DNA from: Vitrella brassicaformis CCMP3155
Lineage: Eukaryota; Protista; Chromerida
Direction of reading: 5' to 3'
Assembly (NCBI GenBank): GCA_001179505.1
Contig: CDMY01000305.1
Location: forward strand, 248,001-312,000
Length of the DNA: 64,000 nt
Below are positions 1 through 64,000 of the stretch, one piece after another (the first letter of the stretch is position 1; the number at the start of each line of letters is the position of its first letter). Below the pieces are notes generated by a model. The model did not search any database. It was not told the DNA's origin and worked only from the letters and a program-made list of their open reading frames with translations. The translations under genes and the position numbers were made by a program.

Positions 1-16
1 TTCCTGGTGGGTGCAG

Positions 17-340
17 GCGATTCGGATCATGGAGGACCTGTTTGATCGGAGTCTGTTCTTCTTCCTGGCGGGTCTGCTGTCTTACTTCCTCTCGTCCATC
101 CTGGCGGTCTTCTGGCTGTTCGATTCCGCCGGGGCCTTCATCATCTTCGCCGGTCTGGTGGGCTTCCTGCTCGTCATGGGCCGGCAGCTCGTCAAGATCT
201 ACCAGGCCTTCGTGCCTTCGTCATTCCGCCACGGCGGCCTCAAGGGCAACCCCGCACCCAACATCGGCCAAACTATGAACCCACAAGACCCGAGGCTGCG
301 CGGCCAGCAGTTCCAGGCGTCGTTTGTCGAGGCGCTGTGA
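17..340 (+). CDS. Last exon of an unidentified multi-pass membrane protein (gene starts upstream of the window)
   Basis: Acceptor gtgcag ends at 16. The open frame AIRIMEDLFDRSLFFFLAGLL...QASFVEAL* has two hydrophobic helices and stops at 338-340. Confidence 0.6.
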   Translation, partial: AIRIMEDLFDRSLFFFLAGLLSYFLSSILAVFWLFDSAGAFIIFAGLVGFLLVMGRQLVKIYQAFVPSSFRHGGLKGNPAPNIGQTMNPQDPRLRGQQFQASFVEAL

Positions 341-925
341 TTGCAGCGGGTGGGTGGGGCCGTGCCGCTGTTGGTAGAAGACAGAAGAGAACAAGATAAT
401 AGGAGAGTGTGTGTATTGTACAGTGGGGCGCATCGCATGGGTGGCGGGAGAGATGCATGGCTCGTGATACAGACGAGATGAGATATGTGGCTGGAGGGTG
501 GATGGATGGGCAGAGGGATTGTGTGAACCGCGCTCGACGAGGCGCCGGGGATGTGTCTTATCTACATCTGTGAGGGGCGTGTGTGCAATTGATTGCTCAG
601 AGGGAGGGAGAGGGGTCGAGCCAGATCTGACACGAACGAGAAGAGTCACGTATCTGCGCATCCTTTGTGTCGTGTCTGTCATCCTGTTGCTGCGCCCATG
701 TCGGTCTATGGACTGTGTCGGTTGAGAGCACAGTCTTCACACCGGCGTGGGTGCGGTGGCAGGCAGGCAGACAGACAGACTGACCGACCGACCGACCGAC
801 CGTGCATGCCTTGAGTACTACCACACGCAACGCTTAAAGCCTACACAGACACAACTCGGGACCCTCACCCTAAGGCTTCCGTTTACAACTCTCTCTTTTC
901 TCTTCATGTCGCCTTTCTCTTCACG

Positions 926-3134
926 ATGAGTCAACTACGGTGGCTATCCGTCCTTATCTCATGCAGATCTCTTGTTTGTGGGGGCCAGACACCGTTTTCG
1001 AACGGTTCCCATCCCTCCCCACCGATATGGCACCAGCGAGATGCCGTCAGGAGGAGAACGAGGAGCCTCCAATTCATGGACCCGATGAGCGAGGTGGAGT
1101 ACAGACGAAACTGGAAGCCCTGCGCCAAGTGCCTCATCAAGACGCCCGAGGAGATGCCGGGCATGGAGAAACTCTACTGGAACCTGAAGGAGCTCTTCGT
1201 GACGCACTCTGCTCTGATCTCTCCTGTCTATTACGCCTTCCCAAAGGACACTGACGAAGTGGCTGAAGTGGTCAAGGTGAGGAGAGCGGGGATGAGCCGC
1301 CCATCCACGGCAGGGACGGTCCCTTTGCTTTGTGCGTTTCCTGCTGCTTTCAGAAAGTCCACCAGGCGCGTGGGGTGGTTCGTGTGCGGTCTGGTGGCCT
1401 CTCCTACGGGCCCTACTCAGCCTGCAGGAGAGGGGACATCCACTACCTCTTTCCCTTCACCCCGTGTGTCGTTATGGACCTCACACGCATCAACCACACA
1501 CAATTCAGGCCGCCAGACCGAGGCCTTCATGAGATTACCATTGGCGGCGGGGCGCTGATGGAGCAGCTACTGCAGCCATTCATCTCCCGCAAGATCGCCA
1601 TCCCATTCGGCGGAAGTGGAAAGGTGGGCGTTGCCGCCTATATCATGGGCGGTGGCCTGGGGTTCATGAGCAGGGAGCTGGGGCTGCTGAGCGACCTGGT
1701 GTTCAGGATGACTGTGGTGTTGGCCGACGGTAGTGTGATGGAGGGGGTCAGCAAGGAGGAAGAGTCCGATCTCTTCTGGGCATTACGTGGGGGAGGCGGG
1801 GGCAACCTCGCCGTGGTCACGGAGATCACTCTCCACCTGCCTGCAAACTTTGCCGTGTGAGCGAGCCGAGCGAGAGACGCATAGATGCGCGACGATCTGT
1901 TGTTTTGGTCAGGTCGGCTTGTGAGGCGGGCTCACGTGTGTATGAGATGAAGTATGCCGAGCAGGCCTACCAATTCTGGTTCGACAAGGCCATCGACACG
2001 GCAGACACCGAGAAATGGAACCTACAGTTTGTGCTCACCCCCGAAGAAGGTACGCAGACGCACACACCCACGTCATGCTGTCGTCGTCTCCTGCATGTCA
2101 CGTGTCGCACTTCATCACACTCAGCTCGCATTAACTACGTGCTCGATCGAGACGCAGACATCGCCTTCAACGACACGGAAATCCCCCTCAAGAGCCAGAA
2201 ACACACTCGGAACCTCTCCGAGTTCTACACCAACGTCTTGTGGCCTGAGGAGCAGAGCCCCCGCAACGAGAGCGTCTTCTCTTATTTCCTGAAGTATCCG
2301 CTGCAATGGTCGGCCTTGCAGGGGCTGAGGATGGGCTTTGCCTTCGCGAGAGAGAGGGGGGCACAGGTGATGAATCTGAAGCAGACCAAGCTGATCTGTG
2401 AGCCGCTGGGAGGTGAGAAATGGATAGATGGGTGATCTATTGGGAAATTGTTGCATCTCTGCTGTCTCGTGTGTGTGCTGTGTCACGGTCCAGGGAAGAT
2501 CGATCGGTATTCTCAGGGGGAATCGGCATTCGCATGGCGCCAAGCACAGGCATTCTGCTATCTCAGGTGGGCCTTCGTTCGTCACACATACATGCATACA
2601 CACACATAACTCATTAATACGCGGCGTGTTGTGTCTCATCAATGACCAGGGTGTCGTGGGTTGACGTGTCCCGTCGGCGCGACTTCGAGAACCATTTTAT
2701 CGCATACTTCCAGCACCCGCCATTCAGCCAATATGTGCTTGGCGGCTACATCAACTTCCTGCATCCTTCTCTGGGCAAGTACGAGGACCGATATTATGGC
2801 CATAACAAAGAGAAACTGAGAGTGAGTCAACATTTCAACACGGGAGAAGGGGATTGTGCGTATTGTGTGTGTCGTGTGTGGCTGGCGGGGACAGGAGGTT
2901 AAGGAGACGTATGACCCCGATTCGTTCTTCAACTTCCCTCTGGCCATCAGGAAGGCCGACGTGCCTCACTCCCGCCACCATAGACATGTCCACCGTCACC
3001 CTAATATCATGGACAACGGCGCGACCTACCGGCACATGACCACAGCAGGCGCCGTTTTCACCCTCGTGTCGGTCATGATTCTCTTCGGCAGCCTGGCCCT
3101 CTGTCTATACTGCGTCAAAAAAGAGGCCGAGTAA
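926..3134 (+). CDS. BBE-like FAD-binding oxidoreductase (FAD_binding_4 + BBE domain) with C-terminal transmembrane helix; multi-exon
   Basis: Motifs FPKDTDEVAEVVK, VRSGGLSY, VGVAAYIMGGGLG, DLFWALRGGGGGNLAVVT, GGYINF and YYGHNKEKL..VKETYDPDSFF, then hydrophobic AGAVFTLVSVMILFGSLALCLYC. Phase-0 intron 1277-1353. Start codon is provisional. Confidence 0.85.
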
Positions 3135-3614
3135 GCCGCAGTTGGGGAGCTTTCTTTTCTTTCATGTGTCTACATCATGATGTGTGTGTGTGTGTGTGTA
3201 AAGTCCCTCTTTCTCGGTCGCACAGAGCACCCAGCAAGCCGGCCAGCGTTTCATGCAGATGGTGGCCACACAGAACCGTGTCTCGCCCACGAGGTGGGGC
3301 AGGCCAGCTGAGGGCGGGAGGAAGGCGGGCAAGTCGTCGACCGATGGCCTAGTGTCGTACCAGCCGCTAGTGGGAGAGGGAGAGGTGCGAAGGGAGGGCG
3401 AGGGAGGCGTTGAGTTGGGGAAGGTGAGGAAAGGAGGCATGGGAGAGAGATGAGATGGGAGATGAGAGAGAGACGTGTGTCTGGATTACATGCTATTGGT
3501 GTGTCATCTTTGCCAATGGTCAAGCGTGTGTGTGACGGACATACCAATATCTCTTCACCATGTCTCGACGCACGCAACAGTCCATTCCCTACCGACATGA
3601 CATCATCTCATCAT

Positions 3615-5494
3615 TCAGTCCCCTCGATAGCTTCTTTTCTCTCTCCTCCTCCTCCTCCTCCTGTCTCCCCTCCAAGTGCACTCGGCCAGCGACCGACACA
3701 GGCCTCCCTGCCCTTCAGCAGGAGGGCTGTCGGGCGCCTGCCGGTAATACTGTACGCGTGTGTTCCTGCTGTTGCTGTCTGCAGATGCAACTCGGTGTTG
3801 GGATGGCGGCAAGGACGACCGCCATGTGTGTGGGGGATGGTGAGACACAATCGGGACATTGCGGGGAGACACTGTGGTGGTGTACTGGCGGAGAGGGGCA
3901 CTGCCAGGGGCAGGCATAGGCAGCGCCAAGGGAGCCTGCATGCAACACATTCAGTGCGATCAAGCGGATGCCTTGTCAGCGTGGCTACGTCGCATCCATC
4001 ATCCTTACTTCAATGTGTCGGGGAGAAGCAGAGCAGCTCCATGGCATGGGTGCTGGGGGCGGTGGGGCCTGACGAGCACCGGCAAGACGAACATGCGGGA
4101 CGGCGTGGTGTGCCGGACGACCAGGCGATGTGGGCGGCGACGAAAGAGCAAGGATGCTCGCCTAAACACAGACAGGGTCTCCACCGTTGGCTGGCGTCGG
4201 TTTCTCTCACCTTAAGGCTTGCAAGTCTGTCTTTGCTCTCCTTCAGGTATGCAGCCAGCCTCTCGTCCACCTCACTCATCAAGGGTGACAGCAGAGAGGC
4301 GCGCGCCCAGCTTGCCTGCAGGCAGGAGCGGCATGGAGTGACGTCAATGGATTATGTCTCAGTGTGATGCACACCATTCGATTGACTATCTGCGCATGGA
4401 TGGCATCGATTCGCTTCCACAGCACATCCAACCGGCTCTGCAGGTCTGCGTCTCTCATCTCGGGGGTCATGTCCTCCTCTCCCTCCAGCCTGATGCCCAC
4501 ACGCCCTCCCGTCGGCGTGAACGGCTCTGGCATACACAACAACAAGATGGCCCCCTTTTATGGATATCTTCCGTCGTACCTTCTTTCAGGCTCCCTCGAG
4601 ATGCCAGCCTCTCCATTCTGCTGATCCTCTCCTGAATGAGCTCCTCTTCCCGTCTCCTCTTTTCTGCCTCGGCATGCCGCTTCTCGGCTTCCACATGCCT
4701 CTGAACACTCACCAGCTGCTGAGGCACCAACGAATGAGATATCCACTCGGCGTAGTCCAGCCCTGAAAGAAGAGAGAGCAAGCACAAGGGTGGGTGGGTG
4801 GATGAGTCCCTCAGATCTCTGCAGATCGGGGGTAGGCTTTGCTCACTCACCTTTGTCACTGCGGTGGTCCTCTGCGCTCAGCCATAGTCTGGTTATCTCG
4901 GCTTCTGTCATGGATGGCAGCAGCTTGCGAGTCGCCTTCACAAACTCAGCTTCCCGCACGCGGCCATCGTGATCCACATCCGCCGCACGATACAACGCCA
5001 TCTGCAAGCCATGCACCCAACGGACAGAGTGCAGCATCCATGAGCAATGCATCCTTGTGAGCTCACGAGCTTCTTCGGACTCTCTCTGGACAGCCGCTCC
5101 TGCAGTGACGACAGCTTCCGACGAGTTTCAGCCGACAGACGGGGATCCAACTGAAATGCCCCACAGCAGCAGGGGCCGTGCATACACCCAAACAGAGCAT
5201 CGTGAGGCGCTTCTTCTTCCCCTACCGACACATTCGATAGGGCCCTGCTGACCTCTCCGTCCGCTCTCCTCCTCCCTCTGACATGCTCGATGCCCTCCGG
5301 CTGTCTCTTCTTGCCGCCCGAGGCTCGACCGACGGGCGGCGCGGCTTGGGCGTAGGCTGTGTAGCTGTGACTCGGGCTCCTGACGCTCGTGGCACTGCTC
5401 CATGTTTCGCTTGGGGCCGTGCAGCACCACCTGGAGACTTCGGGCCTCTGGATGACGCCGGCCTTTTTGAGGACGCCCTCGCCTGCCGCTCCAT
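3615..5494 (-). CDS. EF-hand-containing protein with coiled-coil and Pro-rich tail; multi-exon; 3' end uncertain
   Basis: ATG at 5494 (MERQARASS...). Canonical 12-residue EF loop DVDHDGRVREAE at about 4945-4980. Coiled-coil exons RHVEAEKRHAEAEKRRREEE and MSEVDERLAAYLKESKDRL. Confidence 0.55.
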
Positions 5495-5664
5495 CTTTTT
5501 CGGAGGCGAGATCGCAACGAAAATTGTCCCCTCTGCCCCCGGTAAACCCGCGGTTCGATTTAAGGACAAAAAGGCACAAGAAAAGCGAGCAGGATTCTCA
5601 ATCAAAAGACAGGCACGAATGCTTTGAAACTCCCCTCAGCTTAACACACCGAGAAATCGACGCC

Positions 5665-8458
5665 ATGAGCCGCCGGACAGTTCCGGAGAAGGCTGTGGGC
5701 GGCGGAAAGGGGTCTCCGGAGATGGACAAGTACTCCACCGAGGCCATCCTGGGCAGCCATTCCTTCGACAAGCTCGACAGTATCCTCCGAGTTGAGGGGC
5801 TCTCGAATGGCAGCCACGCGGGGGAACGCATTGTGGACGCCTCGAGAATCTCAAGGGAGCATCCCAAGCTGGCACGGCTGCTCAGCCAGACCTGGGGAGT
5901 GGCGCTCGAAGACCTTGCCAGTTTCTCATATCCTTACAAGTGAGCGTGTGGGAATTGAAGGACGGCCCCATGTTACGGTGCGCGTATGCGTGTGCGCGTG
6001 TCTGTGTCTTCATAGGTATGATCCGAATGAAGACAGTGTTCTCGGCTACCTGCGGGGAGTTTCGAAAATTCCAGACGCGACACACATCGGCGTGACCCGG
6101 CCAGGCCACACAGAGCCGCGGGCCAACCCCAACAAGCGTGCCGATGTCGAGACACTCCTCTCCAAGTAACTCCACACGAGATAGATTCATCTTCTCTCCT
6201 GTCCGGTGCCGTGAGGAACGCTTCTTTTTTCTTCCTATATAATGCAGCATTGGTTCTGATCTCACGGTCAATTTCCCTCCCGTCCGCCCCTCAGTGGCCC
6301 GGCGGGCCATCCCGACAAAGCTGGTCCGCAATGTCGCCACCGCCGACTTCGACACCGACTTCGACGTCAGCCCGTCCACCAAGGCGTCCAGTCCCTCTCG
6401 CCGCTCCGTGCGAGCCAGCCAATCGCGGCCAAACAAATCCAGTGGGGGGCACGATGGCGCCGATCCTGATGAAGACCAGGGCCATGGTGGACCACCAGAA
6501 GAACCACAAGAGGATGAAGAGAATGACACGCTGGGGGAAACAGGGGGCTCGGGACACACGAGGCAGAAGGAGAAGAAAGTGGAGAAGGCGCCTCCACCAC
6601 CGCCGGCGAGCAGCGTGAATTTCAAGGGCTGCTGTCACGACTTCCCCGGAGTGTTAAACGAGTGTGCCCGCGAGGTCGAGGACTCGGAGCTGCCCTTCGT
6701 GCCGTTTTTATCGGAGGATATCGCCAACACCATCCGGACTGAGTGTCGGCTGCTGGGTGAGCTGAGGTGGAAGGGCAGTACCCAGCAGATAGAGGCCAGG
6801 AAGCAGAACGCCATCCACCCCAACCTCTTCAGCCGATTTGTCATCCTCAAGAAGCACCTGATGTGGGCAGGCAGGCAAAGACAGAGGGGGGAGACAGACA
6901 GAGATGCGTCCGTCCGTCCGTTGTGTGGTCTGGTCTGGTGCAGGACCAACTCTTGCGTCAGTCCGGTGTACTTTATTCGGCTGGGCAGTGTGCACCCCGA
7001 GCGGCAAGTCAAGCTTGCGGTGGGCCAACACGTGTGCCTGCGGCTCTACGGGTCATGGAATCGATGGGCACAGAGGCTCTACACCCCCATCTACGCACAT
7101 GGGAGGTACGCATGCATTGCATGGTTGATCAGTATCTAGAGACGCAGGCAGCGTCTGCATGCTTTTCGCGCGTCACTTCTGAATGAATGGTCAGCACGAT
7201 CGAGCTGTTGGTCAAGATTCAGCCTGAGGGCGAGGTCACTCCCCGAATGGAGCTGCTCCAGCCGGGCGACTCCGTCCAACTCAGAGGTACGTGCAATCAG
7301 TCCTCCCTGTGCGCCTCCATAGCATTTGCCGCGACTGTGATTCAGGTCCGCTGGGTGTGGATATCTTGCCTCTCGTCCATAGCGGCACCGACCCTGCGGC
7401 ATCGGCCATCACGCCACGCCCCGACCGGCCACTCAGGGCACGGAGCCCATTCAGACCGTGGAGACAATTTGTCATGGTGGGCATGGCATGCACGAGACAG
7501 CGTGGAACGGCTTGCAGAAAACGGTCTTTTGCCGTCTGTCTTGTGCAGGTGTGTGCGGGAACGGGCATCACGCCAATGGTGCAGCTGCTGCAGTATGTTC
7601 TCATCCACTGGAACCTCCCCAAGCGCGACCGCCCCTCGGTCATCCGCCGTCTGCCACGGGAGGACCACCCCAGCGGCCTCGAGAAGGCCTTCGAGCGCAT
7701 GATCCTGAGCGACCCGATGCCGCGAGCATGCCCTGTCAAGGATGTCTCCCGTGAGGATGGCGAGCTCCCCGTGTTCCACGAGCAGGCGAGCGGCGAGCAG
7801 TATGACGAGTGCATCGAGGACACCCCGATGCAGTCGTGCTCCTGGGATGCGGCCGATTTGGGTTACCACACGTCGATTGTGCTGTTGACGGTGAACGACA
7901 CTGAGGAGGATGTGATACTGCGAAAGGAATTCACCGCGCTGGAGCACCTCTATCGGTAAGGAAAGAGGCCAATCCCGCACCGCTAAGAAAGACACAGAGA
8001 GTCATGCTCATTGTCCTGCTGGTTGGCTGTCCATTCTTGGTTCCTGCCTGCCTATCTATCTATAGGACGCTGTGCGTGAGGCACTACGTGTCGTACGTCA
8101 AGAAGGAGGCCAAAGCGGCGCGGCCGTCGTCAAAGCCCCACACCCCCATGCCCGAGGAGCGAGTGGAGGCGCGTATGCAGCAGATGAACGACTACCAGTA
8201 CCAGCCACTGAGCAGCAAAGTCATGGAGGAGACCGTTCAGCTGCTCACCGCCAGGTCCGGGCAGCCGGGCGTCACCGATCCCAATCTCGACAGGTGACTA
8301 AGAGAGCAGGAAGGATTGCATAAAACGGCTCGCAGAGGCCGTTTTGTTGTCTGCACAGGATGTTTATCTGCGGCCCCAAGAGTTTCCAGAACTACGCTCT
8401 GCAGGTGCTGGGCACTTGTGGGGCCACCGTCAACCCAGAGTGCGTGTGGATGCTCTAG
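5665..8458 (+). CDS. NADH-cytochrome b5 reductase-like (FNR superfamily) flavoprotein with long N-terminal extension; multi-exon
   Basis: RLYTP (RxY[TS]P FAD motif), ELLVKIQPEGEVT, VCAGTGITPM (NAD-binding motif) and terminal VFICGP; stop TAG at 8456-8458. Confidence 0.85.
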
Positions 8459-9004
8459 TCAATGAATGGTTGATGCGAACATTGCTATGCCAGTGTTGCC
8501 AAACACATGGCTGGCCCCCCGGGACAGCATAGCCTTTGTTGTTGTTAGTCTCTCTCTCTGTCCGCGTCTTTTGCTTGTCACTTCACACAAGAAGAGACAG
8601 CTGTACACCCGGGCTGTCTCCTCGTTGCCCCATCTGCCGGCAGTTTGGCGAGCCAAGCGATTGTATGGTGGTGTGGTGGCCACAGTCACTGCGGACTCTA
8701 GCACATCGATCTTTTGCCCATACACAACACACATACGCGACAAGCGAGTGTGACAGAGGGACGGCGGGGCTGTTTTTTTATGCATTCGTTGTGTCGCCCG
8801 CCTTTTTTGGCGGTCATCTTTGCGAGTGACGCGTCGAAGCCGCGGCGACGGAAGGATGGGCACGTTGTATGGGCAGCCCAACCACTGTCTGCGTACTAGT
8901 GTGTGTGTGTGTGACTGTGTGTCAGACCCCTTGATGCCTCCCTCCTTCCATGTCAATAAACCATTCACTTGGGTCACCCAGACACACCATCCCACGCACC
9001 ATTA

Positions 9005-12000
9005 CTACTTGCTGCACACGCCGCCCACGCCACAGGACGTCAGGGCGAGCTCAGCCAGGGCGTCGTCATCTTCAGCACCCACACCATGGCCATTGGCACC
9101 ATCTGCAGCAGCTGGTGTCTGCCTATCATAGGCCAGGTCGTGTGCAGGCAGCCGAGAGCCGTTAGTGGACGTCTCTGCTTGGGTGTGGTTCTTGTAGAGC
9201 GACGCTGCCAGGGCGTCGATGTCATTGGTACGGCCGCTGTCAGTGTCATCCTCACCACCAGCAGCACTGCTCGTCGTCTGAGAAGGCGCGGCTGCCGTGT
9301 CCCTTGCTTGTGGTTGGTGTGTGGCCTTGTTGGTCACTGTGCTGACCGACATCAGGGGCTTCAACGCCTGAAGGAAGGCGAGCAACACAATACAAAACAA
9401 GGCACACACACACAGACAGGGAGAGAGGCAATGGGTTCTGTCTGTCTGTCTGTCTGTGTGACCTGCATGAGGCTGTTGAACAGGTTGGGCAGCTCATACT
9501 CTTGCTGTGACAGCAGCACCTTGATGCGATGACGCTGCATGGAATCAATGGATGGCCGTATGAGCCAGCACACACACACACGGGGCGTGTGGATGCACTG
9601 CACTCATCTGCTGTGCTGGTGGGGCGTTAACAGACTAGCTAGACTGGCGCACCTACCTCCTTTGGGGCGGCGAAGCATGCCGGGCAGTTGTCAGTGATGA
9701 CGGGCAGCTTGTTGGCCGCGGCGAACTCGGCCGTGGCGCTTTCCCTGGCGTACACCAATGGCCGACACACACGCAGCGGCGCCCCGTCGGATTGTGTGGT
9801 GTAGTGGGCCTTCATGGTGTTAAGAGTGCCGTTGTTGAAGGCCGACATGACGAACGACTCGGCCACATCGTCGAGGTGCTGCCCCAGGCACAGCACACTG
9901 TAGCCGTGCTGCTTCATGCACGAGTAGAGCAGGCCGCGCTTCAGCCGCGCGCAGAAGGCACAGATGGACACCCGCTTGGCCGACATGTGGGTGCGCGCCA
10001 ACTCAATGATCGGGAAACTCAGCAAATGGTACGGCACACCTGAGGTCAGTGAGACACACACAGAGAGAACACGTGTGTGTGTGTGTGTGTGTGTGGATGT
10101 CATGTGGTCGCACCGAGTGATTTGAGGTAAGGTATGAGCGATCTTGGGTTGTACTCGGGCGTCTGGGGGTCCACAGTCGCCGCAGCGATCTCAAACCGGA
10201 TGGGCGCACGTCGCTGACACTCCTGCACACACACGCACACACAAAGTCATACACGCATGCACACACGAGGAGAGAGACCTCTCCCCCTCGGCTCACTCAC
10301 TCACCATGAGTATGTGGAGCATGGTGAGGGAGTCCTTGCCGCCCGACAGCCCCACAAGCAGCCGGTCGCCATCGCGAATCATGTCGAAATCCCTTATCGC
10401 AGAACCCACGCGACGCCGAAGAGCCGCTGACACCTTCAGCGCACTTGGTGCCGAGGGGGGGGCTGCCGGCGGCTCGGGTGTTCCTTCCGTGTCGATGGGA
10501 GTATGGTCAATGTCGCCATCCACTGCAGCTGCTGGTGCTGCATGGGGTGGTGTTGCTTGTGGGCGGGGTGGTGTGGCTGTGCCGTTTGTAGTCGTCTGTT
10601 GGTGTTGTTGTGTCCGGCTTCCTGCTCTCACTTGGAAACACGACACGCGCGGCCGTGACCGGTCGGCCGACGAGGGCCTGAAAGCCGATGTGGATGTGGC
10701 GAAGAGCAGGCTCCTAGACGCCTCCCCACCCACAGTGGCGCCCTCCTGGCCCCTCCTGACCGCCTCAGCAGCATCGGCAGGCATCGCGAACCACAGCAGC
10801 GGGGCCGTCTCTTCAGGAAGGGGCGGGCACCTGACCTGGGAGAGGGGGAGGGTGGTCTCGCCCTCGTGCAGCGAGTCCACTACCTCGTCCGCCCTAGTGA
10901 CCAGCTCGTCAAGGGCCGGCGCTGGGTGGTCGCCATCGATCTGTGCGCGCGCCTTGGTGCCGGCATGAGAGAGGTGGAATGTCGAGAGCCACTGCCGCGT
11001 GTGGTGGGGCTTGTGTAGGCGGTGCTCCCACTCGCCGGTCTCGGGGACGAATGTGTAAGCCGTTAGCATTCGCCACCCCTTGTCGGCGACCCACTCCACC
11101 GCCGTCGCCATGGCGTCCACCTGCTGGTCGGTCATGGTGAAGTGCACACCCACTCGCACGAAGCCTGGTCGGAGCACCTCCTGGCCCGTGTGGTGCAGCA
11201 AGGACATGAACTCGGCTGTGAGGGCCTCGGAGAGACCGAGCAGGTACTGGGCATAGGGGCCGGCGCACGCACACCCGCCGCGGGCCTGCACACACACACA
11301 CACACATTTTCAGACAGACAGACAGACAGACAGAGAGACAGGTGCGGGCCGATGTGTGTGTGTGGTGTGTGTGGGGTGGCGGTCACCTGGATGCCGAAGA
11401 GGTCGTTGAGGAGGGCCACGACAAAGTGGTAGTGGAGGTAGAGGCCGCTGCCGCTCGTCCATACGGCTGTGCCACCACAAGGAGGGTACTGCACCATGAA
11501 GGACAGGATCCCCACCCGACCGCCCTCGTCGTATGGACCGTCGCCGAGCATGTGGATCCTGCACCACACACATCCATTCACCGATGTGTGTGTGTGTCTG
11601 TTGGGCCACCCACCGTGGGTGCTTGGACCATCGCTGCTGCAGCCGTTGTGCGAGGATGGCCTCCCTCCTCTGTATGAGCTGTGTGGGAAGGAGTGAGTGT
11701 AGGCGGTACACCAGGCCAGCCCGGATGCAGCCCACCACGTCGGGCGTCCCAGCCTCCTCCCTCTCCTCAGCATTCTGACTCCCACATACATACACACACG
11801 CAGCCTCACATCGATGGGGCGATTGGTGTGTCGGTGTGTGTATTTGTGTGTGTACCTCGATGTAAGTGTGGCCTTCACTGCTGACGAAGAAGACGACTCC
11901 TCCGCCGGGCTCGGCCGGCACCCAATTCTGAAGCAGGCGCTTCTTGGCCAACAACACACCTGGTGTGGCGGGTCCTCCCAGCAATTTGTGTGGCGACAGG

Positions 12001-13569
12001 AAGGCCACGTCCATGTGGCTGCTGGGCCGGTCAGGAGGGTTCATGTCAACACGCGCATGGCCAGCCACAGCCGCACAGTCCACACAGGATATCGCCTGCA
12101 CCAGGCGCACAGAGCAGATGGACACAAACACACGATTTATCCATCCCGTCTTCCTCTCCCCTCTCACTCGGTATCGGTGGAGCATTGCCGTGAGTGCGTC
12201 GATGTCCGGCACAACGCCCGTCACATTGGATGCACTGGTCAGCAGCCCCACAGGCAGGATGCGCCACCCACCGTCCAGCCCACGCCACACGTCAATCTCT
12301 CTCAACACCTCCTCCAGATGGCCCACAGACACCGCACCTGTCCCCTCGTCGATCTCAATATTGACCAGCCCCATGTGCAGACCAACACCACCACTCCCAC
12401 TGTCGTCACCATTCGCCGCCTGTCGGTCTCCCTGGGTGTATGGGAAGGCCGGATGTGACTTGAGCAGTTCTCTGAAGGGCAGTGACCACGAGTGGTGCGC
12501 TGTGGGATCGGTCAGGAAGACGACAGCCCGGCGAGAAGGGCCTGCGAGAGAGGGGGAGGGAGACGAGGGGCCGGGTCTGAGTTTCGCTTGATGGCCTTCA
12601 GAGTGCTGGTGGGCGCGATAGAGAGCCTCGTTCTTGAGTCGAATGCCGCACAGAGTGCACTCACAGGCGCCCCAACGGTCCTCTCGGAAATACCCGTCAC
12701 GCACAGCTGTCAGCCATTCATATGACGCACAATCCATTAGATGATGGAGAGGCTCGTCCATCCACGCAACGAAACGCACCTCCAGCTGCCGTCGCGTCGC
12801 GGATCTGTGCGTCCGGTGCTCTTGCGAGGTCACCGACGGCCCAGCCGCACCGCTCCATGATGGCCACGAACTTGGATATCGCACCCTGTGGATGCATCCA
12901 CCAGCAGGGCATTCCGACACAAACAATGGCCATCAATGGGTGGGTGGCGTCATGCTCACCGTGACCCCTGTGCCGGCGAATATGAGAGCATCCTCGTGGT
13001 TGGCATTCACGTACTGCTTGATGATCTGTCGCGCCTGCAACACACAAACACGCCCACATATGATGAGAGATATGCAGAGATTGTGTGAATGCGCCCTTGG
13101 TGCGATACCTCAGATCTGAAGTAAGTCGACTGTCTGGCTGTTGACGTGGTCAGGGTGTGCGTGTTACCGTAGAGAGGCAACACCTGCACCCACGGACAGG
13201 CAGACAGATTAGCGCAGAGGCAGGGACTAACGCTCAGTGCTGCAGCGGTACCTCTGTTCTGATGAAGTCCTCAATGCTCTCCAGGCTTCGCCCAGAGGCA
13301 GTGAAGTCAGCATACAGCAATCGACGGCTCCCTGACAACACCCACAACCACCCCCACATCAACGCACAAGCCACCATATATGGCAGCGTCGTGATTCTGA
13401 TCTGTTGTGTACCGAATGGTGTCTTGATGACTGCATTCTCTCCGATGATCTGTCGCCTCAGGCCCTCACACACATCGTCGAACGAGGCGTCATCGAACTG
13501 GTGGCTTGTCGGCGTTCCACCGTCATGCTTCGATGAGTGACCCTTGTCAAAAACGTAGCGGACAGGCAT
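9005..13569 (-). CDS. Fusion of a PLP-dependent class-V aminotransferase (cysteine desulfurase-like) with an inserted C2H2 zinc finger and a TtcA-like PP-loop tRNA thiolase; multi-exon
   Basis: N-terminal [36 protein letters not shown] (PLP lysine), [10 protein letters not shown] and [11 protein letters not shown]-terminal [32 protein letters not shown] and DNCPAC. Exons join in frame across GT-AG introns. Confidence 0.88.
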
Positions 13570-13989
13570 GCTGGTCTCCTTTGCCGCGTCGCTTTCTTGT
13601 TTCCCTTCGGCTTAGCTCGCAACACGTAACCGGGATTGAACCGATGCATTCGGAGAGGTCTGGCGCAGATTTGTGCCTCATCTGATCAGCAGAGCGACAC
13701 CTGCTGAGCTGAAAGCTAACTGCACTGAAGAGAATGACCCTTAGCGCACATTCAATCTTAGAGATGGCTTTCGGCCATTGCCTCTTCTTCAAAAAGTGCC
13801 CTCTCCGCACCTTATCGACACACACACGCCCCCCACACACACGATGCATCACAGACATCCATCGCATCCACCTATCCTGGCCGCACTATCGTCCCGGAAG
13901 GTCGGAGATCTTCTCCCCTCTGAGCACACGGCTACCCATCGTCGGTCGGGCAGTTGTAACCCTCACAATTGCCGCGCGTGGCCGTCGCC

Positions 13990-14677
13990 ATGGCCATCAT
14001 CGAGCTGGTTTGGAGCGTTTTCATGCTCGGCCTTAGCTATCTGGTCAACCATGTTGCGGTGGCTGCGGTCTGCGGCATTGTAGCCGCCATCGGGCGACAC
14101 ATCTTCCCCGCGCTGCGTTGCGGCAAAAACATCCTCTTGTTGGTCTTCCGGCTGGCATGTTTTTGCCGCAGCAGTCACCACCACAGTGATCAGCCATGGC
14201 GTCAAACTCGCCCAAAGCCTCATCCCGTCCCTCCTTATAGGCATGGTTCTGTGGACAGTGGCATTCGCCATCGCGTGCGTCATGTACAGAAGTCATTTGA
14301 CCGGCGGCATGGTCGGCGCCGCGAAGATCAGCACCGTACCGGCGGTTCTGCAATTTTTGGATTACAAATGTAGCATCCGGTGCGCGTGATGGAGGGTGGC
14401 CATGGAGGGGCAGACACACGGCATTTAATCCAATCTTCCGTGCACGTGCGTCAGGATATCGATGACCTGGTGGAAGGAGCTCAGGGATACGTTGGTGGAG
14501 AACTACGAGAATGGGTTGGTGGAGGAAGACGTGTACGGGTGGTTGAAGAACTACTTCGATGAGAACATAGAGCTGCTGACTGGCATGCAGCAATGGACTG
14601 CAGAGGCGCGGGCGAGTCTCACGGAACGCATGGGAGCCATCTGGCGTGTCGGCGTGTCGGCGATTGCATTGGCATGA
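13990..14677 (+). CDS. Small unidentified multi-pass membrane protein; exon structure approximate
   Basis: Hydrophobic segments MAIIELVWSVFMLGLSYLVNHVAVAAVCGIVAA and LIPSLLIGMVLWTVAFAIACVMY. Last exon after the acceptor at about 14454 reads TWWKELRDTL...AIALA*. Confidence 0.45.
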
Positions 14678-15005
14678 GTGCATTGAAGACACAATTGACG
14701 GCGTAACGCGATGAATCATAGAGACAGCTGGAGAGACGTGTTTGTCGATATCGGTAAGTCAGTCAGTGTGTTAGCAATCAATGCTGGCCGGCTGGCTGTC
14801 GTGTGTCGGCTGGCCTTGCCCACCTTGATGTGTGCGTGTGCGTACCTGCGTGCAGTTTTTGTTGTGGGTTTCCCTCCTCCTTCCTCTTACCGTTACCCCA
14901 ATTTTTCCCTGCCTGCTTGGTCGGTTGTCTTTTTCCTGTGGTCAGTCAGTCGCGTGTGTATGATCGATGAATGCATGTAATTGAGATATATAATGATCAA
15001 GCGTG

Positions 15006-16232
15006 TTAGGTAGGACGTCCGGTCAGTTCGGTGTGTGTGTCTAGGAGTGAGTGAGTGGGGCTATTTCGGTGGAATTGAGGGAGGTTGTTTGTATTGTGTG
15101 CGTAGCCTCTAATTGACCGAACTGACCCTGCGTGTTGTGGGTTGATATCAATCTCGCACGAAAGTCGTGTCAATTCCTCGCTGGCTGACTTCAATGCACT
15201 CACGTGATTCATTGAATGGTCATTGATTGATTCATCCAATCATCGGCCGTGCTGCGTTATGTGTTCGTGTCCCTCTCATTGTCTGTCGGTCGGTCTGTCC
15301 GTGGCCCTCACTCTCACTCTCACTCTCACCCATCATTGCATCTGTGGAATGTTGAGGGGCCGCATGAAGGTCGACGCGGCCTCCATCAACTCACGCTGAC
15401 GCAAAATGGACATCACACCGATGAGAACACAACACACAGACATGACATGTGTGTGTCTGTGTGTGCACCACCTCGAGTTGTCTGATGGTTTTCATTTTGG
15501 CCTCGTTCTTTCCCCTCTTCTCAGCTTCGATCTCACCCAAACGAATCTATCAAACACACACACAGAGACATGGGCAGTCGGTGTGTTTCGTGTGTCATGT
15601 GTCATCATGATTGGTTTGACCTCTCGTTGTTCTGTTTTGATTTGCTGTTGTGTCATTGGGATGGGCGGCGGCAGACTCTTGACGCGGGCCAACTGGGCGC
15701 GCAAGTAGCGGTCCTCACCTGACCACACACGAGACACACACACATGCAGCAGATGTGTCAGTGTGATCTGCGATGTGTGTGTGTGTGTGTACGTCTGTTG
15801 CAGTTTGCCTCGAGTTCGCTCTCCTCTGCGTCGGCCACGCCACTCTACACAATCACACACACAATCACAGACAGACACCGATGGATGGTCTGCGTGTGTC
15901 TGTGTGTGTGTGTCTTTCATACGATTGTCTGTCGAGTGCGGGCCTCTTCCTCTCGGTCGTCGCGCAGCGCCTCGCGCAACTCATCGGCCTACAAAGACAA
16001 AGGCATGTATGCCACATACAGCGAGACACACACACACAAGCAGAGAGTCAGCGTCTCTGAGTGTCTGTCTGCTGTTGATCCACACGCATGAGCTGACGTG
16101 AATTTTGTCGAGGACGTCCTCATCGTCATTGTGATTGTTGCCTTTGTGTGTGGTCGGTGTGAGTGCCTCTCCCCCGCCGCACAAAAACAGCAGCAGCAAA
16201 GCCACACCCGAGGCAGTCACGCAACGCATCAT
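15006..16232 (-). CDS. Small secreted coiled-coil protein of unknown function; 3' end uncertain
   Basis: Signal peptide MMRCVTASGVALLLLFLCGGGEA. Short exons join in phase: LDKIH|ADELREALRDDREEEARTRQTI|SGVADAEESELEANCNR|REDRYLRAQLARVK..|IRLGEIEAEKRGKNEAKMKTIRQLE. Confidence 0.55.
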
Positions 16233-16314
16233 GGTGGACAGATGGATGGATGGAAATTGACGAGCGACTGACTGACTGCGGCCGATTGGATCGCAATACT
16301 CATTGATTCAATCT

Positions 16315-16362
16315 GTACGTACGTACGTACACGTACGCGTATACATTGACACGTACGTACGT
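16315..16362. repeat. Self-complementary (GTAC)n / ACGT microsatellite in an intergenic region
   Basis: gtacgtacgtacgtac at 16315-16330, followed by acgtacgcgtatac...acacgtacgtacgt. Confidence 0.8.
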
Positions 16363-16552
16363 TTGTTGGACAGACATGTCTGTCGAGCATGTAGCCAGCA
16401 GTGGATCGAAGAGTCTGTACAATTCAGCAAACCAATGCACTTATGTGTATCGACAATCAGGCAGCTGGCTGGCTGGCTGGCTGGCTACTCAATATATAAA
16501 TATTAATTTGGCCTCACACCCTCCCCGGCTCGATCGATCCTTCCGGCCTCAC

Positions 16553-19169
16553 TCACTGCTTCTTGGTCATCTCGATAGTGAATGTGCGTGAGTTGTCCCC
16601 CTCTGTCCCATTGCCATCTGGGATGGGCAGACGCACACCGTAGTACTGCATGCACCGCCGTACACACTGCAGCAGCGCCCTGTCTGCCTCGCCCCCTGCC
16701 GGCGGAAGCCGCACGCACAGATTCACCTCGTCGGGCATCAGCAACAGAGTCAGATCGAACAGCGACTTCAGGCTCGCTGCCATCATGACGTTCCGCCGCT
16801 CGAAGGTCAGCTTCTTGACGGGCGGGGCGAGCGGCGGGGCCAGCACCAGAGGGGGCAGCTCCACGGGCAGAAGCTGACCGGAGATCTCCACACGCTGCAG
16901 CGGGGCCGTCCGATCCTAAAGCGCCAGATTACACACAGGTACGGACACACACGATGTCTGTAAGCTGAGTGGCTGGCTGACTGACCCTGAGGTATCGCAG
17001 ACACTCTGGTGTGGCGGATGGGGCCATGTGAAAGAGATGCAGGCGATCTAGTGAGGCCAATGACGTCACGATGCGGCTCAGGGGGTGGGGCGGGGCGGCA
17101 ATGACGCTGGGGCCGAGTATCGTCATGCCGACGCCGGCGAGGGTGAGCTTCTTAACGTTTGGGTAGCGCCCCGGCTGTGTGAGGAAGTCAGGGATGCTGC
17201 TGAAGTTGTCGTCGTGCAGGTGGAGCACCCCAATCGGATGGCGGTTGAAGGTCACTGCAAAGCTCACAGCGCCGCTACATGGGGGCAGGAAGCTCCACCT
17301 CTGACACATACATCGAACAACACACACACACACAGCGGAATGGATGCATGGCTGGCGGCACACATGAATGGCTCAGTCGTGCTGGCTGGTAGGTAGACTA
17401 CCTGAGGCAGCGGGACGCCCCCATAGGCGATCATCACTGACAGACAGACAACAGACAGACAGACAGACACACAGACAGAAGGACAGAAGGACACGCACTC
17501 CTTCATGCTTGTCGGCATTCTGCTTCTTCATACCAGTTTTGGATTCGGCGGCAAATCCCTCAGCCATCCTCCGGACGATCGGATGGAGAGGCGGCGGGTC
17601 TACGGCGCTGTTCTGGGGCTCAACGCAGTCCAATGTGAAGCTGCAACGGACACAGATACATCGCCCCGAAGAATGAATGCTCTGCAATGCTCTGCGCTGC
17701 ACGTACCAGTTGTCGAAGCTGTACGCCATCTCACATCCAATTGCCTCCAGCTGCTCAATGAACCCGACAGCTGCATATGGACACACACACACACACACAC
17801 GCAACACACACACACAGACACAGACACAGACACAGAGGAAGAGAGAGTGAGAGAAGGGGGACTCGTGTCGGTTGGTTCGTCTCCTCTCCTCACCGCTCAG
17901 CCCGTGTGGCCCGGCGGTGCTCGTCAGCAGGCCAGGCATCCGCTCGTTGACAGACAAGTCATACGACAGGGTCAGCTTTTTCTTCCTCCTATCGTTCCTG
18001 CGGCCCCACAGCTGCCGCAGCACCAAAATGAAGGGATGCAGCGCATCGAAGGGTGCGTCGGGGTGCGACAGGTTGCCTTGAATGCGGATCCAGTCGAGCA
18101 TGGTCAGGTGCGTCATGCTCACAAGGAGCGGGAAGGAATGCGGCAGCCGCCGGGGGTCTGCCGACACACAGACAGACAGACAGACCGACCGACAGGAAGT
18201 GACGAAGGGTACTGGTGTGTATTCTGTGTGGATGGGTGGAGCCTAACATGGCGTGAAAGGGTAGATGTTGAGCCGCTGCAGCTTCTTGGATGTGTTGAGG
18301 AAGTGCGCCAGCGGCTGGTCGATGAACGACTCGGTAAAGCGGTCGAGCGCGTAGCTGTCCCCCTTGCCGTCTGAGCCGTAGTACATGTCGCCCTCCAACT
18401 CAATCAACTGGGGCCTGCACACAAACACCCACACACACACACACCCTCAGAACTGCATCCCCCTTTTCTGTCAGAGCTGCATTGCATACCACTCGAACCC
18501 CTCGGTGACCATGCGCACGAAGTACCGCAGGCTGTCCACACGCAGCTTCTTGATGTGGGGAAACACAATGCGGTCAGCAGGGGGCGTCACAGCAGGCGGG
18601 CTGCCGATCTCCTGCCCCTCAGCGGGGAACTTCTCGCTCTCCATGCCGTCGAATCGAGTGATGACCAGCTTCTGCAGGACGGCGGGCGACCGGCGGATGG
18701 CGGCGATGACCATCTCATTGACGGGCCACTCGTTGGGATCCATTTTGACCACGATGCTCTGGTGGTGCGTGCGCTCCAGCCGACTTCGGACGTGGGGGGG
18801 CAGGTCCCAGAAGATGTGCTTGTCGATGTAGAGATGGCTGTAGAGGGATGACGCTCCGCCGGCCCGCTGATGGTGCGGCTTCATGATGTCGGTAGACGGC
18901 TCGCCGGTGACGCACGTGCAGAAGTGTCGGGACACCTCTGAGAGCTGCTTGGTGCCGTCAGTGGTCGTGAAGAAGGAGCCGGCGTAGGACAACACCTCGT
19001 TGGGCATAGAGCGGAAGCCAGTGAACGGCACCTGCGTGGAGGAATGGACGGACGTGACAATGACAGGCATGACAGTGACGACAGATCTGTCCGTCTGCTT
19101 TTCTGTGTGTCTGCTTACCATCTCGTCCGTCGAGGCAGCAGGCGATTCCTGATCTGGCGATGGATCCAT
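16553..19169 (-). CDS. F-box-like / leucine-rich protein of a lineage-expanded family; multi-exon
   Basis: F-box-like FRSMPNEVLSYAGSFF...LSEVSRHF, then LRR-like segments IVFPHIKKLRV, KKLQRLNI and YPNVKKLTL. Last exon ends ...TIEMTKKQ*. Confidence 0.6.
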
Positions 19170-19522
19170 TGTGGGGAGAACAAGTGATGACTGTGTTCTC
19201 AGCAACACTTCGAAGAAAACTATTTCGCCGATTTCGGATTTGCGAGCCCACGAGTGCGAGCTTGGCTCAAGAATTGAGTCATGTGTGTGTGTGTGTGCGT
19301 TTTCAAAAACAGCACTGTAGGCCGTAGATTCAATTTCGTCGCGCCCGCAGCTGACGTTCTCGCCATCCTCTGCGGGGGCATCGACAGCTGACATCAACAC
19401 TGTGACAGTTGTTGCTGAGAGCGAAGCAGCCGCATCGCATCTGGGCGAGCAGCACCGCGGCACCAGCCCCTCTGATCTTCTGATCTTCTGGCTCATCGAT
19501 CAGATTCTCCCTTTGTCTGACG

Positions 19523-22500
19523 ATGGACCGTGCCATGGCAGGGAAGCGGCACGAGCCAGATGATCCAGATCCCGCATCGTCACTGCTTGATTGGATATTC
19601 GATGACGACGATGACGCGCAAGCACAGCCTGCGGCGAAAAGGGCCAGGACGGGCGAAGGTGAGGGTGAGGGTGAGGGTGTCGGCGGTAGCAACAATGGGG
19701 CGGAGAGCGATGGGAGTGTGACTGAGAGGGGTGACAATGACAACAATGGTGACGGTGACAACTGGTGGATGCTGGATGACGACCCGCTACAGCAGAATAG
19801 GTGAGGGGGGCGGGAGGGAAATTGCAGCATCTCTTTGATGTGGTGTGCATGTGTGTGTGTGTGTGTGTGTGTTGGTTTCTTCAGCGAGGGGGATGAGGTC
19901 GCTGGAGATGTTAACGGCATGGACGCAGAGGGCCAGGACCTAGCCACACGTACTGTACACCCAAGCCAATCACCACACATCACATCACACGACAGACCTG
20001 CACTGCACTGATTGCCAAGTGACTTCTGATATCTTCCCTTCCCTCCGCATATATCAGCCCCCGACCCCCTGGCAGCCCTTCCTAATGACTGGAGCTCGGC
20101 CGTCGGCAACCCACTTCGCCCATTCCAGCTGCAGCAGGAGGAACTCGCCACACAGCGGGCAAAGCACCAGGCGGACAGGGCGAAGCGCAAGCAGCACATG
20201 GCTGCGGTAAGTAAGGATGGCCGTAGGAGAGAGGGGATCTACAGGTGACGCTCCTGAGTGAGGCCGTCTATGTGTGTGTTGTGTGGTGCAGGTGGGCAGG
20301 TCTGCTGCTGCGGCGATAGAGATCGAGGACTCTGACTGCGAAGGGCAGGACAGTGATGGGGCTAACAAGGGGCAGGTGAGCGATTGCTTGCACTGCACCG
20401 GTGGGTGCGCGTCATGGGTATGTCCGTCTGTGTGTGTGTGTGCAGGCGATAGCAGCGGCAGATGCCGATAGTGAGCTGATGAGAATGGTGTCGTCGTCGA
20501 CACTCGTCGCGTTCGGCAACCCGCACCCTGCGGTTCTTGCAGAGGTGACACCACACACACACACATGGACAGAAGGAAGGAGAGAGAAAGAGATGAACGT
20601 CATGCGACGAGTGTTTGTTGTCGATGCCAGTCAGCGACGCTGAATGCGGTCAAGCTGCCCCCCCTCCACCCAAGCCAAGAGATCTTCATACCAAAGTACG
20701 CAGTACCCCCACACACCATACGCGCGTCTGTGCGTATGTCTTGTGTCTTGTGTCTTGTGTCTTGTGTCTTGCGTCTTGCGTGTGTGTCCATTAGGTGGGT
20801 GATAGACCACGGCCTGCTGTCTAGCACTCAGCTGGAGTCGTTCATATGCGCATGCCGCCGATCGGACAAAGTACTTACTTCTGCACGCACCCTCCCCCCG
20901 CCCCTCTCTCCATACTCTCTCTGTGTGCAGTTGCTGCCGTCTGGCATGCGGGCTGCGTATGTGTTGGGTGACGGCACCGGCAGCGGCAAAGGGCGCGGAC
21001 TCGCCGCATTCCTCGGACACGTCAACAACAAATCGGTACGCAGCTGCATGCGGTTTCTCTGTCCATGGGCATCTGTCGGGGTGTGTGTGTGTGTGTGTGT
21101 AGGGGCTGAGGCACAACAAGCGTCACGTGTGGTTCAGCATCAGCCCGGACCTCAAGATGGACGCAGAACGGGACATCAGTATGTGTGTACCAATGGCACA
21201 AAACACCACACACACAAACACACGTGATCCGCTCTTTGCTGCTTGTTATCCATCCATGTCTGTCTGCAGAGGATCTGCGCATCGGCCTGAAGATGGCCAC
21301 AATGACGGGTGGGTGGACGCATTGACACGACAGACACGCACCCCAACACAGATGCACCATCAGTGTGTGTCGTGTCCTCAGGCATGCGCTTCGAGTCGAT
21401 GCGTCGCGGCACCAACAGGAGCCTCCTGCAGGACCAGCTCGGCAGCAGTACGGCCGCACACACACACACACACACACACTCGTGCAACAAGCCGTGCACC
21501 TCTCCGTGTGTGTGTGTGTGTGTGGGTGGTCAGGTGATGGTGTGCTCTTCTCGACCTACGCGATGCTGGTGGGCTACGACAGCAGAAGCGCTAAGAAGCC
21601 CAAAGAGGAGCTCAGAATCGACATTCTCAACGGACACACAGCCACACTAAAAGACCCAGAGTAAACACACACACACACACACACACAAAACACACATAAG
21701 CAGAGAGAGAGGACGCCTTTGTGAACCCCCCTCTGTGTGTGTATGTGTGTGTGCAGGTTGACGCGCGTCGGCATGATATACGAGTGGCTGGGCGGTGCTG
21801 ACGCCGAGGGCGCCATCATCTTCGACGAATCCCACAAGGCCAAAGACATCGTACGCACTAAACGCACCCCCCGCACGTGTGCATCTGTCTGTGTGCATGT
21901 GTGTGTGCAGGCGCCGTACTTGCGCAAGAGTGGTGCCGGCAGTGAGCACGACCGCGGCAGGAGGGAGCGGCCCCCTGCCAGCTCCATGACGTCTGTCGTC
22001 GCATGCAAGCTGCAGGCAAGACAGACAGACAGACAGACGGGCAGATGGGCGGATACCCCACACACCAGTGTGCCCATCCATGTGTGTGTCCATCCATCCA
22101 TGTGTGTGTGTGTGTGTCTGTAGGAGATGTGTGCGAAGGCTCATGTGATCTACGCGTCAGCCACGGCGGCGAGCGAGCTGATGAACCTCGGCTACATGCT
22201 CAGACTCGGACTCTGGGGTGGGTGGGCGAGAGAGATGGAGAGAGATGGAGAGAAAGAATTCGCGGCACCCTGCCTGCCTGCATGGGTGTGGGTGCGAGCC
22301 ATTTAGGTCCTGGCACACCGTACGAGAGCCTAGCGATGCTGCACAAGAGCATCAGCCACAATGCTGTCTCAGGCATGGTGCGTGGGGTGGGTGGGTGGCA
22401 CCGGCAACCACACACACGCACACACGCCAATCGCAATCCCACCATGGCCTTCCGATGGTGTTAGTTGTGCGTGTGGTTCTGTGTGTGCAGGAGTGTCTGA

Positions 22501-22659
22501 CGATCAACATGAAGTGTCAGGGTATGCTGTCGTCACGCACAATCTCCTACAAAGGATGCTCCTTCGATGTGCTCAAGGTCAGCCAAACACACAAAGACAC
22601 AGACACACACACACACACACACATACACACACACACGAGAGAGAGAGAGAGAGAGAGGG

Positions 22660-22690
<31 letters not shown>

Positions 22691-24876
22691 AGTCTAGGTG
22701 CCGCACGACGGCGAGTTCACGCGGCTGTACGCCCGCTGCTGCAGCTTCTGGCAGGAGATGTAGTAAGCCGACCCACACCACAAAGTGGTTTCGATTGAGC
22801 ATGTGCGTACTCGTCTGTCTGTGTGGATGTCAGTTTCCTGATGTGCATGGTGACGGATAGCGACTCGCCTGTCCACTGGCACGATGGCAAGGACAGGGAC
22901 AGACGGTAACCCCCCCCNNNNNNNNNNNNNNNNNNNNNNNNNNNNNNNNNNNNNNNNNNNNNNNNNNNNNNNNNNNNNNNNNNNNNNNNNNNNNNNNNNN
23001 NNNNNNNNNNNNNNNNNNNNNNNNNNNNNNNNNNNNNNNNNNNNNNNNNNNNNNNNNNNNNNNNNNNNNNNNNNNNNNNNNNNNNNNNNNNNNNNNNNNN
23101 NNNNNNNNNNNNNNNNNNNNNNNNNNNNNNNNNNNNNNNNNNNNNNNNNNNNNNNNNNNNNNNNNNNNNNNNNNNNNNNNNNNNNNNNNNNNNNNNNNNN
23201 NNNNNNNNNNNNNNNNNCGGTAACCCCCCCCCCCCCCCCCCCACACACACAAATGGTGACTCCCCATCTCTCTTTGTGTCTGTCGGCTGTGTGCGTCTGG
23301 TGTGGTGCAGTGAGGAGTGCGCCTCTGGCAAGTACGACAGCCCAGAGAGCCGGGAGGACTGGTGGGTGCCTACACACAGACACAGACACACAGACGCTCA
23401 TCCACACCAACCCACTCCACACATGTCTGTGTCTCTCTCTTTCCTTCTGTGTCTCGCCGATCACTCAGCATTGCCACCAAGGCGTTCTGGTATGCACACA
23501 CACACACCACACACACATACACACGCGCAGACACACACGCACATCTCTCTCCCTGTGTGTGTGTGTTTGTGTGTGTGGTGTGCACAGGGCGGCCGTCCAG
23601 CGGTTCTTCAAGGTGCTGCAGGTGACGGCCAAGGTGTCGACTGTGGTGCGGCGTGCGAAGCGCGACGTGGCTGAGGGCAAGAGTGTGGTGATATCGATGT
23701 GGTCCACGGGCGAGAGCAGACAGACCGAAGTCGCGGTCAAGGCCATCAAGGATGCCATGTAATGAAACCATACACACACACACGCACACATAGAGACAGA
23801 GGCATAGACACATGTGTCTGTCTGTTTCGGCAGGAAGGAGGATGTCGTTGAGTGTTTGGACGACGTGGAGATGTCTGACGGGAGGCTGTTGAGTGGATTG
23901 GCGCTTCTTCCCATACACACACTGGACAAGGTAGGCAGGCTCCTACAGAGCGGCATCTCTCTCTCTCTCTCTGTATCCATGTGTGTGCACTGCAGTGGGT
24001 GAAGACCCAGAGGCTGGACCATGACGGCAACCTCGTCGAAATCGACGAGTTCAAAAACCGCAAAGAATACATCAGTAAGCGAAGCGAAGCCAAGCGGAGA
24101 GAAGCGGCGATCCACACACACAGACACAGACAGACAGGCACCACCCACCACGGAACGACCTGTCCCCTCCCTGTGTGTCCCATCTATCAGAAAAGCTGAT
24201 CCTCGAGGCACAGCTCCCCTCCAATCCTCTAGACCAAGTCATCGAAGAGTCAGTGCCCCCTCTCCCCCATCGCACACCATGTCCATCTGACGCCTCTATG
24301 TTTCTGCATCATCAGGTTCGGTGGCCCCGAGCACGTGGCCGAGCTCACCGGCCGCCGCAAGAGGTGGGAGAAGCACCCCGTCAGCGGGGGACACAAGAAG
24401 CGCTACGTCGACCGAGGGACATATCGGCTGCTCTCGGACGAGGCCAAAGCCAGGGCCAGCGCCAGGACCAGTAGACGAGAACCAGACGGGGAGAGGGATG
24501 GCAGCAGCAGCACGGCCAGTGTGGCCATGTCGATGAACAACAAGGAGAGGCGCCATTTCCAGGAGGGCGACAAACACGTCGCCGTCATCACCGAGGCAGC
24601 CAGCGCAGGTGCGTCTCTGTGGGAGGGGAGGGTGGGGTGGCGGGCAGATGTCTGTGGTATGTGTTGTCGTGTCCCTTTCTCCGCCTCTCACGTCTGTATG
24701 CGTCAAGGAATATCGCTGCACTGTGACAAGTCTCTCGCGCGCCTCAACTCTCGTCCCAGGGTCATGTACACTCTTGAGCTGCCGTGGTCCGCCGACAAGG
24801 TAGGTAGGTATCTAACCACACCACACCACACGACACCACACAGGGCGGGGAAAGGGAAGGAGAGAGGCCATTACAC

Positions 24877-24908
<32 letters not shown>

Positions 24909-27900
24909 TATATGCTATGCAGGCTGTTCAGCAGTTCGGGCGCATTCACCGCTCGAACCAGCTGCACTGCCCCCGGTTCAACCTCGTCGTGACGGACATG
25001 GGCAGCGAGCTGCGCTTCACCTCCACAGTCGCGCGGCGCATGAAGATGCTCGGTCAACCAGCGAAGGAGGAGAACGAACACCGAACCACTGCACCCATGG
25101 CACACTGCGCGTGTGTGTCATCTGACTGTCTGTCTGCAACCAGGTGCGCTGACCCATGGAGATCGGCGTGCGACTATGGGGGAGGCCGAGATGGCCACTC
25201 TGCAGGACTGCGACGCACAGGTGCGTCGCAGTGGGGGAGGGATCTCTCTCTGCTCGCGGCTATGTGTGTGTGTGTGTGTGTGTGTAGCGCAAGGAGGGCA
25301 AGGAAGCGCTGGCGCAGCTGTACAATCTCATCACACGGGCCAAAGATGAGGTCAGTGAGTGTGAGTGGCTGCGGGTGGGGGGATGTTCCTCGCACACACG
25401 CCCACCGACTTGCATCATCCTGCGGTTCGGTTCTCTTTGTGTTGTGTCTATGTGTGTGTGTGTGTGGCAGAGTGAGTCGTTTGCCGAGCAGATGGACCTA
25501 TCATTCGTAATTAGGCCACCGACCGACCGACCCACTCACTACTCACCCACCCAACAGCCATGAAACACACGCCCACCCATTCACTCATTCATCAGGTGCG
25601 TGAGGGACAGCGTGATGATATCGATGACAATGCATCCGACTCCGGACAGTCCGACAAAGGACAGCACCAGCAGCACCAGCAGCACCAGCAGCGGCAGCAG
25701 GGGGGTGGGGGTGAGGGTGAAGGTGCAGAGGGCGACATGATGGAGAACGACCAGGCAGACGACGACGACCACACCACACCCACCTACCTCAAGTCACCCC
25801 CCCACACACCCCCACCCCACACACACACGCAGATGGATGGATGGATGTGTGTATGTGTGTGTGCAGGCATTTCGATTCGTTCAAGGAGTTCGCGACCGAG
25901 TCGCACAAGGAGATGACCCTCCTCGGCATCAAAATGTGCACGGAGGTACCACACACACACACACACAGACGCCTCTGCAGTGGTGGCTGCTGTGTGTGGA
26001 TGTCACGGCAGAGAGACGAGCATGGCAACAGGCTCAAGTCGACGGACATCAGGACGTAGGCAACACGGACACACACAAGTACACGACATGTAGATGTGCA
26101 CGGCAGCGATGGATGCACTTGTGTGTCTGTCTGTATGTGTCTGTCTTTCAGGTTCCTGAATCGTCTGCTGATGATGCAGCCACACATCCAGAACAGCCTC
26201 CACGAGTGGCTCATGTGTAGGCGCCACCCAACAGACTCATCCGTGTGTGAGTGCTGTGAATCAATCGTCAGTTCTGATCGCCGAGCAGGAGAGCATCGGC
26301 AAGAGCAGCGACAAGGACGCCATCACCGACCTCAACCGCACTTTCAGGGGCGCCGCACACGGCAGCCAAACCGTCACCTTCACGCGCCACGAAGTCATCG
26401 CCACGGACCCACACACAAATGCACAGACGGTAGGCACACACAAGCCAGCCACACACACGGGGAGAGAGAGATACCGCGGACGACGGCACTCACAAATGTC
26501 TTTGTGTGTGTGTGCGTGTGTGTGTGTGTGTGTGTGAGCAGCTGTATACCAAGGTGGTGGTTGACAGGGGGCTGCCGTGGGCGTCTGCCAGGGATCTCTA
26601 TGCGGGCACACGCAAGAGCAAAGATCGGTTTGGCAGGAGGAGGGACCCACACAAGAAAGACAGACCAGAGGTACATTGAACAGCCAGCCTCTCACCCCTG
26701 TCAACTCCCGACACACACACATGTGTCTGTTGTCTGTTGCTTACGGTCCAGGGCTTCTACTGGTGGTCACCACAAGGGTCCAATCGCGCGCTGCCCATCC
26801 TGGTCATTCAGAAGCGCGAGACCATCGCAGCGGTATGCATGTTTGTTTACACCACTCCCTCACACACACAAACACGTAGGAAGGCACCACGTGGTGTGCT
26901 GTGCTGTGTGTGGTTTTGGGTGCAGGAGAGGCGCTTTGTGGTGTACCGGCCGAGTGTGGGTGCGAGTGCGGAGCTGGGCAAACACAAGCTCGTGACGCTC
27001 AAGGCGCTGCAGGAGCTCACTGACGCCAATACGCTACAGGTACCCACACAAACACAGACACAGAGCACACAGCTCGCACAGAGGCATACGCATGTTGTCG
27101 TGTGTGTGTGTGTGTGCCAGAAAGTAGCTGTGACCAAGGTTGGTGGTGTCGATGACCTCAGCCGCATTGAACAACCGTATGCAGGCAGTGCACATCATTC
27201 CAGCCAGCACAACAAGGAAGCGACGTGTGTGTGTGTGTGTGTGTCTGTCCTCCCTCGGTGATGCATCAACCAGGTGGACTGAGTGGTATGACCGGACCAA
27301 GCACTTCTGCCACCACATGTGAGTGTGAGCCTGAGTGACCAAGCTGATCCATCCATCCATATCCATCACCGCGGACGACGTGTGTGTACCATGATACATC
27401 CTCTGTGTGTGGCATGTTTTGATGGATATGGATGCAGCCAGTACAGCAGCACCGTCCCCCAAGACAAGCTCAACGCCAAGGGACAGCACGTCCTGGGGTC
27501 AGCCAACCAAACAACCACACACACACCCTTAACCCACCCCACTGATCCATCCACCTCTGCGTGTCAGTGACGGCAGTGTGTGTCGGTCCGGCATGCGCAA
27601 GATGGAGGCCCACATCATCAGCGGCAATGTCCTCCACTCGTTCGGGTTCCTCGACAGACACTTCAAGGCCGACAAGAAACAAACCAACGACACCAAGGTT
27701 GGTACCCCACACACACCATCCACCACCAAGCCACTGCACACTGTCGTCCTTCCCTGGTTGTCTTGTCGTCAGGGTGGTCGCAATGCGGCAGTGGATGACG
27801 AGCAGCAAGAGGAGGGCGATGGCGGCGAGGTGACGTTCTTCAAGACCAAGGGCAGCAGCAGCAGCAAGGCCAATAGCGACGGTCGGTGAGGAGAGGAGGC

Positions 27901-29262
27901 GCTTTGCTCCCCCATCCCTCATGTCTGTATGTCTGTTGGGTGTTGCTGTCTGCGTGCAGGTCAGCTGCAGATCTCACGAGCCACCGCAAGTGCCGGGAGA
28001 CATGCAGGTGAGCCCTGACGGACACACAATGGCAGAAATCTGTCTGTGTGTCTATGTGTGTGTTAAGGCAAGTCGATAGTGGGCGTGGAGGTGGAGCCAT
28101 GCCAGGTGGACGATGTCGTCACGATGGTCGGCATCATCGAGAACCACGGGATATTCACAGCACACGACCCAGCCACCACAAAGGATGATGATGCAGATGG
28201 TACACACACACACACACACACCTCTTCTCTCGTGCCCATGTCTGTCTGTCTGTCTGTGTGTGTAGATGTGGAGAAGATGGCCGAGTACGCCGAGAGAATG
28301 TTGGCTGTGCTTGCGAGCGCCAAGGACCATCCCCGTCGCCAGCTCACATCCATCGTCAAGGCAAGCCGCCAACCACACCACACCACCATTGATACGTGTC
28401 TGTGCATGTGTGTGTGTGTGTGTGTGTATGCAAGTCATCAGCTACTCCATCGACATCGGCCTCCTCCTCCCTCCCACAGCCACCTCTCTCCTCCGCGCAC
28501 ACAAGGCCCTCCGCGCCCTCCTCGCCCACCAGATCATCGCCATCGATGAGACCAGCGGCACCACCGTCCACAAACCTTCTGCAGACGTGCGCCGCCTCTT
28601 CCAGACGGGCAATAGTGATGGGGCTGACGGCGGTGGTGGCGGGGTGAGGATGCCCCCCAAAGACCTCAGGGCCACTGGTAGGTAAGGAGGGGTGGGATCC
28701 GGCGGGCTGAGGGGGGCAGAGTAAACACATGCTGTGGGTGCACTGGTTGGCGGTGTGTCAGTGCTGTTTGCTGACATGCAGTTGTGAGACTGGCCCGAGC
28801 GCTTGTCCAGCACCTGAAGGCGCCCGCGTGTCGGGGGAAGATCGACAACCACAATGTGTGCATGTACCGGAATATGACCAGCAACGAGGAGGTGATGCAC
28901 ACACACACACACCGGGGGGACCCACCTGTCTGTCTGTCGTCGTGTGTGGGTTTGCTGAATGAATGAACTAACGCAGATTTGTCACCTCCTGCACGGTGAG
29001 AGCTTCGTCCCCCCGCTGCATGGGTGCCTCGCCACCATCCAATACGTCGTGGAGGGTATCGTACGCACCGCATCATGCCCACAGAACCACGTCAAATGCA
29101 CGGATGTCTTTATCTATGTCTCCTCCATCTCTGTGGCGTGTAGGTCTGGAGTTTCACGACATCATCCTTGCCCCAGACGAGACGGAGGGCACTATCCTGC
29201 TGAAGCCCCATGTCAATGTGATGCCGCCATTCGGCAGAATATGGGGGGAGCCGAACGTGTAG
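19523..29262 (+). CDS. SBNO: Strawberry notch family helicase-like protein (AAA_34 + Helicase_C_4); more than 25 exons, spans an N gap
   Basis: GLLSSTQLESF, LGDGTGSGKGR, GAIIFDESHKAK, VIYASATAASE, WAAVQRFFK, ISMWSTGE, HVAELTGRR, ITEAASAGISLH, ELPWSAD, QQFGRIHRSNQ, ELRFTSTVARRMKMLG and FLNRLLMM. Final exon ends ...GEPNV* at 29262. Confidence 0.93.
20738..20781. repeat. Intronic 7-mer tandem repeat (GTCTTGT)n
   Basis: gtcttgtgtcttgtgtcttgtgtcttgtgtcttgcgtcttgcg. Confidence 0.8.
22918..23217. other. Assembly gap (300 N) inside an SBNO intron
   Basis: Run of N. Both flanks carry the same CGGTAACCCCCC sequence, which suggests overlapping contig ends at a poly-C tract. Confidence 0.95.
27354..27434. 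repeat. Perfect 15-bp inverted repeat within one SBNO intron
   Basis: CATCCATATCCATCA (27354-27368) is the exact reverse complement of TGATGGATATGGATG (27420-27434). The acceptor CAG follows at 27435-27437. Confidence 0.9.
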
Positions 29263-29890
29263 ATTGCTCACTGGATGCAGAGAGGGGCCTAAGGCGTCAT
29301 GCTCCCGTTTTTGACCTTTATGGGTATGTGGGCGTCCATGCGTGTGTGTTTATATATGGGATCGTGTGTGCGCGCACTTTTGTTCTTCTGTCTGCCTGTC
29401 TGTCTGTCTGTCTGTCTGTCTGTGTGGCCTATATGTCGATCTACACTCACTGCAGGTGTCTGTCATCTCGAAAGAGCCGAGTGTGTGTGACAGTGTGTCT
29501 GTGTGTGTGTGCATCAGCCAGCCGGCATGTATGTGTGTATCCCTCCGTGTGCATATATAGATAGCTCCTGACGCATGGCATGGGTGGACGATCGATTCAT
29601 GTGGGTCAGTCAGTCAGTCAGTGAGTGCTCGACTTGGCTGACATGTGATTCACACGCAGCGCTGTGTCGATCAACAATCAATCCTACGTCGTATGTATGT
29701 AATATATGTGTATATAGAAGGTCGACGTCGATCACAGACACACACATAGGTACACGCACACTACCCATGTACCAAGAAGGACAAACAGCTGCAGCAACCC
29801 TTACACACAAAGGCGTATGTCGCATTCTTTGCCAGAGACCCCTGTTCGGTACTCTTTGAGTATATTCTGATGGACTCGCCTTGGTGTGCT

Positions 29891-30439
29891 CTATGGCTGA
29901 TTCATCATTTCAAGGGTCGCCGCGTATGCTTGAAGACGTCCAATGTCTTTGAGCCTGCCAGCACACTTCTCGAGCACAGATACGATCTGCTCGTATGTCT
30001 CTCGGGCCAGCAAGGTCCTCTTCTCCAAGACGATGCGGGTGACGCTCAGCAAGTCGTGTAAGCCCAGACTGCAGATACTGGAGCTCATCGAAGGGCTGTA
30101 GTAGCACTGCGCGTGGCTCCCGAACGCGGTGTCTCTGATGGCTGCGCACGAGAGCGTGCTGACGTCGGCCGAGACGAGCGCAGACTGCAGGCAGCTCATT
30201 GTGTCGAAGAACCACGTCTGTCCCTTTGGTGTGAACGCGTCTGCCTGCGTTCGGAACTTTTCGCAGAAGTAGTTGCCGTATCCGAGCGCATATCCGTCTT
30301 GTCCGCACGGCACCGTCTGCTCGACGCACTCGGTGTAATACGCGCACGAGCCACGCTCTGGCGCGCTGCAGTTGCCCGCAGTCGTCACGCTTATCCACGA
30401 CGCAAGCAGTAGTACGTGACTGAAGACGTGCTTTGACAT
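29891..30439 (-). CDS. Secreted stanniocalcin-like cysteine-rich protein; single exon
   Basis: Signal peptide, then the pattern C..C.YY..C.E...CG..GYALGYG..FC.KF...F...G..W...TM.CLQ..L...C..I...AF.SH..CY...C.L, which matches my recollection of non-vertebrate stanniocalcin homologues. Confidence 0.8.
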   Translation of the reverse strand: MSKHVFSHVLLLASWISVTTAGNCSAPERGSCAYYTECVEQTVPCGQDGYALGYGNYFCEKFRTQADAFTPKGQTWFFDTMSCLQSALVSADVSTLSCAAIRDTAFGSHAQCYYSPSMSSSICSLGLHDLLSVTRIVLEKRTLLARETYEQIVSVLEKCAGRLKDIGRLQAYAATLEMMNQP

Positions 30440-30520
30440 CTTCTTTGACCGTGGCCGTTAACGTTTACTAGGCTGTACAGCGTGGCTGCCACAAGTAAAT
30501 TGGTGTGATAATTGACCGAT
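30440..30520. promoter_or_regulatory. Candidate 81-bp bidirectional promoter region
   Basis: Lies between the divergent ATGs at 30439 (-) and 30521 (+); relatively AT-rich and free of microsatellites. Confidence 0.5.
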
Positions 30521-32230
30521 ATGATGCGTCGGTTGTGGGTGGCCCTTTTCCTCCTTGCACCCGCTGCCTTCGGAGCAATCGAATTCCTTCTCACTGACAA
30601 ACAGAACCTTGAACAGAACGAGAGCGGTAAGCCACTCAGTGCTCTCTGTTGACAACGCCCTTCTTGAGCCTTGTCCTTCCCAGCTGACCATGAGGTCTGT
30701 ATCATCGGCGCGGGACCCAGCGGCGTTGGTGCGGCTCACCACCTTGTGCAGAAAGGCTACTCCAACATCCTACTGCTGGAAAAACTGGACAGAATCGGCG
30801 GCAAGTGCAGGGATATCGAGCGAGCGGACAATGCCAACGGCGAATTCGTCAACCGCACCTACAACCTCGGTGCCATCCTCATGCTTCGGGACTACAAAGA
30901 GGTCCCTGAGCTCGCCGACATCTACGGTCGCACCTTCGAACTGTTCGCTCTCGGGGTGCCGCAATCTTTCTTCACCGACTTCAACGCCAAGAAGCTGTTC
31001 ACCCCTTCTCTTCCGCTCACCAACATCGGCAGCCTCCTCGAGCTCAACAGCATCGAGGACCTGCAGGAGATCATTGTGGGCGTCACCAGCATATTGGCGT
31101 ATGTGGACATCTGGAAAGGTTACGTCGCCATTGATGAGGAGACCGGCGAGCCGGATCCAAAGCGACCTCTCGCCTACGAGCCCACTCTTACATCCATCGA
31201 CTTCGACCGCTACCCAGAGCTTGCGGATCCGGCCAACAAGTTCATCGCAGACCGCTTCACGGAGCGCGGCCTCGGTCCGGAGCACATCGAGTTCTTCCGG
31301 AATGCCCTCTTCGTGGTGGAGGACACCGGCTATCTTTCTGCCGATTTCACTCCGATGGCGTACTGGTTGAGGGGTCTGACGCCGACTTTCATATTTGAGG
31401 GTTTGACCGGCACTTTTCAAAGACTAGTGGGAGGCTGTACATCGCTGCTGAAGGCCATAGTGGACACGCTGTCTGCCAAGGGAAAGCTAGAGGTCATGCT
31501 CAGTGCGGAAATTGTGAACACTGTGCGGGAGTCCGATCAGCCGTCGCTAATCCAGCTGTCCGACGGCACTGAAAGGACGTGCGACCGGATTATCGTGGCA
31601 TTTCCTCAGATCACGGCTGACATGAAATTCCTCAGCCTGGACGAGGAGGAGAACGATGTCTTCGGGAAGGTGTACCACGCCCCGTATGTCTCCACACTTG
31701 TGGACTTATCATACGAGCACATGCCCAATCCGAAGACCTCCAGGCTATTGGGCAATCTCGATACGTCTGTCCAGCCTCCCGCTCTTCGATCAGTTGTCGG
31801 TGCAGGCCACCCAGCGTTGATCGTCGCGATTTACGGTGCAGACCCAGGAGCCGGCCTCATTGTCTACCAGAGTTACGATCGGCAGCAGCACCCCTTCAAC
31901 GACACGCTGAAGCAGGACAGCGCGCAGATCATGACGGAGATCTTCTTCAACGGGGATTCGAAAGAGTACGAGGCCAACCTGACCGAAGTCAACTTCTGGA
32001 CCTATGTGAGTTGTCAAGGGAGAGCGACCGCATCACTTGTCCATACTTTGTGTGCTTCCTGCGTGCAGTTTCCCCACGTGAGTGGCGAAGAGCTCCGGGC
32101 GGGCTTTTACCAGCGGCTGGAGGCGCTGCAGGGGAACAAGAAGACCTACTGGACAGGCGGGCTGCTCAAGTTCGACATCGTCGATGCTGCCATGGTCTAC
32201 AGCCGATATCTGGTTGAGACCTACTTCTGA
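30521..32230 (+). CDS. Secreted FAD-dependent flavoprotein of the amine-oxidase fold, similar to polyunsaturated fatty acid isomerase PAI; 3 exons (introns 30627-30683 and 32006-32068)
   Basis: Signal peptide MMRRLWVALFLLAPAAFG. Motifs IIGAGPSG, LLEK..RIGGKC, YNLGAI and GY......AY, plus C-terminal WTY|FPHVSGEELRAGFYQRLEALQGNKKTYWTGGLLKF...YSRYLVETYF. Confidence 0.82.
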
Positions 32231-32828
32231 CTTTGCAGAACACCGCTCGCCGCTCGCCCGCAGCCAAGGGATGTCAAGCAGCAGCTACCGGTCACTGGCC
32301 GTCTCTGTGGCGGGGACACAGTATAGGAGATGAATGAATGGGGACGGGGACGGGGCTGCTGATGGTCTGCGGCTGGTCGGTTGGTTCAGGTTCATGTGGC
32401 TGGCTGCTGAGAGAGGGCCCGTTGTCTGCCTGCGTGTGTGCATGTGTGTCTGGATGTATGGCCCCGCTGACTTGCACAGTGACTGATAGCTGGGTGGGTG
32501 AGGTCAGGCGGGGCATGCGGCGGTGCGGGCAGTACTATGACGTGGAGCTGCCCATCCCTGATGACGACGATGAGGCACGCCCGGATGGGGGCAGGGGAGT
32601 CAGACAGAGTAATTGACTAGCCAGTGAATGACCCGAAAGAGATGGCTGTAGGTGTGTGTGTACATGTGAATGTATTACAATCGCACCTATACATATTTCG
32701 AGCTACAGATCGCCGCCTTACCACAATCACAATCAACAGTCCTCGTCTCTCTGTCTCTCTGTCTCTCTGTCTCATCTAGAGAGACGAGATCAATCCATTG
32801 GCCAGCCATCGCCAGCGACGTGATCAAG

Positions 32829-33486
32829 ATGCGTTGTGAGACTGCCTCGGGTGTGGCTTTGCTGCTGCTGTTTGTGTGCGGCGGTCTGCTGGCCGGAGAA
32901 GGAGAGGCACTCACACCGACCACACACAAAGGCAACAGTCACAATAACCCTCGACAAAATCCACGTCAGCTCATGCGTGTGGATCACCAGCAGACAGACA
33001 CTCAGAGACGCTGACTCTCTGCTTGTGTGTGTCTCTCTGTGTGTGGCATACAGGCCTTTGTCTTTGTAGGCCGATGAGTTGCGCGAGGCGCTGCGCGACG
33101 ACCGAGAGGAAGAGGCCCGCACTCGACAGACAATCGTATGAAAGACACACACACAGACACACGCAGACCATCCATCGGTGTCTGTCTGTGATTGTGTGTG
33201 TGTTTGTGTAGAGTGGCGTGGCCCGACGCAGAGGAGACCGAACTCACGCACATTTAGTGCCTAGCCAGCCAGCACCGCCCTGCCCTGCATGATCGATGCA
33301 CGGACGTGCCAGCGACTTGCGTGTGCAGACTTGTTTGTACTTCATGCAATCGTACGGAGACCCTGTGTGTGTGTGCCTTGTATTGTGTTGCTCGCCTTCC
33401 TTCAGGCGTTGAAGCCCCTGATGTCGGTCAGCACAGTCACCAACAAGACCACACACCAACCACAAGCAAGGGACACGGCAACCGCA
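32829..33486 (+). pseudogene. Chimeric inverted duplicate: exons 1-3 of the 15.0-16.2 kb secreted gene joined to the last acceptor/exon start of the desulfurase-TtcA gene
   Basis: 32829-33245 is the reverse complement of about 15820-16229, with a +15 nt insertion and an 11-nt frameshifting deletion. About 33361-33486 is the reverse complement of about 9290-9420. Confidence 0.85.
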
Positions 33487-33741
33487 CGTGTCAGAAAAAG
33501 GATCGTAGACGTGACACACAGGACCACATTGCAATACCCCTTCTCTCAATACTTTTACGTAACCACAATCGATTAATCGATCGTTCTTGGTCGGTGTCTG
33601 TCTATCTCATCCATCCATCCATCCATCCGTCCTTCGGCAATCACTCATACATCAGCACACACACATATCGGCAACTGTATGCATGTACCAGGAAAAGACC
33701 AACGGATTTGCTGGGCGATCGATGTGGTCTGGTCCCCATCA

Positions 33742-33781
33742 AATCTTATAGATCACATGTCAATCTTATAGATCACATGTC
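33742..33781. repeat. Exact 20-bp tandem duplication over the TMEM205 stop region
   Basis: aatcttatagatcacatgtc at 33742-33761 and again at 33762-33781. Confidence 0.9.
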
Positions 33782-34622
33782 GAGAAGGTGGGCCGGAGGG
33801 CGATGTCGGTGCCACCGACAGACACGCCGGCTTGATGGCCCAGGCGAAGGGAAATAGAGCCACCAGCCCGATAAGGTTGCTCAGTGACGAGATGCCGTGG
33901 TACATCCCGAACTTCTTGTTGAGCCGCTGCAGCTCGGTGTTGGCCTTGGCCATCTCCACAGTGGCGGGGTCGTCCTTCATGCTGACCCCGATGCCCAGCT
34001 CCCTCTCAATCGCGTGCCTCTCGTACATGGTGGCGGTAGTCTGGGGCTCCAGGTAAACCAGGTTGACGAGAGAGGAGGCCAGCGATAGGCCAGCACAGGT
34101 GTGAAGAAGGCGGTTTGACGGCATCAGGGCGGCTGTGGCGATGGTGAGGAGGGACGAGCAGATGGTGGACAGCTGGAAATAAGCGGGAAAGAGCTTGCTT
34201 TGCAGCTTGCCGAAGGTGTGACGAGGCACTACAAACACACACAATTAACTCTGCTGCAGTCGTTGCCTTGCCCCAAACCCACTCGTCAGTGTGCAAGGTT
34301 GCACTCCGCTCACCAGTGCGGAACATGGTGATGCCACTGACCAGCGAGACCCATACTTGCGAACCGAACAAGACGCCCCAGCTGAAATACACAAACGTAC
34401 ACACAGACATACACACACAGCAGATCTGCCATTTCGTTTCATCCATGTCTGTCTGTCTGCTTGCGAGTGTGCATTGCATTCCAATGCACACACACACCTG
34501 AGGCTGAGCAGCGGCGCCAGGCTCTCTCCGATGCCTTTGAGCCGCTGCGGTGCCGCCAGCGCACTCACAGACGCCACACCAAGAGCTGTGGCGATCTGGG
34601 AAAGCACGGGCAGCGACGACAT
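33753..34622 (-). CDS. TMEM205: TMEM205 / DUF4149 family membrane protein; 3 exons
   Basis: WGVLFGSQVWVSLVSGITMFR, RHTFGKLQSKLFPAYFQL, LVNLVYLEPQTTATM and LNKKFGMYHGISSLSNL. Confidence 0.85.
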
Positions 34623-34945
34623 CTCACTCAACTAAGCTGACGACCACCAATACAGCGGTTTTTGGAGCACCCGTTTTCTCTGTCTGGCGAGCTGAGAGAT
34701 GAGCTCGCGAGAGAAGGGAAGAAGAAAGGAGGGAAAGGAGGGAAAGGAAGATGGATGGCGCTGTGGCTCTATCGTCGTACCCGGCAAGATCCGATTATGC
34801 ATCTCCCGCTGAAGATCACTCGTCGCAGCACCAAGCGCATCGGCACTGGCACGGGATGCAGCGAGGGAACCATCGCAGTGACGCAAGCATGACCACGACT
34901 GCATCAGCTGAGGTGTGCAAATGGAGGAGGAACAGGCGAATCAGC

Positions 34946-36970
34946 ATGGTGCCAACCACGCCTTTATTCGGCCTCCTTGCTGGCTTTTTGTCTGTCACTC
35001 ACGTCAACGCTTTCACCAGTGCCCATTCTCTGCTGAGAAAGTCTGCACCGCGATGGCAGGCATCCATCCATGAAGCCGTCAGATCCACGCGGCCGGAGTC
35101 AGTGCAGCGCCCCACAGACCGGCCTCCACGGCGCAGAAGGGAGCACAGAGGGCGGAATGACGTCTACCTGCAAGACGATTCATCATTGGTGGACATGCAG
35201 ACGGCAGCCGCAACCGAGGCAGATGAGGACGGTGATGAGGCCATTGAGGTGTCAGAGGAGGTGTCAACGAGCTGGTCGGATGCCGCTTCATCCTCGAGTG
35301 ACGATGAGCTGTTCTTCAGCCGGAAGCAGTTTGCCGACATCGGTGCCAGCGACGAGATGATTGAAGCCATGAGCATCGCAGGGGCCAAACGGCCGTCTAA
35401 AATACAGGCAAGGAGTGTCCCCCTAATCGCGTCGCGTGCATGCGACGCATTCTCTTCATGTGCTTGTGTGTGTGCATCACCATCAGGCCTTGTCCTACAG
35501 GACGGTGCTGTCAGGCAAGAACTGCGTTGTGGCGGATCAGACGGGCAGCGGCAAGACGCTGGCGTACCTGGCGCCCCTGCTGCAGAGGCTGAGAGACGAA
35601 GAGAGGGCGGGCAAGCCGAGAGCACTACCAGGTGAGAGGTGCGTGCGTCACACTCCACTCACCAATCGGATCGGCGGAGAGGTGACAATCTGTCTTTTGG
35701 CATGGCACCCCTGTGTGACGTGACTGAGTGCAGGCAGCCCGCGTGTCGTGGTCCTGGCCCCGACAACCGAGCTGGCGTCACAGGTGTCCCGCGTGCTCAA
35801 AAAGCTGACAGCGGTCGCACCCGTCAGAACGGCGTGTGTCACTGGTCGGTCAGCAGACACGGAGAGAGTGAGGGCCTATGCATTGCCTTTGCCTCTCTGT
35901 CTATCTGTCTGTCTGTCTGTCTGTGTGTGTGCCAGGTGGTTACAATGCGCGCGATCAGATGCGCATGGTGGAGAGGTCTGGCGTAGACATACTCGTGGCC
36001 ACGCCAGGCAGGCTCAGGAGCATGCTGCAGATGGGCAAGCTCAACCTCCACCAGCTCAGCGCCCTGGTGCTCGACGAGGTGGATGTCCTCTTCCTCGACG
36101 ACACCTTCCTGCTGCAGCCCATCGGCGAGGCCACCGCCCCCTCCACCCAGTTCGTCTTCGTCACGGCGACCATACCCACATCGGTGTTTGCCCAGATCAA
36201 GCAGGAGTTCCCGGACCTCAGGCGCATCATGGGCCCGGGCCTGCACCGCATTGCCCCCGGGGTGGAGGAGGTGCTCGTCGACTGCTCGGGGCCGAAGGAT
36301 GAGGCCAAGAATGAGTTCACGGCCTTTGAGAGGAAGCGGAAAGCGCTGGCGGGGCAGCTGGACAAGGTGGTGGTGCCGCGGACACTCATCTTCTGCAACT
36401 CCATCGAGAACTGCCGGAGGGTGGAAAACGCCCTGAGGCGGCTGGACCGGGGCCGCAAGAGGTTCCAGGTGCTGCCCTACCACTCGGGCATCGACAATGA
36501 GCGGCGCCGCGAGATATTCAACGCCTTCACACGGGAAAACTTCCTTATCCCAATGGTCGCTCAGACTCTCAGGCCACCCAGCCAGCCACCCGATGGACGT
36601 TAGGGTGTGTGTGTGTTTGATGAATGGATCAGGTGTTGGTGTCGACAGACCAGGCGTCGCGGGGAGTGGACTTCGACCAGGTGGAGGTCGGCCATGTCAT
36701 CTTGTTTGACTTCCCGCGCGACCCCAGTGAGTATGTTCGACGGGTGGGCAGGACGGCACGGGCAGGACGGTGAGTGAGCATCCACCACACACACACACAT
36801 ATACACACATCCAAACACAGATGGGTGTGTGCGTGTGTGTGTGTCCTATCACTCATTCAATCAGGGCGGGCCGTGTGACGTCTCTCGTGTTGGGCCGCCA
36901 GGTGTCGTTGGCACGGGAGCTGATGGAGGTCAACAGGCGGGGCGAGAGGATACATGACGTGCCGAAATGA
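34946..36970 (+). CDS. DEAD-box RNA helicase (plant RH50-like, DEVD variant) with probable bipartite plastid-targeting leader; multi-exon
   Basis: Q motif [54 protein letters not shown]-like exon and [10 protein letters not shown]. Leader [23 protein letters not shown] followed by an S/R-rich region. Confidence 0.88.
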
Positions 36971-37638
36971 ATAGCCGAGTGACTGAGGGAGGGAGGGAGG
37001 CATGATAGCTGAACTGCGTTGTGATGCGCTGCGCTTTTTCTGTTTGCCTTAAATGTCTTATACCGTCAGTCAATCGACACACACACACACCGTTGTCTCG
37101 ATGCATCAAGCGACCGACCGACCCGCCGACTGACCGAATTCTCAAAACCATCCATCGACGATAAAATGCAAACCCATCCATCCATCCATCAAACCATCCA
37201 TCGAACTATCAAACCATCCATCTCGTCACATAAGATACAGACAATCTTACAAAGATTAGATAGGTACATCGACACGTGTTGGTTGACCATCTGTCTGTCG
37301 GTCGGCGAGAGCAGTGAAGGGCGCGTCCAACACAACAGAGAGAGGAGGGAGGCGGGAGGCGATGCTTCTGCCGGTCCTGTCCGTCCTGCTTGTCACGAAC
37401 GAATGAACTCGCCACCGCTCAGGTCAGGTCAACAGACGACACCTTGACTTGACACCTCTCTCCTCTCCATAGTCCCTCACACACCATCCATCAAATGAGG
37501 ATGTTCCAGCCGTGCACCCGCGTCCACCTGCCCACCCACCTGATGGATGAACAGATCATCGCAAACACAACAACACCAACACGACACATGCCGTTCTGTC
37601 TCTTCCGACGGCTCGTTCGCTCCACTTGGCTGGCTCCC

Positions 37639-40600
37639 TCACTTGGCGACGATGCCGATGACGGTGGCGAGCAGCCAGGTGCCCCCGATGTCCAGCAAGA
37701 CCAACAGGGTCATCAAGTGGCGAAACTGACACACACGCCATTTGAAATGCGCCCATACACAGAGAGACAGAGGGAGGGAGAATACACCCATTCACGCAGT
37801 TAACCAATGGGTGTGTGGGTTTGTTGTGGGGCGGTCACCCCACCTACCTGTGCTGTCGGGAACTTGACAAGGCTGAAGAGCTCGTTGAGGTCGGGCACTG
37901 TCTCGGTGACCAGGATGCCCAGCACCCCGATGAAGATGCCCACGCCGTAGAGCATCAGCTTGTTGTCGAAGAAAGGCAGCATGAACGGCGCACCCTACAC
38001 CACACACACGTCCACGACACACAGATAGCACCCTTCTATCTATCCACAGAGAGAACCTCTCTCTGTGTGTGCGAGGCAAGTGGCTCCCTCCCGCCACACC
38101 AGACGGACGCACCTCATAGTTAGCGAGGAATGAGGAGACGTGCATTGAGGCGATGAGGAAGAAGACCACCGTGTTGGTCAGGTTGGGCGAGAACTCGCCC
38201 TCCAGGTCAGGCTTGTAGTCACTGCAGCACAACACCAACACCACAAACAATGGCCCTTTCCCCCTCTCCAAGGCCTGTCTTGTGTGTGCACTGTGTGTGG
38301 CTGGGTACATGGGTCTGAGTTCGCTGGCGGTCTTCCACCCCCATATGAGTGTGGTGAAGTGGATGGCGGCCTGCCCCACGATCGACAGCAGCACCGAGGG
38401 CGCAAACACCGACGACACGGGACGCTCGGGCGACAGCTTCTTGGACGGCTGCACACATCCATCCATCCATCCACACACACACACACACATGCCGGCCCGC
38501 CCCATTTGTTCATTTCTCTCCCTCACCGTCGCCTTAGATATGAAGAAGAAGAGGAACGACACGTAGAGGTTCTCGATGGTCGCTTGCCTGCCACACACAC
38601 ATTCACGACACAGAGGCTCTGTTTGTGTGTGTGTTGGGAGGGGGGAGGGGGGTACTGACGCGTCGCCCAGCTTGACGCCGTCGAGGGTGAGGACCGACAG
38701 CCCGAACGCCGTGATGAGCGAGTTGAGTGCCAGGATCTTGTACAGCTGCACAACCGCCGCCAACGTCGCACGACCCCCACGCAATATCACCGTCACTGCA
38801 CAACAACAACACATCCCCCACACACACATTGGTCGAAAGACGGTTGTATCGAGCTGTCCACCCACACGCACCACATCTGATGTTGTCGCCCTTGTAAGTG
38901 AAAGGCGAAGCCGCCGAGGCATCGCCGAGCCTGACGATGGGCGGGCCGTCCCTCTCCTGTTCCTGTAGCTGCTGCAGCAGCTTGGGCGGCAGCTTGTTGG
39001 GCGGCATCCTGTTGAAGGGCGGGGGCAGCGTCGCGGGGGGCGCCTTCGGACGGGCCACGATCACCGGCGAGCTCAGCAGCGACACACCGACGTGTGCGGC
39101 TTTGAGTGCGCCGACGTCATTGGTCCCGTCGCCACACATGAGGGTGATGCGGCCCATGGAGTTCAGGGAGACGATCACCTGCTCCTGCACAGACACACAT
39201 GGACACATCGCATCCACACATGAGTGCGTCCATCTGTGTCTGTCTGTCTGTTTGTCTGTGTGTGCGTGTGCATGCCTTTTGCTGCGGCGAGACGCGGGCA
39301 AAGACACACACGTGGGGGATCACCACGGAGGCGTCCTTGTCCTGAGGCGGCAAGATATACACCACACACACGCATACGGCGTCCTCCGCCACCCCTTGCC
39401 CACCCACCTTGAGCAGCCTGAGCATCGGCCCGGGCATGCACAAGTCGTATGTCCGCGCAAGCTGACGCACGCTCCGACCGCTGAAACACACACACACACA
39501 CACCCCATGCAGGACACACAGACATCCCTCCTTCCTATTCAGTCAGCTCCGTCCCCTACTCGAGCAGCAGGGGCATCTTGACGGTCCCATCCCGGCTCCG
39601 CCACTCGAGCATGGCCTCGTTGTCCTGCCGCGGCCGCCCCACGGGCACAGACACGGCCGCATCGCCGTCGAGAGTCTCCGCACTGGAGGTCTTCATCCGG
39701 GCAGCAGCAGCAGCAGCCGTTGACTCGTCCGGACGGCCATTCAGCTCCTGCAATGGATCGACCAACCGACAGACAGACAGCAATTGGTGGGAGGGAGGCT
39801 CTGAGGGTATGTTGTGGTGTGTACCTTACTGACCTCTTTTGGCGAGAGGATGAGGACGGTTTTGTTGGCGATGTTGAGGTCGAGTGCGACTTGGCATGCC
39901 GTGAGGGGGTTGTCGCCGGTGATCATCATCAGCGAGTGGTACGACTTGCGCAGGTCCCCTATCGCCCGCTCCGTGTACCGCTTCACGGGACATCCCAACA
40001 CCAGAAAACCTGATTGACGCATTTTAGGTGACACACAAACAATGGTCTCTCTCTCTCTCTCTCTGTGCGCTGTGTGTGTGTGTTCCGACCGGCAAAGACA
40101 AGGCCTGATTCGATTGCCTTGCGGTCCATGTGTCGGTAGCCGCCTTCCACCTCGCTGCTGTCGATCCACTTGGCAGCCATGCACAGAATGCGATACCCTG
40201 ATGGGCAGACAGACGGGGTGGTCATCGAGTGTCTGTCTCTGCCTGCGTCCTTGTCTGTCTGACGTTACCCTGCATGGAGTAGGACTTGTGCAGCGTGTCG
40301 TAGTCGTGCGGCACCTTGCGCAGCATCCCACGCAACCGCTCGGCCGACCCCTTCACCAACACTGACACACACAGACACAGACACACCACAACCAACCAAG
40401 ATACACACCGAGATGGTGTGTGCCTTGTTGTCCCTACCGAGTAGCGCCTGTGTGTTGGGTTTTGGCTGGAGGTCGTCTTCTGCCGTGACCACTGCCTGTG
40501 AGGCGGTGCCTGACCAGCCCTCGAGGTTGCCCTCGTGTTTGGCCACCACCGTCATGCGCTGATTCTCAGACAGAAACGGCCACCTGCACACAGACAGACG

Positions 40601-43121
40601 GAGAGAGAGAGGGAAAGGCAGTGTGGTGGGTATCCACTCACTCCACCCATTCATTTCACTTACTCACCTGTGCACGATGGTGAGTCGGTCTTTCCTCTTG
40701 GATGTCACCACATCAACTGAGCCACACCACACCACACACCACCACACCCACACACCCAGACATACATCAATCACCAGACACACCCCTCCCTCCCTCCCTC
40801 CCTCCCCTGATACCACACGCACCAGAGTTCATGTGCCACTGGACACACGTGAGGGCGGCCTTCTCCATAGGGTCGCCCACCAGCTGCTCCTCCACAGTCG
40901 CCAGGCTCGTGCACCCAGCCATCACTGCAGTCGTCATGAACGGCAGACACTGCTCCAGCGGACCCTGGTGGTCATTCTCATCCTCCCCCTTGCCCCCTTG
41001 CCCTTGCCCTGATGCTGCTGACGGGGCCTTGGTCGATGCCGTCGAAGTCGACCTGGTGGTGGGGCGGGCGCGAGATGGGGGCAGTGGGGGAGGGCGGGCC
41101 GATCTGACTGCAGGAGGAGACACACACACAAATGGAAGCGTGGATATGGTTAGTTCCTGTCTTACCAGTTTCGTCATGTCCGGCCCCGGCCCTGTCCATG
41201 AGCTGCCCGTCGGACGCACGCCGCCTCCTCCTCACGCCATTGGTCGTCGCAGCGCTCTCTTCGCCATCGTCGCGGTCGTCGTCCTCACCGCCACCACCCT
41301 CTCTCCCTGTCGGTGCTGTCGGCTTCTGGGTGCTGGCGGAGGTCTTGTTGGATGTCTGGGGTGGTTTGTCGGGTGGATGTGGTTTGAATTTGGGGTTGGA
41401 CAGGCCGTAGACGCCGTCGACGTGCATCTTGTCTGACGTCAGAGTGCCCGTCTTGTCGAACGCACAGACGTCCACCTTGCCTGCGGACACACACACACAC
41501 CACAACAGAGAGAGGTCCCTTACTGGGTGAGTGTGTGTGTGTTGGATGGCCCGCTGACCAGCGAATGGGACTCTGAATGGCTCTGTGCAGTAGATTTGTC
41601 GCTGCACGAAGGCCACGAGGGAGAGCGTCACGGCCAGCGAGAGGGTGATCTGACACACATGACACACGACACAACACACCATTCATTCATCGGTGCACAC
41701 GCAACGCGCTGGTGTCTCTGCACATACGTGCCCAGCTCACTCACTCCCTCACCGGGAATTCTGGCGGCACGACAGAGGTGATGATGTGCGAACAGGACAA
41801 AAAGAGCTTGAACCTTCACACACACCACACACCACACACAGGACCATACACACAAGAGCCTCCACCCATTGATGGGATGGATGTGTCCCTGTGTGTGTGT
41901 GTGTGTGTGTGTGGTGCTCACCTGCCCCTGTCTCCCTCCTCCAGCCCCTTGACGAGCACATAGCCGGCCGCCGCCACGGCACACACGAGCAAAATCAGCA
42001 GGAACATGATCGCCTCCAAACTCGCTAGCGTCACACGCTCGGACGAAAACAGTATCGTCCGAACCAACTTGCTGCCATCCAGACACACACACACACACAG
42101 ATGGATGGTGTGGTGGGTGATGGCGTTGGTGTTGGTGTGGGTGTGTGGTGCCGATGGTTGACGGACGGACCCTTGTGTGGTGTTGAATCCTGTGCGGAGG
42201 ACGTACGCCAGACAGGCGCCCCGGGGCATCTTCTTGCAGTAGGGCTCAGAACCCTGATGATATGGATGGATGGTGTTGTGTTGCGTTGTGTTGTGTTGTG
42301 TGTGCGTACCTTCTCTTCGTTCTTGTGCATGACGACCTTGGTGCCTGTCCGACAGCGAAACGAACGAGCCGTGCTGACCGATCGAACGCTGCTGTGTGTG
42401 TGTATACCGACCAGAGAAGAGCACAAACTGCTTGTGCCGGTGCTTGACGTCCAGCCGCTCCGACACCTACCGACAAGCAGAGCAGATGGACGAGGGGAGC
42501 GACTCGCCTTACGTGGCGAGTGCATGCCGGCGTGTGTACGGTACGCACCTGGTCGTCCTGGTCGTCAGGCTTCTCGATGGCGACCTTCATCTGCGGCACC
42601 GACTCGCCCGTCAGCATGGCCTCGTTCATCACAACAGTGCCTACACACACACACACACACACACATCCACACCAAGGGCGTGTGTGCGTGCGTCCTCAGC
42701 CAGCGAGCGGCGAGCTTGCCTTGCAGCAGGAGGGCGTCGCACGGACAGGTCGATGCATCGGGGTCCGACGAGCGACTGATGGCTATGATGTCGCCTGTGT
42801 GGGTCAATCAATGAATGCACACACACACACACACACACACAACACACAGCCCGACAAGCATGCACACGGGCCACCGGGGTCATTGTGCTGCTCGATCGCT
42901 CATCGACCCACCGGGCAGGAGATCGTCCGACTTGACCTTGACCCACTCGCCCTCTGCACACACACACACCCGCACGTTGTCTGGCTGCCGTATCCTTCTG
43001 TGCGTCCGTACGTCTGTATGCGTTGACATTGATCGACTTGAGCCGCATGCTCTTGAGCTCCTCCAAGTCCTTCCGACGCTGCACACACACACACCCACAC
43101 ACATGATAGGCGTGGTGCTCG

Positions 43122-43154
<33 letters not shown>

Positions 43155-45041
43155 GTGTGTGTGTGTGGGCGTACCCTATTGACGAGCTGCGCTTCCAGGA
43201 AGATGAGCATGACCAATGTCATCAGACTGTAGTACCTGAGAAGATGACCGACGGATGAGATGAAAGGAGTGACACAGACAGACAGACAGACACAGAGACG
43301 TCCACACACACTCTCCCTCTCNNNNNNNNNNNNNNNNNNNNNNNNNNNNNNNNNNNNNNNNNNNNNNNNNNNNNNNNNNNNNNNNNNNNNNNNNNNNNNN
43401 NNNNNNNNNNNNNNNNNNNNNNNNNNNNNNNNNNNNNNNNNNNNNNNNNNNNNNNNNNNNNNNNNNNNNNNNNNNNNNNNNNNNNNNNNNNNNNNNNNNN
43501 NNNNNNNNNNNNNNNNNNNNNNNNNNNNNNNNNNNNNNNNNNNNNNNNNNNNNNNNNNNNNNNNNNNNNNNNNNNNNNNNNNNNNNNNNNNNNNNNNNNN
43601 NNNNNNNNNNNNNNNNNNNNNCCCCCCTCCCTCCCTCCCTCCCTGACTGTACTGTCTGACCAGTATTCGTCCAGGAGCCACAGGACGACACAGACGAACT
43701 GGAAGACAAAGAAGGGCGCCACAATGTGCTCCTTGAACAGCTCCCAAAACTCGGGGATCGGGATGTCGTAGCTTGTGGCCACACACACACGTACACATGA
43801 AGAAGAACATACAGACGATACAAACATGTGCCTACGAATGCACGTGTGTGTATGAGGGTGCCCGTGTACTTGTTGATGCCGTATTTCCTCTGCAGCGGCT
43901 CCAGGCTGCCCGACAGCCCACTCGTCGTGAAGTAAGACTGATCCCCCCAACACACACACATCACACAGATGCAGTAGCCCATGCATGGCGTCTGTCGGTC
44001 GGCGTACGGTATGTCGGCACCCACCCATACCTACATACCGGTATGGCCATGTTGACAGGGAAGGCGATGGAGTGGAACTCGTGTGCGTCGGGGGTGTAGA
44101 ACAGGCGCTTCTTCTGATACAAGATCGACACGCCATCCTGATGAAAGGATGCACACACACAGACAGACAGGCCGAGTACACACGCTACGCCGCGGCTGTG
44201 CCAGGCGGCTTGTGTGTTGTGTGATGTGTACGTGTGAGTCTTCGATGGGGCAGAGCAGTGTCTTGTACATGGGCTTCGACGGACACACCTTGACGTGCGT
44301 CGCAGACTCAATGCGCCGCACCTGCACCGCACACACACACGCGCACCAACAGAATGATCCAGAGAGCGAGAGGAGTGCTCGTGGCGCATTCTCTCTCTGC
44401 TGCGGTTGTGTTGTGCTGGGCTCGTTCACCTTTCTGAATGCGATGAGGGCGTTGGCGTGGACCGACCAGTGTGTGGAGAGGTGGGTGAGGGCATGCAGCA
44501 GTATGGCCACCAGTAGGCAGATCTCCTGCACTATCGTCTGGCTCAAATCGCCGACCCCGCCACCGCTCTCCCTCCCGCTCTCAGTGGCATTCTGCCCACC
44601 ACCAGCTGCCGCCGCTGAAGTGTCATTGCTCTCTCGTCCGAGTAATCTTCCTCCTTCTTGTTGTGGCATTTTCTCCGTTGCGGCTGCTGCTGCGTCTGCC
44701 GTGAGTGGCTGCTCGTCTGTGAGGTTGGCTGTGGTGGCATTGGCGAGGGTGTCAGCGGCAGCTGTAGAAGAGACCACCACAGGCGATGGCGGCAGCCTCT
44801 CGAGTGAATATAGCTACGCAATGACACACACAGACGACAGACAACAGACGCATCGAGCTGCATGGAGGCCCTCTGTGTGTCAAGCTTGACGTATGTATCT
44901 TGGCGTGTTGTCTACCAGCCATGCGCCGAGGCAGGCGTAGAGGAATATGAATGGCCACACGTCGAGCCGCCTCAGCGGGCTGCGGATCTTGCGGTACAAG
45001 ACAAATCGCTTCGGACTCTTCTTCTTGCCGCCCTCCGTCAT
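37639..45041 (-). CDS. ATP13A1: P5A-type ATPase (ATP13A1/Spf1 transmembrane-helix dislocase family); many exons, spans an N gap
   Basis: [118 protein letters not shown] and PERP. Confidence 0.93.
43322..43621. other. Assembly gap (300 N) inside a P5A ATPase intron
   Basis: Run of N flanked by pyrimidine-rich (CT/CCCT) microsatellites. Confidence 0.95.
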
Positions 45042-45230
45042 GACGACTGACGCGGAGCGCTGCACTCCCGAGTCCTCTGACTCACTCACGCAAAATCAGA
45101 GATGCCCCGATGAGACGGCATCCATCTCAACAGATCAGGGGAAGGCCCCTCAACACGCGGGAGATTCGTGAGGCCAAAGGGAGGTCCCCAAGCTAAGCTC
45201 GCAGGCGAGCTTTCAAGATGCCAACAGGCG

Positions 45231-46660
45231 ATGGATGTTGAGGAGCTCTTTCGTTCGCGCAGCCTCTCCGGGCGCCGTCTGGGGCGCATCCTCCGCTACA
45301 TCAGCGAGCGGCCTCACCTGGCAGACACAGCCCGACTGACTCACCTGCTGCAATCCTGGACTTCTGCAATCAACACAGAAGGTGCCGCTGCGGCAGCAAC
45401 AACATTCTGCACCGACGATGCTGCTCAGCTCTTCGGCTGCCTGCCATCGCTAATGGAGCTGGAATCGGACGAGCTATGCGTTCGGCTGGCCAACCTGAGG
45501 ACACAACTGTCGGCTGCTCGTCACTACTCGCTGCACCGCCTTCTGCGAGAGGTGCCGTCTGCGATGGGTCTGAGTGGCAACACGTCGGCGTGGCGGCTGT
45601 ACGGGCATGTCGTGCAGCACAGAATGGCGCCCTTGATGCAGGAGCTGCTGGACCATCCTGTCTATAAGAGCGACCCTCATGGCGCCAAGGAGAGGGCCAT
45701 CCGCCTCATGCACAAGATGAAGCAGGCCTCGCAACGGAAAGAGGTGCCAAACGAACGGAGGCCCTCAGACGGAGGGACCTTTTCCCACCACGTATGTGTG
45801 TGTGTGTGTGCAGGACTTCGCCGATCTGTCGACCCTTTATGGCTACACGGCCCTCAAGTTCACTGAGAGGAGCCTCCTGGTGTTTCAGACCCTCCGCACG
45901 GCCCTCTCCCTCTCTCTGCCCATGCCCCTCCCACCGCCCGCCTCTTCTGATCATCCGGCTGGTGACAACCATGCCGCGCCTGTACTCCTGGTGGTGTCGA
46001 TCGGCGGCGGGCCAGGGAATGACGTGTACGGCTTCATTCTCTTCTGGGAGCTAATGATCGGCCAACCGCCACCGTCTTCCAATGGCTGTGTGTCACTGTA
46101 CGTGTTCGATCTGGTGGAGGAGTGGCGGGCGATTGTTGACCGTGTGGCTGAAGTGAGCGGCTGGCAGATTCTCTTCGGCTTGTGTGACGTGTGTGAGGCG
46201 TTGCTTGGGGGGACTGAAGAGCCGTGTGTGAATAGGGAGCTGAGGGAGGTGTGCGAATCGGCGACGGGGCCGTCCCTCTTCCTCTTCAGGTGCACCTCGT
46301 CTGTGCCACCAGGCAATCGCACCACACCACATGCCTGGCTGGCTGATGCGTGCTGTGTGTGTGTGTATGTGTGTTTGTATGTGTGTCAGTTTCGTGTTGT
46401 TCGAGAGCCAGTCGTGGCGCACCTTCCTGTCGCAGCTGTGGGACACTGCACCGGGCGGCTCGCTCTTCTACTTTGCCGACGGGTCACAGCAGGAGATGAG
46501 GAAGATCGTGGAGGTACGCGCGCTCGCCCGTGCGCACTGACACACAGGCCCCGACACGTTGGTCTCTCTGTCTGTATGTGTCTGTCAGGCGTTTCCTGAG
46601 TGCGTCGAGGGTGAGTCCATGTGGCGGGTCCACCAGGCCCTGCTCGTTGTGAAGAGATGA
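45231..46660 (+). CDS. Putative class I SAM-dependent methyltransferase-like protein; multi-exon
   Basis: Motif-I-like VVSIGGGPGND, downstream acidic strand LYVFDLVEEW, then FGLCDV, FLF|SFVLFE and FYFADGS; stop TGA at 46658-46660. Confidence 0.55.
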
Positions 46661-47001
46661 TTGCTGAGCCGCGCAATCGGCAGCCAGGCAGACTGGCAGT
46701 CGTGTGTCGTGGGTGGTTTCTGTGGCAGGGGACTGTGCATAGGATGCCTTCTGTGAACAAACTGCATGCGGCCAGCAGTGTCCAACCCTACACACGCTCC
46801 ATCTCGGTGTCCAAAAACCATGCCAAACACAGGGGAGCGACTCCCACCGTAAACACAACTTTCCTCGAGTGCCTGATTTTCCTTTTGGGCCCTTCGAGGG
46901 CGTGATATATGCCCCTCCTTGACCATGTATGCAGCCTGAGGGACACGGGAGACCTCCCCGCCCACCCCCGGCCGCCAGGAGGCCTCAGCACCCTAACATA
47001 G

Positions 47002-48635
47002 ATGCTACGCCCTTCTCCGTGCTCCATCTACCCTCACTGCAGTGCCCATACGGTCAGGCATGTCAACGTGGCGCCGGTGGCCGAGGCGCTGCCCACTAAG
47101 TTCCGCGAGGGCGTCACTTTGGGCGCGGGAACGTACGGCACGGTGCGCATCGCAACGGAGCTCAGCACCGGCAAGAAGGTCGCTTTGAAGACCATACAGC
47201 TCGAAGACGATGAGGGCAAGCAAAACGGGGTGCGCTGGGAGGGATATCTGTCCATCTGTGCGTTGCATGCATCGCATCTGTGGCTGTGTGGCTGTGTGGA
47301 TGTGTGTGTGCCCTGACCTGCAGGTGACGAACACGGCGATTCGCGAGTTGATATTGCTGCGGGCGCTGCGTCATCCGAATATCGTGCGTTGCACTGAGTT
47401 GGAGGCCGACGCCAAGGAGCTGCGGATGGTGCTCGAGTACTGCAACAGGGGGGACCTGCGGAGGGAGATCAAGAAGCCCGGCAACCTCACCATCACAGCC
47501 ATCAAGAAATACGCAAGGCAGGTCCTCTCGGCACTGGCATACATGTACGCAGCGCATGAAGGGCGCACGGGATGGGCGGGGGGCTGGGTGGGCGGATGGG
47601 GAGAGAGATGGCGGATGGTGGATGGATGGATGTGTGGATGTGTGTGTCATGTGTGTCAGGCACATGAACTACATCGTTCACCGTGATCTGAAGCCACAGA
47701 ACCTACTCCTCGACTCCAGCGGGGACCTCAAGGCAACAACACAACACAGACAGGACACATCACATCGCATCAGCCACACACTTTACTTACTTTCCTTTGC
47801 CCATTCATTCTGCCTCTGTCTGTTGTCTTTCGTTTCTTTGTTTGGCTGCCCTGCAGGTAGGTGATTTCGGGTTAGCGCGTTGCCACGTGTCGCCGAGCCA
47901 CCCCGGCACACACGACGTGGTGTCGCTCTGGTACCGTGCGCCCGAGCTGCTGCTCAGGGGCGCGCCGTCATTCGCTATCGACGTCTGGGCGGTGGGGTGT
48001 GTGGTGGCCGAGATGTGCGTCAAACAACCCATATTCCCAGGCGACTCTGAGATACACACGTGAGGAGTGCATGGAATGGGTGGATGGATGGGTGGGGGGA
48101 GGGGGAAAGAGTCACGTGTGCGTGCGTGCGTGTGTGTGTGTGTGCGTGTGCAGGTTGTATAAGATCTTCGAGCTCTTGGGCACCCCGACCAACGCCACAT
48201 GGCCGGGCGTCGAGAGTTTCAACGAATATAAGGTAAACGGTCAGTCGGCACCTTCACACCCCCTCTTAAATCAACACACATACATGGATGGATGGATGGA
48301 TGGATGTCTCTCTCTGTGTTGTTAGGATGAGTTTCCCCAGTGGCGGCGTCCCGACGTGCGTGCGCACCTGCGGAACGGACTGTTCGCCGACACGCCACTC
48401 AAACACGACTCGCAGGGGGTCGACCTAATCGTTAGGTACACCTGTGTGTGTATGTGTGTGGGCGAATGGGGCGGCACACGCACCTGTACACCTTTCTGTC
48501 TGTGTGGTGCGGATGGTCAGGTTGCTGACGTTGTGTCCGGAGCATCGCATCACGGCCATCGAGGCCCTCTCGCACCCCTGGCTCAAAGACGACTCCAACC
48601 CGACGCCGCTCACTACCACCCTCAAGAAGAAATGA
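47002..48635 (+). CDS. Cyclin-dependent kinase (CDK1/2-related, TNTAIRE variant); multi-exon; start uncertain
   Basis: LGAGTYG, VALK, GVTNTAIRE, HRDLKPQN, DFGLAR, THDVVSLWYRAPELL, DVWAVGC, FPGDSE, LGTP...WPGV and RITAIEALSHPW. Confidence 0.92.
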
Positions 48636-49933
48636 CGGTGGGGTGGGGTGGATGGATGGAACCTACCGACACATACACCTGACACACACACACACACACA
48701 CACACAAGACACACACACCACACGCCTTACCATAGACCGAAATTCGGCTGGCAGTCCACCTGTCGGGATGGATGGAATGCAGGGCTGGTCTGTGCTAATG
48801 GCGTGTGTGTCCATCCATGTTGGTCCGTAGCGTTTTGTTCCTTTTGGCATTTTGATGATGATGGCTGGTGCTTTCCAAGGCAGGCAGGCAGGCAGGCTGG
48901 CAGACGGGCGGGCAGACGGGCTCAGGGGGAGGGATATATCAAGGCAACGATCGTCAGATGGCATATCTATCCAAGCAAAGCCTGGCTGCTGCCCCTGCCT
49001 GTCTGCACAGACAGAGGAAACAGTTCCATCCTTTCTTTTGTTTATGATCCGTGTCTCGGCCTGTGGTGTGTCTGCCTGCCCGCCTGACCGTCCGTCCCGT
49101 CCGTCTGTCTCTCCGTCTGGCTGGGTGTCGCCGTCTTCTTATCACGTACTTGTCTGTCGCTGCTTACTGCTCCTAGGTGCGTGTAGTGGTGGTGGTGTCC
49201 TGCCGTTGCTCTTGCCCTTGCTGTGCGTGTGCGTGCTGTGTGTGAGAGTGTGTGTGTGTGTGTGTGAGTATGGTGTTTGTCACGCCTCACTGGATGGATG
49301 GATGGTGGATGCGTTCAATGAATGCGTTGACACGGCATATATATTTGTGACCCACTCACTGCCTCACGACTTGCTGACTGACTCGCTGACTCCCTCACTC
49401 ACTCACTGCAGTCGATGCATTGCAATTCGGTTACAGACCTACCGATGCAGCAGCTGCAGACACACACACATGATCCACACACATGATCCAGACAGAGAGA
49501 GGGGGAGACAGAGAGATAAGGAGAGATAAGGAGGAAGGAGACCGGCGAGCCACAGCCAGCCAGCCAATCAGACAAGGCAAGCATGCTCGGCAACCGGTAT
49601 AGACCATTAGGGGCGGGCGGGACAGAGAGGAGAGCGTCATGCTATTTGTCAACAACAAGCAAGGCATGGTTGGACGCCATGAGCTATGATGATGATGGTG
49701 GCTCTGTGCCTGAGTATGCCTGCCTGCCTGGATGCCTGGATGGGTGTGTGTGTGTGGATGTGTGTGGATTGGATTGGATTGGCCAGCCAGCTTTGGATAC
49801 CAACTTGGTGATTGGGTGACATACAGACGTTGACGATTGTATGGGGAGACCCGCTGCTGCAAAACCATGTGTTCATTCATCGACGCGTCCGTCCGTCCAT
49901 TGCCCATGCCGCCAAACACTAATAGTGAATTCA

Positions 49934-49964
<31 letters not shown>

Positions 49965-50152
49965 CACAGTGAGAGCCACGAAAAAGGATGAAATAAGGAT
50001 AATGGAGAGAGAGAGAGCAAGGTAAGGTAGCGTAGCTAGCCCAGCCGAACGACCAAAAAGACGCCGCCGCACCTTTGTGCTCAAACATTTGCCATTCTCC
50101 ATCCATCCATCATTGAGCAGCAGTGAGCCGATCCAATCCTCCATGTGGCTAC

Positions 50153-51158
50153 CTACCCTGCCTTTGCCTTAGCCACGAGAGGCTCCTGCTCGGCCAGCCT
50201 CGCCCCGGCGGCAGGGAGCCGCTCCTGCTGCACCAGCAACACCAGCCACCGGAACAGCTGCGTCAGCATCACCGTACTCAACACAGTACCTGTCGTCACA
50301 CAATCACACACACACACACAGAGGGAGAGAGATGGGAAACTCGTAATTGTATGGTGCCCACCCACCCACCCCGACAGACACATACATACCAGCAATGAGC
50401 AAGATCAGTCCAGCTGCGTAAGGCGTCTTGTGCTCGAGTACAGTCATGATGGGGTAGGGCCAGTGGCCGTTGATGATCCACCGGGACAAGAGCGCGACAG
50501 AGAGATACCCCCCGATGACCACCACAGCCTGTTTGCTGTGCGCAGAGGCCGACGGCATGTGCACGTGCAGGTCGCGCTTGAGCACAACCATGTGCGTCAG
50601 GAGCACCGCCGTCACACCCGCATGGCCCCAGTGGTTGTGGAAAGGACGTTCCACCAGATAATCCTCTACACAGACACACACACACAGACACACAGACAGA
50701 TAGATTGCCCAAACACATAGAGAAGACGGCATATATCGCTCACCAGGCGCCACTCCCTTGCCGGCCGTGGCCAATTGGATGCCGTAGAAGAGGCATGTGA
50801 CGACGGCCTCGATCGTCAGGGTGATGACGAACATGCCGTCACGGGTCTTGCGCAGGGAGGCGGCCCCGAGGGACGCCAGGCACACGCAGTGGTACAAGAG
50901 ATGCGCAGTCATTCCCCAGACTGTCAGAAACGTCCAAGGCCCCAGACCGCCATCGAGGATGCCCTTGACGGGCAGGTGAAACCTGTGGGTCAGACGAGCA
51001 AGCAACCATCCATGAGTGAATTTCGTGTCTTATCTCTTATGTCGTCCGCTTTACGTAAGGATCTTGACGAACCACCAGATGTCGATGGCGAAGACCACCG
51101 AGTCGCACACCACGTTGAGCAACATTCCCAAGGACACGCCTGTCTTCTTGCTTCCCAT
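50153..51158 (-). CDS. FAR-17a/AIG1 (ADTRP-like) transmembrane threonine hydrolase; multi-exon
   Basis: GPWTFLTVW (Thr at 50922-50924), NHWGH (His at 50622-50624) and GHWPYP motif; about six hydrophobic segments. Confidence 0.75.
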
Positions 51159-51387
51159 GGCCGGATTTCTGAGCCTTGATTTGACAAGATTCAATAGATG
51201 CGGACCTTCAGTCTTGCGGCACGTACACTCAATGCTTCCAAACGGCAAAGGAATCAAATCGACTCCTCCGTTCTTTTGCGAGCTTAAACCCGATTGCGAG
51301 CTTGGCTGAAGAGGAGAAAAACCACCACCAGAGATGAGGGATCCAAGACCAACGGTGACAGCTTGACGAGTTTCAGCAGCGTCACTC

Positions 51388-54207
51388 ATGTACACGCACG
51401 GCCTCTCCCCGCACGGCAGTCCGACTGCTGCTCGACTGCCACCGCCGCAGTACGCAGCGTCATTGCCATCCCGTCCCCTCCCCCCTCCCCCAATCTACAC
51501 ATCCTACTCATCACAGGCTCCCCCGCCGCTCCAGGCCCCGCCCGCATCGACATCCCCTGCCCGTGACGCGCCGCCGGTCGTCAAGGGTCTGGAGAACAGA
51601 GCCGGCAGCAACCACTGTTTCCTCAACGTCATTATACAGTCGCTGTGGAACCTCAGGTCTTTCAGAGAGGCCTTCCTCGCCGCCCGCGAGCACGTCCATC
51701 GGCGGACAGGAGGGAATGCACCGCGGACGGAGAAAGATGGAGAGGGGCAGGACAGCCCTGATGGATCACCAGGGCGGTCGGATGGACCGCCGGCAGCTGC
51801 TGCAGCAGCTGCAGCGGCCACTGCTGCTGGAGGCGGTGGTGACGGTGTTGGTGTTGGTGGCGGTGGTGTGGGTGGTGAGACCACCAGGGCTGGTCTCACC
51901 ACCATGGATGGGTTGGTGGAACCTGACGAGTACTGCGTTTACTGTGCTCTCAAGTCGCTGTTCGCCAACTATGCCTTCGGCCAACACAGGGTGCTGCCGC
52001 CAGATGCTGTGCGACTTGGTAGGTGCGGTGGGCAAGGGCTGCAGCCAGCCACACACACACTCACACTCACACACACACGTGCTGGAATGATTCCGTCAAT
52101 GTACCTGTCCTGTGTCCATCCATCCATCCATTAATCGATCAGCGTTGAGTCACTCGTTCGACAAGCGGTTTCGGCTGTGTCAGATGGAGGACGCCGACGA
52201 GACACTCGAGGCCATACTCACACTCTTCCACAAAATGGAGGTACTTACGTGGCGAGGCGAAGCGAAACACACAACGACTCAGTCGTGGATGTACACGTTT
52301 GTTTATTCATGTGTGCTGTGCTGTTTTCGTCCCTTCAGGTGTTGGACCAGGAGGGTGCGTCTGTGGCGGGTGTGAGCTACACCGAGTGTCTGCAGGACAT
52401 GCAGCTCGCCGATGCCGTCTGCAACCCGGCTTGCATCGCACACAATGGTGAGTCAGTGAGGGAGGGAGGGAGGGAGGGAGGCAACCACACCACACCCACA
52501 CAGCATCTATCTGCATTTCTCACCGTGCGTTGCCTGTAGTGTTTGGGTTTGAGCTGCTGGACGTCTCCCGCTGCCCCCATTGCGGCGAGACTTCAGAACC
52601 GGATGTGCTGCAGACTTTCACATACCGCGTCAAAGTGTCGGAGCTTCTCGGCCTCGCGCACACCAACACCGGCACCCAAGACCCATCACAGCCAAGGAAG
52701 ACCTTGGAGCAGTGCCTGGCCTTCCTCTGGCAGAGGGACGACCAGCCCGACAACGACCAAAGCGGCCCATCCGGAGGCTCTGGCCCTGGCCTGCACCCGT
52801 ACTTGTCCACCTTTTTGGGCTTGGGCAGCCGCTTCGGCGACACACGAGCACCTGCAGCACCACCACCAGCCAAACGATGCGAGTGAGCAGCACACGGACG
52901 ACAGGAGAAAAGGCTGCATCACGTGTAATCAATCGGTATGTGTGTGTGTCTCTTGGTCAGTACGTGTCGTCGTGAGCTGCCTCCGATCGGCCGGAAGACG
53001 CGCTTCTGCATGAAGCGGCCGAAGGTGTTCGTGTGCAGCCTCTACTGGCCGGCAGCCAAGGTAACCAAAGTGAGCGACCAAGACAGCATCATGACGGACG
53101 GCCAAAAGACGACCCCTGCTTGATGCATCTGTGTGTGTGTGTGTCTTGCTTGATGATGCGATCGTGCGTCTCTCTCAGACAACTTCCCAGAACATATGGG
53201 ACGTGCTGAGCCTGATCCACCCGTTCCTCGACATCAACAAGGTGTTCGTGTTCTCCAACCCGCCCACCCCTCAAGGCACCCGCCCGGCGACGGTCCAGCG
53301 CTACGCCCCGCCAACCATGATGACGTGTCAGCACCCGCCGCATCAGCAGCATCACTACCACCCGTACATGCCTCCCCGCGGCGGCATGATGGCCCCGCCT
53401 CGCCCCCCACCACATTTCCCGTTCCCCCCGCCAGTTGCTCCTGGGACGGTGCCCAACAGTGACGGGCAGCTCAGAGGCGCCAGAAGACACGTGTTCAGGT
53501 GCGCAGAGGAGAATGGGGAATGGGGCCGTGTGGTTGTGGATGGATGGATGGATGGGTGTGTGTGTGTGTGCGTATCTTTGCTTGCAGGGGTGCGGTGTGC
53601 TACTATGGGCGACACTACGTGGCGTACTTCTTCTCATGGGCCATGCAGAAGTGGGTCCTCTTCGATGACTCGCGCGTCAGGGTCAGTCAGCAGCAGGCTG
53701 GCAGGCTGGCAGGCAGACACGCAGGCAAGAACAGATGGACACAGTGTCGCTCGTGGTGTGTGTACGTGTGTGCAGATAGAGGACGACTGGACCAAAGTGG
53801 CCAACATGATAGCCACGGGGGCGATGATGCCGTGTCTGCTGTTCTTCGAGCAGCTGCACGTGCGACACTGCCACTCGGGGCCCGCCGCTGCCGCACTGAC
53901 CAGGGACGAAGGTACCCACGGATGCGTCGATTGACGGATGAATATGGGGCCTGCTTTGTACTTTCTGTGTGTGTGTGTGTGTGTGTATGAGTAGTGCTGC
54001 AGATGGAGTACACGAGCGAGCAACTCAACCAGTTTGCGGCCCAGGTATGCATATGCCGCGTATGCACTGCCCCCCTCCATGTGTGTACTCATCGTCACTC
54101 GTGTGCGTGTGGTTTGTGTGGTGTCTGTCATTCAGTTTGAGCGTCTCAAGGACCAGCGCAGCATGTGGAGCAAGAGCCAGCTGCAGGACAAATGCGTTTT
54201 CATGTAG
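51388..54207 (+). CDS. Ubiquitin-specific protease, USP53/USP54-like (peptidase C19); multi-exon; start provisional
   Basis: Cys box GLENRAGSNHCFLNVIIQSLW, CVYCALK, QMEDADETLE, CIAH, CPHCG and His box VCYYGRHYVAYF...WVLFDD, then PCLLFFE. Confidence 0.88.
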
Positions 54208-54525
54208 ATAGATACGCTGACTGACAGACAGACAGACGATTCCCGAATGCGATGCAGGCAGTGTTTTTGCGATGTTCTCGCATGTCCGTGCCGATCTGAC
54301 TGACGCACTCGAACTGACTTTTTGTTGGTTGTAAGATGAAGATGCGCGCATGTGTCGATCAGTGTACACGCACACTACCGCAGCGATCCATCCATCCATC
54401 CATCCATCCATGACGAGAAATCACGTGTATGGGTGAGTGGCCCAGACTCATCTGTACAGGCAAACCTCGCATCTGTCCACACCTCACACGCCACGCCACC
54501 CACCCAGTCAGTACCTCCATCTACT

Positions 54526-57391
54526 CTACTCGTCCATCTCCTTCTCTGCAACTGACAGGGGAGGGAAGTAGTCAGTGATCAGTCGCTGCCCCTCCGTGAC
54601 AGGCAGCCCCTCCCGATGCAACTCGACCCTACACGTGCCTGTCTGCACTGCCACGAACCCGTGACGGCTCAGCCGACTCTCTACGGCATGCCTCCCACCC
54701 TGGTGCAGAAAATCGAGCGGACACACGTCGTCGGTGGAGAGGGTGATGCGCTCTAGCTTAGGCAGTGTGGTGATGGCCTTGATGCATGTGGCGAACAAAC
54801 CCTCAAAGGCCGGCCTCTCTCTGTCTATCCATTCCTCCTCTTCTGCGTCTTTCTCTGGCTGAGAGGCATAGCCAGCCGAGAAGTACACAGTGATGCGACG
54901 AATGCGACGCTCAATGCCGTCCTTCCTGCCCCCATCTGCCTCGCCCGCCGAATCGATATCGTCCTCACTGCTCTCGTCTCCCTCTTCCTCCCCATCCCAC
55001 AGCGACCAACTCTCACTACCATCAACGCGTGAGCGAAATGAGCCCTTGACGTGCAGCGCTGGCCCGTCCCCCGTGCATTTGCGCAGACACGAGGGCAGGA
55101 AAAAGTACGGCCCGCGGTAGGAGAGCCGCCGTGCGAATCGCACCATGCGGAGCGATGGGAGGTCATCTATCACCTTGACGACGGCCTCCTCTCCTAGTTG
55201 CTGCCCTTTGCCCAAGTCGACGCACCTCACGGATGGGAAGAGGCGGCCGAGGTGGAAGAGCAGGGGCTGTGGCAGGGGTCTGTCCATGAGAAATGATGAT
55301 GAGAGGTTGAGGGTGCGGGCCGAGCTGAAGACCAGCTTGGGCAGGAGGGAGTAGAAGGCCTGCGGGATGGCCAAGATGACGAAGGACGGCTCCAGTCTGG
55401 TGGGGAAGGTCACGGATGTGGCGAGGGAGGCCGCCAAGACGAGAGTGGACGACCCGAATACGGGGCCCTCCTCGCTGAACAGCCGGCCGATATCGCCGAT
55501 GGGGAACCAAAGGAGTCTGAATTCGAAGTCGAATGTGCTGCTGCTGTAGTCCGCCTCGGCGTCAGGATGCACACAGTACTTGCGAAGCGTATGTAGTGCC
55601 TGTCACCAACCGCAGGCAGAAGACAGACGCACATCGATGAGAGGCGAAACGTATGTTGGTGGCTTACATGTATGGTTGCTGAATTGATCTGTTTGACGTT
55701 GATAGCCGCTTCGATGGTCTCGAGGGACCTCACCGGCACCTCCTCTTCTTGTTCATCATCGCTGTCGATCCACTCGTCCAGGTTGAAATCCTCGTTGGCT
55801 GTGATCTTGAAGCTCGTCACCTGTCGCAGCACACAACACAACGCACTCGCCCATTCTGTTAGGTGTTCGACGGCCGACACGAACAAAGTCACCTTCGTGA
55901 CGTCAGTGCCCTTGACGACATTCATCGCGTCACTCGCGTGCCATGCGAATGGGGGCGACAGGATGACGGTGTGGACGGTGTCGCGCACATCGGGGATGTC
56001 GCAGGGCATGAGGGAGGAGAAATGCATGCGCCGCCTGACCCAGCAGCGCCCGTAAACTGTTTCGTCCTCGTCGAACCCATAGACTTCCTCGAACTCGAAT
56101 TCGCGGTCCGTCTCCTCCTGCGTGCTCAGCTTGCGCACCTCGACCACCTCCAGTGACCTGAGGCACACAAGACACAAAAGAGGTAGGGTGTGTGGTGCAT
56201 GTGTATACTTTGCTTCGGTGGGTGTTTCACTGACTTGGGCCACCAGTCCCGCAGGTCCACCACCCACGCCCACCGCCCGCCCGTCACCACTGACTTCAAC
56301 CGGGGGAACACAACTGCCTCCTCTTCTCTCACCACTTCCACTACGTCTATCCTGTGTGCCTCGGTCGAGCGGCTGTCAGCCGTCAGACTCTCGATCGTCT
56401 CGCCCGCGCCCTCCACCAGCTTCACCATCCCCTCCGTCATATGGCAGCCGATCACTGCACTCTTGGTCTTGGCCAGCGAGGGCCGCCATGCCTCCAGCTG
56501 CCTGTCGGTGGGGTCGATGGCGCGGTCGGCGGTGAATGTGATGTTGGTGTGCATGTTGGGGTCGTGGGAGGGCCGCAGGAAGGATGAGTGGGCGCGGGCG
56601 AGGCCGCCGATGATGGCCTCGGTGCCGATCAGTGGGCCGATGCGATCATACAGGAGCGCCTCGGGCACGGTGAGCAGTGAAGGGGCCAATGACTGAGTCA
56701 AACCAGCATCGCGCGCAACACACAGGCGTGTCGGTCTGTCTGTCTGTGTGTCTGTCTGTATGTCAGTGGCAGCGTGCACGTGGCGTCTTCATCCTCACCT
56801 CGAGTCGGAGGTAGTGTGCCATGTCTATGAGCTTCTGGTGTGCGATGTGCATCAGCATGCCTTGTTGCGCGGACAGCGGATATGCGGACATGGCCTTCTG
56901 CACCAGGATCTGCAGCCTCTCGTAATCCAGACACACCATCTGCAGAGACCAAACACGCTGCTGCATGTGTGCTGCGCTGTCCTGTTGGTCCCACCTTAGC
57001 TATGTTCGGGCACATCTCGTCGCCCCGCGCCACCTTGGCGTCCATCTCTCCCTTGAGCTTCAACACCTCACACACCTGCAGGCAGGTGATAACCACCAAA
57101 CAGCAAGATCCATATCCCCACTCTGTGCTTCTTCACTCCCTTCTTCTCACTCACCATGTCCTGCAGCTGCTTCAGGCGGTGCGCGACACCGAGGTACTGC
57201 AGATGGGCCAGCCGGAGAGCCGACGTCATTTCGTGACCCGCTGCCGCAGCGTCCGCCGTGGTCTGTCCGAATTTGGCCTTCTTGGACGAGGATGACTTCT
57301 CTCCCTCCTCCGGCAGCTCCTCCTCCTCTGCCCGTGGCTGCTGCTGCGGTCCCTCATCACCTTCTGCTCGCTTGCGCTTTCCAGCCTCCAT
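54526..57391 (-). CDS. F-box-like protein of a lineage-expanded family; multi-exon
   Basis: MEAGKRKR basic N-terminus, F-box-like LLTVPEALLYDRIGPLIG, and LRR-like VVFPRLKSV, LFPSVRCVDL and LPKLERITL. Long last exon ends ...EKEMDE*. Confidence 0.6.
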
Positions 57392-57883
57392 CAGTCGTTT
57401 ATGGATTGGAGGCCATGATGTGCCGTCCCTTCATTCTATGGTGGCGTGGCCAGCACAAAGATCTCAAGCTCGCCTCGGCGAGGAAAAGGAAACGGGCACG
57501 GAGCAACCCGGGTGTCCGATTTCGTTTCCCTTGGCCTCTACATTGATGAACAAAACACGTCTTCGCGCGCTTCAAACCGTTGAACCACTGAAGGTGACAA
57601 CAGCATTAATAAATTCACGCCACACGCATTTTGATTCGTCTTGGAGTCATCTCACAGCGCACAGACGGCTAGTGAGAAAACACTGCTAAAAACACGACAA
57701 AGAGCCATATATGGACATGCAGCCGATGCGTGCACAAGAGACGACCATTGATCAGTATGATAAATCAATCCGTCATATAAGTGCATGAGTGGATCAGACA
57801 GAGGGGAGCAACAAGCATGAAGGGATGAGGTCAGACAGAAGGTGCCACGCATACGTCGCATCTAACCAGACACGTCCATCGCC

Positions 57884-59077
57884 TCACGAGACGGCCCTGA
57901 CATGACAATCGGGTGATAAGTGCTTATCATGCTTCTTACCGAGAGCTTTTGCCATCATCCGCTCGACGGCATGGTGGCAGTTGTCCGTCTCGAAATCGAA
58001 CTTCGTCCCGCCCTCTGTTCTCAAGTCCCCCACGCTGACGCCTCTCACAGCCTGATGCACCTCACCACGAAAGTTCCAACGGTTCTTCTTGAGCCCGATC
58101 ACACTTCTGACGATCGTGTCGCCCTCCGTGAAGCCGTAACGCTCCCCCTTGTGGATGAGCCATCCCTTGTCGCCGTATCGTATCTCGACGTCGCTGTCGA
58201 CCAGCGTGACGACAACCCCCCGATGCTCGCACGACTCACCAGGCGAGGAGGGATTGCACGGCGGGTTTGCAGGTCGGCTGACGAGCTGCATTGTCTGAAT
58301 TTCGCTCGATAGGAGAATCATCAGCTCAGCGGAATCCAGCTCATGCGGAGGCCGCCGGCGGATGGAGAAGAGCTCAAAGAGACGGCGCCAGGAGAGTGAC
58401 TGGAGGAATGACGGCTGCTGCTCGGACGGCTGCTGCTCCGCAGAGGCGTCTCCCTTGTGCCGTTTCTGACAAAAGACGGTCAGTGCATGCCATGATGTCT
58501 GTCAGTTTGCGCGCCGGCTTAGCACACCTGCCTCGTTGAGCCTTAGGAGCAGCAACAGCAGCTGTAGCGGAAGCAGCAGCAGCAGCAGCAGGTGGTGATG
58601 GTGATGGTGGTGGTGGTGTGGCGGCGGCGGCTGCCTGAGTGACATCCACTTTTTGAGCCTGAGGGGTGACCAGAAGAAGTTGCAGGGCGGCTGCAGAGGT
58701 GTTCCTCATTGCTTTATACCTGTCCATCAGCGTCTTGGCATTTGCAGGGACGCCTCTTCTCCTCCCCCGGCTTCTTTTTCTCGACCGGTGGCCTCTCGCT
58801 GCGCCAGTAGAAGGACTTGCAGCGGAGGCACCTGTCCAGCTTCATCAGCTCTTGGCTTTTCCCAGGCGCGTACTCGTACCCCCACACCATGCGCACACCG
58901 CCTCGACGAAGGACATTTGCCGGCCTCAGAGCGCACTGGAAGTCGATCGGCGGTCGCCCCCGTTTCGCTGTGGGCTTCTGGAAGGTGTAATCGGGCGGCG
59001 TGGCGTGATACTCCACAACTCGCAGTCGTCTATCAAAGCTGTCTGCACACGCAACAGTAGCCCACACACACATACCC

Positions 59078-59110
<33 letters not shown>

Positions 59111-59433
59111 TGTCTGCTCACGATATGCCTTGTTCTGCATCCAGTTGTGCTCAAAGAAGCGCACCCATACGCCATCGAAGCCAGCCGCTTGAGAAGCAAT
59201 GCGGCGAGGTCGGTGTTGGCAGGGATGACAAGCGGCACTTCCACAGCAGCTGCAACCACGTCGAATGGATGTTCGGCATCCCCCACGTACAACACGCCAG
59301 CAGCAGGGTCATCCTTGATGGCAGATGCCTCTTCGATGTTGAAGATGCCACGTCCCCACTTCTTCCGGATGTACTTTTCCAACTCCCTCTTGACAACTTG
59401 AACCTGATCCTCAATAAGCTCCTCCTAGGCCAT
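57884..59433 (-). CDS. Unknown N-terminal domain + Cys motif + low-complexity linker + C-terminal permuted papain-like (His...Cys) domain; in-frame TAG at codon 3 (possible pseudogene)
   Basis: ATG GCC TAG GAG GAG at 59433-59419 is in frame with ORF 58714-59382. Later exons AQKVDVTQ.. and KRHKGDAS.. lead in frame into EHRGVVV..GWLIHKG..YG..DNCHHAVERMM. Confidence 0.55.
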
Positions 59434-59575
59434 CTTTCCTCCTTCTCAAGCTCGCATAGGATTCGTTTTACCTTTCCTAACTCATTTGTTTTCGGCTCGA
59501 AAGGAATTCCCTGATTGATTTGAGAAGCGGCCATGAAGATCGGCGATCTCTCTTCTCACTGTCAAGAAAGCGGTC
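59434..59575. promoter_or_regulatory. Candidate 142-bp bidirectional promoter region
   Basis: Lies between the divergent ATGs at 59433 (-) and 59576 (+); AT-richer than the flanks. Confidence 0.4.
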
Positions 59576-60465
59576 ATGAAGGCGCTGTTGAAGGCAGTTT
59601 GCTCTTTCAGCCTGCTCAGCGGCTTCGTGGGGCGCTATGGCCTCCCCAGCGCCATCCTCCCCCCCTCCACCCTGCCCTGTCTGGCCTTCTGTGCAATGAT
59701 CTACCTGTACATCTACGCCATCTGCGACACCATCCGCGAGTATGGATGGGGCAAGCGGCAGCGAGCTGACCTCAAGGCGCAGCGCTATGCCGTCGTCGGT
59801 GTGTGGGCGACGCTACTCTATGCCCTTGCCTCCGGCCTCTTCGTCGTTGCCGCCCTCTGCTTCGTCATGTGGGGAGCCATGGGCGTGCCCGGAGCATCGG
59901 CCCTTCCCGACAGTACCAGTGCCACTCCCACCGCCAACACCGTCCTCGTCGTCAACGGACCCAGCGGAAACGGCAAGACCTCCCTTTGTCGACTCCTCAC
60001 GGGAGACAAGGAGCGCTTCAAGCCCCAAAGTGGCGCTAAGTCCGCCACGCGAGGCGTCGTCCACGCCCGTTTCCCGGTTCAGACGCCGAGAGGACTGTGG
60101 GCCATCGTCGCAGACACGGCTGGGTTTTTTGATACAAGCCACGACGCTCTCTTCGTCTCGCGAGAGCACCGTGAGGGCTACAGACAGCTCGCCGAGAGAT
60201 ATGGCCATGGCATCGACGTCATCATCGTGTGTTCCGACTGTGGCCGCTGGGGGGAGATCTTCGAACGAACAATGACGATCATCAAGAACCAGATGGGCGT
60301 CTCGGTGCTGAATCGCATTCTCATCGTGATCACAAAAAAGGAGGGGCGAAAGCTGGAGAAGATCCTCGATGATGACGCCAGAAAAAAGATCGAGCAGACC
60401 TTTGAGACGGTACGTTGCTCACGCACAAAGGAATCTCATCGTGCACCGGTACGTTGCTTGCATGG

Positions 60466-60503
<38 letters not shown>

Positions 60504-61012
60504 AGCAGGCACCGTTCCCAGAGGTGGTCGCTGTGGAAATGGGCGGCGAAGACGGAGAGGAAAACCGGTATCCCGAACAGTACGAGCCGTCTCGTAAGGC
60601 CGGCATGAACGCCATCGACCGCATCGTCAAGCGCAACAACGGGTCCAAGTGGTCCAACCATCTCTTCGACCAGGCCAGGAAGGAGGTGACCGAGGCTGCC
60701 GCCGGCATCACGCATCCCCAAAAGATGCGTGACAAGAATGAGATCGTGAAGCAGTTCAACAATGGGCAGCTCGACAAGGTCGCTGCCCTTGGTCTCCTCG
60801 TCGAAGTGAAGGCAGGGGACGACGAGCTGAGAGCGGAGGAGGCCGAGAAGGCAAGGGTGGAGAAGGAGAACAAGGAGGTCGGAGACAAGGCCGCAAAGCT
60901 GGAAGAGAAGGCCACAAAGCTGGAGGAGGAGAACAAGGAGCTGAAGAATCGCCCGCCGGAAGTGCACCACCACTATCACTACGAGAGCGACAACTCCTGC
61001 TCCATCATGTAA
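59576..61012 (+). CDS. AIG1-type (GIMAP/IAN-like) GTPase with N-terminal transmembrane segments and coiled coil; ends in CaaX (CSIM) if unspliced, or extends past 61082 if intron 61009-61081 is spliced
   Basis: G1 NGPSGNGKT, G2 SAT, G3 DTAG (DTAGFFDT), GIDVIIV..GR and G4 TKKE, followed by an EK-rich coiled coil. One intron at about 60411-60508. Confidence 0.82.
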
Positions 61013-61276
61013 GGTATGCTGCATATGCTCCCTTGACTCATCTGATGGATTGTGGACTGGTGTGTGTCGCACTTGTTGTAGGGAGACGTTTTTCAAGTGC
61101 GCCGCGGAGGTCGCCAAGGCAGCGGAGAAGGGCGCTCACGCCGTCACGGTGCGGGGACGGACTACCCATCCGAGTGGAGTGGTGGAGACGCGCCGAGTGG
61201 AGTGCGGTTCGTCTAGCTACTCACTGGTGTGCGCCACAGCGTGTCTCGACAAAGTCGGCACGCAGTTGGCGCGTGA

Positions 61277-61308
<32 letters not shown>

Positions 61309-61355
61309 TTCGTCCGGTCGAGTTCTTTTCTATCCATCGATGAGCCTCTTTGCTG

Positions 61356-62140
61356 TCAATGGCCGGTGGTTGCTCGCCTGTTTGTTTGCCTGACTACTAA
61401 AGGACTAATGAGTGATGTGTGTGGCAGTCAATAACGAGGGGGAGAGAGAGAGAGAGAGGGAAGGTCTGCTGAGTGTATGCCCGGTCTCCCACTGACTTTC
61501 TCAAGGTCGCATTTTTGCAGACGAGCTATTTGCCCTCAACTCAACAGCGTGACATGACCAGTCTGACAGCAGTCGCCATCAGTGTGCTTCATGCATCAGC
61601 GACACGCCCCCATTGCTTTGACACATGTGGTTGTGCACATGGAAGAGGGCGAGAGGAAGAGAGGGACGGACGGATGGATGGACGGATGGAGGCACACTTT
61701 CGGCGTGTGCATGTGCATGTGCGTGTGCGTGTGCCTGTGTGTGTGAGAGTCTTTTTTATGGTGCAGTGCTGTTCAGTCTTTCTCTCTACCTGCCTGCTTG
61801 GCTGCCTAGATGCGTTGATGGTGCTCTCTACCTGCCTGGGTGGCACTCTCAATGGCCGGTGGTTGCTCGTCTGCGTGTTCGCCTGACTGCTCATGGACTG
61901 ATGCGTGATACATGTGGTTGTGCACATGAAAGAGGGAGAGAGAGAGAGAGGGAGGGAGGGAGGGACGGACAGTAGCGTAGTCACTTTTTCAGAGTCGTGT
62001 GTATTCGTCGTCGATACAACAGGTCGCTATGCTCGTTATTCGTGCAGAGGGTTCCGTGATTTGTTAGGTCAGCTCGTTTTTCCTTGGTGTGTGAAGACAC
62101 GGTTCAGCGTTACACTCAACAGCGTGACACACATGACCAT
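61356..62140. repeat. Degenerate mosaic duplication of three short non-microsatellite blocks in the intergenic/3' region
   Basis: tcaatggccggtggttgctcg.. at 61356 and 61849; acatgtggttgtgcacatg at about 61623 and 61910; actcaacagcgtgaca at 61539 and 62114. Confidence 0.75.
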
Positions 62141-62295
62141 GTTGGCAGCATTTCATTCAGTGTGTCAGTCGCACGAGCAAATGTGCAGCGACACAAAAGG
62201 CACTCACGCACTCATAAACCAAACACTGCATGCACCCAAAACAGTCTTCTGATGCATAGTCCAGACATCTGCTCCAGAGGTAGACAGTCAGTCAG

Positions 62296-63734
62296 TCAGT
62301 AGATGTTGGCCTTGAGGCCAGACGGCCGATTGCCGTCGTAGCACACGTTGGGCTTCTCGTATCGCGACAGCGGTATAGACAGCCCCGCCTTGTAGCAATG
62401 CGACAAGTCGCTCAAACCGATGCACCTGCACAGCACAGCCACACACACAGAGAGAGAGGTTGCTTCCCAGTGACTCGACTGACCTGGGCACGGCGAATTC
62501 TTTGGTTCGCTCTTCGAACAGGATGGTGGTCACACTGGATGGGGCCAGCCAAAAGGACGAGTAGGTGACGACAGGAGGCAACTGACATACACAGATGCAC
62601 AAAATGATACACATACACAGTGAGCGAGAACAATGGCTGGCTGTTCCTGCTCTCCTTTCTCACACCTACCCTACCTGCAGCAAGTGGGCGAGCCATGTGA
62701 GTCCGAATCCGCCGTGGCAGACCACAGCCACCTGTGAACGACGATGCGGCGCCTTTGCGGCACTCGAGAGGATGCGATACCTGACACCCATACACAAACA
62801 GAGCCAAAGACGAAAAGTGAGTGACGGCCGCTCACCCACCCACCCACCCACCCACCGGCCCTTTCTCAGTTTGCCTACTTTGATCCCTCCTCTCTCTCAA
62901 AGCCAAGACGCCGGAAAAACTCATCACTCCTGAACAAATAAACAGGACAAAATGAACGATATACGGCTTGCATTGCGTCCTGCGTGGGATGGCTGGCCTT
63001 CCTACCTACCTTTCGCAGAGGTTCTGGTAGAGCTTCTGTATCTCCTGCCCATCATGCAGCAGTTCCCACTGCGTGCCGTGCGTGTGTGGGATGTCAGACC
63101 CCCTCGCCAACTCACCCGCTATGTCTGCATGCCATCATGTCATGACTGACCTGTGCTGTGCACTCGCTCACCCCATATAGCCCAGCCACCTGCATCGATA
63201 CCATAACGACAGGTGCGTGCCTGCCACTCCTTCCTTCCCGCCCATACTAGCTTACCTTCTCCCGGCCGCGCATCGCAGTTCATCCACTTGGGCCAGTCAA
63301 CCAGCTCCTGCATGCAACAGCCATTCACACAGACACCTCAGCATGACATCCATCCCATCTGTGTGCCCCCACTCACCTTTGTCCAGTCTTCTATCTCGAG
63401 TGGCAGCCCGAGCGATGCTGCAGCCGCCTCAGCAGTGGCCCTCGCTCTTCCCATTGGCGAGGAGAACAAGCGCGTGACGGGCGGATCTTCTGCGGCGAGC
63501 CTTTCGGCCAGCGCAGCAGCCTGTTTGCGCCCCTCTGGCGTGATGCTATCACCGTGGTACTCTGGATCTGCGTGCCGAATGAGGAGCAGCCGCATCGTCT
63601 GCAGATCTGTCTGCTTCCTGCAACCAAGCATCACATTACGAAGCAACGGCATGGCACGAGGACACGCAGCTGGGAATGATGGTTCGTACCGTGATTGAGC
63701 CGCTTCCGCTGCTCCCGCCTTTTTCAGCTCGCAT
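62296..63734 (-). CDS. Histidine phosphatase / phosphoglycerate mutase family protein; multi-exon; first exon provisional
   Basis: RLLLIRHADPEY..SITPEGRKQA, LFSSPMGRARATA, VAVVCHGGFG and PSSVTTILFEE. Confidence 0.88.
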
Positions 63735-64000
63735 GAGGCGAAAGAGGCGCGATTGAATTCATGTGAATTCGATATGAGAGGTCAAAATTGAACGGATGAG
63801 GGTCCAGACAAGCACACATGTATGCAGCAAATCAATGAGTGGGCCACTCACTATACACACGTCCGGGAAAAAGAGAGCTCCTCTCTTCGCCTCTTCCCCT
63901 TCATCGACTCGACGGACACTCTCTACCTCATGGTGCAAAAAATACACTCGCATGCACACACACATGATGTGGATGGATGGATACGTCATACACACACATG

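What the first reader, a model, noticed from the sequence alone, without database searches (positions are those of the whole stretch)
9005..13569. Single-chain cysteine desulfurase-TtcA fusion: a possible self-contained sulfur relay for tRNA thiolation
One spliced reading frame joins two enzymes. The first is a PLP class-V enzyme (SPHK lysine; RGGCACAG candidate persulfide loop, resembling SufS/CsdA RxGHHCA). The second is a PP-loop TtcA-like enzyme with SGGKDS, CxxC (CAFC), GQHLDD and CPAC. Bacterial TtcA makes s2C32 using an Fe-S cluster and needs a separate desulfurase (established), and s2C32 is not a well-documented eukaryotic modification. Inference: the fusion channels sulfur directly to the thiolase, implying s2C32 or a new thio-modification in this alveolate. 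I recall similar domain pairs in some other eukaryotic annotations, so the architecture may not be unique; I know of no functional characterisation.
Basis: partly seen in the sequence, partly recalled or inferred. Interest (0 to 1): 0.72.

Follow-up and report, generated by a model that had tools for sequence, protein, structure and literature searches.

The report
Known desulfurase–TtcA fusion gene (Vitrella)
This is a real 14-exon gene of the alga Vitrella brassicaformis that joins a SufS-like cysteine desulfurase to a TtcA-like tRNA-thiolating enzyme, but the same fusion is already annotated in thousands of eukaryotes and has been described in Toxoplasma and in the sea slug Aplysia, so it is a further member of a known family.

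Summary
Window 13569-9005 (minus strand) holds a 14-exon gene. Its product is identical to the public 1170-aa Vitrella brassicaformis protein P0158.

- **N-terminal module (1-712).** It has a type-II (SufS/CsdA-like) cysteine desulfurase fold. The PLP lysine K381, the HHS histidines and Cys542 are in place, and Cys542 aligns with the SufS catalytic cysteine.
- **C-terminal domain (816-1065).** It is TtcA-like, with the SGGKDS PP-loop and the three cysteines that bind the [4Fe-4S] cluster in E. coli TtcA.
- **Junction.** The domain junction lies inside exon 10, so the fusion does not depend on any splice call. RNA-like contigs confirm four introns.

It is not novel. The architecture occurs across alveolates, stramenopiles, Diplonema and most invertebrate animals. 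Toxoplasma TGGT1_294380 was named TgTtcA in 2022. A 2026 preprint reports s2C32 in Aplysia tRNA together with this "IscS-TtcA" fusion.

Three points are new here:
- A JAZ-type C2H2 zinc finger is inserted in the desulfurase module of many protist forms and of no animal form examined.
- The TtcA domain belongs to a sub-clade shared with sulfur-oxidising Proteobacteria, and that sub-clade scores below NCBI's TtcA equivalog cut-off.
- The true flexible linker is only about 100 residues.

Direct sulfur channelling remains untested. The scan had not noted this gene before on other DNA.

The parts
9005..13569 (-). Whole gene, ATG 13569 to TAG 9007-9005. It has 14 exons: 13569-13413, 13331-13252, 13183-13109, 13034-12960, 12885-12780, 12706-12168, 12095-11856, 11774-11614, 11558-11387, 11285-10305, 10222-10114, 10039-9657, 9534-9463, 9367-9008. 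The 3'UTR reaches at least 8876.
   Evidence: P0158 maps 100% onto the exons. GT..AG boundaries are. tblastn of dinoflagellate orthologues hits every block.
10779..13569 (-). N-terminal module, residues 1-712 (introns included in this span). It is a type-II (SufS/CsdA-like) cysteine desulfurase fold plus an ordered C-terminal extension that ends at the LLWFAMP motif (10799-10779).
   Evidence: Profile search against PDB: SufS, CsdB and CsdA, E 5.6e-50. AF2 model: pLDDT 85.8, pTM 0.87. Foldseek top 50 are all SufS-type, TM 0.81-0.89. Bacterial stand-alone relatives end at LRWFxLP.
12579..12689 (-). C2H2 zinc-finger insert (residues 171-207; C181, C184, H197, H203) inside the desulfurase module. 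It is of the JAZ / zf-met type.
   Evidence: Pfam zf-C2H2_jaz is weak in Vitrella (E 0.03-0.07) but matches 5 of 25 orthologues at E<=0.01. The insert is conserved in alveolates and Diplonema. The predicted fold is beta-beta-alpha with pLDDT 77-87. It is absent from 96 of 96 animal fusions.
12489..12497 (-). HHS (H235, H236, S237), the equivalent of the SufS EHHAN motif.
   Evidence: Aligned and nearly invariant.
11985..11996 (-). SPHK. K381 is the PLP Schiff-base lysine.
   Evidence: It aligns with SufS SGHK and is invariant in 41 sequences.
11253..11282 (-). [10 protein letters not shown] active-site loop. C542 is the equivalent of the SufS catalytic cysteine. C540 is an extra cysteine that is invariant in this family.
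   Evidence: HMM alignment to SufS RAGHHCAQPL. R537, G539, C540, C542, A543 and P545 are invariant.
10446..10754 (-). Flexible P/A/T-rich linker, residues 713-815.
   Evidence: pLDDT is about 28-55 in the full-length model, and the region is not conserved in A1.
9540..10445 (-). TtcA-like PP-loop domain, residues 816-1065, spanning exons 10-13. It holds SGGKDS at 10346-10329, CAFC (C925, C928) at 9962-9951, GQHLDD at 9884-9867 and CPAC (C1017, C1020) at 9686-9675.
   Evidence: NCBIfam TtcA NF007972 scores 208-211 bits. BLASTP against E. coli TtcA gives 34% identity, E 5e-47.
9008..9367 (-). Last exon. The first residues (ALKPLMS...) finish the TtcA domain. The rest is a disordered, poorly conserved tail (residues about 1066-1170).
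   Evidence: pLDDT is about 30. An RNA-like contig covers it and the 3'UTR.

Best explanation
This is one nuclear gene of Vitrella brassicaformis. It encodes a bifunctional, probably cytosolic, tRNA-thiolating enzyme that is the orthologue of Toxoplasma TgTtcA and of the Aplysia 'IscS-TtcA' protein.

Shown here: the N-terminal module is a SufS-type PLP enzyme with its catalytic residues intact. The C-terminal domain is a TtcA-like ATP pyrophosphatase with the three cysteines that bind a [4Fe-4S] cluster in E. coli TtcA. A disordered tether of about 100 residues joins the two modules.

Inferred mechanism: the PLP module strips sulfur from L-cysteine and forms a persulfide on Cys542. The tethered TtcA domain adenylates C2 of cytidine 32 in some tRNAs. 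Using its Fe-S cluster, it takes up that sulfur to make 2-thiocytidine (s2C32). No free IscS-type donor is needed for this step.

In alveolate and Diplonema forms, a JAZ-type C2H2 zinc finger inserted in the PLP module may add an RNA contact. This is also inferred.
For: - **Gene model.** P0158 maps 100% onto 14 GT..AG exons. The domain junction lies inside one exon. Spliced RNA-like contigs are present.
- **Desulfurase module.** The profile search against PDB gives only type-II desulfurases at the top (E 5.6e-50). K381, H235/H236, D350 and C542 fall on the SufS catalytic positions. The AF2 model is confident (pTM 0.87). The Foldseek top 50 are all SufS, CsdB or Nfs2.
- **TtcA domain.** The NCBIfam TtcA model is by far the best match (211 bits, against TilS_N 63 and NcsA and TtuA 49). 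The domain is 34% identical to E. coli TtcA. C925, C928 and C1020 align with C122, C125 and C222, which are the essential cluster ligands (PMC4081106).
- **In vitro precedent.** In vitro, TtcA needs only cysteine plus a desulfurase, ATP and DTT (PMC4081106).
- **Conservation.** The fusion is kept in hundreds to thousands of eukaryotic proteins.
- **Experimental links.** s2C32 was detected by LC-MS in Aplysia tRNA-Lys(UUU), and Aplysia carries the fusion (bioRxiv 10.64898/2026.09.27.754811). TgTtcA is expressed at full length and localises to cytosol and nucleus (PMC9420914).
Against: - No enzyme activity has been measured for any member of the fusion family.
- The TtcA domain scores below NCBI's equivalog cut-off (208-211 against 272). 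It sits in a sub-clade with stand-alone proteins of sulfur-oxidising bacteria, not with canonical TtcA.
- The PLP module scores far below the SufS cut-off (98 against 475). It carries a CxC loop in place of HHC.
- Type-II desulfurases normally need a SufE, SufU or CsdE acceptor, and none is visible in the protein.
- The full-length fold shows no fixed interface between the modules (pTM 0.62).
- RNA coverage does not bridge the two domains.
- No s2C data exist for Vitrella.
Confidence: 0.7

Rival explanations
1. The fused desulfurase mainly builds or repairs the oxygen-labile [4Fe-4S] cluster of its own TtcA domain. On this reading it does not donate the sulfur atom that ends up in tRNA, or it does both.
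For: In bacteria s2C32 needs IscU as well as IscS, because TtcA must be loaded with a cluster, and that cluster is oxygen-sensitive (PMC4081106). The protein is cytosolic/nuclear in Toxoplasma (PMC9420914), away from the mitochondrial ISC machinery.
Against: No scaffold-like (IscU, SufU or SufB) region is found by Pfam or NCBIfam. In vitro, the cysteine/desulfurase system supplies the sulfur for s2C (PMC4081106). The two roles are not exclusive.
Confidence: 0.15
2. The eukaryote plus sulfur-oxidiser 'TtcA-like' sub-clade is not an s2C32 synthase. It thiolates another position, another nucleoside or another substrate.
For: Scores lie below the TtcA equivalog cut-off for Vitrella (208-211 bits) and for Thiofilum, Acidithiobacillus and Thiocapsa proteins (213-226 bits), whereas canonical TtcAs score 281-514. 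The sub-clade is split from canonical TtcA with support 83/98 and in 100% of bootstrap trees. The Aplysia target (tRNA-Lys-UUU) differs from the E. coli targets (Arg and Ser tRNAs).
Against: All catalytic and cluster-binding residues of TtcA are kept. The only eukaryote examined that carries the fusion has s2C at position 32 (Aplysia preprint). No other family scores close.
Confidence: 0.1
3. The two halves act as separate proteins. They arise either by cleavage in the disordered linker or from an internal transcription start, so no intramolecular relay exists.
For: The linker 713-815 is disordered. TgTtcA shows several smaller HA-reactive bands (PMC9420914). The Aplysia authors raise cleavage as a possibility. 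RNA contigs here cover only the 3' half plus one 5' fragment.
Against: A single open exon spans the junction. A full-length TgTtcA band is seen (PMC9420914). The gene order and fusion are kept across very distant eukaryotes, which is hard to explain if co-translation were irrelevant. Even after cleavage, 1:1 synthesis would still couple the two halves.
Confidence: 0.1
4. The N-module is not a cysteine desulfurase. It is another class-V PLP enzyme, for example a selenocysteine lyase or a C-S lyase acting on a different thiol donor.
For: It scores only 98 bits on the SufS subfamily model (cut-off 475). No curated NCBIfam family covers it or its bacterial stand-alone relatives. The loop is CxC instead of HHC. 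The SufS Gln203 position is Ala in the profile alignment. Bacterial relatives are not next to ttcA or suf genes.
Against: Every top sequence and structure match is a bona fide type-II desulfurase, and the Lys, His, Asp, Arg and Cys positions are kept. SufS/CsdB enzymes themselves act on both cysteine and selenocysteine.
Confidence: 0.08

Closest known systems
Aplysia californica 'IscS-TtcA' (LOC101861551, 1177 aa; bioRxiv 10.64898/2026.09.27.754811)
   Same: The order is the same: an N-terminal CsdA/SufS-like PLP domain, a poorly conserved linker, then a TtcA-like domain. The same conserved cysteines are present (a CxC pair in the PLP domain; C...CSFC...CPAC in the TtcA domain). Animal fusions such as Capitella P0101 group with Vitrella in the tree and share the motifs.
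   Different: Animal forms have EHHSN and no zinc-finger insert (0 of 96). The Aplysia linker is about 405 aa, against about 100 truly disordered residues here. s2C32 has been measured in Aplysia but not in Vitrella.
Toxoplasma gondii TgTtcA, TGGT1_294380 (PMC9420914)
   Same: It is an alveolate orthologue with one PP-loop domain and Aminotran_5 segments in one protein. The coccidian Besnoitia orthologue P0238 is among Vitrella's nearest neighbours in the tree.
   Different: The coccidian proteins are much longer (about 1650 aa) because of insertions. TgTtcA has been localised (cytosol and nucleus), but neither its activity nor a knock-out was reported.
Bacterial TtcA plus IscS (E. coli b1344; PMC4081106)
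   Same: The PP-loop is kept, as are the three [4Fe-4S] cysteines, GxHxDD and overall 34% identity. The chemistry needs a cysteine desulfurase, ATP and a reductant.
   Different: In bacteria the two proteins are separate, and the donor is a type-I desulfurase (IscS). Here a type-II-like desulfurase is fused in cis. The Vitrella domain lacks the roughly 60-residue C-terminal extension of E. coli TtcA and falls below the equivalog cut-off.
Stand-alone TtcA-like proteins of sulfur-oxidising Proteobacteria (Thiofilum L008, Acidithiobacillus L011, Thiocapsa L044)
   Same: They are 47-57% identical over about 240 residues and share the CxFCAR(M/L)KRG and DNCPACF signatures. Their sub-threshold TtcA scores are similar. 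They are the sister group of the eukaryotic domains.
   Different: They are about 250-aa single-domain proteins with no desulfurase fused or adjacent.
Type-II cysteine desulfurases SufS / CsdA / plastid Nfs2
   Same: The fold, the PLP lysine, the HH motif and the short catalytic-cysteine loop after a conserved Arg are all shared.
   Different: The loop is CxC instead of HHC. The Vitrella module also has an ordered C-terminal extension of about 110 residues ending in LRWFxLP and a zinc-finger insert, and no SufE, SufU or CsdE partner is identified.
SufE-MnmA fusion of apicomplexans and Vitrella (TgMnmA; scan note s1-212019)
   Same: It is a second case in the same lineage where a sulfur-relay component is fused to a tRNA thiolase.
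   Different: There the fused part is the sulfur acceptor (SufE), not the desulfurase. The enzyme is plastid-targeted and makes s2U34.

Membership tests
TtcA (tRNA-cytidine(32) 2-sulfurtransferase) | [quoted passage not shown] | tested here: met
   SGGKDS is at residues 849-854 and is invariant in 18 sequences including E. coli TtcA.
TtcA (tRNA-cytidine(32) 2-sulfurtransferase) | Three cysteines that bind the [4Fe-4S] cluster (E. coli C122, C125, C222) | tested here: met
   C925, C928 and C1020 align with them. Their essentiality is taken from PMC4081106.
TtcA (tRNA-cytidine(32) 2-sulfurtransferase) | Reaches the curated score of NCBIfam equivalog NF007972 (272 bits) | tested here: not met
   The score is 208.4-210.8 bits. 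E. coli scores 514, Vreelandella 479 and a Bacillota MAG 281.
TtcA (tRNA-cytidine(32) 2-sulfurtransferase) | Closer to TtcA than to TilS, TtuA or NcsA/Ncs6 | tested here: met
   TtcA scores 211 bits, against TilS_N 63, NcsA 49 and TtuA 49. There are no CxxC zinc-finger pairs upstream of the PP-loop. The tree was rooted on TilS; TtuA and Ncs6 were not included in it.
TtcA (tRNA-cytidine(32) 2-sulfurtransferase) | Produces s2C at position 32 of tRNA | not testable with these tools
   There is only indirect support: s2C32 occurs in Aplysia, which carries the fusion.
Type-II cysteine desulfurase (SufS/CsdA) | PLP Schiff-base lysine and the HH/Asp PLP-contact residues | tested here: met
   K381, H235/H236 and D350 align with the SufS positions and are invariant or nearly so.
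Type-II cysteine desulfurase (SufS/CsdA) | Catalytic cysteine on the short loop R-x-G-H-H-C-A | tested here: met
   R537-G-G-C-A-C542-A aligns column for column with RAGHHCA. The two His positions are Cys and Ala here.
Type-II cysteine desulfurase (SufS/CsdA) | Fold | tested here: met
   The AF2 model has pTM 0.87. The Foldseek top 50 are all SufS, CsdB or Nfs2, with TM by target 0.81-0.89.
Type-II cysteine desulfurase (SufS/CsdA) | Reaches the NCBIfam SufS subfamily cut-off (475 bits) | tested here: not met
   The score is 95-98 bits. Stand-alone relatives score 103-127 bits. This is an uncurated sister branch.
Type-II cysteine desulfurase (SufS/CsdA) | Desulfurase activity and a dedicated persulfide acceptor | not testable with these tools
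   No SufE, SufU or CsdE-like region is found in the protein. The rest of the genome was not searched.
Eukaryotic CsdA-like/TtcA-like fusion (TgTtcA, Aplysia IscS-TtcA) | One polypeptide with the PLP module N-terminal and the TtcA-like domain C-terminal | tested here: met
   Shown. All 25 aligned orthologues carry both Pfam domains.
Eukaryotic CsdA-like/TtcA-like fusion (TgTtcA, Aplysia IscS-TtcA) | TtcA domain groups with those of other eukaryotic fusions | tested here: met
   The 20 eukaryotic rows form one side of a branch, with support 79/89 and in 76% of bootstrap trees. The top 150 of 1.84 billion representatives are almost all long fusion proteins.
C2H2 zinc finger, JAZ / zf-met (dsRNA-binding) type | C-x2-C ... 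H-x5-H spacing and beta-beta-alpha fold | tested here: met
   C181-x2-C184-x12-H197-x5-H203. Strands 179-181 and 186-188 and helix 191-198 are predicted with pLDDT 77-87.
C2H2 zinc finger, JAZ / zf-met (dsRNA-binding) type | Reaches the Pfam gathering score (22.6 bits) | tested here: not met
   Vitrella scores 13.8-14.9 bits. Five of 25 orthologues match at E<=0.01, best 2.6e-4.

The most novel reading that the evidence does not exclude
The most novel reading that the evidence does not exclude has two parts. First, the protist-specific JAZ-type zinc finger inside the desulfurase module binds the tRNA helix, so that sulfur mobilisation is gated by substrate RNA. Second, the eukaryote plus sulfur-oxidiser TtcA-like sub-clade has a substrate range different from canonical TtcA (other tRNAs, or another position). 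Together these would define a distinct, self-sufficient thiolation system and not a simple TtcA orthologue.
Probability: 0.15. Interest if true: 0.6.

Novelty: new member of a known kind. Interest (0 to 1): 0.3.

Why it matters
s2C32 was long regarded as a bacterial and archaeal tRNA modification. The wide spread of this fusion, together with the 2026 Aplysia data, suggests it is an old eukaryotic trait that model organisms (yeast, plants, mammals) lost.

The Vitrella gene adds a free-living chromerid member. It shows that the alveolate form carries an RNA-type zinc finger. It also points to sulfur-oxidising Proteobacteria as the nearest prokaryotic relatives of the thiolase half.

As a single discovery it is not new. 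Its value is as a clean, intron-confirmed reference model for a family whose enzymology has not been studied. The family includes genes of parasites (Toxoplasma, Cryptosporidium, Perkinsus).

Tried and rejected
- **Gene-neighbourhood support for a desulfurase-TtcA link in bacteria.** The actinobacterial stand-alone relative P0038 has no ttcA nearby. None of 80 bacterial TtcA-like loci has an N-module-like gene within 4 kb. An Aminotran_5 gene directly downstream in 4 loci turned out to be an AGXT/PhnW-type transaminase, not a desulfurase. A rhodanese gene lies nearby in only 5 of 57 loci.
- **Bacterial fusions.** None was found. A metagenome fusion with prokaryote-style annotation (P0202) sits on a eukaryotic contig.
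- **phmmer of the junction exon alone against PDB.** This gave nothing useful; the profile search was needed.
- **Solved TtcA structure.** No solved TtcA structure is detectable by sequence; the closest are TtuA, NcsA and TilS.
- **Full-length AF2 as a test for a fixed interface.** pTM was 0.62 with a disordered linker, so there is no evidence either way for channelling.
- **RNA evidence for one transcript.** Only thin, contig-level runs exist, and no contig bridges the domains.
- **tRNA genes in the window, to inspect C32.** None was found.
- **Joining the exons myself.** I did not do this. The public protein P0158, returned by a tool and identical to the exon translations, was used instead.


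Full report
**What is in the sequence**

The minus strand of window 13569-9005 carries a multi-exon gene. The motifs are [30 protein letters not shown] and CPAC.

Pfam finds Aminotran_5 and the PP-loop family ATP_bind_3. NCBIfam ranks the TtcA equivalog model first for each of the three C-terminal exon pieces. It ranks SufS/CsdA first for the N-terminal part.

An exhaustive search of 1.84 billion representatives with one TtcA exon returned a 100% match. The match is P0158, a 1170-aa protein of Vitrella brassicaformis CCMP3155. NCBI calls it 'unnamed protein product' and UniRef calls it 'C2H2-type domain-containing protein'.

P0158 maps residue for residue onto 14 exons of the window. All 13 introns have GT..AG ends. 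The window is therefore Vitrella, and the gene is already annotated as one protein.

All whole-protein work used P0158.

**Is it really one gene?**

Exon 10 (11285-10305) is a single open frame. It contains the desulfurase active-site loop, the end of the PLP module, the linker and the TtcA PP-loop. The fusion therefore does not rest on a splice prediction.

RNA-like Logan contigs that are 100% identical (run X1) join 10218-10111, 10036-9657, 9534-9467 and 9370-8876. They also join 12332-12167 to 12094-12073. A further contig runs from 10694 to the exon 10 donor and then leaves the genome sequence.

Four introns are thus confirmed, and the linker is transcribed together with the TtcA part. The run is thin. 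Nothing covers 10695-12072 or 12333-13569, so a full-length mRNA is not directly shown.

**The N-terminal module**

A profile of 21 N-modules and stand-alone relatives was searched against PDB sequences. It hits only type-II cysteine desulfurases at the top (SufS, CsdB, CsdA; best E 5.6e-50). Type-I enzymes (IscS, NFS1, NifS) follow at about 1e-8.

In that alignment:
- SPHK falls on the SufS PLP lysine.
- HHS falls on EHHAN.
- wDxAA falls on vDGAQ.
- [10 protein letters not shown] falls column for column on RAGHHCAQPL.

Cys542 is therefore the equivalent of the catalytic persulfide cysteine. Cys540 replaces a histidine. Both cysteines, R537 and K381 are invariant in 41 sequences.

An AlphaFold model of residues 1-720 is confident (pLDDT 85.8, pTM 0.87). 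Its 50 best Foldseek matches in the PDB are all SufS-type enzymes, with TM by target 0.81-0.89.

The module nevertheless scores far below the SufS subfamily cut-off (98 against 475 bits). No curated NCBIfam family covers it or its stand-alone relatives. It is an uncharacterised sister branch of SufS/CsdA.

That branch has about 570-aa stand-alone members in Actinobacteria. It also has stand-alone paralogues in Perkinsus, Chromera and amphioxus. The bacterial proteins end exactly at an LRWFxLP motif. In Vitrella this motif is LLWFAMP (698-704).

The ordered module therefore runs to about residue 712. The true linker is only about 713-815, which is disordered in the full-length model.

**A zinc finger inside the desulfurase**

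Residues 171-207 form a C-x2-C-x12-H-x5-H unit. It is predicted as beta-beta-alpha with pLDDT 77-87.

Pfam zf-C2H2_jaz and zf-met are below threshold for Vitrella. They match 5 of 25 orthologues at E<=0.01.

The insert is conserved in dinoflagellates, Perkinsus, Amoebophrya, chromerids, Cryptosporidium, coccidia and Diplonema. It is missing from oomycete, chrysophyte and Rhodelphis forms and from all 96 animal fusions checked.

JAZ and zf-met fingers are known as double-stranded-RNA binders (Pfam description). A tRNA contact is a reasonable idea but is untested.

**The C-terminal domain**

P0158 residues 816-1065 score 208-211 bits on the TtcA equivalog model. TilS_N scores 63, and NcsA and TtuA score 49.

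The domain is 34% identical to E. coli TtcA (E 5e-47). C925, C928 and C1020 lie on C122, C125 and C222. These are the three residues shown to be essential and proposed as [4Fe-4S] ligands (PMC4081106).

There are no N-terminal CxxC zinc-finger pairs of the TtuA/Ncs6 type.

However, the score stays below NCBI's cut-off of 272.

A scan of 185,579 prokaryotic species genomes found the nearest relatives (47-57% identity). They are 245-260-aa stand-alone proteins of sulfur-oxidising Proteobacteria. The groups include Thiofilum, Thiotrichaceae, Chromatiaceae, Acidithiobacillus and Hydrogenophilales/Thiobacillus.

These proteins also score only 213-226 bits. E. coli, Vreelandella and a Bacillota MAG score 514, 479 and 281.

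In a maximum-likelihood tree (59 rows, TilS outgroup):
- The 20 eukaryotic domains form one side of a branch (support 79/89).
- Eukaryotes plus sulfur-oxidisers are split from canonical TtcA and a Campylobacterota clade (support 83/98, and 100% of bootstrap trees).

Their exclusion rests on the HMM scores.

**How common is the fusion, and what is known?**

Both Pfam domains occur together in proteins of many lineages:
- Protists and coral: Symbiodiniaceae, Perkinsus, Amoebophrya, gregarines, Cardiosporidium, Cryptosporidium, Diplonema, Plasmopara, Paraphysomonas and Rhodelphis, plus the coral Acropora. Polarella, Chromera and Besnoitia also carry it.
- Animals: brachiopods, annelids, molluscs, echinoderms, hemichordates, amphioxus, tunicates, cnidarians, sponges, ticks, spiders, crustaceans and hemimetabolous insects. 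In this search 7999 of 8000 scored candidates had E<=1e-20.

Several of these proteins are already named 'tRNA-cytidine(32) 2-sulfurtransferase' or 'TtcA'.

Two papers describe the architecture:
- Yang et al. 2022 (PMC9420914) named Toxoplasma TGGT1_294380 'TtcA' and noted its PP-loop and Aminotran_5 segments. They tagged it and saw a full-length band plus smaller ones. They localised it to cytosol and nucleus.
- A September 2026 preprint (10.64898/2026.09.27.754811) detected s2C32 in Aplysia tRNA-Lys(UUU). It identified the 1177-aa 'IscS-TtcA' fusion, showed it is conserved in 28 molluscs, and listed the same conserved cysteines.

No enzymology or genetics of the fusion exists yet.

**Most likely mechanism**

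Shown: there are two folded modules with intact catalytic residues, tethered by a disordered linker.

Inferred from family knowledge:
- The PLP module makes a persulfide on Cys542 from L-cysteine.
- The TtcA domain adenylates C32.
- With its Fe-S cluster, the TtcA domain transfers the sulfur.

E. coli TtcA needs only cysteine plus a desulfurase, ATP and DTT in vitro (PMC4081106). A cis-linked desulfurase could therefore make the enzyme self-sufficient for the sulfur donor in the cytosol.

Direct channelling is not shown. The full-length model has pTM 0.62 and no confident inter-module packing. Type-II desulfurases usually need an acceptor protein, and none is visible.

Rival readings cannot be excluded. 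They are a cluster-maintenance role, a different substrate for the sub-clade, cleavage into two proteins, and a PLP enzyme that is not a desulfurase. Each has less support.

**Negative results**

Bacterial gene neighbourhoods gave no independent link between the two halves. No prokaryotic fusion was found, and a metagenome fusion lies on a eukaryotic contig. The window holds no tRNA gene.

**Verdict**

The gene is a further member of a widespread eukaryotic fusion family that is already annotated and recently described.

The modest new points are:
- the protist-specific zinc-finger insert;
- the redefinition of module and linker boundaries;
- the sub-threshold TtcA-like sub-clade shared with sulfur-oxidising bacteria.

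An earlier scan note (s1-212019) records a SufE-MnmA fusion in the same genome. It is a parallel case of a sulfur-relay part fused to a tRNA thiolase.

Noticed in passing
window 12579-12689 (-); orthologues in alignment A1: A C2H2 zinc finger of JAZ/zf-met type is inserted in the desulfurase module. It is present in 63 of 103 protist fusions checked and in 0 of 96 animal fusions. Forms without it have EHHSNLLPWRE, as bacteria do; forms with it have xHHSxxLPFRE.
   Followed up: partly
L008-L065 (for example L008:3965-4735, L011:3329-4096, L044:3974-4750): Sulfur-oxidising Proteobacteria carry a short (about 250 aa) TtcA-like protein. It is 47-57% identical to the eukaryotic domain and scores below NCBI's TtcA equivalog cut-off. 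Whether these genomes also hold a canonical ttcA was not checked.
   Followed up: partly
window 10779-10799 (-); P0038, P0053, P0029, P0117, P0120 C-termini: The LRWFxLP motif marks the exact C-terminus of about 570-aa actinobacterial stand-alone relatives of the N-module. It is kept in all fusions, inside what looks like 'linker'. Its function is unknown.
   Followed up: partly
P0001, P0007 (Perkinsus), P0026 (Chromera Cvel_10307), P0056 (Branchiostoma): Stand-alone paralogues of the CxC-type desulfurase module exist beside the fusion in several eukaryotes. The Aplysia preprint also mentions one. Their role is unknown.
   Followed up: no
P0002 and P0006 C-termini (Symbiodiniaceae): Symbiodiniaceae orthologues end in a hydrophobic stretch of about 20 residues followed by basic residues. 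This may be a tail anchor. Vitrella lacks it.
   Followed up: no
window 10226-10243 and 11565-11601 (introns 10 and 8): Short AC/GT-rich intron stretches attract many unrelated genomic contigs (depth 5-7 times the flanks) and loose ends in the DNA runs. They are dispersed simple repeats in Vitrella introns.
   Followed up: no
L017:2059-2484 and four other loci (L025, L037, L043, L050): A single-domain rhodanese gene lies 1-3 genes upstream of the bacterial TtcA-like gene in 5 of 57 loci. This is a weak hint of a sulfur-carrier partner.
   Followed up: partly
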